Shown here piece after piece: positions 1-42,845 of a DNA stretch of 42,845 bases. This stretch comes from Tubiluchus corallicola (Eukaryota > Animalia > Priapulida), in NCBI GenBank assembly GCA_030141605.1, contig JAQGDQ010001394.1:1-42845 (forward strand), given 5' to 3'. The position numbers and the translations under genes are program-made. The notes under the pieces were generated by a model, which did not search any database, was not told the DNA's origin, and was given only the letters and a program-made list of their open reading frames with translations. Numbering within the stretch: position 1 is the first letter of the stretch; every line of letters begins with the position of its first letter.

Positions 1-370
1 TTCTGTTACATTTACTGTAGTAAGACAAGCCAATAATGAAGACGAATTATTCATGATCACAGTCACAAACAAAGCTCTGAACTTGAAGCATGTGTAGAGC
101 ACTATAAGTTTATACTACAAAAAACAGAACGAGTTATAAAACCTTTAGCTTTTCAACGAGCGCTTATGTAACAAGCAGAACATGTAATATTTGATGGCCA
201 TTTTCGTGCAGTATCGATGCGGTATGGTGTTATATACATTACAAAGTATAATAGCTGTGATAACAAACCCTTATTATCAACACTAAGTGCATAAGCAGAA
301 CGCAACAATGCAGCTAATGTGTGTTGCAGAATTACATTCTAAAATGTCAGCAATTAGTCAACAATATATA

Positions 371-2930
371 CTAGCCAAACCCCACAAAAAGAATTTTGTG
401 CACAAATCAACACACAACCCACACCACACCACTCCACCCCATCACACCACACTGCACCACACCTTACCACTCCACCTCATCGCACCACACTGCACCACAC
501 AATACCACCACACCGCACCGCACCACATCATACCACCTACACACCACACCACCCACACCATACCACTGCACCACCCACACACCACACCACACCACCCACA
601 CCATAATACTCCATCACATCACACCGCACAGCACCACACCATAACACCACACTGCACCACACCATACCACTGCACCGCACCACCCACACACCACACCATA
701 CCACTCCACCACATCACACCACACCGCACCACACCATACCACTGCAGCACACCACACCACCCACACACCACACCACACCACCCACACCATAATACTCCAC
801 ACATTACACCACACTGCACCACACCATACCACTGCAGCACACCGCACCACCCACACACCACACCACCCACACCATACGACTCCACCACATCACACCGCAC
901 AGCACCACACCATAACACCACACTGCACCACACCACCCACCCACCTACACACCACACCACCCACACCATACCATTCCACCACATCACACCACACCGCACC
1001 ACACCATACCACCGCAGCACACCGCACCACCCACACACCACACCACCCATACCATACGACTCCACCACATCACCCCACACTGCACCACACCATACCACTG
1101 CACCACACCACACCGCTCCACCCACACACCACACCACACCACCCACACCATAATACTCCACCACATCACACCACACTGCACCACACACCCACCCACCCAC
1201 ACACCACGCCACCCACTCCATACCACACTACCCACACCACACCAGACACACCCTATCCCACATCACATCAAATCCACCACCTCACTTGGTGATCATGATG
1301 TTGATGATGATGATGGTGGCAACGATGACGACACCTATAGCACAAGCACCAACAGCACAGCATTACAACAAAACCATTCCAAACATTTTTCACAAAGTTG
1401 AAACTATGTGCTATAATATAATAAATAGCAAAGGCCCCGCAAAAGATTTTGCGTAAAAAACCACGTATAATCAATAACACGCGAACATCCTACCTAGTCC
1501 TCATTTATTACACAAAGCCCGTAACATCATGCCTACTGTTTGTTTAACTAACGCAAACCCGTAGCAGGCAGCGTTTTGCTGAATTAAAGTTATAAGATTA
1601 TAGACAGAGTACAATGGATGACGTCACAACAATGCCTTTGCGTCAGCAGTTTTCTAAGTGAAAATTGCCGAAAATAGAACTCCTAACTAACTCGTTGATA
1701 CTCCTCTCGGTGGACCTGCCCTAAAATATATCCCACATCATCGTGTTGCCCCGTTCTTCCTCTTTCTGATGAGCTATATATCTCCTTCCGAGAGTCCCAC
1801 CGGGCGCCGCTAGAACGTTTTTCCCGCATGCTGTTTGGTCAAAATTTCGAAAAAATCGCGAGTTGGGTCCGGGAAAACGCCCGTTGCGGGGCGCCCTGGC
1901 CCTCTCGGGAATTCTAAATATGCCTACTACACCCACCGCTGAACGGGCTATCTATCCATACCCAGCACCCCCCTCGGCCCGTTCCCGTTCTCTACATCTC
2001 AGCCGTATAACTTTTGCAATTTTTTGCAAAAAACGGCCGAAAAAGGGCCATTTTTGGAGGTTTTTCGCCCTCCGTTCCTCCCGGTGGGCCCGATTCGAAA
2101 AATAAACCATCAATGGCACGACACTAGATCGAGACCTTTCGTTTGATGTATAGATCGCCGCAAAAGAGTTTGCGTACAAATACACGTGTAATCAATAATA
2201 CGCGAACATCCTACCAAGTCCTCATTTATAACACAAAGCCTGTAACATCCTGCCTACTGTTTGTTTAACTAAGCCTGTAGCAGCTTTTACTGAATTAAAG
2301 TTATAGACAGAGTACAATGGATGACGTCACAACAATGCCTTTGCGTCAGTAGTTTTCTATGCGAAAATTGCCGAAAATAGAACATCTAATTAACTCGCCA
2401 GTACTCCTCTCGGTGGTCCTGTCCTAACATATAGCCCACATCATCGTGTAGCCCCATTCTTCCTCTTTTTGATGAGCCGTATATCTCCTTCCGAGAGTCC
2501 CACCAGGCGCCGCTAAAACGTTTTTTCCGCAGGCTGGTTTGTCAAAATTTCGAAAAAATCGCGAGTTGGGTCCGGGAAAACGCCCGTTGCGGGGCGCCGT
2601 GGCCCTCTCGCGAATTCTAAATATGCCTACTACACCCACCGCTAAACGGGCTATCTATCCATACCCAGCACCACCCTCGGCCCATTCCCGTTCTCTACAT
2701 CTCAGCCGTATAACTTTTGCAAAAAACAGCCGAAAAAGGGCCATTTTTGGCGGTTTTTCGCCTCCCCTTCCTCCCGGTGGGCCCGATTCGAAAAATAAAC
2801 CATCAATGGCACGACACTAGATCGAGACCTTTCGTTTGATGTATAGATCGCCGCAAATGGTGATGTCGTCGGAGCTGTAGCCTCGAATCTTATATATATA
2901 TTAAGATACCAAGAATATTAATATAAGAGA
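371..2930 (-). mobile_element. Non-autonomous Helitron, copy A (contains two ~0.75-kb core units plus a (CACCA)n-rich segment)
   Basis: Minus strand starts TCTCTTATATTAAT at 2930 and ends CACAAAA-TTCT-TTTTGTG hairpin + GGGTTTGG-CTAG at 371, followed by T. No TSD, no RepHel ORF. Confidence 0.8.
410..1260. repeat. Degenerate (CACCA)n-type microsatellite inside Helitron copy A
   Basis: Visible CACCA/CACAC/CATAC iterations; explains the His/Thr/Pro and Val/Trp/Cys ORFs. Confidence 0.9.
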
Positions 2931-4626
2931 CTAGCCAAACCCCACAAAAAGAATTTTGTGCACAAATCAACACACAGCCCACACCACACCACTCACCTCA
3001 TCACACCACACTGCACCACACCATACCACTCCACCTCATCGCACCACACTGCACCACACAATACCACCACACCACACCGCACCACACAATACCACCACAC
3101 CACACCGCACCACACCATACCACCTACACACCACACCACCCACACCATACCACTCCACCACATCACACCACACTGCACCACACCATACCACTGCACCACC
3201 CACACACCACACCACACCACCCACACCATAATACTCCACCACATCACACCGCACAGCACCACACCATAACACCACACCACCCACCCACCTACACACCACA
3301 CCACCCACACCATACCACTCCACCACATCACACCACACTGCACCACACCATACCACTGCAGCACACTGCACCACCCACACACCACACCACACCACCCACA
3401 CCATACGACTCCACCACATCACACCACACTGCACCACACCATACCACTGCACCGCACCACCCACACACCACACCACACCACCCACACCATAATACTCCAC
3501 CACATCACACCGCACTGCACCACAACAACCACCCACCCACCCACACACCACGCCACCCACTCCATACCACACTACCCACACCACACCCCACACACCCTAT
3601 CATCCCACCACACCATCCGTAGCACAACACACAAAACACACCACCACCACACCACATCAAATCCACCACCTCACGTGGTGATCATGATGTTAATGATGAT
3701 GATGATGATGGTGGCAACGATGACGACACCTATAGCACAAGCACCAACAGCACAGCATTACAACAAAACCATTCCAAACATTTTTCACAAAGTTGAAACT
3801 ATGTGCTATAATATAATAAATAGCAAAGGCCCCGCAAAAGATTTTGCGTATAAATACACGTGTAATCAGTAATACGCGAGCATCCTACCTAGTCCACATT
3901 TATAACACAAAGCCCGTAACATCGTGTCTACTGTTTGTTTAACTAACGCAAAGCCTGTAGCTTTTTGCTGAATTAAAGTTATAAGATTACAGCAGAGTAC
4001 AATGGATGACGTCACAACAATGCCTTTGCGTCAGCAGTTTCTTAAGCGAAAATTGCCGAAAATAGAACTCCTAACTAACTCGTCAATACTCCTCTCGGTG
4101 GACCTGCCCTAACATATAGCCCACATCATCGTGTAGCCCTGTTCTTCCTCTTTCTAAAGAGCCGTATATCTCCTTCCGAGAGTCCTACCAGGCGCCGCTA
4201 GAACGTTTTTCCCGCATGCTGTTTGGTCAAAATTTCGAAAAAATCGCGAGTTGGGTCCGGGAAAACGCCCGTTGCGGGGCGCCCTGGCCCTCTCGGGAAT
4301 TCTAAATATGCCTACTACACCCACCGCTGAACGGGCTATCTATCCATACCCAGCACCCCCCTCGGCCCGTTCCCGTTCTCTACATCTCAGCCGTATAACT
4401 TTTGCAAAAAACGGCCGAAAACGGGCCATTTTTGGAGGTTTTTCGCCCCCCCCCCCCCTTTCCTCCCGGTGGGCCCTATTCGAAAAATAAACCATCAATG
4501 GCACGACACTAGATCGAGACCTTTCGTTTGATATATAGATCGCCGCAAATGGTGCCCTCGTCCGGGCTGTAGCCTCGAATCTTATATATATATATATATA
4601 TATACCAAGAATATTAATATAAGAGA
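2931..4626 (-). mobile_element. Non-autonomous Helitron, copy B, joined head-to-tail to copy A
   Basis: Same 5' TCTCTTATATTAAT end (4626, preceded by A on the minus strand) and same hairpin-CTAG 3' end (2931). The junction with copy A reads CTAG|TC. Confidence 0.8.
2970..3660. repeat. Degenerate (CACCA)n-type microsatellite inside Helitron copy B
   Basis: Same low-complexity array as 410-1260, of different length. Confidence 0.9.
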
Positions 4627-4645
4627 TAGTAGATACAATTATACA

Positions 4646-4677
<32 letters not shown>

Positions 4678-4810
4678 GCGTGTGCGTGTGTGTGTGCGTG
4701 TGTGTGTGCGTGTGCGTGTGCGTGTGCGTGTGTGTGTGCGTGCGTGCGTGTGCGTGCATGCGTGCGTGTGCGTGTATGAGGGTGCATGCGTGTGTGTGAG
4801 AGTGTGTGTC
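4646..4810. repeat. (TG)n/(TGCG)n microsatellite
   Basis: Directly visible. Confidence 0.95.
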
Positions 4811-4985
4811 CATGTGTGTTGACGTGTGATCCTGCATGCCTGCGTGTCTCACTCTGTCTGTGTGCGGCTACTTTTTCAATGAATTGCCCTTTAGCCTAGT
4901 TGTTTCAAGCCTGAAGGTCCTCTTAATGTGCATTTTGCAATTAGTTGTAAAACTTTCTGTTCAAGAGTTTATTCATTTCCACACC

Positions 4986-5218
4986 GAACAACATGACGTG
5001 AACAGACATTTTTACAACTGGTAGACGTTCTTTCCAATGAAACGTAACACGTAGAGGAGTACAAACAATATTTATGAACTGTAGAAGCATTACAGTATGA
5101 ACAACATGGCTTGAACAGAAAGTTTTACAACTGGTAGACGTTTGTTCCCATGAAACGTAACACGTAGAAGAGTACAAACAGTATTTATGAACTGTACAAG
5201 CATTACAGTATGAACAAC
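4986..5218. repeat. Tandem duplication, ~113-bp unit, 2 copies
   Basis: GAACAACATG...TTTACAACTGGTAGACGTT...GCATTACAGTATGAACAAC occurs twice, starting near 4986 and 5099. Confidence 0.85.
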
Positions 5219-6189
5219 TAAACTAAAATGCATTTTTCGGTCACACTATACCTATAGACAAGTCGTCAAAACACCTTGTACAGACAGAGAACGCATCCGT
5301 AATGCCAAATACAATATTAAACTAATTACATTCATGTAATTTCCTCCAAACTGCTATAATTGCCTACACTTATCGTGAACAGGTGGGTAAATTGATTTGA
5401 TGACTATTTAGCTTGTACTTGTTTACAACATCTACACACTAATAAGGGAAGCTTTTCCTGGCGTTATAATGGGGTAAATTTATTTTTAAAAAAATCGACG
5501 TTTGGCACCGCAAATGCGTTGGCAGATGGCGGTAGGTGAATTTGGCGATTTTCGGCAAAGCCCGCGTCAACGAGGCGGCCATTGAGGCTACTTCATAGTT
5601 CCACTGCAAGTTCGTGTTATGATTTGACATCCGATCGTCCTTTTCTTGCATTTTATTCTTGAATTTGGTGTTTTCGTTTATCGGTTTTGCTTGTATAATT
5701 AAATCACGCTTATATAGTTAAATCACAGTAGTAAAAAATGTTTTTTTGAAACTCATATTGCTAAAAATGTTAAGAGGTACGCTGAACTTCGAAAGGGTAC
5801 TTGGCTAGTAAAAGGTTAGGAGCCAGTGATCTAGACGTTGTATTGAACTGCAAAATCTAATTCATATTATTGCTGTACTGAAACGTTCAATGATGTAGCT
5901 TATATACAAACGACGCATAGATGTGTTCACATAGATGCAAATGTTCTCTATATTGCGTGATAACTTCAATAGTGGCAATTGTATTTTTCTGATTATAAAT
6001 TTTAACAATCTTAATAACATTGTTTATTGCATTATGACGTTATTGCATTTATGACATTCATTACATTTTTAGTATTAGCAATACATATTTTTAACATCGT
6101 ATCATTAATGTATCAGCACACATTATTAAAAGAAAGGGCAAATCACTTTGCATGTTGGGTTTATTATACTGTTATCAGTGAAACTTAGC

Positions 6190-6530
6190 AAAAATATAAC
6201 AAAGAAATTTGCAAAAAGCTGTCTGTAAAGCACAAAATTGATCTGTATTCGTTGATTCGAAATTTTCAGGAGCAGTGGTAACCGCCGTTCACTTGAAAAT
6301 TATTACGTAACTGGTGGATTTCGTGAATTTTCATAAGCGCATCGTGGCTTTCTGTAAGCGTGTGCTGCTTAAACTAATTCAAAATTCTACAGCTTACTTA
6401 ATGTTCGTGCAACAATATCACAAAACTAGTTATCTATTTTTTGTAAAACTTTTTACACTTTTGAGAGAAATTAAAAGCAAGCTGTCTTTCTTCAGTTGTC
6501 GACGTCATTGGTGGAAAATAGGCTTTCAAA
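6190..6530 (+). repeat. Dispersed repeat (unclassified), inverted copy at ~17960-18300
   Basis: Nucleotide similarity in opposite orientation; the spurious ORFs 6314..6682 and 18025..18207 translate to similar strings. Confidence 0.65.
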
Positions 6531-6666
6531 ATAAGAGTGATTTTAAGGTGATTTTACTAGTTACACGAGACGTTTATCCACTTTTATTATTAGATCCTTC
6601 TAACATTTTCCCCCAAGAACTAAATAAACATAGCTTCATTGAAGGCTTGCCCATTACTTTAAGTTG

Positions 6667-6915
6667 TGGCGTAGCTGAATAATAGCGTGGTCGCTTACCA
6701 CCCGGAAGGTCGTGGGTTCAACTCTCGACCGAGTCGTACCAAAGACTTGGGACTGCTTGTTCTCGACCAAGCACGTGGGTTATCGAAGTAACATGCGGGT
6801 AATAACATTGCTAATAATATTTCCAGGGAACCACCTTGGAATTAAGTATTGAGTTACTTAAAGTGCTACCCATGGACTATGTCTTAAACGAAATTATTAT
6901 AATTATTATTATTAT
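6667..6915 (+). mobile_element. Degenerate tRNA-derived SINE
   Basis: A-box-like TAGCTGAATAA, B-box-like GGTTCAACTC, then GTCGTACCAAAGACT core similar to the SINE at 21216, and a (TTA)n tail. Confidence 0.6.
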
Positions 6916-7749
6916 AAAGTTAAAACTTCGCCTGCAACTGGAGGCACATTTATGTAAATATGTATTTTAAAGTAAAAGATTAATCATCATCATCATCGTA
7001 CATTACTCTGCTTAACCCAGCTGTAATATTCACTTCTGAATGTGTAATTATGGTAAATGCACTCAACATATTGCGGTACAGGGCTGACATTTAATGCTGG
7101 CAAGAGAATACAATAGGCCTCTCAGGTGTGCATGTGAACGTGGCTTTATCTAGCACGGACTCGTATTCTGACTTTGTGTTAGTAAAAACCACTAGTCACG
7201 TGCACACCTGAGCTTATAAAAAGGGAAGGTCTGCTGTAGAACCTTATCAGTGGCCGATGTCTTTCATTGCAGCTCTGTTCATCCATTCTACTAGGTAACC
7301 TGGTTGTTCTTGCTCAAAAGCGTAATTGTCATTTCGAGTTTATTACTCGAATTTTGTTCTGGGTGAGGCGTTGATTGACTTAATTAAGACATGCAGCAAG
7401 GTCTGGGGCGCAGTGTCATCCGTCCTGCCTCCACTATGCGCAGACGGCAGTCCAATATTAGCAAGTATAATGTACTCGTATAATGTAACAACAATAATAT
7501 AGTTACTGAAGTTAAGGCTTGTTCTAACATTTTATCCTTAGCACCAGGTATGTGCGCAATCTACTTGTATCTAAATCAACTAATTCCAATGTAAACACTG
7601 GTGGTGTCACGCTCGGGCGCGAAAGTCGTAGAGAGTGCACTGCAGTGTGCACGTGCTGGGAAGTTTTCTTTCTTCAAAATCTCATTCTACCTGTTGGAGA
7701 CATTGAGGCATTAACATTTATTAGAGTATTTCACACACTCCTATCTGCA

Positions 7750-8850
7750 GCTAACAGCTTAAGTTCTTTTATTCCTGAAGATAGATTTGGTTGAAGTTGT
7801 TGAACTTCTTTATTTATCCTAGCTATCCAAGTTGTTTTTGGTTCGCCAGGTGTTTTTTGCAAAGTTTTAAGGCTTCCTTTACGACGATTTTTACGGTACT
7901 TTACTTGATAATCCTAGAAGATGTCCTGGCCATCTTAACCTTCGAATCTTGACTTTGGAACTCCGAGGGATTTCTTTCGTTCCAATACATAAATCTCAAT
8001 TTTAGATTATGTGCGGCCATCTTATCTTCAAAACTCCTTAGGAGACTTTTATGAAATGTGTCAATCTGCTTTGCTTGAGCAATTATTTAACCCAATGTTT
8101 CACTGTTGCACATAAATGTGCTGGTAACGTGTTGGTGATACATTCTTGTGTTGAAGAAAAGCATGCATTGCTTGTTACTTTCTAATTTTAATATCATCTT
8201 TGATGTTTAGAACAGTGCCCATACACATACTTGTACTTTTTCCAAGTCTTACTACCAATAACCTCTTGCAATAATATATTCCTCGGCTTTGGACTGGTTT
8301 ACTTGAACGTTTCTTTTCTCTGTTTTTTTTGGAAAATCCCTTTTATTGTGTTAGTTTGAAAATTAATCCAACACTAATCTAGCTGATGTCATCAGCACAT
8401 TGTTTGTTCAATAAGGAATGGTTCATAGGATTCCAAAGCAGGATAGGAGTTGTCCAGAACATGTTGTGGAAGGTTATGCCAAACAGTGGTATCGTAACCA
8501 TGATCATCATTTGGAGGAGTTTGGATCTTATATGCTATATGCTGATCATGCATATAGTCAAGATTTTCCATAACGAAAGTGTAATTGGTCTTAAATATGC
8601 TACTGGTCCTTTCTTCTTTTTAGGTTTTGAAATAGGCACTAATATCCCTACTAAACTTCTTTTTGGATAGTTTCCTGTTTCAGCAAAAGTATTCAGTAAA
8701 TTTGATATTCCAGTACTAATGATCTCTGGCCCATGGCTTAGCTGTTCTGCAGCAAGACTGCCTATACCCGGCTTTTCCATTCTTTAAAGAGTTCATTACC
8801 TTTAAAACATCTTTGGGCCATTGGTTTCATCTCAGGAATGTTTTCTGCAT
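7750..8850 (-). mobile_element. Decayed RTE-like non-LTR retrotransposon reverse-transcriptase fragment
   Basis: Minus-strand translations give GILVPISKPKKKKGPVAYLRPITL (RT N-terminal motif), QCADDIS (YADD-like) and KIRWPHII...RRLRWPGHLL (RTE-type C-terminal motifs), interrupted by stops and frameshifts. Confidence 0.75.
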
Positions 8851-9205
8851 TATTGTTGCTGTAATAGTAGTTATAATTTCTGATGGCAGTAACCCCGTTA
8901 TACCTGATGGCGTTACACCTTAAATAGTAAATGAACATAATTTCGTTTCTTGTCAATACTAGAGAGACAATAAAATAGGCATTTACCACTTAATTAAAAT
9001 AAACTATTAAAAAATGTTGCCGTTAGCAATTAATTATTATTTTTGTAGGTCAGCAAAGCCTTTAAGCCTTTTATATTACGGTTTACGGTCCTTAAAGACC
9101 GGTGCATTTTTGTCTGACTTTAATGAAGAAACGGTCGTAGAAAATAGTCTTGGTTACTTAGATAGATTCAACATTCACATTTTTGCTGCACGGTTTACAG
9201 GCATA

Positions 9206-9220
9206 CACGTGGTGACGTGT
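9206..9220 (+). promoter_or_regulatory. Candidate E-box plus UPRE/XBP1-like site upstream of SSR2
   Basis: CACGTGGTGACGTGT about 50 bp before a strong donor (AAA|GTAAGT at 9270) that probably ends SSR2 exon 1. Confidence 0.35.
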
Positions 9221-9978
9221 ACGGCAGCTACGGCTTGTTTCTGGTAATTCGTTCATGTTGCATTGCAAAGTAAGTTTTATTGAAATAATTGTTTTATATA
9301 AAGCATTTATTTATTTGTCGTAAAGATGTGGTATAAACGTGGCTAACGGTGTCCTTTATCAAATCCAACTAAAGAAATCTAAATTGGAAAGCAAAATTCT
9401 TCGAGTATATCTTGTGTAGTAAAAAACTTCAAAAAGTATAGTCTAGAACAAGTGTACTGTTGTTAACCACGAATACGGCTTTAGCAAGAGAAAATTAGCT
9501 TCATGGTACATTAGCGAAAAACAATTTCCCTGTTAGTTTCCCTGGCATAATTTATAATGATTAACTTTATTATGGTAACTTCAAAATGATTTTTGATAAC
9601 TTCAGTTTTTGGTTGCCAGATGCCTGCAGCTACCGCCTGGGGCAATAGCCTAAAACTTGACTACCAGGACTAGGTTGTGTGAATATTAGATTATTTGTTG
9701 TTAAGTTATATGTTGTTCTTTTTTAAATTATATTAGCAGGAAATCAAGCAGAAACTTAACTGGTAATAACAATTTAACATTGTCTGCTATCGTGAGATTG
9801 AATAACTAGACAAAAATTACATTAAGCGAGTGCATTATTTTCATTCTGGTGTCTGAATTTTAATTTGACTAGGGTTACATTATTGGACACTTTTCTCGCT
9901 TGATGATGTTGAGAAACTTCATTTTAAGAACATTGTCAGAAGCATAGAATTAGCACAAACTTTGACCTCTAATTTCAG

Positions 9979-10139
9979 ATGCAGTATCTTTCACTGATAT
10001 GCATGTTGCTGTATCTGGCCTCTGCCGAAGAGGGTCAAGGACCTGCATGGTTACTCGCATCAAAACAAATTCATAACCATATGGTGGTTGAAGACAAAGA
10101 ACTCATCGTTGAGTATACCATCTACAACATAGGAGAGAG
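9979..10139 (+). CDS. SSR2: Translocon-associated protein beta, coding exon 1
   Basis: TTTCAG|ATG; MQYLSLICMLLYLASAEEGQGPAWLLASKQIHNHMVVEDKELIVEYTIYNIGE (signal peptide + TRAP-beta N-terminus); donor GTGAGC. Confidence 0.9.
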
Positions 10140-10399
10140 GTGAGCACAATTTTTATTTCATCGGTATCTTTCTAAAAGAAGCTTTACTTTGTTGTGAAGC
10201 ACACAATTCCTTTAATTTCTTTGTTTAATTATTAATTAATTATAATTATTTAGGTAATTATTAGCTTATTAGTCATTGTAATTCTCAACAGCATAATTGT
10301 ACATGCATTTCTTTCTCCCTCCCGACCCTCTCTCTCTCTCTCACAAACAATGTACAAACACCAGTATACACCCAATAAAAGTTTTTAATACGCCCACGC

Positions 10400-10719
10400 A
10401 GTTCCCTGTTTCTTTGGGCAGGAGAAAATTAGAAGTTTTAGCTTTCAGTTTATTACTTAAGCAGGAAAATTTTAAGGAATTTTTGTACAAAATTGGGCAG
10501 GCTCCTAATAGCACATGTAACTGCTTATTAAGCCCTCAGTCTGTACATCATTTATTATTTGAATGTACATTAGTAAACCAAGTCAAAAGAAATGATTTTA
10601 TTAGCACTCTGCCTACGTTAGATTCGGACTATGTTTTCTGTAGCCGGGATAATAATGCTATAAATGCTTTTGCAAATCTTATCTCGCATGAATTCCTATC
10701 GTCTTTCGCCCGTATATAA
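10400..10719 (+). mobile_element. 5'-truncated non-LTR retrotransposon 3' end (CCHC knuckle, R1/I-like group)
   Basis: FKEFLYKIGQAPNSTCNCLLSPQSVHHLLFEC has the C-x-C-x8-H-x4-C motif typical of ORF2 C-termini; lies in an SSR2 intron. Confidence 0.7.
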
Positions 10720-11097
10720 ACAGTTTGTTGGTGATGAAATTTTACAACTCTCGTCGTGTTTTCTATATGCTGTTTTGTTTTTATTTATGATTATGTGAAT
10801 TTACATTAGAATTGGTAATTATGTTTATTATAATTGTATTCCCTGTTTTTCATTGTGTATAATGCATGTAAATTTTTGTTACTAAGTATTAAAATATGTT
10901 TGTTATCTTTTATTATGTATGTATGTAGGTTGGATTATAATTTGCAACTATCTCTATTGTATATGATCGTTGTCGTTCAATGTGTCTCATGCGTTGGATT
11001 CTAAATTATATATATATTTCTAGAAATTTTAAACAAATAGAGGGAATGTATTTTGTACATAGTTTTTAAAAATGAAGAATTATAATCAAAAAATTAT

Positions 11098-11130
<33 letters not shown>

Positions 11131-12056
11131 CCAACTAAGTGCTCGATCATAAATGAACATAATCGATGATTACTTAATACAATAAGTAATAAATTTTGCG
11201 CACTTTGCCACTGGTTTCTGCCATTTAATTGCAAGTGTCGATAGCAACAAATGTGGCAGATCAATGCTGAAGGGGCGGGGTTTACGGCAAGGTTCAATAT
11301 GGGATATCTGTGCACAGCACTTGCTGCTTTGTGGCATTATTACTTGATTTCCTGCATTGATTTACGGCAGTAAATCAGTGGGCAGTTAACGTTCACAGTC
11401 GATCGTCAATCATAATTTAAGATCAATGATCAATTACAGACCTGAGGCCGATTGCTGATGTTATTGTCTTGTAGTCTGTCCAATGTCTTAACTGTCACAT
11501 TCACTACACATAGAAAACTATATACTACTGAACGCCAAAGTGTCTATTAATATCCTATTCCCCTAAAATGTAAAGAGAAACTTTTTTATGTAAGCCACTC
11601 TGTCAAACTTGAATTTTTAATAATAATTAATAATAAATCTTTATTAAAAAAATGAACGTATATACAAAATGGTGCCTCTTTTCGCAGGCTCAGATCAACA
11701 ATTTACATTCATACAACAAATCTTTTAAATATTTCCAGTTTCACACTATGCACAATATTACACTTAAATTAGATTTAATTTCAAATAATTCACAAGTATT
11801 ATACACATTAATTAACTTTATAGACATACATAATTTATTTTTGTATATTAGAACTTGAAGTTCTATACTATAGAACATTCTTGTTTTTTATCACTAATTT
11901 GGCATCAGAGCAAATAAAAGCAAACAAACAAACAAAATATTTTACTTTAAAATTTTCTTTTTGTTATTTTAGTACTAGTTGGTTTTGCAAAAATGTTTCT
12001 ATTTGGTTCCATTTCGGTTGACTTTGCATAATAGGTGCAACCTTTTCTATTTCCAG

Positions 12057-12155
12057 CGTGGCAGTGAACACCGTCCTTGAAGACAACACGTATCCGAGCG
12101 AGAGCTTCGAGGTGGTCCGAGGAATGCTGCACGCAAAGTGGGACCGCATTGCACC
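12057..12155 (+). CDS. SSR2: Translocon-associated protein beta, coding exon 2
   Basis: TTCCAG| (S)VAVNTVLEDNTYPSESFEVVRGMLHAKWDRIA(P); donor GTATCCTT. Confidence 0.92.
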
Positions 12156-12179
12156 GTATCCTTGCTTTGTGTTAAAAAC

Positions 12180-12620
12180 AAAACAACTTCATTAAAACTT
12201 TTACATCAAAAAGTTAAAATCATGCCAAACATTTCGACTAGCTGCTGCTGTCATCATCAGTGCTAAATTTACAAACATACAACCAGTTTATATAGGCAGA
12301 GACTATTATGCACTAATTAAGTAGTTAACAGAAGCCAAATAGGTAATGAATAAACAGACCTATAGAAAAGAAACTGATACAATAGCAAATAGCAAAGTGT
12401 TTGAAAATAAAGGTAAAGGAATTGAACTGCTTGTACATTAAGAGAAGGCTTGTTAGGGTATGTGATGAATTTTCTTTTATTAATAAGTCCCAATTGTTTC
12501 CAGTCCTGATCACAATGCTGAAATTATTAAAATCAGTTTTGTGGCCAGAGGCACAAATATGGTCATTAATGCTGGGCTGAGGAGATATTTTTTTAATTTC
12601 TTGCCCAGTTCTAGACGAAC
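12180..12620 (-). mobile_element. Penelope-like element 3' fragment
   Basis: SINDHICASGHKTDFNNFSIVIRTGNNWDLLIKEN resembles the C-terminal part of the PLE GIY-YIG domain, followed by a hammerhead core. Confidence 0.65.
12222..12266 (-). ncRNA. Degenerate minimal hammerhead ribozyme of Penelope type
   Basis: Minus strand: CA-CTGATGA-T-GAC(AGCAGCAGCTA)GTC-GAAA-TGTT-TG, downstream of a Penelope-like ORF end. Stem I pairs for only about 2 bp. Confidence 0.55.
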
Positions 12621-12824
12621 TACCCAAATGTTCGCAAATTCTTACTTTACAGTGTCTGGATGTTTTGCCATGGTAAGCAGCATTACAGCTGCTGCACTGA
12701 AATCTGTGAATAATCCTTGCTTTATGTTAAACTCTGTGATTACAATCGCAGTAGTAAATCATAAGTCTCCATTCAGTCATTAACAGGTGCTGTTACATCC
12801 ATTAAATCATTGAAAATCAAATTA

Positions 12825-13486
12825 CAGTAAGTCCTCGCTTAACGACGCCTATGTGTTCCAGCGAAACGTGTTTAAACGAAGCCAAGGCTTCCATAGAAAG
12901 TAATGTACAAGTATTGAGATGCGTTCCAGAGGCAAAAATCACTGCTGCTTAAATCATATGACGTAAAAACGTTTTATAAGTTTTATTCATATTTCTACTA
13001 ATTAGTTTCTTTCTCCTTGCTTGAAACCACCCATCTTTCTTACCAATACTTAGCCAGCTGTTGCTTTTTCGTAAATGTTAAGTCCTATGCCACTTAGCGC
13101 TTAAACACTGCATAGTGAAAGCCAGGCCCTGAGGCGACCACGAGGCAGTTTCATCTAGATACTCTGTCTGGTTACTATAGCAACAGGTTGCAGGCAAAAT
13201 TCCTTCACATAAAGTTTGCTCTCGGGTGCCTGGAGGCGTAGAAATTGCAAATAGATCTATGGAAACTAAAACTTATAATAGTTGTACTGTTTTACATTGC
13301 TAGTGCGTTTTTAGAATAGAATCATTTTAGTGCTTGAAATATGGTAAAAACTTGTTGGTCAAATAAACAATGACATTGAGAAAGTAAACAAACCGTCGCT
13401 AAGTGCCGTTAAGAATGATATCTAATGTTCAGTGTCGCTAAAACGAAACCTCGCTAAGCAGGGAGTCATTAAGCGAGGATTTACTG
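12825..13486. mobile_element. Tc1/mariner (pogo/Tigger-like) MITE
   Basis: TA|CAGTAAGTCCTCGCTTAACGAC ... GTCATTAAGCGAGGATTTACTG|TA terminal inverted repeats (TIRs) with TA TSD. Confidence 0.85.
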
Positions 13487-13630
13487 TAGTGAGAGACTTT
13501 TGAAACACCCTGTACATCGTCCTCTTAAGTTAATGGTAACTCGAGTTCCATCCTAATTAAGAAAATTAACGTTCGTTTCAGTGACGCCCGAAAATGCCCT
13601 CTTTTCGTGATCCTTAACTTTTTATTCCAG

Positions 13631-13742
13631 TAATGCTAATGTGTCTCATACTGTGGTCCTGAAGCCACACATCCATGGCTTCTTTAACATGACCTCTGCT
13701 GAAATTCGTTACCAACCCAGCGATGAATCCGAAGACGTACAG
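13631..13742 (+). CDS. SSR2: Translocon-associated protein beta, coding exon 3
   Basis: NANVSHTVVLKPHIHGFFNMTSAEIRYQPSDESEDVQ; donor CAG|GTAAC. Confidence 0.92.
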
Positions 13743-13754
13743 GTAACATATATA

Positions 13755-14255
13755 CGGTCAACCTCGGATAAAAGGGACCCCTCCAGGACCGGAAAAAACC
13801 GTTCCTTACATCAGATATCCCTTATAGCCAAAGTTGAGTCAGACTGAGGGTGTATGTCGAACTGTGCTTTTCTGTACTTCTACCCATATTTTTATGGATT
13901 ATTGCTGCACATTCAGTGCAAACGGTATGTAGGAAGCACCTTCAGTGATACGAGATGTGTGTGACCGCGGAAACCGAGCTGTTCGAAGGCCGAGTTTGCG
14001 AAAAATTGAGGTTAAAAATCGATCAATTTCACTTTGATCATAGGGTTGCTTATGTGCGAGGTAATTTACCTGGGTTTCTATTACACTGGACCTGAAGATA
14101 TCATCCCTTTTAACCGAAAGTTACTAATATCCGATTACCTTATATACGAAGATTTTTACATAGGAAAAACGTTACGGAAAATCGGGACCGGTGTTGGTGG
14201 TCCCTTATAAGCGAGTGTGGCTTATCAGCGAGTACCTTATACCCGAGATTGACTA
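13755..14255. mobile_element. Degenerate Tc1/mariner-type MITE
   Basis: TA|CGGTCAACCTCGGATAAAAGG ... CCTTATACCCGAGATTGACTA|TA imperfect TIRs. Confidence 0.6.
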
Positions 14256-14274
14256 TATATACTTATTATATAAA

Positions 14275-14560
14275 GATTTTTGAACCCTCAGTAAAAAGCA
14301 GTTTTACAAAGATCATGCATAGGCCCCATTACTCAACTTTGTCCTGCAGTAAAACCGCTAATAATTAATTCAAAAATTGCGCACAGAAATCTGTACTAAA
14401 TTGTGCTGATCGTGTGATGTTTAAAACTTTTTAATGACAAAAGAACGTATGTGGTTGAAGTGCTGAATTATTTGAATCTATGATTTTTGGTTTGAATCGA
14501 ATTCGGATTAAAAAACACTCCATCGAATCGAATCGAATTTGAACGTTCGATGCTCACCTG
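14275..14560 (+). mobile_element. Partial hAT-type MITE (GAATCGAA family), related to 32969-33064 and ~36095-36440
   Basis: Shares TTGAACCCTCAGTAAAA...GTGGTTGAAGTGCTGAATTA with ~36210-36400 and ends TTCGATGCTCACC like the TIR at ~33050-33064. Confidence 0.65.
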
Positions 14561-14613
14561 TACTGCTGTCATCTAAAGCTTTTCTACACCTGCATCTGTA
14601 TTTTTATTTACAG

Positions 14614-14691
14614 TATGGATACACCAGCTCACCTGGAGAGGGCGGAATCATGAGATTTAGAGATTACGATAGGAAATTCTCTCCGCACATA
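14614..14691 (+). CDS. SSR2: Translocon-associated protein beta, coding exon 4
   Basis: TTTACAG| YGYTSSPGEGGIMRFRDYDRKFSPHI |GTGAGT. Confidence 0.93.
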
Positions 14692-15655
14692 GTGAGTATC
14701 TTATCTACAACTTTTGTCCAATTCGGCACGCTACAACATAGATGGTTGTGGTGATACCAGATCTTAGTGCATTAAAATGGATAATACTCTAAGGTGAGAC
14801 ACTGAACCAGCAGATGTGCCATAGCCATGTTCAGATACACATGCATTTTCCCTCTACGAGGTAAACAGCCTGAATCGGTATGGCAAACCGTATTAAACCT
14901 CATAGAGAAAGTATCGAACGTATACAAAAAATAGGAGAACGTAAGCGGACATGTGGAAAGCTAGTCGCACTCTTGTCAACAACTACATGAGCTACAGCAA
15001 AACTGATTTTGTAGCGTACGTTGATGACATTTGAGTGAAATTGTCTAGTTATGAATAAATTTTGGGTATTTCTAATAAACTCAAAGGAAAACAGGATGAT
15101 TTTTCATATCCTACCCCATTTTGAAGTACGGTAAGAAGTATACGTATTAACACATATAGTAATGCCAAAACATTTCTGATAATTAAATAATATGTTTTAA
15201 ATTTAATTAACGGCAGAGGAGTCCAATTTGTCATGACATCACAACTGAACATAATTTTCAATAGCACAAACATTCCACGAGTGCTACTGTATAATATTCA
15301 GTGTGATATACAAAAACTCTGATGAAACTCATGATTCAAATTTCAAATTTTCCTCTGTGCTCGCGCTTGAGCTCTTGAACGTGTGAACTACATCACAAGT
15401 GGACACCTCTGAGCTGAGCGGTACAGTGCATGTTTTTTGTGCAACGCATTTACAACATGCAGGCGCTAGTGCCCATCAAACTCAAAATTATATTTCAGTG
15501 GTAATAATTCTTTCACGCAAATCATTCTTGAAGAAATAATGTCTTTTTTTTTAAATATTTCATAGGATAGAATGTTTTGGCCCATAGTTCAAAATGGGGT
15601 ATGGTTTTCCTTTAAACTTTTATAGAAAAGTTATCATTACAATTTTTATTTTCAG

Positions 15656-15775
15656 TTGGACTGGCTCGCATTTAGTATGATGACATTACCGTCGCTCTGT
15701 ATACCATTCTTGCTGTGGTACAGAAGTAAATCCAAATACGAGTCAATGTCGAAACAAGCGAAAAAGCAACACTAG
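15656..15775 (+). CDS. SSR2: Translocon-associated protein beta, last coding exon (TM helix, basic tail)
   Basis: TTTCAG| [39 protein letters not shown]; total CDS 570 nt = 189 aa. Confidence 0.93.
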
Positions 15776-15807
15776 CCGATTTCGTGGACGCTAGATCGTG
15801 CACACGT

Positions 15808-16241
15808 CAGGGCCGGAACTAGATGTGGCAAGCAGGGGGGGGGGCGCAAAAATTTTCTGGGGGGGACGAGGTATCCGAAGTGGTTAAGTAATGGTTAAGC
15901 CAATTTTTAATCCCTTTTATACTGCATGCAGGCCTATAATTAGCATGTGTAGGACGGCGTAGCGGACAGAGCAATAATGAGAAAATTAACTCTCAGTTAA
16001 CCTAACGTTATTAATGTGCCTCTAACTAAATTGTTATTTACAGAAATTTATCGCACACAAGTTTTAAGAAAATAATACACTGAAGCTACCAAACATTTTT
16101 TACCTAATTCTAATTCATATTGAAAATGATTACATGCGAACTGCAATTTTCACTGCAAAAAAAATTATTTGTCCGATTTTGCAGGGGGCGCAAATTTTGA
16201 CAGGGGGGCGCCCCCCTCGCTCCCCCCTAGTTCCGCCCCTG
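15808..16241. mobile_element. hAT-type MITE in the SSR2 3' UTR
   Basis: TIRs CAGGGCCGGAACTAG / CTAGTTCCGCCCCTG; perfect 8-bp TSD GCACACGT (15800-15807, 16242-16249). Confidence 0.9.
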
Positions 16242-17692
16242 GCACACGTAGGCCTACCTGTATCACTCATTCTCCCGAGATGAAAGCAAAAAGACACCGT
16301 TTGCATATTCAAGTTTTTCTGGCCTGTTTTCTCACTGATTGCGATAAATTTGGGTGGAGGATGCTTTCCGAATAACCACATGTTCACTGGATCTTCTTTC
16401 CGATGGGTAATAGCAGTTTTCAGCGCGCGTTTGGCGACTGTCGAAAAATGCCAGCCCTCAATAGAACGCTGCCAATTTTGTGAAAGTTTTCTAGGGTCAT
16501 TTGTCGCCAAGTAACAAGTCCAAAGAGAACTTCTATTATAAAAGTTCTTATCATTTACACTGTAAATAATACAGATTTTTTTAGTTATGAGTGAACGTAG
16601 TGGAATGTGGCATCCCATCTATGAGCTCTGCTGTTTTTCTATATTTAAGTAGAGCATTCATGCAAGCAGCTTTATCAGCTGCAGACATCCAAGATAATTT
16701 ACAGAAAAATGTGTGAACAAGAAACACCATCAAATGTAGAATAGTGACTGTATCCACTGCTACTATTTAAGAGTCAAAATATGCATTATTGCTGAAAGTT
16801 GAAAATTTTCACTGCTTTTTAGGTCATAGGAAGTCAAAACAACAGTTGTATGCAATAATTGTTTCTGTTTTTGCTCAAGAAGAAAGGTACGACTCCATGT
16901 GTATGTAATGCATGATCCGTAATGCGTATACAACAGTTTGTATCTAAACATGTGGAAGTGTTTCCATGTGTACGTAATGCGTAATCCGTGATTCCAAAAA
17001 CTTTTGCTTGCAATTTTCACGAATAGCGACCAAAGACGGAGGAAAGAGCATCGTGATATTTGTTATTATGCATAGTGCTCACGGACACATGGAAACAGTC
17101 AGTACGCATTATGGATCACACGTTACATGCACAAGTAGTCGTAGTGGAAGGGTTAATTTTTACCTCGAAAAGTAATTATGTACATACATTACGCAGGTTA
17201 TACGTGACTGGTTATTTGTCCACTACTAATTTAGTTGATAATAACTTTATACTTTACCAATGTCAGCTACGTGTTTTTTATGAAATTGTTTGTTTGAATT
17301 CATTTGACTGTAAATAAACATGGGAAATAATGATGGGAATTTTGTAAGAATAAATTCTAAAAAAAAATTTTACCAGTTTAGCTTTTAACTCGTATCAGTG
17401 TAGATTGAATTTTCGTTCCTGTAACAAGGCTGACAAAGAATATACACAAAGACTAGTGTGATGTGCTTCTGAATTATGATCTTCCAAGACCCCCTGGCTA
17501 ATAAAATAATGCAGCCCCCTTTGATGGTGCCACCCCTAACTCGCTCGCGCCGTCTCGAATCATTTTTAAAACTCGGATTTTCAGACCCCAGGACTTCTTT
17601 TAAAGTTAAATGAATTATTCAGCAAAACAAAATATAATTAAAATACTATACATATTTTTCAAACAAAGTTAAATATGAAAATGTGTTAGTCA

Positions 17693-17804
17693 GGCCTTCA
17701 AGCTTGGAGGTGTGGGGAAGCTAGCCTACAAGATAATCCGGGCCTGGGGGTGTGGGGAAGCTAGCCTATAAGATAATCCGGGCCTGGGGGTGTGGGGAAT
17801 TATA
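17693..17804. repeat. G-rich 40-bp tandem repeat insert flanked by a 16-bp direct repeat
   Basis: TGTGGGGAA at 17711, 17751 and 17791; flanks GAAAATGTGTTAGTCA at 17677-17692 and 17805-17820. Confidence 0.8.
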
Positions 17805-18639
17805 GAAAATGTGTTAGTCACTCACTCAGTAAGTAACAGAAGCCAAATTGACAAGTAACAACAATTACAAACACACATTGCATGACCATTAGAATAAATA
17901 AAACAAATTAAAGGAAAAGACAAGCCTTCTGGGGCCCTCCTATTTTGAACGACCATTCTTCCACCAATGACATCATTCATCAACTGAAGAAAAAGTGCAC
18001 TGTCAGTTTGCTTCGAAAGTATAATTAGTTTTTTACAAATAAGTGGATTTTGTGATGTTTTTGCATAGACATTAGGTAAGCTGCAGAAATTTGAATTGGT
18101 TTATGCAGCGAGCGCTTATGGAAAGCCAAGATGCGCTCAAGAAAAGTCACAAAATCCACGAGTTTGTCATAATTTTGAAGTGAATCACTGCGCTTGAAAA
18201 TTTCCATTCAGTGGTAGTATAAATTAACTTTCTGCTTTCCAGGCAGCAAATTTCTTAGTCATATTTTTATAAGTTTAAGTGATAACGGTAAAATAAACCT
18301 AAACATGCTAAGTCACTTGTGTAACTCACTTTATGTAAGAAAGATTGTTTAGACTCGATCTCATTTTAATTTACTGTCCAAAACATACATTTTCTTGTCT
18401 ATCAAAGTTAACAATTGTTTGTTATATTTTAATAATTAGCTTAGAAAGATAATTAACGGCAACCAAACACAAACACGCTATTGCTTACATCACAAACTAA
18501 CCACAATTTGTGCAATGGTAGGTGTCTTCCCTTGCGCGTCAAGCACATTTGTGTAAGTGTTACTGCTTAAACGCATGATATCACGAAAATAGGCTCTACA
18601 TCATATGACGTCAGAAACTTACACTGCACTTCGTGATAA

Positions 18640-18885
18640 TGATTATCACGGTACCGCCTTCTCTTTATCGGCCACGTGACAAAAAGGTGCCGCTGCCAAT
18701 CTTAGTAGATTCACTGAGCCGCGCTTAGCTTTGAAAATTTAACCAAATTTGAGTATCCGAGGTAATTATTATTTAATCTAAGCTTTGATTTACAAACAGC
18801 TATTGTAGTTTCAATATTTTAGAACATTCTTTATTCTGAACTAATGTTTACACAATCATACGGCTTTCCTTTACCCTTACAAACT
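18640..18885. repeat. Dispersed repeat, inverted copy at ~42445-42690
   Basis: GTGACAAAAAGGTGCC, ATCCGAGGTAATTATTATTTAA and AGCTATTGTAGTTT match the reverse complement of the 42445-42690 region. Confidence 0.7.
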
Positions 18886-19712
18886 TCAATAATATCATTA
18901 ATTATGATTAACATTTACTCAACTCTACACTCACTAAATTTTTTCTCCTTTTTCAAGTCCATTTCCAAAGTCTGAGTTGAAAGGCTTCACTAAAAAATTG
19001 CTACGAAAACCCAGAGTGGCCACTGAATTGCAAAAAACTATATGTCTGCAAATGAAGACTGAAAAATTTTCTAAAACTCATCGGATGCGGTTTTAATAAT
19101 ACTTGCAACATGTTATGTTTCCTTAAGGTTTATTAAAAAAATTACAATTGAAATTTACAACATCTACAATCACTGAAGTTTTTCAATGAAATTATGTTTC
19201 TGAAATCGCAGCTGATGAAATCGACTCACAGTACCAAAAAATAAGGAAACTAAAAAATATTAAAATATCAAATACATGTATGTTCACACAATTTTTCAAG
19301 TGATTGTGCCTGGACACAAAACAAAAATGGCACACGGTGTACATTTTATATTACTATGCAACAATGCCTAAACCACTTCAAGTGGCAAAGTGTGAATAAG
19401 TTGATATGTGACAACAGACATTAAATGTATTACAAAAGCTGAGCAGATAAATTAACACTTGCACGAAACTCCTGAATCAATAAATTTGTAAACAAGCTCT
19501 GTGTTGTTTACATGCAATGCTACTGTCTGATATAATAAACAAATAAACCATAGCTAGTACAAAAATTATGAACAATCTAATTAACGTACGTGAGATTATT
19601 AAGAGTAATCAACTCCGATGAACTAGATCGTTGTTATGACTAGTTAATCGGGGAAAACAATACTGTGTCCCAGCCAACAGTCCCGGCCTGTTGCGGCACT
19701 AACTGTGTAGTA

Positions 19713-20072
19713 CAGTGGTTCCCAAACTAGGGGTAAATTACCCCCTGGGGGTAATATGGTTTTTTTGGGGGGGTAACGGGCACCCCTCTGAAAATTTTTA
19801 AAACTTCGCTCGGAATGCATTTTACGTAGTTTTCTTTTTGAAGAGACTGCAGGCAACACTGTGTCATAATTGTAATTCTTGTTTTGGCAACAATACAACA
19901 ACACCACCTGGAAATTTATTTATGTCACGAGCAAACATAAATAATTTTGCTTGCTTGTGGCATATACGTGTGTTTACTTTTTGAGTTGGAGAAGTAGTAC
20001 TAGGTGGGGGGTAATGGAGACGACCGGGTTTCCCGATTTGGGTAACGGTCCCAGAAAGTTTGGGAACCACTG
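19713..20072. mobile_element. hAT (Charlie-like) MITE
   Basis: TIRs CAGTGGTTCCCAAACT / AGTTTGGGAACCACTG; perfect 8-bp TSD GTGTAGTA. Confidence 0.9.
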
Positions 20073-20265
20073 GTGTAGTAGATATAGAGAATGAAACACC
20101 TGCGTCATCGACATAGCAAACTTATCTCTTATAACCACAACGGAACGGATAGCCAGAAACAATCAATTATATTGAAAATCCATTATACTGAAGGTTTATA
20201 TCAGCATCACTTTGACTAGCATTTCAATGTGGACGGAATAATAATTAGATGGTCAAGCTTTTGCC

Positions 20266-20635
20266 CGGTGGCATAGCTAGTAGGGGTGCAAAATTGGCAC
20301 CTTTCCAACAGCGCCACAACCCATTCATTTTGTTTGCATTTAAACATGTAGAAGTGTTTCCATGAGTACATAATGCATTTTACATATAAAATTTAAATAA
20401 CGCATGTTTTTATTATGTTTGCCCATTTATGAACTTACTGCAAAACTTTTTGTTGTTTTAATTTTAAATACAAAATAACAATTATGCACTTCGTTTAAAG
20501 CTGTATCTTCTCGTGTTTTGACTTTAAACACAAAATTGAAACATATATAATCAATGTGTTAAAAATTGTTTGGCATGTGTCACGGTGCCTTTTTATGCTT
20601 GCTCCCCCTAACTTTAGAACCTGGCTACGCCCCGG
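20266..20635. mobile_element. Degenerate hAT-type MITE
   Basis: CGGTGGCATAGC ... GCTACGCCCCGG imperfect TIRs; flanks CTTTTGCC/CTTTCACC match at 6 of 8. Confidence 0.5.
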
Positions 20636-20795
20636 CTTTCACCGCCTACGTTTTGCCAACCTCGGGTATAAGGTTATAAGTTATGGAAGCAATAATCCAT
20701 AAAAATACGGGTCAAAGTACAGAAAAGTGCAGGTCTAGAAACACCCTCGATCTGACCATTCATTCACTCTAACACAACCCATTAATGTTGTCCGT

Positions 20796-21043
20796 TCAGC
20801 CTGCAGCACCAACCCTAATGATCCTGAAAAGTGCGGAAATGTTGTTGTTCTTGATGGCACTGCGACAGTTGTTGATGACCTCCGTTTTATACTTTCCCAT
20901 CCGGAGTCGTCCGGCCTTCTGGATAATCTGGTTGACGGTTTTTAAGCTGGAGAGCAACTCGACGTGATTCTTGCAACGTACCTTGTACCCGTTGATCAGG
21001 TCTTTGTTCAGATTGTACAGCTGTTGATAGTGTCGTCTCATGC
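20796..21043 (-). CDS. BBS2: Bardet-Biedl syndrome 2 protein (BBSome), last coding exon
   Basis: TTTTCAG| (G)[30 protein letters not shown]...[10 protein letters not shown]...IIRVGAAG*; typical BBS2 C-terminus. Confidence 0.93.
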
Positions 21044-21215
21044 CTGAAAACAAAGCTTAACTGAACACAACGTGTCTCACTTAACTACAACCGTCACGTG
21101 ACCTTATCCAGCGTAACTACATGCAGGTTAAACGGGTGAAACATGTGGTTATTTTACTATATACTACACGCATATAGTTTTAAACTAACATGTCATTCTT
21201 ATCAAGAAATAGTTA

Positions 21216-21468
21216 ACCGGACGGTTTAGTCTAATGGTAATGCGTCTGCTTTCCGTCTAGGAGGTTGTGAGTTCGAACCAGCGGCCGGGTCATATGAAAG
21301 ATTTTAAAAATTGGACCTGCTGTTGCCCTGCCCGACACGTGGTATTTAGGGTAAAAGTGGGGTAATAATAGTCTTTGTTATGTAGTTGTAGGTTGTTATT
21401 TACAGTCTGTGATAATAGCTCTTGGAGCTAATGTTAATTCTTGACCCAAAAGCCGACTTTAAATAAAG

Positions 21469-21507
<39 letters not shown>
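21216..21507 (+). mobile_element. tRNA-derived SINE, central region resembling the MetaSINE-type core
   Basis: A box TAGTCTAATGG, B box GTTCGAACC (21271-21279), GGGTCATATGAAAGATTTTAAAAATTGG core, AATAAA then a long (TTA)n tail. Confidence 0.75.
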
Positions 21508-21532
21508 GTATAACAGAATAGCAGCAGCAATC

Positions 21533-22080
21533 CATGTAAAATGACATAACTGAAGAGAAGATTAACGGTAAGAATTGTTACTATTACAACAGCATGGGTC
21601 TCAACGTGTCGTCAAGTGTGCACAAATGCATTTCTGTTAGGTTCAGTTAACCTTTGACCTTTTCACGATCATGTAAAATTACATAACTGAAGAGAAAATT
21701 AACGGTAAGAATTGTTACTATTACAACAGCACGGGTCTCAAAGTGTCGTCAAGTGTACACAAATGCATTTCTGTTAGGTTCAGTTAACCTTTGACCTTTT
21801 CACGATCATGTAAAATAACATAACTGAAGAGAAAATTAACGGTAAGAATTGTTACTATTACAACAGCACGGGTCTCAAAATGTCGTCAAGCGTACACAAA
21901 TGCATTTCTGTTAGGTTCAGTTAACCTTTGACCTTTTCGCGATCATGTAAAATTACATAACTGAAGAGAAGATTAACGGTAAGAATTGTTACTATTACAA
22001 CAGCACGGGTCTCAAAGTGTCGTCAAGTGTACACAAATGCATTTCTGTTAGGTTCAGTTAACCTTTGACCTTTTCACAAT
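21533..22080. repeat. 137-bp tandem repeat, 4 copies, in BBS2 intron 2
   Basis: Unit starts CATGTAAAA at 21533, 21670, 21807 and 21944. Confidence 0.95.
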
Positions 22081-22133
22081 CATCATCAATTGCTGGAAGT
22101 GTGAAAAGGCTTATTAGTCAAAAGGAAAATTAC

Positions 22134-22305
22134 CTTTCATGTCGTTCATGAGTCTAGAATCCTCCGCTCTGACCACCAAACTGCGGATGATGGCCGAATT
22201 ATCCGCAATTTCAGCAGACAGCTTCTGTCTGACGGCATGAAATTCATCCACCTCCACGAGAACCGATCGAAGTTTTTCCATCTCTTTAGGGAAGCTGGCC
22301 ACAAC
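22134..22305 (-). CDS. BBS2: Bardet-Biedl syndrome 2 protein, coding exon 2
   Basis: GATAG| [57 protein letters not shown](G) |GTAATT. Confidence 0.9.
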
Positions 22306-22458
22306 CTATCCGCACGAATGAAAGCAACGTGGATCGATGTGACGAAAACGTGACAGTACAGCTACGAAACTACACGGGCAATCAACGTTTAGTTTAGGAA
22401 AAAACTACCTATTCTTCCATCATTGGCAATGATAAAAATCGTTTGGCAATTACTACAT

Positions 22459-23418
22459 ATATATGTGCTTGCAAACCAAAACCGTCCATAAGTCGGTATA
22501 GTTAAAACTACGTTATGATGCTTCAAAGTAGAATGCACCAAAATTTTGGTCTTTTTAATTTATTATTAATTTATTTATTAATTTATTAATTAATTTTTCG
22601 TATTTTATAAAAACAAATGCTAAATATATTGGACTTTTATATTCTAGCATCAAATTATCAAGAAAATGTTCAAAAAATACTAAAAATTTAATTTTATAAC
22701 CCCGTGCCCATTTTTCTCTGGCTAGAGACTAGTCTTGCAATTGCAAAAAACTCCTATTTTCAAACTCCGATTGTAACTCGAGGAAGCAGGCATTTTGTTT
22801 CCGGTTTTTTCTGCTAACAAGTCCAAATCTGCGTCAGGAAGAGCCATCTTCTGGATTTAAACATAACCTCAGTTTGTCTAGTAAAATCCATAGCAACCAC
22901 ACTTTCGTACGGTTGCTAAGTGTTTTGTAGAAACGCGACAAAAAACAATGCCTAACTTTAACAGTGATTTTCTCAAGATTATGTTTTTCACTGCACAGCG
23001 TGTACCTCAACTTCAGCGTGGATTATCTCAGCTTAGAAATAACACAGAATGATGAACTTGGTATCAAAATGATCCTCAAGAAATGGAGATTCAGGATATG
23101 TGAATAACTAGAAAACGTTAGTTGCCGGCTATCAGAGTCTGAAAATAGGAGTTTTTTACAATACAGTACAGTCCTAGTTTCTAGCCAGAAAAGTGTGTAA
23201 GGTAAAGAGCTATAAAATTCAATTTTCAGTATCTTTTGGACACTTTCTTGATAATTTGATGCTAGAATATAAGAGTCCAATATATTTAGAGTTGGTTTTT
23301 ATAAAATACGAAAAAATTGACATTTGACCAAATTTTTGGTGCATTGTAATTTGAAACATCACAACGTAGTTTTAACTTTGCAGACTTATGGACGGTTTTG
23401 GTTTGCAAGCACACATAT
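22459..23418. mobile_element. Foldback-like element with ~300-bp inverted arms in BBS2 intron 1
   Basis: GTGCTTGCAAACCAAAACCGTCCATAAGTC...TCTAGCATCAAATTATCAAGAAA...CTCCTATTTTCA (22465-22765) is mirrored at ~23130-23412. Confidence 0.85.
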
Positions 23419-23539
23419 AAATGGAAAAAAGCTGCTAATGTAACAGCAAAAGCTTATGGTTGATACCAATTTCAGCTGCAAAAAGCCGATAAATGAAAAA
23501 GTGGTAAATGGCATCACCAGTCTAGAAAAAATTTATTAC

Positions 23540-25303
23540 CTGCAAGTGTTGTATGTTCAAGAATGTGCACATTGCTTGTATAATCTCCCCGGCTAAATCC
23601 ATGTCATCAGTATGAATGATCATTTTACCACCCATTTGATATTCGAAACCTAAACCTTCTTTATTGCGAATCGACACGAAATTAACGCGGAGTGTCCCGG
23701 AACTTTCCAGATCTTCGTTGAGAAGAAAGTTCTGGTTTATCCACATGATCACTCGTTGAACGCGCTCGTTGATTTGAAACGTGACCGACCCCGTACAGGT
23801 CAACTGCGTCGACGAGTCCAAGAGCGAGTAACTGGCAAATCGACACAACTGTCTGGTGAGTTCAAACACGTGGTATTGAGAAGAACTACGACTGCCGACG
23901 AACGCTTTGATGTGCAGATCTACTTGAGTGTCCTTCGACGGCAATAAGGGAACGATTACAGAGTTGGACAGTCGACCAGAGAACGGATGGACAACATGGC
24001 TCTCACCTTCAAAAATCCCCTCAGCAAATATGAGCACGGCTCGAATGATACAGTCATTCGATGTCGATATCGACAGTTGCACGTGAGGTTTGAGCAACGC
24101 CGGATCTATGACACCCTCCTCACTTACTCCCATCGACACGAGCAATGTGGTCTGCAGTTGTGTATTTGCCGGTATGATTCCCACGTCGGATCCATCTATC
24201 GCTAGCAGTCCGCTTGGACGTACGATAGCAGCAGCTTTGGCATTTTCTTCATAATTAGCAATCTCTAGAAGAAGATTCTGCCTTCGCTGACTGAGGTCAC
24301 GTATCGTCTCTTGTTCTACGTTTAAATCCATCAAGTTCCCCTTCATCTCCGGAGCAGAAGGCAAATAACCCTTGACGTCACCCTCTACGGAGCAACAAAT
24401 TAGCTGCGTGGATCCATCCATGCGGTAATCACCCTCCACTATTCCGGCTGCCGAACAGGTAAAATTATCTTTGAAAACGACTTCTCCCGTTCGATCACTT
24501 CTTGCATCCACTTTTCCGTTGTTCCAACCCGTGATGAGCTCTGGCACACCATCAGCATCTAAGTCAAATCCATGTATAGCGACAGCTTGGTTTTTCGACT
24601 TGATTCTCCAATTACGCGCCGATTTGTCATAAACTCCAACTGTACCGTTCGACAGAGCATACCCAAATCTGCTTCCCTGCAGCGTGCAAAGATCTGTGAT
24701 GGCATCCGTTTCTGTCACTTCAGATATTAAAACTTCATTTTCAAAAACTCGCAAGTCAAAATCCTCTGAACCCACTAGCAACTGGTTCACTCCATTACCC
24801 GAATAGTCGCACAAAGCAAGGGAACAAATATTATCACCTGTGACCGTCCAATAAACGTCTTCACCTCGAAAATCATACCCTTGAATAGAACAATTGCCGC
24901 CAAGTATGGCTAACGGCATTTCCAAGTTACCCAAGTTACCAATGACTATAGAATTTACCCCATCCAAAACGTCTTTGTGAAAAATATCAGACTCGTTCTC
25001 CACATCATATGCCAAAACGTTAGATTGTGTGCCTACAATGAGAGTATCTTTTCCCGACTGATGACTTAATCGACCAGCTGCCAAAGCAGTAATACCCTGA
25101 TTTATGTTTAGAAAAGAAAGATCGGCTGTAGCTTCACTATACGCTGCGCTGGAACGTTTTGTAACATGTGGATGATGTATTATTACTCTGCCGCCTATAG
25201 TTGCTGCAGCTAAGCTAGGATGCACACCATCATACTTTCCTAACGTCACCATACGCGGAAGAATCCGATGCTTTAGCTTAAGACTAAATACCGGCACTAA
25301 CAT
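23540..25303 (-). CDS. BBS2: Bardet-Biedl syndrome 2 protein, coding exon 1 (588 codons)
   Basis: MLVPVFSLKLKHRILPRMVTLGKYDG..., WTVTGDN, LLVGSEDFDLRVF, FGYALSNGTVGVY, WRIKSKN, DGVPELITGW, HVFELTRQLCRF are BBS2 hallmarks; donor CAG|GTAATA; total 727 aa. Confidence 0.96.
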
Positions 25304-26758
25304 TGTGTTGCAATTAAGACGCAATTAAATTTTACTAAAATATTTCGTAAAACATAAACAGTTTTTGAACACTAAAATGTTTAACATTATTTTGTCGGTA
25401 AAAAATGTTTACCATCACGACAGAACCAACGCAAAGGCGTGAATGATGATAAGAGTGTTGCGCAAACAAGATTTAAGGACTTCCCATGGTACTTTTACCA
25501 AACAAACCTCCCTTTGAGAACGTAATCACTGCAGGCATTAATTATTGGAAATTATCAAAAAAAAAACAATATAATAATTAAACATCCAAGATAATTATCA
25601 CGTTAAGATATACGTATATAATTACTATTTACAGAAGAGTAGAACTAGTTATATCCGCTGCAGCTGTAAGAGAAATTTGGGATAAAAAAATTTCACTAAT
25701 GGCAGCCAATTGACAAACCACTAGTCAATAGTTATCAGAGAAATTAATAATTTTTCACACAAAAAAGATGAAAATCTGGTGATTGGCGAAGCTTGACGAT
25801 GTATTCATTATCAACACTTTACTAACACTGCCTTTTCTATCTTTCCGAATCACAACGCTGGCTACATTAAGAGTATATTTACTTTAACTTCACAAATGTT
25901 AGTGAAGTACATTAATACTAATATGCCTGTGTTGTCTTCATTCCACTAATCCTGTCTATTCCACTAATTAATTTATAATCATTCTTTTCTACTTTTTATA
26001 ATAAAAAAGTTTTGATAAAAAAGTAAAATTTTTATGATAAATATTACGAAATGGTTATGCATTACGAAGTACTTATGCTACCAATCGTATTAATAAATGT
26101 CAAACAGAACAATATGCAAAAGACGTCTAAAATTTACTTTTATATACATTCACTAATGCCAAATTTTTATATCGCAACACAGCTCTAGACACAGTTTTAC
26201 AATGTCAACAGTTTTACATTCAGGGGATGCCTTGCAACATAGTTCTTCAACCAGACTTTATGATAAGTAAAAAATAGGCACTAGTATGACTAAATATTTA
26301 TCAATGATTCTTACCGAAACCACTAAATGTGGCGTCAATACACAAAAATGTTTTATATATCATTACGTAAAAATACTGAGAAGCCTCTCACTACTAATAG
26401 GTCAGTCCGAAGATAAGCACAAGAAATTGCTTCACTAAAGAACTGCAACAATAATTATCTCAGACGACATTACCTGATGGTATTAGGGCTGAAGAACAAA
26501 TTCTTAAGCCGCAAAAAGTGAGCACACGTGGTCATTCAATTATAACAGCGTGAACAATTATTTAACCTCAGAGTATATGGCCATTTCTTGCTTGTTCATC
26601 CTTCAAAAATGTTTGAATATCTATTCGGTAGAATATGAGGTTAATTTCAAGTGTAATCGCTCGTTATTCGTTATGAAACATACGAAATAGACATGAAATT
26701 TCACGAAGTAAAAATAAATGACACAAAAAAAACAAAAAAAAAAGCATTTTTGTCTATA

Positions 26759-27581
26759 CAGTCAAACCACGTTATATTGTAACGCCAGATCTGGGACACC
26801 ACTAGACATGGCACTATAGCTTGGTTGGCGGTAATACAAGGTTCATTAAATATCAAAGCCATTCCAGTCTGTAACTTCTATTTTGTTTCCTAGTTAATTT
26901 TAATGTCATAAATAGTATAATATTATTTTACCTACAACAATGCTATACTGTACATTTTTTACTGCATTAACAAAATTAATGTAGGTGCATATCCACCGCG
27001 GCGCATTACAAAACGTTAAGGTAACACATTGTGGAGTTGCAATCTTGTGAAATACTGTTGTCTCCTGATAACAGAAATATGCCATCCAACCCGTGCTCCC
27101 AAAGTAACATTACTAGATGATTAACTATAAGTAGCTACCGCATATAACTTGACCTTGAGACAAGCAGCTTTTGCAGCTGTTAAATTCACATCAGTTCAGT
27201 ACTGAAGCTTAGCTATGCAACTCTTGTAATGTTAAAATGCATGTTCCTTGCTCAAAACCTCGGTATTCATTTTCATACAGTCATTAGCAACAAGACGTAA
27301 ATCTTAATTCAAACGCCATAACTGTTCAGATGTCATTGTTTGTACAATAGAATGGCTGTTCTTCAGCAAAAGTTCAACGTACTTCATCTTGGCTGCCGTC
27401 CTAACAGGGTAAATTTATTATGTACAATAGACTTTTGGCACGGCAGATACGTGCGCGCATGGTGGTAAATGAGGTTGGCGGTATTCCCTATATTTAATAC
27501 ATTATGGGAAACGGGACAGGCAATAGTTGGCATTTTGGCGGGTTGGTGTTATAACGGAGGCGGTATAACGAGGTTCGACTG
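26759..27581. mobile_element. Tc1/mariner-type MITE downstream of La
   Basis: TA|CAGTCAAACCACGTTATA ... TATAACGAGGTTCGACTG|TA. Confidence 0.8.
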
Positions 27582-27655
27582 TATACAATAACAGCAGTGA
27601 CATGAACATAATTTGACTAAATCAACACGAAAATTGCATTATTAACAATTATATC

Positions 27656-27841
27656 CTTAATCATATAACTCTGAGCTAAATCTTACAGTAGTTTACAGCA
27701 ATTATTACAAGATTTCTGTGCACTACGCATCATCAGTCGTTTTTGCACTTAATCATATAACTCTGAGCTAAATCTTACAGTAGTTTACAGCAGTTATTAC
27801 ATGATTTCTGTGGTGCACTACTCATCATCAGTCGTTTTTGC
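27656..27841. repeat. ~92-bp tandem duplication spanning the La stop codon
   Basis: CTTAATCATATAACTCTGAGCTAAATC...CATCATCAGTCGTTTTTGC starts at both 27656 and 27748. Confidence 0.9.
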
Positions 27842-28903
27842 GCATTTCTCAGCTGTGCGCTTGTCACCATTCGTTTCTTCGGCAGCGCGTTTCACTCCGC
27901 CGCTTGGCGCATCCTCACTTTCATCGCTTTCCGAGTCGCTCTCATCGCTGTCACCAAACTTCGTCTTCTTGTTTTGTGCCTTGCCGGGCGAACCTCTTTT
28001 GCCACGATGGCGGTCACGATTCTGCCTTCCTCCGCGTGACCGTTGGCCATATTTGCCCCTCTGTTTCTTCTTCTGTCTGCTCTCGGCTTGAGCTTCGAAT
28101 CGTTTCTTCCAGTAAGCGATTTCTTCCTCTCCTTCGAGAACTCTACATTCCAACATGGCTCCGTTCAATTCTACTTTGCCTTCGCCGGCCGCTCGTAATT
28201 TTGTCAGCACCTCAGCAGCGCTGACGTCGTCAACAAATCGAACCCAACCTTCCTCATCCCCTTTCGAGAAATCGATGAAACTCACTTTCCCGTAATCTTC
28301 CAGCAAATCTCTAATGGTTTCACGCGTGGTATCGGACGAAAAACCGGACATGTGAATCACAATACCCTTCTGCATCTTCTCCACCACCTGCTGCTTTTCA
28401 ATCAGCTTTTTTTCCTGCTCAAGTTTCATGGTTATCTCAGCTTTCTTCTGAGCTCGTTCCACTTGTTTTTTTGTATAATAAGCGTCCTTGAATAATCGCA
28501 ACAAGTCGCTTTCCAAATATTTCACATCCGGTTCGTTAACAAACTTATCAGCATCTTCTTTCTTCTCGAATGTCATAAACACTGAACCCTTGAACTTTTT
28601 TTCAATATTTCTACGCAACGTAATCTGTTCGGTTGGACCAAAATCACTCAAGAATGTTTGAACGTCTTCTAGTGTAGCATCTAGCGGAAAACCTTTGGCG
28701 TACACGCTTCTTGCTTTCAGACTGTCTCTCCACTCTTTTGTGTTTTCGGGTAACGGAATGTCGGGAGAGCGACGTATCTTGGTCTTGTCTTCGCTTACCA
28801 CAACCAGCTGCTTGGGAGAGTTTGTCAGAGCTGAAACAATCACAGCCTTATCCTCCGTTAAAGCACGAAGCCTGTTGAACTTCAACATCACATCCAAGGA
28901 AAC
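27818..28903 (-). CDS. SSB: La autoantigen, coding exon 2 (rest of La motif, RRM1, RRM2, basic/acidic tail)
   Basis: CTGTAG| VSLDVMLKFNRL..., RSVYAKGFP, FKGSVFMTF (RNP1), second RRM, KKTKF and GVKR tail motifs. Confidence 0.94.
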   Translation of the reverse strand, partial: VSLDVMLKFNRLRALTEDKAVIVSALTNSPKQLVVVSEDKTKIRRSPDIPLPENTKEWRDSLKARSVYAKGFPLDATLEDVQTFLSDFGPTEQITLRRNIEKKFKGSVFMTFEKKEDADKFVNEPDVKYLESDLLRLFKDAYYTKKQVERAQKKAEITMKLEQEKKLIEKQQVVEKMQKGIVIHMSGFSSDTTRETIRDLLEDYGKVSFIDFSKGDEEGWVRFVDDVSAAEVLTKLRAAGEGKVELNGAMLECRVLEGEEEIAYWKKRFEAQAESRQKKKQRGKYGQRSRGGRQNRDRHRGKRGSPGKAQNKKTKFGDSDESDSESDESEDAPSGGVKRAAEETNGDKRTAEKCAKTTDDE

Positions 28904-29051
28904 CTACAGAGAAAAAACTTTAAAGCTACAGAAGGAGTACATTTAAAAACTCACAGACAGCTATTATAAGACAAGTTAAGCGTGCAACAATCAATAAACT
29001 GCTACAAAATCAATGAGGGAAATCTTCACTTCTTGCAACAATAAGACTGTA

Positions 29052-30230
29052 CAGTAAGTCCTCGCTTAACGACTCCCCGTTTAGCGACGTTTCGTTTTAA
29101 CTATGCTGATCTATTTGACACCTTTTTTCAGTTAACGACGCACTGTTTCGTTTTAACGTCAATTTTTTTGCCTTACACAGAGAGAATTTTTATTTAGTCA
29201 ACAACTTTTTTACTCAATTTGATGCCTTAAAGGACAAGAAAAGGCAAGTTAATGCAAGTCTCAGAAAATTTTCGTTAAAAAATTATAACTGTTAGAGGCA
29301 ATCTTACGCGTTTATCATACTCACGTTAAAGGAATTTCCAATTTGTTTTCATTTTAAATACTCCCGCGAGACTGTCACGGCGGCACAATATTAGATGGCG
29401 TCACAGAACCACAGCACAAAGATTTATAGTACACGTGTTCAGAACTCACTGCGACTGTGTTCGATTGATGTCATGCCACGTGATCAGTCACGTGCTGGCT
29501 TTTCAATTGGCAGACTAAATGAAACATGTCAGCGCCAACATTTATTGCAGTGGTTGAAATATTTTACAAAATTTGAGTAAATGTGAAAAAGTACTTTATT
29601 CACTTAAGATTATATTTAGGTGATATAATTTTTATTGCTAATTTTCTGAGGCTTACTTTGGTTGGCCATTTTCTTGTCCATTAAAACAGTAGATATTGCA
29701 TTATTCTGTTCTAAAAATGCACTAGTAACGTCAACACTGCAATCATGAAATAAGTACATACATTTTTGCTTCCCGACTGAGCACTAAATGGTAGCCATTT
29801 GTATCAAGAGAGACCAGGAAGCAAACTTTATGTGAAGGAATTTTGCCTGCAACCTGTTGTTATAACTGGCAGTCTAATGCATATTAAGTTTCTAGATAAA
29901 ATTCCCAAGGTCGACCCAGTGCTTGGCTTTGACTCTGCTGCAGTGTTTCTTGGTCAACCGCTGCCTAGACTTAAACATCAACTAAAGAGAAGCTGCCAGC
30001 TAAGAAAGTAAGATGTATAGGTGGTTTTTCCAGCAAGCAGAAAGAAATTAATTAGTAGAAACATTGTTAAATGAACATTGTTTAACGTTGTTAAATGAAG
30101 TCAAGTAATACAATACAGCAAGTACTCGTTTAACGATGCTAATGCATTCCAGCAAAATGTGACGTCAAATAGTGTAAAAGAATTGGGGTACGTTTCAGAA
30201 GCAAAAATTAATGCTGCTTAAATCATATAA
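29052..30230. mobile_element. Rearranged relative of the 12825-13486 Tc1/mariner MITE
   Basis: TA|CAGTAAGTCCTCGCTTAACGAC at 29052; internal GCAAACTTTATGTGAAGGAATTTTGCCTGCAACC is the reverse complement of ~13185-13220; a second end-like piece sits at ~30116. Confidence 0.7.
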
Positions 30231-30380
30231 ACTAAACGGTGTTGCTGCTGACACAAGCTCTGAGCGCAGTAAGACAGCAGGCAATTTATACAAGATTTCA
30301 AGACAATTTTTAATATTATGCCGGCAAAGGGTTTTCTTGTGCTTTATAAAATCCTAATGCAAGATTAAATTTCTCCTTCA

Positions 30381-31636
30381 ACACGGGGCAGTAATCACTT
30401 TAACCCATTTAACAGCTAAGAGTAGGAATGCACAACATCAACACAGGACAGTAATCACTTTAACCCATTTAACAGCTAAGAGTAGGAATGCACAACATCA
30501 ACACGGGACAGTAATCACTTTAACCCATTTAACAGCTAAGAGTAGGAATGCACAACATCAACACGGGACAGTAATCACTTTAACCCATTTAACAGCTAAG
30601 AGTAGGAATGCACAACATCAACACAGGACAGTAATCACTTTAACCCATTTAATAGCTAAGAGTAGGAATGCACAACATCAACACGGGACAGTAATCACTT
30701 TAACCCATTTAACAGCTAAGAGTAGGAATGCACAACATCAACACGGGACAGTAATCACTTTAACCCATTTAACAGCTAAGAGTAGGAATGCACAACATCA
30801 ACACAGGACAGTAATCACTTTAACCCATTTAACAGCTAAGAGTAGGAATGCACAACATCAACACATGACAGTAATCACTTTAACCCATTTAACAGCTAAG
30901 AGTAGGAATGCACAACATCAACACATGACAGTAATCACTATAACCCATTTAACAGCTAAGAGTAGGAATGCACAACATCAACACAGGACAGTAATCACTT
31001 TAACCCATTTAACAGCTAAGAGTAGGAATGCACAACATCAACACAGGACAGTAATCACTTTAACCCATTTAATAGCTAAGAGTAGGAATGCACAACATCA
31101 ACACGGGACAGTAATCACTTTAACCCATTTAACAGCTAAGAGTAGGAATGCACAACATCAACACAGGACAGTAATCACTTTAACCCATTTAACAGCTAAG
31201 AGTAGGAATGCACAACATCAACACGGGACAGTAATCACTTTAACCCATTTAACAGCTAAGAGTAGGAATGCACAACATCAACACATGACAGTAATCACTT
31301 TAACCCATTTAACAGCTAAGAGTAGGAATGCACAACATCAACACGGGACAGTAATCACTTTAACCCATTTAACAGCTAAGAGTAGGAATGCACAACATCA
31401 ACACGGGACAGTAATCACTTTAACCCATTTAACAGCTAAGAGTAGGAATGCACAACATCAACATGACAGTAATCACTTTAACCCATTTAACAGCTAAGAG
31501 TAGGAATGCACAACATCAACACGGGACAGTAATCACTTTAACCCATTTAACAGCTAAGAGTAGGAATGCACAACATCAACACATGACAGTAATCACTTTA
31601 ACCCATTTAACAGCTAAGAGTAGGAATGCACAACAT
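30381..31636. repeat. 60-bp minisatellite, ~21 near-identical copies, in the La intron
   Basis: Unit ACAC(G/A)(G/T)GACAGTAATCACTTTAACCCATTTAACAGCTAAGAGTAGGAATGCACAACATCA; one 58-bp unit at 31461. Confidence 0.97.
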
Positions 31637-31638
31637 AC

Positions 31639-32025
31639 CCAACCACCATCAATCTTAATCTGTTCTTGCAGAAACTTATCTCTGCTGAGATTCATGTTGC
31701 CGAAATAATACTCAATTTGCGTTGCAACTTTCTCCTCCAGCTGTTTCATGTCGTCTGCGTCGTTTATATGTCCCTTGTCGACGGTAGCAACACTACTCTT
31801 CTCATTTTCACCTGCTTCCGCAATTCGTTTACAGTCCCCTGCATCATCAACATGTTTCACTGATTCTTCGGGAATATCAGCATGAGTACCCCGCGCATCT
31901 CCTGCGCCGGTGCTTTCACTAAAGTTTTTAGCCGATTCTCTTGCGCCCTTCTGACCACCTGGTGTGTCTCCAACCACTTTCTCTGATTGCTCGTCAACTT
32001 CAGTATTACTAATATCCTCAGACAT
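31639..32025 (-). CDS. SSB: La autoantigen, coding exon 1 (acidic N-terminal extension + start of La motif)
   Basis: MSEDIS...[34 protein letters not shown] |GTATGT. An acceptor TTCTAG at 32066 implies an upstream non-coding exon. Confidence 0.93.
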
Positions 32026-32464
32026 GATTACTAAAGTACTAAACACCAAATAGAAGGTGAGTCACCTAGAACAACGAAAAGTTTTTTTTACTTTTTTTAC
32101 CACAAACAAACAGTATGTTTAATTCGATCCATGAGGTGTAATTTTACATTCAGAGAATATGATATTTCGACATCCGTGACAGTTTACTTTAACGTTGAAT
32201 AATTTTCCGAATCTGATAATATGATACCTTAAAAGAGAACAAAAACAATCGTGTACACATTATGATTAGTTGAAAGAAAAGTATGCTCTAAAATATTGAC
32301 AACGACAATAGCATCAGTGTTTGTCTGTAACGTCAGTGTGCTGTAAAGCTTAGTTTCGTGACATCCGATGAGCGTCTTACAGCAAACGTGCTTCACGTGC
32401 AAGGAAGATGCCTACCACTGCACAAACTGTGTTTAGTTTGTAATGTAAGTGATAGCTGTATTTG

Positions 32465-33779
32465 CAGGGCACTTTATTTATGACTTTTCTTGCAAAATAG
32501 TCATAAATAGTCATAAATAAGATTTCAAATTTGTCATAAATAACGAAAGAAAAATAATCATTTCCCGATGAATGGAACAAAAAATTCAGTACAGAAAACT
32601 GTTTCCACCGTCTCTCTCTCTCTCTCTCTCCCACACACACAGGCAGTCCATAAGAAGCTTGCGCGTGACTGTTTGGTGGACTAACACAGTAACTGAGACT
32701 GTCTAACTGATGCGTTTATCTGTCATTAACTCGTCTAGAAGCAACCTAAATAATAAAAAGTAAATGAGCGCGTTACCGCGAAAAAATAAATAGGCACCGA
32801 CAGAATCGTTGTCGTTCCATCGAAAATTTGAATTAAAGACAGCTTACCTATTTTAATGTCCTAAAGTTCTGCCGCCTCAAACCTACGCTCTGCACAATAA
32901 CAGAAATCTACACTTCTAATTCTTTTCTTTGCACGTTCATTTCAGTGCCTTTCTCATCCTAGCGGCGTTAGGGGTGAGCATTCTCTACCAGAAAGCGAAT
33001 TCGAATCGAACCGAATTTGTGACTTTCGAATTCGAATCGAACCGAACTTCGATGCTTACCCCTAAGCGGCGTAAGTCAATGGCTTGGGTGTAGGTTTTAG
33101 CTCGAGTTTGCCGCAAGCGTTTCCCGTGCCTTACTGCCTCATCCTCAAGAAATAAGAATAATGCCGTCTGCTAGAATTTGAGCATATTTTATCTTTGGGA
33201 GAATTTGTTGCTTCATTGTCATTAAAATTTAACTGTTTTTCTTGTTTAGTTATTTTGCTTAATGTAATTTTAATTAGAAAACATACGTGACGGTTCCCTA
33301 GAAAGATGTAATAGCCAATAGTATTTTCCAACATTAAATTTAAAATCGATATTTAAAAAATACATTATTTACTTGTACTAATTGTGGCTACGAATTGTGA
33401 CTGTACGAATTAATTAATAGATTGATTTTTATGAGCAGTAATTTTATAGGTCATCCTAAACAAATTAAAACCGATACTATAATTATTATAAACACGATCA
33501 CGGATTTCAGTCTGGAGGGATGCCTGCATGCAAAACAATACGAGAAACTTCAGGCCTTGGAATGATGAAAGTAGACATTTTTATTACATTTTAATGTAAT
33601 GAAGAACGAAGAAAGGCAAAATACAAGATTCTGATTAAAAATATGTATTTCTTTTAGCTCAGGATGGCATTTTTGGTCAAAATTTGACACGTCATAAATA
33701 GTCATAAATAAAATCTGAAATTAGTATTAAATAAGCTATTTATGCAATTTATGACTAAAGTCATAAATAAAGTGCCCTG
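32465..33779. mobile_element. Non-autonomous hAT-type element
   Basis: TIRs CAGGGCACTTTATTTATGACT / AGTCATAAATAAAGTGCCCTG; perfect 8-bp TSD TGTATTTG; subterminal GTCATAAATA repeats. Confidence 0.9.
32969..33064. mobile_element. 96-bp hAT-type mini-MITE nested in the preceding element
   Basis: TIRs TAGGGGTGAGCAT / ATGCTTACCCCTA; perfect 8-bp TSD AGCGGCGT. Confidence 0.88.
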
Positions 33780-35273
33780 TGTATTTGGTTGCGATTAATT
33801 AACTTACCAAGGTAATTATTCGAATACTAGGAACAATTGATAACTTTCATAGGCAAGAAAATTCAAGATATTTTAGACAGTAAATTAAAATAAAATTGAG
33901 TCTAATCAATCGTCTCGTTTTCCTTTAATGCGCACGTGCCTTCAAGAAAGCATAAAACAACTGATAATATTAGACTATAGTTGCAGTCTTTGTAATACAA
34001 CATACATACAGTTGTATTAAATAGCAGACATATCACCAAAAACAATTAAACTTCACTATCTGTACATAAAGATAATGTTTAAACGGGCTTGCGAGATGTA
34101 AAAGGACATGATATTTCGTCCTCTGTGACAGGAGCTATTTTAATGTTGAATAATGTTGCCAATCTGATAACATAAACATAACAAGAGTTTACAATGTCAA
34201 CTGTGATTGGTCAACCGGGGAACAAATAGCAGCTTTCTATTGATCAGGCAAACACGGTCATTATCTACAACGGTACCATGTCAGTCACTCCCTCTTACAA
34301 TACAGCCTGAACTACAGTAAAAAGGCCCAACACCTATCCTTTTCACACCTTCCCACCTAGCCCTAATAAGGTAGCACTTTTTTCTCGCGACGCAATCGTC
34401 ACAGGGCCATTTCCAATGTTAAAAACTTCGCATATAAAAACTAAGGTACCAGCAACGTCAAACAAAGGTTGAATGTAATGCGAAGTAAAAGTACCTTACT
34501 TGTGCACATCCAAAAACACTAAAGTAAAACGATATATATAAGTAAAATATGTGTGGGTATTTGGCGAATATATGAAATCATGCAACACCACAATCATATA
34601 TGACGGCGACCCCGCATAAGGAAAAGCTCGGAAGAAGAAGATATGAAATCATGCAACAAGTTTGCACGCGAATGTACACAGCCTGCAACTCAACTCACAT
34701 AAAAAGCTATTATAAATTATCTAAACTAAAGCTTGCATTGCACCCAAAATTTACCGGTTTGACGATGTTGTGCCCACGCTTTTGTCGGCTGGCTTACGCA
34801 ATAAGCGGCAACTTTGGACTCTTTCCAAAGCGAAAACTTGTCTTATATTTTACCAAACGTCGAAAATTTCTTGTGGGCACAACGAACAATACGTTGTGGG
34901 AAAATGTCTAACAAGTTATTACTTGCTTAATAATAAATTTGGTAGCCTATTGTTCCAACTGTAGTTTGTTGCTGCCCAAAATTTTGTTCAAATAGCATTA
35001 GAGCGCAAAAGATCCATGTTCAATTTTGCATAAAATTAATCTGGTGGTTAGCCATTTCCTGTGCAATATCAAGTTTGAAGATGTTGGCTGTTTTTAATCA
35101 AACATTCAGATAGTTTAACAGTCTGAGACAATAATTGCCAATATCCATAAAAATGCTTTATTTACCCAAGAAAACAGCATAGGGCATTAACTTTTAATGA
35201 ACTTACTTGAAACGCATAGTGCCACAAAAAGTTCTTGACATAAAAATTTGACTATTACAAACATAAAGAATAC

Positions 35274-35580
35274 CTTACCTTAGACCTTAGTCCTTCCTGC
35301 GCATTGATGCACATTGGGCAGACAGCATTTTCCACTGAGTTCTATCGGCGGCTTCGTTCTCTACGTTTTCCCAACGTATGTTGACAGCTCGAAGGTCTCG
35401 GCTTTGACCTAGCATCGTCATAACATGGGTCGAACTTTCTGCTTTGTGCCGATTTGTGTCAGTAGATTTGTTTCTGTCTGTTTCTGTAGCAATTGAGAAC
35501 TTTTACAGGATAGGGGTGCTAACCCTAAGCCCAACCCTCCTCCTCTCTCAACCGGGCTTGGGACCGGCTATGGCGGAGTT
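35274..35580 (-). mobile_element. 307-bp non-autonomous RTE-derived retroelement headed by a twister ribozyme
   Basis: 15-bp TSD AAACATAAAGAATAC (35259-35273, 35581-35595). 3' half encodes an RTE-like ORF end SRDLRAVNIRWENVENEAADRTQWKMLSAQCASMRRKD*, followed by a TAAGG-repeat tail. Confidence 0.88.
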
Positions 35581-35581
35581 A
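35529..35581 (-). ncRNA. Twister self-cleaving ribozyme (P1 type)
   Basis: Minus strand U|AA-CUCC-GCC-AUA-G-CCGG-UCCCAAGC-CCGG-UUGAGAGA-GGAG-GAGGG-UUGGGC. P2 CUCC/GGAG, P4 CCGG/CCGG, L4 UCCCAAGC and GAGGG match the twister consensus. Confidence 0.85.
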
Positions 35582-36094
35582 AACATAAAGAATACGTTTT
35601 AGTAAATCCATTTGCTGTTTTGCCGCCAGCTATTCATTGTAAGAATTAACGATATTAACAAAATAACGATATTATGTAAAATCTGACATTTCTCAATGTC
35701 AAGCAGGTGATCAGGTGCATCAACGAACTTATTCTCAAAAAGCAATTTTTTATGATCATGTATGTTGTCATTGTTGTGTAACATTTTAATAGTTTAATTA
35801 CCATTAAAAGTACTTCTTGCATATAGACGTAAATAAATTACATAAATAAATAAATAAAGTCTCTTAATCGTACCTGATGAGTCCAACGAATAAATGGTTG
35901 AGTACATAACTATTACATTGATAAAAATCCGCTTTTCTATTCACATTCCCGATGCTAAGTTTCATTAGCTGATGGTTTTCCAAGTAGGGACTCTCACAGA
36001 AATCATTGTCAAATTTCCAGTAACCACATTTTAGCTGCTTTGGCGTGATGGATTTTACATATTACCATTTATCACTAGCTTCCACTGGCATTAG

Positions 36095-36440
36095 CAATAT
36101 TCTCTACCAGAAATCGAATTCGAATCAAATCAAATTTGTGGCTTTCGAATTCAAATCAAACCGAATTCCAATATTTCGAATTGAGTTTAAAACTTTTCGA
36201 ATAAGCTTTTGAACCCTCAGTAAAAGTGGTTTTCTAAAGGTCGTGCATACACCCTATTATTCGATTTTGTTCTGCAATATGAAAACACTAATAATTAGTT
36301 TAAAAATTACGTTTAGAAATTGTTACTAAATTGTGCTAATTGCATGATTTTTAACATGTTTTAATGACAAAAAAACATATGTGGTTGAAGTGCTGAATTA
36401 TACGAATATGTAATTTCAGGTCCGAATCGAATTCGAACAT
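36095..36440 (+). mobile_element. Partial hAT-type MITE of the GAATCGAA family
   Basis: ATTCTCTACCAGAAA.CGAATTCGAATC is shared with ~32980-33010; body is shared with 14275-14500. Confidence 0.65.
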
Positions 36441-36722
36441 ATGATATTCCCCCCTTACTTGTCAGTGGACTTAAAATTACTTAGCAAGTATACAATTAGT
36501 AAACAAGGTTAGTTGGTGATTTCATCAATTCTTCTTAAGTGTTGGCTCCAAAAAAAATTTAAAAGTACATAAACACCTAAAGAAGTTTTAACAATCATTA
36601 ATCAGTGCCATTTGTGAAGACACTGCCACTGTGTTTCATTTCAAAAGGTACACATAAATGTATTTTAAGGAAAATATACAAAGGCAATCCGGCTTTAATT
36701 GTTTTAATTGTTATAATATAAC

Positions 36723-36734
36723 TGTATATATGTA

Positions 36735-36789
<55 letters not shown>

Positions 36790-36806
36790 TAATGATATAT
36801 ATATAT
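36723..36806. repeat. (TA)n(TG)n microsatellite
   Basis: Directly visible. Confidence 0.9.
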
Positions 36807-39246
36807 AATTTAATAAAGCAATGATTCTTAAAAAACAATTAATATTATTGTGAGAGTTATGTAGGAAAATGCAGTGAGTCATCAAAAATTTAATAAACAA
36901 AAATAAAAAGCTGGGTAGAATTTTATTGGTGCCCAAATGTCTGCTGCTGTAATGTCCCGATGCCCAAATGTCCCATGCTTAAATGTTTCCTGCACAAATG
37001 ACCATGCCTAAATTTCATGATACATCATGTATCCTTTTTTGACAATCATAGTGCAAACAAACAAACAAATCCAACGACGACGAAAAAAATAATGAAACCA
37101 ATAAGTGCTCAACCTATAACAGCAATAAATGTAACTGACAATGGTATCATAAGTTTTTCGAGCATTGAAGTCGAAACTGCTGCTCATGTGCCACAGATAA
37201 AATGTTACGTAAATACAAAAGATTTCTGATATTGTTCTATTGGTCTATCTCTGGTTCTGACAGGTGATAAGAAAATTTTTAGGCGTGTAATAAAAACATG
37301 CGAAAAAATACCTACAAAGTAAGCAATACGCCTAGTTTTATTCTCTTTATGTTTTAATGGTCTTTAGCTTTACGCTAATGATACGATATTTATCCTCAGG
37401 GTGACTAAATTTGCCGTTAATCATGATAATGTTTCGGGGTACTGGTCTCCGCGCAAGTTGAAAAATGTTTGGAATTGCAGTTTCTAGGTGTAGATATTCC
37501 ACAGCTTAAATTTGCCAGTTGAAAAACAAGTCGTTCGTGGGTCTAATTAACTTGTTCTCTGCTGTGAATATTTGCAATCTATATTTAAATTTGATAAACT
37601 GAGTAGTAAAGAATGAAGGTGTAATCGCTTCTGTGGGAAAGCATGGCTGAATGGCCACGGTGTATTCTTAGCTGTGAAGTTGACCAGTGTCATGTTTGAT
37701 TCCGATTCTTCTTTGTTTGCCATTCCGTCTCTGTAATCATTTATTAAGCTATATGTACATATGTTAATTTTACTAACCCCAAATAGACAAATAAATTAAA
37801 TTGAATTGAATTGAAATTGAATTAAGCGTGACGTCTCCACATCAAAGCATATTGACAAAGTGTTCACACAGATGCTTTAATCAATACAAAGGAGCTTGTT
37901 TATCATGATAGGAAAATTTTCGCGCAAATCTGAAAACGAGTTCACAGTGATGTGATGCTAACAACGCGTATGACGTAGAATTGTAGATACTATTAAAATA
38001 TCTGAACTATTAACAGACTTCTGGCTTACGTTACAATTTTCCAATTTTGCCAATGAGAAAATGAACATTTTTTTAGATAATGAGCCAAATCGTGTTAAGT
38101 TACATAATAATAATTGTACACTGTGATTAATTTAATAGGTCTGCTAGGAATTTGGCATAAAAATACAATTCCTAACATGTTTTTGCTTCCTAAGTTCATG
38201 TTTATTCTAGTTCTAATGTGTAAATTAACAGTTTTTTGAACAGAGCCGTTAATACCTCAGATTAACTTGATAAGAATTGAAATTTCAGCTTGGAGAGAGA
38301 TACTCTTTGCAGTAGACTAGAATTGTTGTACTTGTACATTAGCAAAATTTGAAAAATGTGATGTAATAGCTTGTCTTGCAGCCTGATACCATCGACCGAT
38401 TATGTTTTATCATCTTCCAATATATTGCATTACGATTCAATGTATTGAATGAAAGTGTAGTGTTTCCATCGGGTACTCGAGTAATTACCCGCATTGTTCA
38501 TTACCCGAGCCCAATATTTCTACCCGCTTCCAACAATGAAAATGCAGACTTTATTTGCAATATTTCATCATTGTTAGAAAATTTAAAATTGAAACGTCAC
38601 CTTCTGCACTTCTCCTGGGCACTTCCACCAGCAGATATTAACTACTGCTTTGGCAGTGTGTCAAGCTAACAGCCAATAGTGTTACATTTAACCTGCACAC
38701 AAAAAAGGACATTATAGATTATTTTTTCCTCTAATCCCTATGTCAGTAGAGCTCAGTGGGGGACCTATCTGCATTTTCCTAGTTTATCCCACAGGGAATG
38801 GTCCTGAAGTCAATTTTAGCTCTTAACATCTACTCTCTAACGTTGTTGCTAATCTTTTTCCATTTGTCTAAAACGTTTGTTTAAAATACTTGTTTTCTTC
38901 ATCTTAAAAGCTAGAAATTATTACACATAACAATTTAGAAATGTCTAAGTATGTGTGTTTCAAAAGCAGCGTTTAAATTTATCTTGAAGCTGGTAACCAA
39001 TTGTTGGGCAAGCAGCTAAAAATTCTAACATATGTGGTTGTGAAAATCAATAATAATATAATTTTCAAATAACTTTTATGCAAAATTTAGAACAATCAAT
39101 ATATCTTTGAATTTTTTTATGTGTTTGTCTGCCTGTATACATACAATAATATGTTGCGAATGTCCCAATTAAGCATAAAAATCAAATCATATAACTTCTT
39201 CTGTTTCCTAGACGATGAGTTGACTTACCTGCTAAACAAAAGTACA

Positions 39247-39406
39247 ATGAGTAAAACAGATACGGCCCGAGATAGGGGCTTGAAGACTCCGAACAAGCCT
39301 CACGTCAACAGACCACCGGCTGGTTCTACCGGGGTGCTGATGGTCGGACCAAACTTCCGCGTAGGAAAAAAGATCGGTTGTGGTAACTTTGGTGAATTGC
39401 GATTAG
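39247..39406 (+). CDS. CSNK1G: Casein kinase I gamma (gilgamesh-like), coding exon 1
   Basis: MSKTD...[27 protein letters not shown](G), a CK1-gamma signature; acceptor TTCCTAG at 39211, donor G|GTACG. Confidence 0.93.
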
Positions 39407-39949
39407 GTACGCTGCGGCTGATTCATTTTATTTTTTTATTCATTTTAATACGTCTATGAACATAAAGCAAGAGGCTTATATGCCCATTAAAAACATCAGA
39501 AAATATGTTAACTGTGTGTAGAGAGTAAAATTACAAGTACAGAATATGTGGTACATGATTAGTACAACGTGCAAATAAATAAAAAGTGCAGGTAAAAAAA
39601 TGAAACTAGATTAGTGCGGTACAATCGCTTAATTATAGTAAAAAAATTACATCTTGCATTTTTGGGCTGAATTCTAGTGATTTTTTTAATACGTGTATTA
39701 CGATTTTAACCATATCTGTAGTAGTCAAATGTGTTTACGTGTTAGGATTTACGTACGTAAAATACATTTGTCAATTTTAATGTTAGTGCATTTTAAATAC
39801 CCAATAAATTAATTAAAATTAATAGCCAATTAATCATAGAAATTATTTTTTATTGCACGATTTTTACTTTTTAGTCTATTGTCTGAATTATTATCTCTTT
39901 AGAGTTTTTGCCCTGAATATTTTCAATAATCTGTTGTTTTATTTTATAG

Positions 39950-39990
39950 GAAAGAATCTCTATAACAATGAGCACGTGGCTATAAAATTG
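39950..39990 (+). CDS. CSNK1G: Casein kinase I gamma, coding exon 2 (41 nt)
   Basis: TTTATAG| (G)KNLYNNEHVAIKL |GTGAGT; contains the VAIK lysine. Confidence 0.92.
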
Positions 39991-41910
39991 GTGAGTATTT
40001 AGAGCTCGTTTTAATGCTCTTGTTAATCATTTGTAAATTTAATTTACTGTCAACGCAGTGGTGTAGGTAGAGGAAAGCAGGAGTGGTCTGCCCCGGGATA
40101 ATTACATATTGAATAGGCAACATGCATGAAGATATGGACGCAACAAGTCAAAGCTTGATGCTCGAAGACACAAGCAGTCATTACATTCATTTAAACTAAA
40201 GATCGAGTCTTCTGGAAAGCGGGGATGTTACCAAAACTGAATTTACAAACCAAAATTTATGAAACATAAGAAACTGCACCGAAACATTTTTGCAAAACCA
40301 ACGGAAAAAAGTAAATTTTTTTGTTTGTTTGCTTCTGTTTGCTCTCTGATACAAAATTACTGATAACAAAATACTTAATACAAAAAGGACAAGGAAGTTT
40401 GATGGATTGGCTTGCCTTAGAAAATGTGTTACAATGTTTTTGGATTTCAGTATCCTTAATGATTAACATTTAAAGATCATAATTCTTCAATAAAAATAAG
40501 CAAATTTTATTTTGTTGCCTATATTTCGTTAATTATAAAATTAAAAACAATTTTGCTCAAATAAATTCAAACATGGTTTGATATTTCGGTTGATTGGGCT
40601 TGGTGACCGTAACAGTGGTCAGTCCCGAAGGCACGCTGCCTTGGCGGTAAAAGCACGTCACAAAATGTTATGCAAACAAAATTTTCGCTTCGTTTTAACT
40701 AGTTTAACCAAGAGTTTTTCGGCGGTTTTTAACATCTAAGAGAAAAGAAAAGGTAAATTGGATACATACTAGTAAAACCTCAGAAAAATGCTACAGAAAA
40801 TCATCCGAAATTTCGGCTACGAAACTTAATATATTTTGCGGAAACCGAAACTTAACCAAAAGTGCAATTATCGGCAAACCGAACTGAAAATTTCATTTCG
40901 GCAACATCCCTGCTTATATTCTAAAATACTGAAAAAAGTTCTTATTTCTGGTTCCAGTTGTTACATGAGAAATTTATGAATTTAGTTCTTATTTTGTCTA
41001 AACAGTGTCTATTTTGTCTAAAAATTTTCTACGAAAATTTTTCTCATTTACTAAAATGGACAAATGTGTTCAAGGCAATGAACAATGGTGTCAGCATATG
41101 TTTGTAATATTCACAACATTTCTTTTCTCTGTAAGACATTGTTTCCTAAAGACTATTGCAGGTTTTTAAGTGAAATCCAGTTATACTCCAGAAATCCAAT
41201 TATGTAATTTATCATTCACCATTCAGTACAAACTGGGTCCATCGTGGGTAGAATGAGAAATACGGGACACTCTTAAAATACATATATAGATAGAGAGAGA
41301 GAGAGAGAGAGAAATTTATACATGTCTACACACCCAGACCAATATGTTTTAGAGACATGAGTTAAAAACATTAAGTAAGGATTTTAATGTGTTATGAGGA
41401 AAACGAAAAGTAAAATCATTCGAAAATTATTTAATATAAGCTAAAAAAATTCTGTAAAAGTGAAGTCATTTGAAAATATTCATTTAATACTGACAACAGA
41501 GAATTATGATTGTTATTTCCTCGCTACATTTGACTTATTTTCATCAAGAGAATCCGAGAAAAGAAAGTCTAATTACTTAGAAAGTTAAAACTAAGAACCG
41601 TAAGAACGTAGTAAAAATATATTTTTATTACGAAATTTGAAAATGAACCGAACACGGGACATTTGGGTGTCCCTGAAAGGTCAGTTCGAGACGGGATAAA
41701 ATTATCAAATATGGGACATGTTCCGTATATAAGGGACGTCTGGCAACCCCAATCATGGGTCCATTCTTACTGTGTCGATCAGAGCAAGTTTAAAACATAG
41801 TCAGCAACTTGTTTCCACATTTCAATTCTTTTGACTGTTTTGAATATTATTACGAAAGTTACTAGCTTACCGTCAAATATTATCACCTCGGTTATTTTGC
41901 TTGTATGGTA

Positions 41911-42326
41911 CGCACACATCTCGGTTTGCCGGACCTCGCTTTTACGGATCGGACAAGATCTATACCGTTAAAAAGTCTCGCATACTATGGGACACAGTAC
42001 ATTGTTTCGCAAGCTGACCGCTAGCTGGCGAGCCATCACTTTACTTACATCAATACATCAGGGTAACCACATGCATGTCTGTATATATAAAAATATAGAG
42101 TCAATTATGCGAAGTTATTTGAGTCAGTTGAAGACAGTTTTTATATACTTTTGCATAAGAGCGGCCCGTACTAGACGTTTTTGAGACAATTAGACGATTG
42201 ATTCTACATTACCATGAGTCTAATACACGGTGCCTACTGTATTAGCTTAGCATGGGAAAATACGAACAATCTGCAAATTTGGATTAACGTCTCCCCGCTT
42301 TTATCCGGCAAACCGAGATATGAGTG
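41911..42326. mobile_element. TA-flanked MITE (Tc1/mariner-like)
   Basis: TA|CGCACACATCTCGGTTTGCCGGA ... TCCGGCAAACCGAGATATGAGTG|TA. Confidence 0.75.
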
Positions 42327-42371
42327 TATAGTGAATTGCAACATTAATAGTGATTTTACTGTTAACTTTAG

Positions 42372-42441
42372 GAACCAATGAAATCACGTGCTCCTCAGCT
42401 GCACTTGGAATATAGATTTTACAAAATGTTGGGCCAACACG
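42372..42441 (+). CDS. CSNK1G: Casein kinase I gamma, coding exon 3 (gene continues beyond the window)
   Basis: CTTTAG| [23 protein letters not shown] |GTAAGT. Confidence 0.93.
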
Positions 42442-42845
42442 GTAAGTTTATGTTAAAGGAAAATCAGACGACTGTGTAGACATTAGTTCAAAATAAAGAA
42501 TGCTCCAAATTACTGAAAACTACAATAGCTTTTTTTAAACTTAGGCTTAGGTTAAATAATAATTACCTCGGATGGTTAAATTTTGTTAAACCTTCACAGC
42601 TACACTCAGCTCAGCGAATACTAAGACTGGCAATGGTGCCTTTTTGTCACATTCGCATGGCCGACAGATAGGTGCAGTACCTTGATAAACGTGATCACAA
42701 ACAACAGTTTTCATACGAGACGTGACATCACATCGGCATCTTATAGCAATCTTTGCTTACTTTGTCCTGCAAGTCTCCATTGAAACATAAGCATTGTCGG
42801 AAGTGGTGCTGACAAGCCACTGGCGTAGCAGTGTCTAGTTTTTTG

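What the first reader, a model, noticed from the sequence alone, without database searches (positions are those of the whole stretch)
35259..35595. Miniature RTE-derived retroelement that starts exactly at a twister ribozyme cleavage site
Seen: a 307-bp insert with a perfect 15-bp TSD. On the minus strand it begins AACUCCGCCAUAGCCGGUCCCAAGCCCGG...GGAGGAGGG and ends with about 38 codons of an RTE-like ORF C-terminus plus a TAAGG tail. Known: twister ribozymes cleave at U|A in this context, and twisters occur at the 5' ends of some RTE-clade retrotransposons. Inference: this is a SINE-like bipartite element with no pol III promoter; it is released from host read-through transcripts by self-cleavage and copied by an RTE partner. 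The first element nucleotide being the cleavage-site A is what a full-length copy of the 3' cleavage product should look like. The flank restores U-1, but the host bases (UAUGUU) cannot pair with the P1 3' strand (UUGGGC).
Basis: partly seen in the sequence, partly recalled or inferred. Interest (0 to 1): 0.8.

Follow-up and report, generated by a model that had tools for sequence, protein, structure and literature searches.

The report
Young gutted RTE with twister head
This 307-base insertion is the two ends of a longer RTE-type jumping gene joined together, and it starts at the base where a "twister" self-cutting RNA is predicted to cut, but it is likely a one-off or rare shortened copy of a known kind of element rather than a new spreading family.

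Summary
There is a 307-bp insert with an exact 15-bp duplication, and a second sample carries the empty site. Rfam twister-P1 matches at E 2e-8, below its gathering score, and the element starts at the cleavage-site A.

The insert is the 5' 185 nt and the 3' 125 nt of a young RTE-like LINE, joined in frame at a 3-nt overlap. The "SINE-like family" reading is not supported: about as much depth continues from this head into the full ORF as covers the head. No listed contig spans the junction, so it rests on the assembly alone and its copy number is unmeasured.

The missing P1 is probably no obstacle. Papers report that P1 is dispensable, and here its would-be 3' strand is one arm of a covarying hairpin (7 of 10 pairs). 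Cleavage was not tested.

Twister-headed RTEs (Perere-3) and bipartite RTE derivatives are published. This scan has already noted twister-headed deleted RTEs in other genomes.

The parts
35274..35580 (-). Whole element, 307 bp, internally deleted RTE-like LINE
   Evidence: (empty site in X4 skips 322)
35581..35595 (.). Target-site duplication, copy at the element's 5' side; 35581 supplies U-1 of the predicted cleavage site
35259..35273 (.). Target-site duplication, copy at the element's 3' side
35535..35580 (-). Twister core without P1 and without P3: A+1 at 35580, P2 35578-35575/35543-35540, pseudoknot T2 35574-35573/35557-35556, P4 35567-35564/35555-35552, pseudoknot T1 35562-35560/35537-35535; G at 35539 sits where the general-base G is expected (position recalled)
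   Evidence: domain layout as in Table 1 of PMC8501958
35506..35533 (-). Conserved hairpin directly after the core (arms 35533-35523 and 35515-35506); its 5' arm is the would-be P1 3' strand
   Evidence: only about 0.2 pairing probability in this copy folded alone
35422..35505 (-). Rest of the LINE 5' UTR, identical to the high-depth partner contig of X4; holds a lone B-box-like 9-mer at 35435-35427
35396..35421 (-). First 8 codons of the LINE ORF (ATG at 35421)
   Evidence: partner contigs continue into ORF sequence past 35396
35396..35398 (-). Deletion junction: 3-nt overlap shared by the 5' and 3' parts, in frame
   Evidence: loose ends before 35396 (X1, X3, X4) and behind 35398 (X1, X2); no listed contig spans it
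35290..35398 (-). Last 36 codons of the LINE ORF
35274..35289 (-). Stop codon and short TAAG(G)-type tail
   Evidence: full-length relatives L018 and L036 end in TAAG repeats

Best explanation
It is a recent insertion made of the first 185 and last 125 bases of an RTE-like LINE, likely a single or rare copy whose middle was likely lost while it was being copied in, and whose first base was likely set by self-cleavage of the parent's twister ribozyme. Steps: (1) shown: a longer element with the same head and the same 3' end exists in these samples in roughly 10-20 head-bearing copies; (2) inferred from Perere-3: its transcript starts upstream in host DNA and the twister cuts it to a 5'-AA end; (3) inferred: the LINE protein primes reverse transcription at a staggered nick on the TAAG tail, giving the 15-bp duplication; (4) inferred: the enzyme jumps about 2.85 kb along the RNA at a 3-nt overlap and then copies to the cleaved end; (5) predicted: the new copy keeps an intact P1-less twister core and both LINE ends, so it could be mobilised in trans if transcribed, but there is no sign that it has spread.
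For: Empty site with one repeat copy in X4. Partner: X4 contig of 427 nt, depth 128.6 against flank 6.1, matches 35581-35396 with 0 differences and runs on into other sequence; by hand translation this continues the ORF N-terminus of P0001 almost letter for letter, and the loose end behind 35398 reads as the stretch just before the C-terminal piece. X1: the head-to-ORF contig is unbroken across 35396 at depth 2186; 5' UTR contig 2045; flanks 183-195 (ratios). 5' ends: summed depth falls from 6980 (35570-35578) to 183 (35588 onward), and the five listed contigs that reach the head end at 35579-35583 apart from this locus's own flank contig (18 pieces not shown). A second, different deletion product is in X1: a 115-nt contig, depth 112, joining 35501 to 35321 with 8 letters between. 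In metagenome contigs the same head precedes a LINE-like ORF in 17 of 46 distinct heads with at least 500 nt downstream; 4 distinct TSD-flanked short copies were seen among 79 heads, and L030 and L065 are bipartite with different junctions. PMC8501958 shows cleavage of such heads and TSDs next to the cleavage site; PMC5786205 and PMC7245038 state that RTEs often give bipartite derivatives.
Against: The junction is not seen in any listed contig (no depth at 35372-35389); assembled contigs drop rare paths, so this neither confirms it nor counts it. Contig depth is only a rough copy measure, and X1-X3 may be the window's own source sample. No genome was available for a direct count. Nothing distinguishes a jump during copying from a later deletion in DNA. 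The Rfam score is below the family threshold, and the region folds no better than shuffles (z -0.16 to -0.84). The host flank folds into a hairpin that includes U-1, and PMC11662667 reports lower cleavage with an upstream P0 hairpin (0.40 against 0.85). PMC8501958 calls P1-less cleavage 'inefficient', whereas PMC5408937 says almost wild-type.
Confidence: 0.55

Rival explanations
1. It is a copy of an already mobile short family (SIDE- or SINE-like): a deleted master copy is transcribed by read-through, freed by the twister and copied in trans by the RTE protein.
For: It keeps both LINE ends and an intact twister core. It is full length at the 5' end, which a short RNA reaches easily, whereas 3' ends of related elements are far deeper than heads (74,000-120,000 summed against 2,000-6,000). 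R2 SIDEs work this way (PMC3414825). The junction path could have been pruned from the contigs even at a few copies.
Against: Depth into the ORF (2186) is not lower than depth over the shared 5' UTR (2045) in X1, and the X4 partner contig is unbroken across the junction. No second copy in the window. No look-alike in this scan's notes. The head has 0 differences from the partner over 186 nt, so there is no separate lineage yet.
Confidence: 0.2
2. A full-length LINE inserted here first and later lost its middle by microhomology-mediated DNA repair; the short form never existed as an RNA template.
For: 3-nt overlap at the junction. PMC3414825 (Discussion) favours recombination or repair for the origin of R2 SIDEs.
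Against: The insertion looks very young (0 differences from the partner over 186 nt, exact TSD, empty in X4), leaving little time. A second deletion product with extra letters at its joint exists, which fits error-prone copying as well.
Confidence: 0.2
3. The short form is an assembly collapse of a full-length copy.
For: No listed contig spans the junction; X1 holds 0.95 of the sampled words, not all.
Against: A 3-nt overlap is too short for an assembler to join on (inference). Both element-flank junctions are present in X1 and X2 contigs with 0 differences. Similar deletion products occur as contigs.
Confidence: 0.05

Closest known systems
Perere-3 (RTE clade, Schistosoma mansoni) with T-variant twister ribozymes; PMC8501958 (read: abstract, introduction, sections 17, 18 part 1 of 2, 19, 21, 22, term passages; supplements not read)
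   Same: Same core letters in P2, L2, P4, L4, L1 and the same UUGG after GAGGG (its Table 1); TSD directly next to the cleavage-site AA; ATG about 150 nt downstream (here 160); short GTAA/TAAG-type tail; single APE+RT ORF in the relatives.
   Different: The S. mansoni examples have a P3 stem, here replaced by 5 nt. This copy lacks about 2.85 kb of ORF. The paper models the TSD as the P1 5' strand that tunes activity; here the P1 3' strand is part of a covarying downstream hairpin. Activity was measured there and not here.
Bipartite ORF-absent non-autonomous RTE LINEs (RTESINE1/2, WALLSI3, Bov-A unit); PMC5786205 (passages and section 23), PMC7245038 (passages)
   Same: Only the 5' and 3' parts of an RTE, made by internal deletion, keeping the LINE's 5' end, with no small-RNA head.
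   Different: Those are multi-copy families; a family is not shown here. The passages read name 5' ribozymes in general (citing HDV-like ones), not twister.
R2 SIDEs (short internally deleted elements) of Drosophila; PMC3414825 (abstract and Discussion)
   Same: 5' self-cleaving ribozyme joined to the 3' end of the parent; no promoter of its own; would use the parent's protein in trans.
   Different: HDV-like ribozyme, fixed 28S rDNA target with guaranteed co-transcription, old lineages with diverged ribozymes. Here: twister, dispersed target, no divergence from the parent.
Mini-twister lacking P1; PMC5408937 (passages), PMC11662667 (abstract, sections 32 part 1 of 2, 33, 38)
   Same: P2, P4 and both pseudoknots are intact; P1 and P3 are absent, which these papers describe as tolerated.
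   Different: The mini-twister is an engineered truncation; here the lack of P1 is natural and context-dependent, and an upstream host hairpin may lower activity.

Membership tests
Twister ribozyme, type P1 (RF03160) | Covariance-model match at the family's gathering score | tested here: not met
   43.5 bits against 67.2; E 2.1e-8, whole model covered. The loss comes from absent P3 and unpaired P1.
Twister ribozyme, type P1 (RF03160) | P2, P4, pseudoknots T1 and T2 and the conserved L1/L4 bases | tested here: met
   All 13 core pairs are Watson-Crick in the window copy. Covariation in the core cannot be judged, since the search pattern fixed most of these columns.
Twister ribozyme, type P1 (RF03160) | P1 stem closing the cleavage loop | tested here: not met
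   Host bases do not pair with 35534-35529 (probability 0.0). Reported as dispensable.
Twister ribozyme, type P1 (RF03160) | Site-specific self-cleavage 5' of the first A | not testable with these tools
   Needs an in vitro assay or raw RNA reads.
RTE-clade LINE (Perere-3-like parent) | Single ORF of about 1000 aa with APE and RT and no C-terminal zinc knuckle | tested here: met
   Met for the relatives, not for the unsequenced parent itself: P0001 997 aa, PF03372 + PF00078; 120 relatives, median 999 aa, 0 of 120 with a CCHC-like motif in the last 150 aa. Both ORF ends of the element match them.
RTE-clade LINE (Perere-3-like parent) | Short tandem-repeat 3' tail and variable TSD | tested here: met
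   TAAG(G)-type tail and 15-bp TSD; TAAG repeats in L018 and L036.
RTE-clade LINE (Perere-3-like parent) | Placement in the RTE clade on an RT tree with named references | not tested
   No hit carries an RTE family name; the clade label rests on architecture and likeness to Perere-3 as described in PMC8501958.
Bipartite non-autonomous LINE / SIDE | Only 5' and 3' ends of an autonomous LINE, joined by internal deletion | tested here: met
Bipartite non-autonomous LINE / SIDE | Several copies sharing the junction at different sites (mobilised in trans) | tested here: inconclusive
   Depths allow at most a few copies; the junction is not listed in contigs; no genome held.
SINE (pol III, small-RNA-derived head) | tRNA/7SL/5S-derived head with A and B boxes | tested here: not met
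   No tRNA; no A-box at 1 mismatch (recalled consensus); one B-box-like 9-mer at +146, a pattern found 13 times in the window against 9.7 expected.

The most novel reading that the evidence does not exclude
The twister heads of this LINE lineage are natural P1-less mini-twisters by design: a conserved hairpin takes up the strand that would form P1, so cleavage does not depend on pairing with the target site, contrary to the Perere-3 model in which the TSD builds P1 and sets each copy's activity. Any internally deleted copy is then a ready-made promoter-less parasite, and this 307-bp insertion is a newborn one caught before it has spread.
Probability: 0.3. Interest if true: 0.55.

Novelty: new member of a known kind. 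Interest (0 to 1): 0.3.

Why it matters
As one insertion it matters little: twister-headed RTEs and bipartite RTE derivatives are both published. It is a clean, very young example (exact TSD, empty allele elsewhere, head identical to the parent, defined 3-nt junction) of how such derivatives are born, and it bears on Kojima's open question of why RTE, Ingi and R2, all with 5' ribozymes, are the clades that yield bipartite elements. The more reusable point is the covarying hairpin behind the ribozyme: it makes a direct test possible of whether target-site bases control copy activity through P1 or are irrelevant.

Tried and rejected
No genome is held for this window, so no direct copy count. Rfam at gathering score: 0 hits; the mir-392 hit at E 9.5 is taken as chance. 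No other copy in the window by blastn. Single-strand folds are no better than shuffles, as expected for a pseudoknotted RNA, and were not used as support. No RNA holder listed among sequencing runs. The search for related loci with P0001 in metagenome contigs: 62 candidate stretches, none confirmed. The bacterial promoter scan is not applicable. My first count of heads followed by an ORF (22 of 53) was inflated by hits to the translated head itself and by duplicates, and was replaced by 17 of 46. The P1-register count was mis-anchored for the window copy and is not used. TSD-like repeats in L068 and L070 (tandem units) and L022 (9 bp) were left out of the count of short copies. BBS2 search did not resolve the host beyond an animal: best hits 62% to an annelid, a brittle star, another annelid and a priapulid. 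Paper searches found no paper describing a twister-headed internally deleted RTE or the downstream hairpin; the library lacks most subscription journals, and the supplements of PMC8501958 (2060 T-variants from many taxa; 18.6% of S. mansoni heads with no domain downstream) and PMC11662667 were not read and may hold such cases. PMC7761336 mentions unpublished work on truncated twisters at RTE 5' ends. Look-ups of this scan's notes by place, by sequence and for the hairpin gave nothing.

Full report
Observation. The + strand carries an exact 15-bp direct repeat at 35259-35273 and 35581-35595 around a 307-bp insert. By base composition such a match within 400 bp of a given place has a chance of about 1e-6. 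On the minus strand the insert begins with the AA of a twister cleavage loop, and the U before it is the last base of the repeat. Rfam gives no hit at gathering score in the window. On 501 bases around the site twister-P1 matches over its whole length at 43.5 bits, E 2.1e-8, against a gathering score of 67.2. P2, P4 and both pseudoknots are fully paired; P3 is replaced by 5 nt and P1 cannot form.

It is a real insertion. No genome is held, so I used public runs. Four of six listed runs hold part of the stretch; X1-X3 are one sample, possibly the source of the window, and X4 is another sample and study. One X4 contig runs from 35063 to 35265 and resumes at 35588, skipping 322 bases, which is the element plus one repeat copy. 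Its flanks differ from the window by about 7%, while the element's first 186 bases are identical to a high-depth X4 contig. The parent family is therefore young relative to the split of the two flanks (inference).

Anatomy. The 71-aa frame at the 3' end found one relative among 14 candidates, P0001, a 997-aa APE+RT protein. A 44-codon frame starts at 35421. Its last 37 residues match the end of P0001 at 54% and its first 9 match the start at 7 of 9. Several relatives of P0001 begin and end alike, and a profile of their C-termini scores the element at E 3.6e-9. Contigs leave the window sequence before 35396 in X1, X3 and X4 and behind 35398 in X1 and X2 (283 loose-end rows not shown). Translated by hand, the first loose end continues the ORF N-terminus and the second is the stretch just upstream of the C-terminal piece. 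So the element is 185 nt of 5' end and 125 nt of 3' end sharing 3 nt, in frame. If the parent is the size of P0001, about 2.85 kb is missing (inference).

Family or one-off. In X1 the 5' UTR contig (35411-35549) has depth 2045, the contig that crosses 35396 into the ORF has 2186, and the flank contigs have 183-195. In X4 one 427-nt contig at 128.6 runs from 35581 into the ORF against a flank of 6.1. Taken roughly, 10-20 copies bear this head and nearly all continue into the ORF (ratios). No listed contig spans the junction (18 pieces not shown). Such contigs drop rare paths, so this is compatible with a low-copy junction but leaves it resting on the assembly. X1 also holds a 115-nt contig at depth 112 joining a slightly diverged head at 35501 to a 3' end at 35321 with 8 letters between, a second and different deletion product. 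I read this as repeated, independent deletion rather than one amplified family.

5' ends. Summed X1 depth falls from 6980 at 35570-35578 to 183 from 35588 on. Listed contigs end at 35579 (two), 35583 (X1), 35581 and 35580 (X4), apart from this locus's own flank contig. These ends belong mostly to full-length copies. A flanking T is common but not fixed: one X4 contig has A at -1, and among 20 metagenome heads followed by an ORF the -1 base is T 9, G 4, A 4, C 3. PMC8501958 (section 19) reports cleavage with any of the four bases.

Elsewhere. The head pattern matched 89 stretches of metagenome contigs; 88 loci were held, with 93 matches and 79 distinct heads. Of 46 distinct heads with at least 500 nt downstream, 17 are followed by a LINE-like ORF. 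Four distinct short copies have TSDs: L030 (572 bp), L065/L073/L078 (502 bp, one site), L039 (106 bp), L077 (107 bp). L030 and L065 consist of about 400 nt of head and about 100 nt matching the 3' ends of full-length L028 and L033 at 79-83%, with different junctions. Twister-headed deleted copies are therefore not peculiar to this genome.

The P1 question. PMC11662667 (sections 32, 38) found twisters essentially impervious to P1 defects, and PMC5408937 (passages) reports near wild-type cleavage without P1. PMC8501958 (section 17) calls that cleavage inefficient. I aligned the window head with 18 heads chosen by eye for a similar continuation. The strand after GAGGG is the 5' arm of a 10-pair hairpin: 87.8% of cells paired, 7 of 10 pairs with changes on both sides, 0 of 500 shuffles reaching the covariation score, 43-61% paired when slid by 1-3 columns. 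RNAalifold predicts 7 of these pairs independently. Caveats: the rows were selected, the structure was read from them, relatedness inflates such scores, and the window copy alone gives these pairs a probability of only about 0.2. Against activity of this copy, the duplicated host bases fold into a hairpin that includes U-1, and an upstream P0 hairpin lowered mean cleavage from 0.85 to 0.40 in PMC11662667 (section 33).

Host context. The host is an animal not resolved further. A La-protein gene lies on the minus strand with coding sequence from about 32025 leftward and a donor-like site at 32849; a kinase gene (casein kinase 1-like, recalled motif) starts on the plus strand near 39247 after an acceptor-like site. 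The element is thus between the two, possibly antisense in a first intron of the kinase gene. No same-strand transcript over it is shown. No tRNA and no A-box were found, only a lone B-box-like 9-mer that the parent shares.

Mechanism. Most likely the parent LINE RNA was trimmed at its 5' end by the twister, reverse transcription was primed at the target on the TAAG tail, the enzyme skipped the middle at a 3-nt overlap and copied to the cleaved end (0.55). Rivals are a copy of an already mobile short family (0.2), deletion in DNA after a full-length insertion (0.2) and assembly collapse (0.05). The structure, the empty site and the partner are shown; cleavage, the jump and any mobilisation in trans are inferred.

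Comparison. It works like Perere-3 at its 5' end (PMC8501958) and is built like the bipartite RTE derivatives of PMC5786205 and PMC7245038 and the R2 SIDEs of PMC3414825. PMC7761336 (passages) already mentions truncated but competent twisters at RTE 5' ends; PMC6765202 (passages) reviews SIDEs. Five searches found no paper on a twister-headed deleted RTE or on the hairpin, within a partial library and without supplements. This scan's own notes list three twister-headed deleted RTE elements in other genomes; I did not test them. Verdict: new member of a known kind, interest 0.3.

Noticed in passing
window 34570-34658 (+): A second small insertion: exact 18-bp direct repeat around 53 bp that ends in GAA repeats; looks like the 5'-truncated 3' end of another LINE (RTE-like ending, recalled).
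   Followed up: partly
run X1, 115-nt contig laid at window 35569-35501 and 35321 onward: A second, shorter deletion product of a related subfamily: twister head plus hairpin joined to the last ~48 nt by 8 extra letters, depth 112.
   Followed up: partly
L059:1-3529 (-): The same twister head is followed after 180 nt by an ORF of at least 1116 aa whose RT is only 27% like P0001 and whose far end looks like a restriction-like endonuclease motif (recalled): possibly a twister on a non-RTE LINE.
   Followed up: no
L046, L068, L070: Twister heads in close pairs or tandem units (273 or 91 bp apart) with no LINE ORF downstream and with flanks shared between copies; may be retrozyme-like repeats.
   Followed up: no
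L030, L065, L039, L077: TSD-flanked twister-headed short elements of 572, 502, 106 and 107 bp; the first two are bipartite LINE derivatives with GAA tails.
   Followed up: partly
window 23522-25324 (-) and 27818-28903 (-): BBS2 has 600 codons and the La gene 361 codons in single open frames, unusually few introns for an animal; intron-poor genes or retrocopies.
   Followed up: no
window 36077-36200, 32980-33046: A high-copy GAATTC-rich interspersed repeat (summed depth over 100,000 in X1), with related pieces at two or more places in the window.
   Followed up: no
window 7737-8768 (-): Weak matches to P0001 and to the C-terminal profile (E 0.008-2.9), likely an old decayed LINE.
   Followed up: no
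window 30378-31636, 21533-22083, 411-1252, 2971-3674: Tandem arrays: 21 copies of 60 bp (between the two La coding pieces), 4 copies of 137 bp, and two CACAC-rich arrays inside a larger duplicated block.
   Followed up: no
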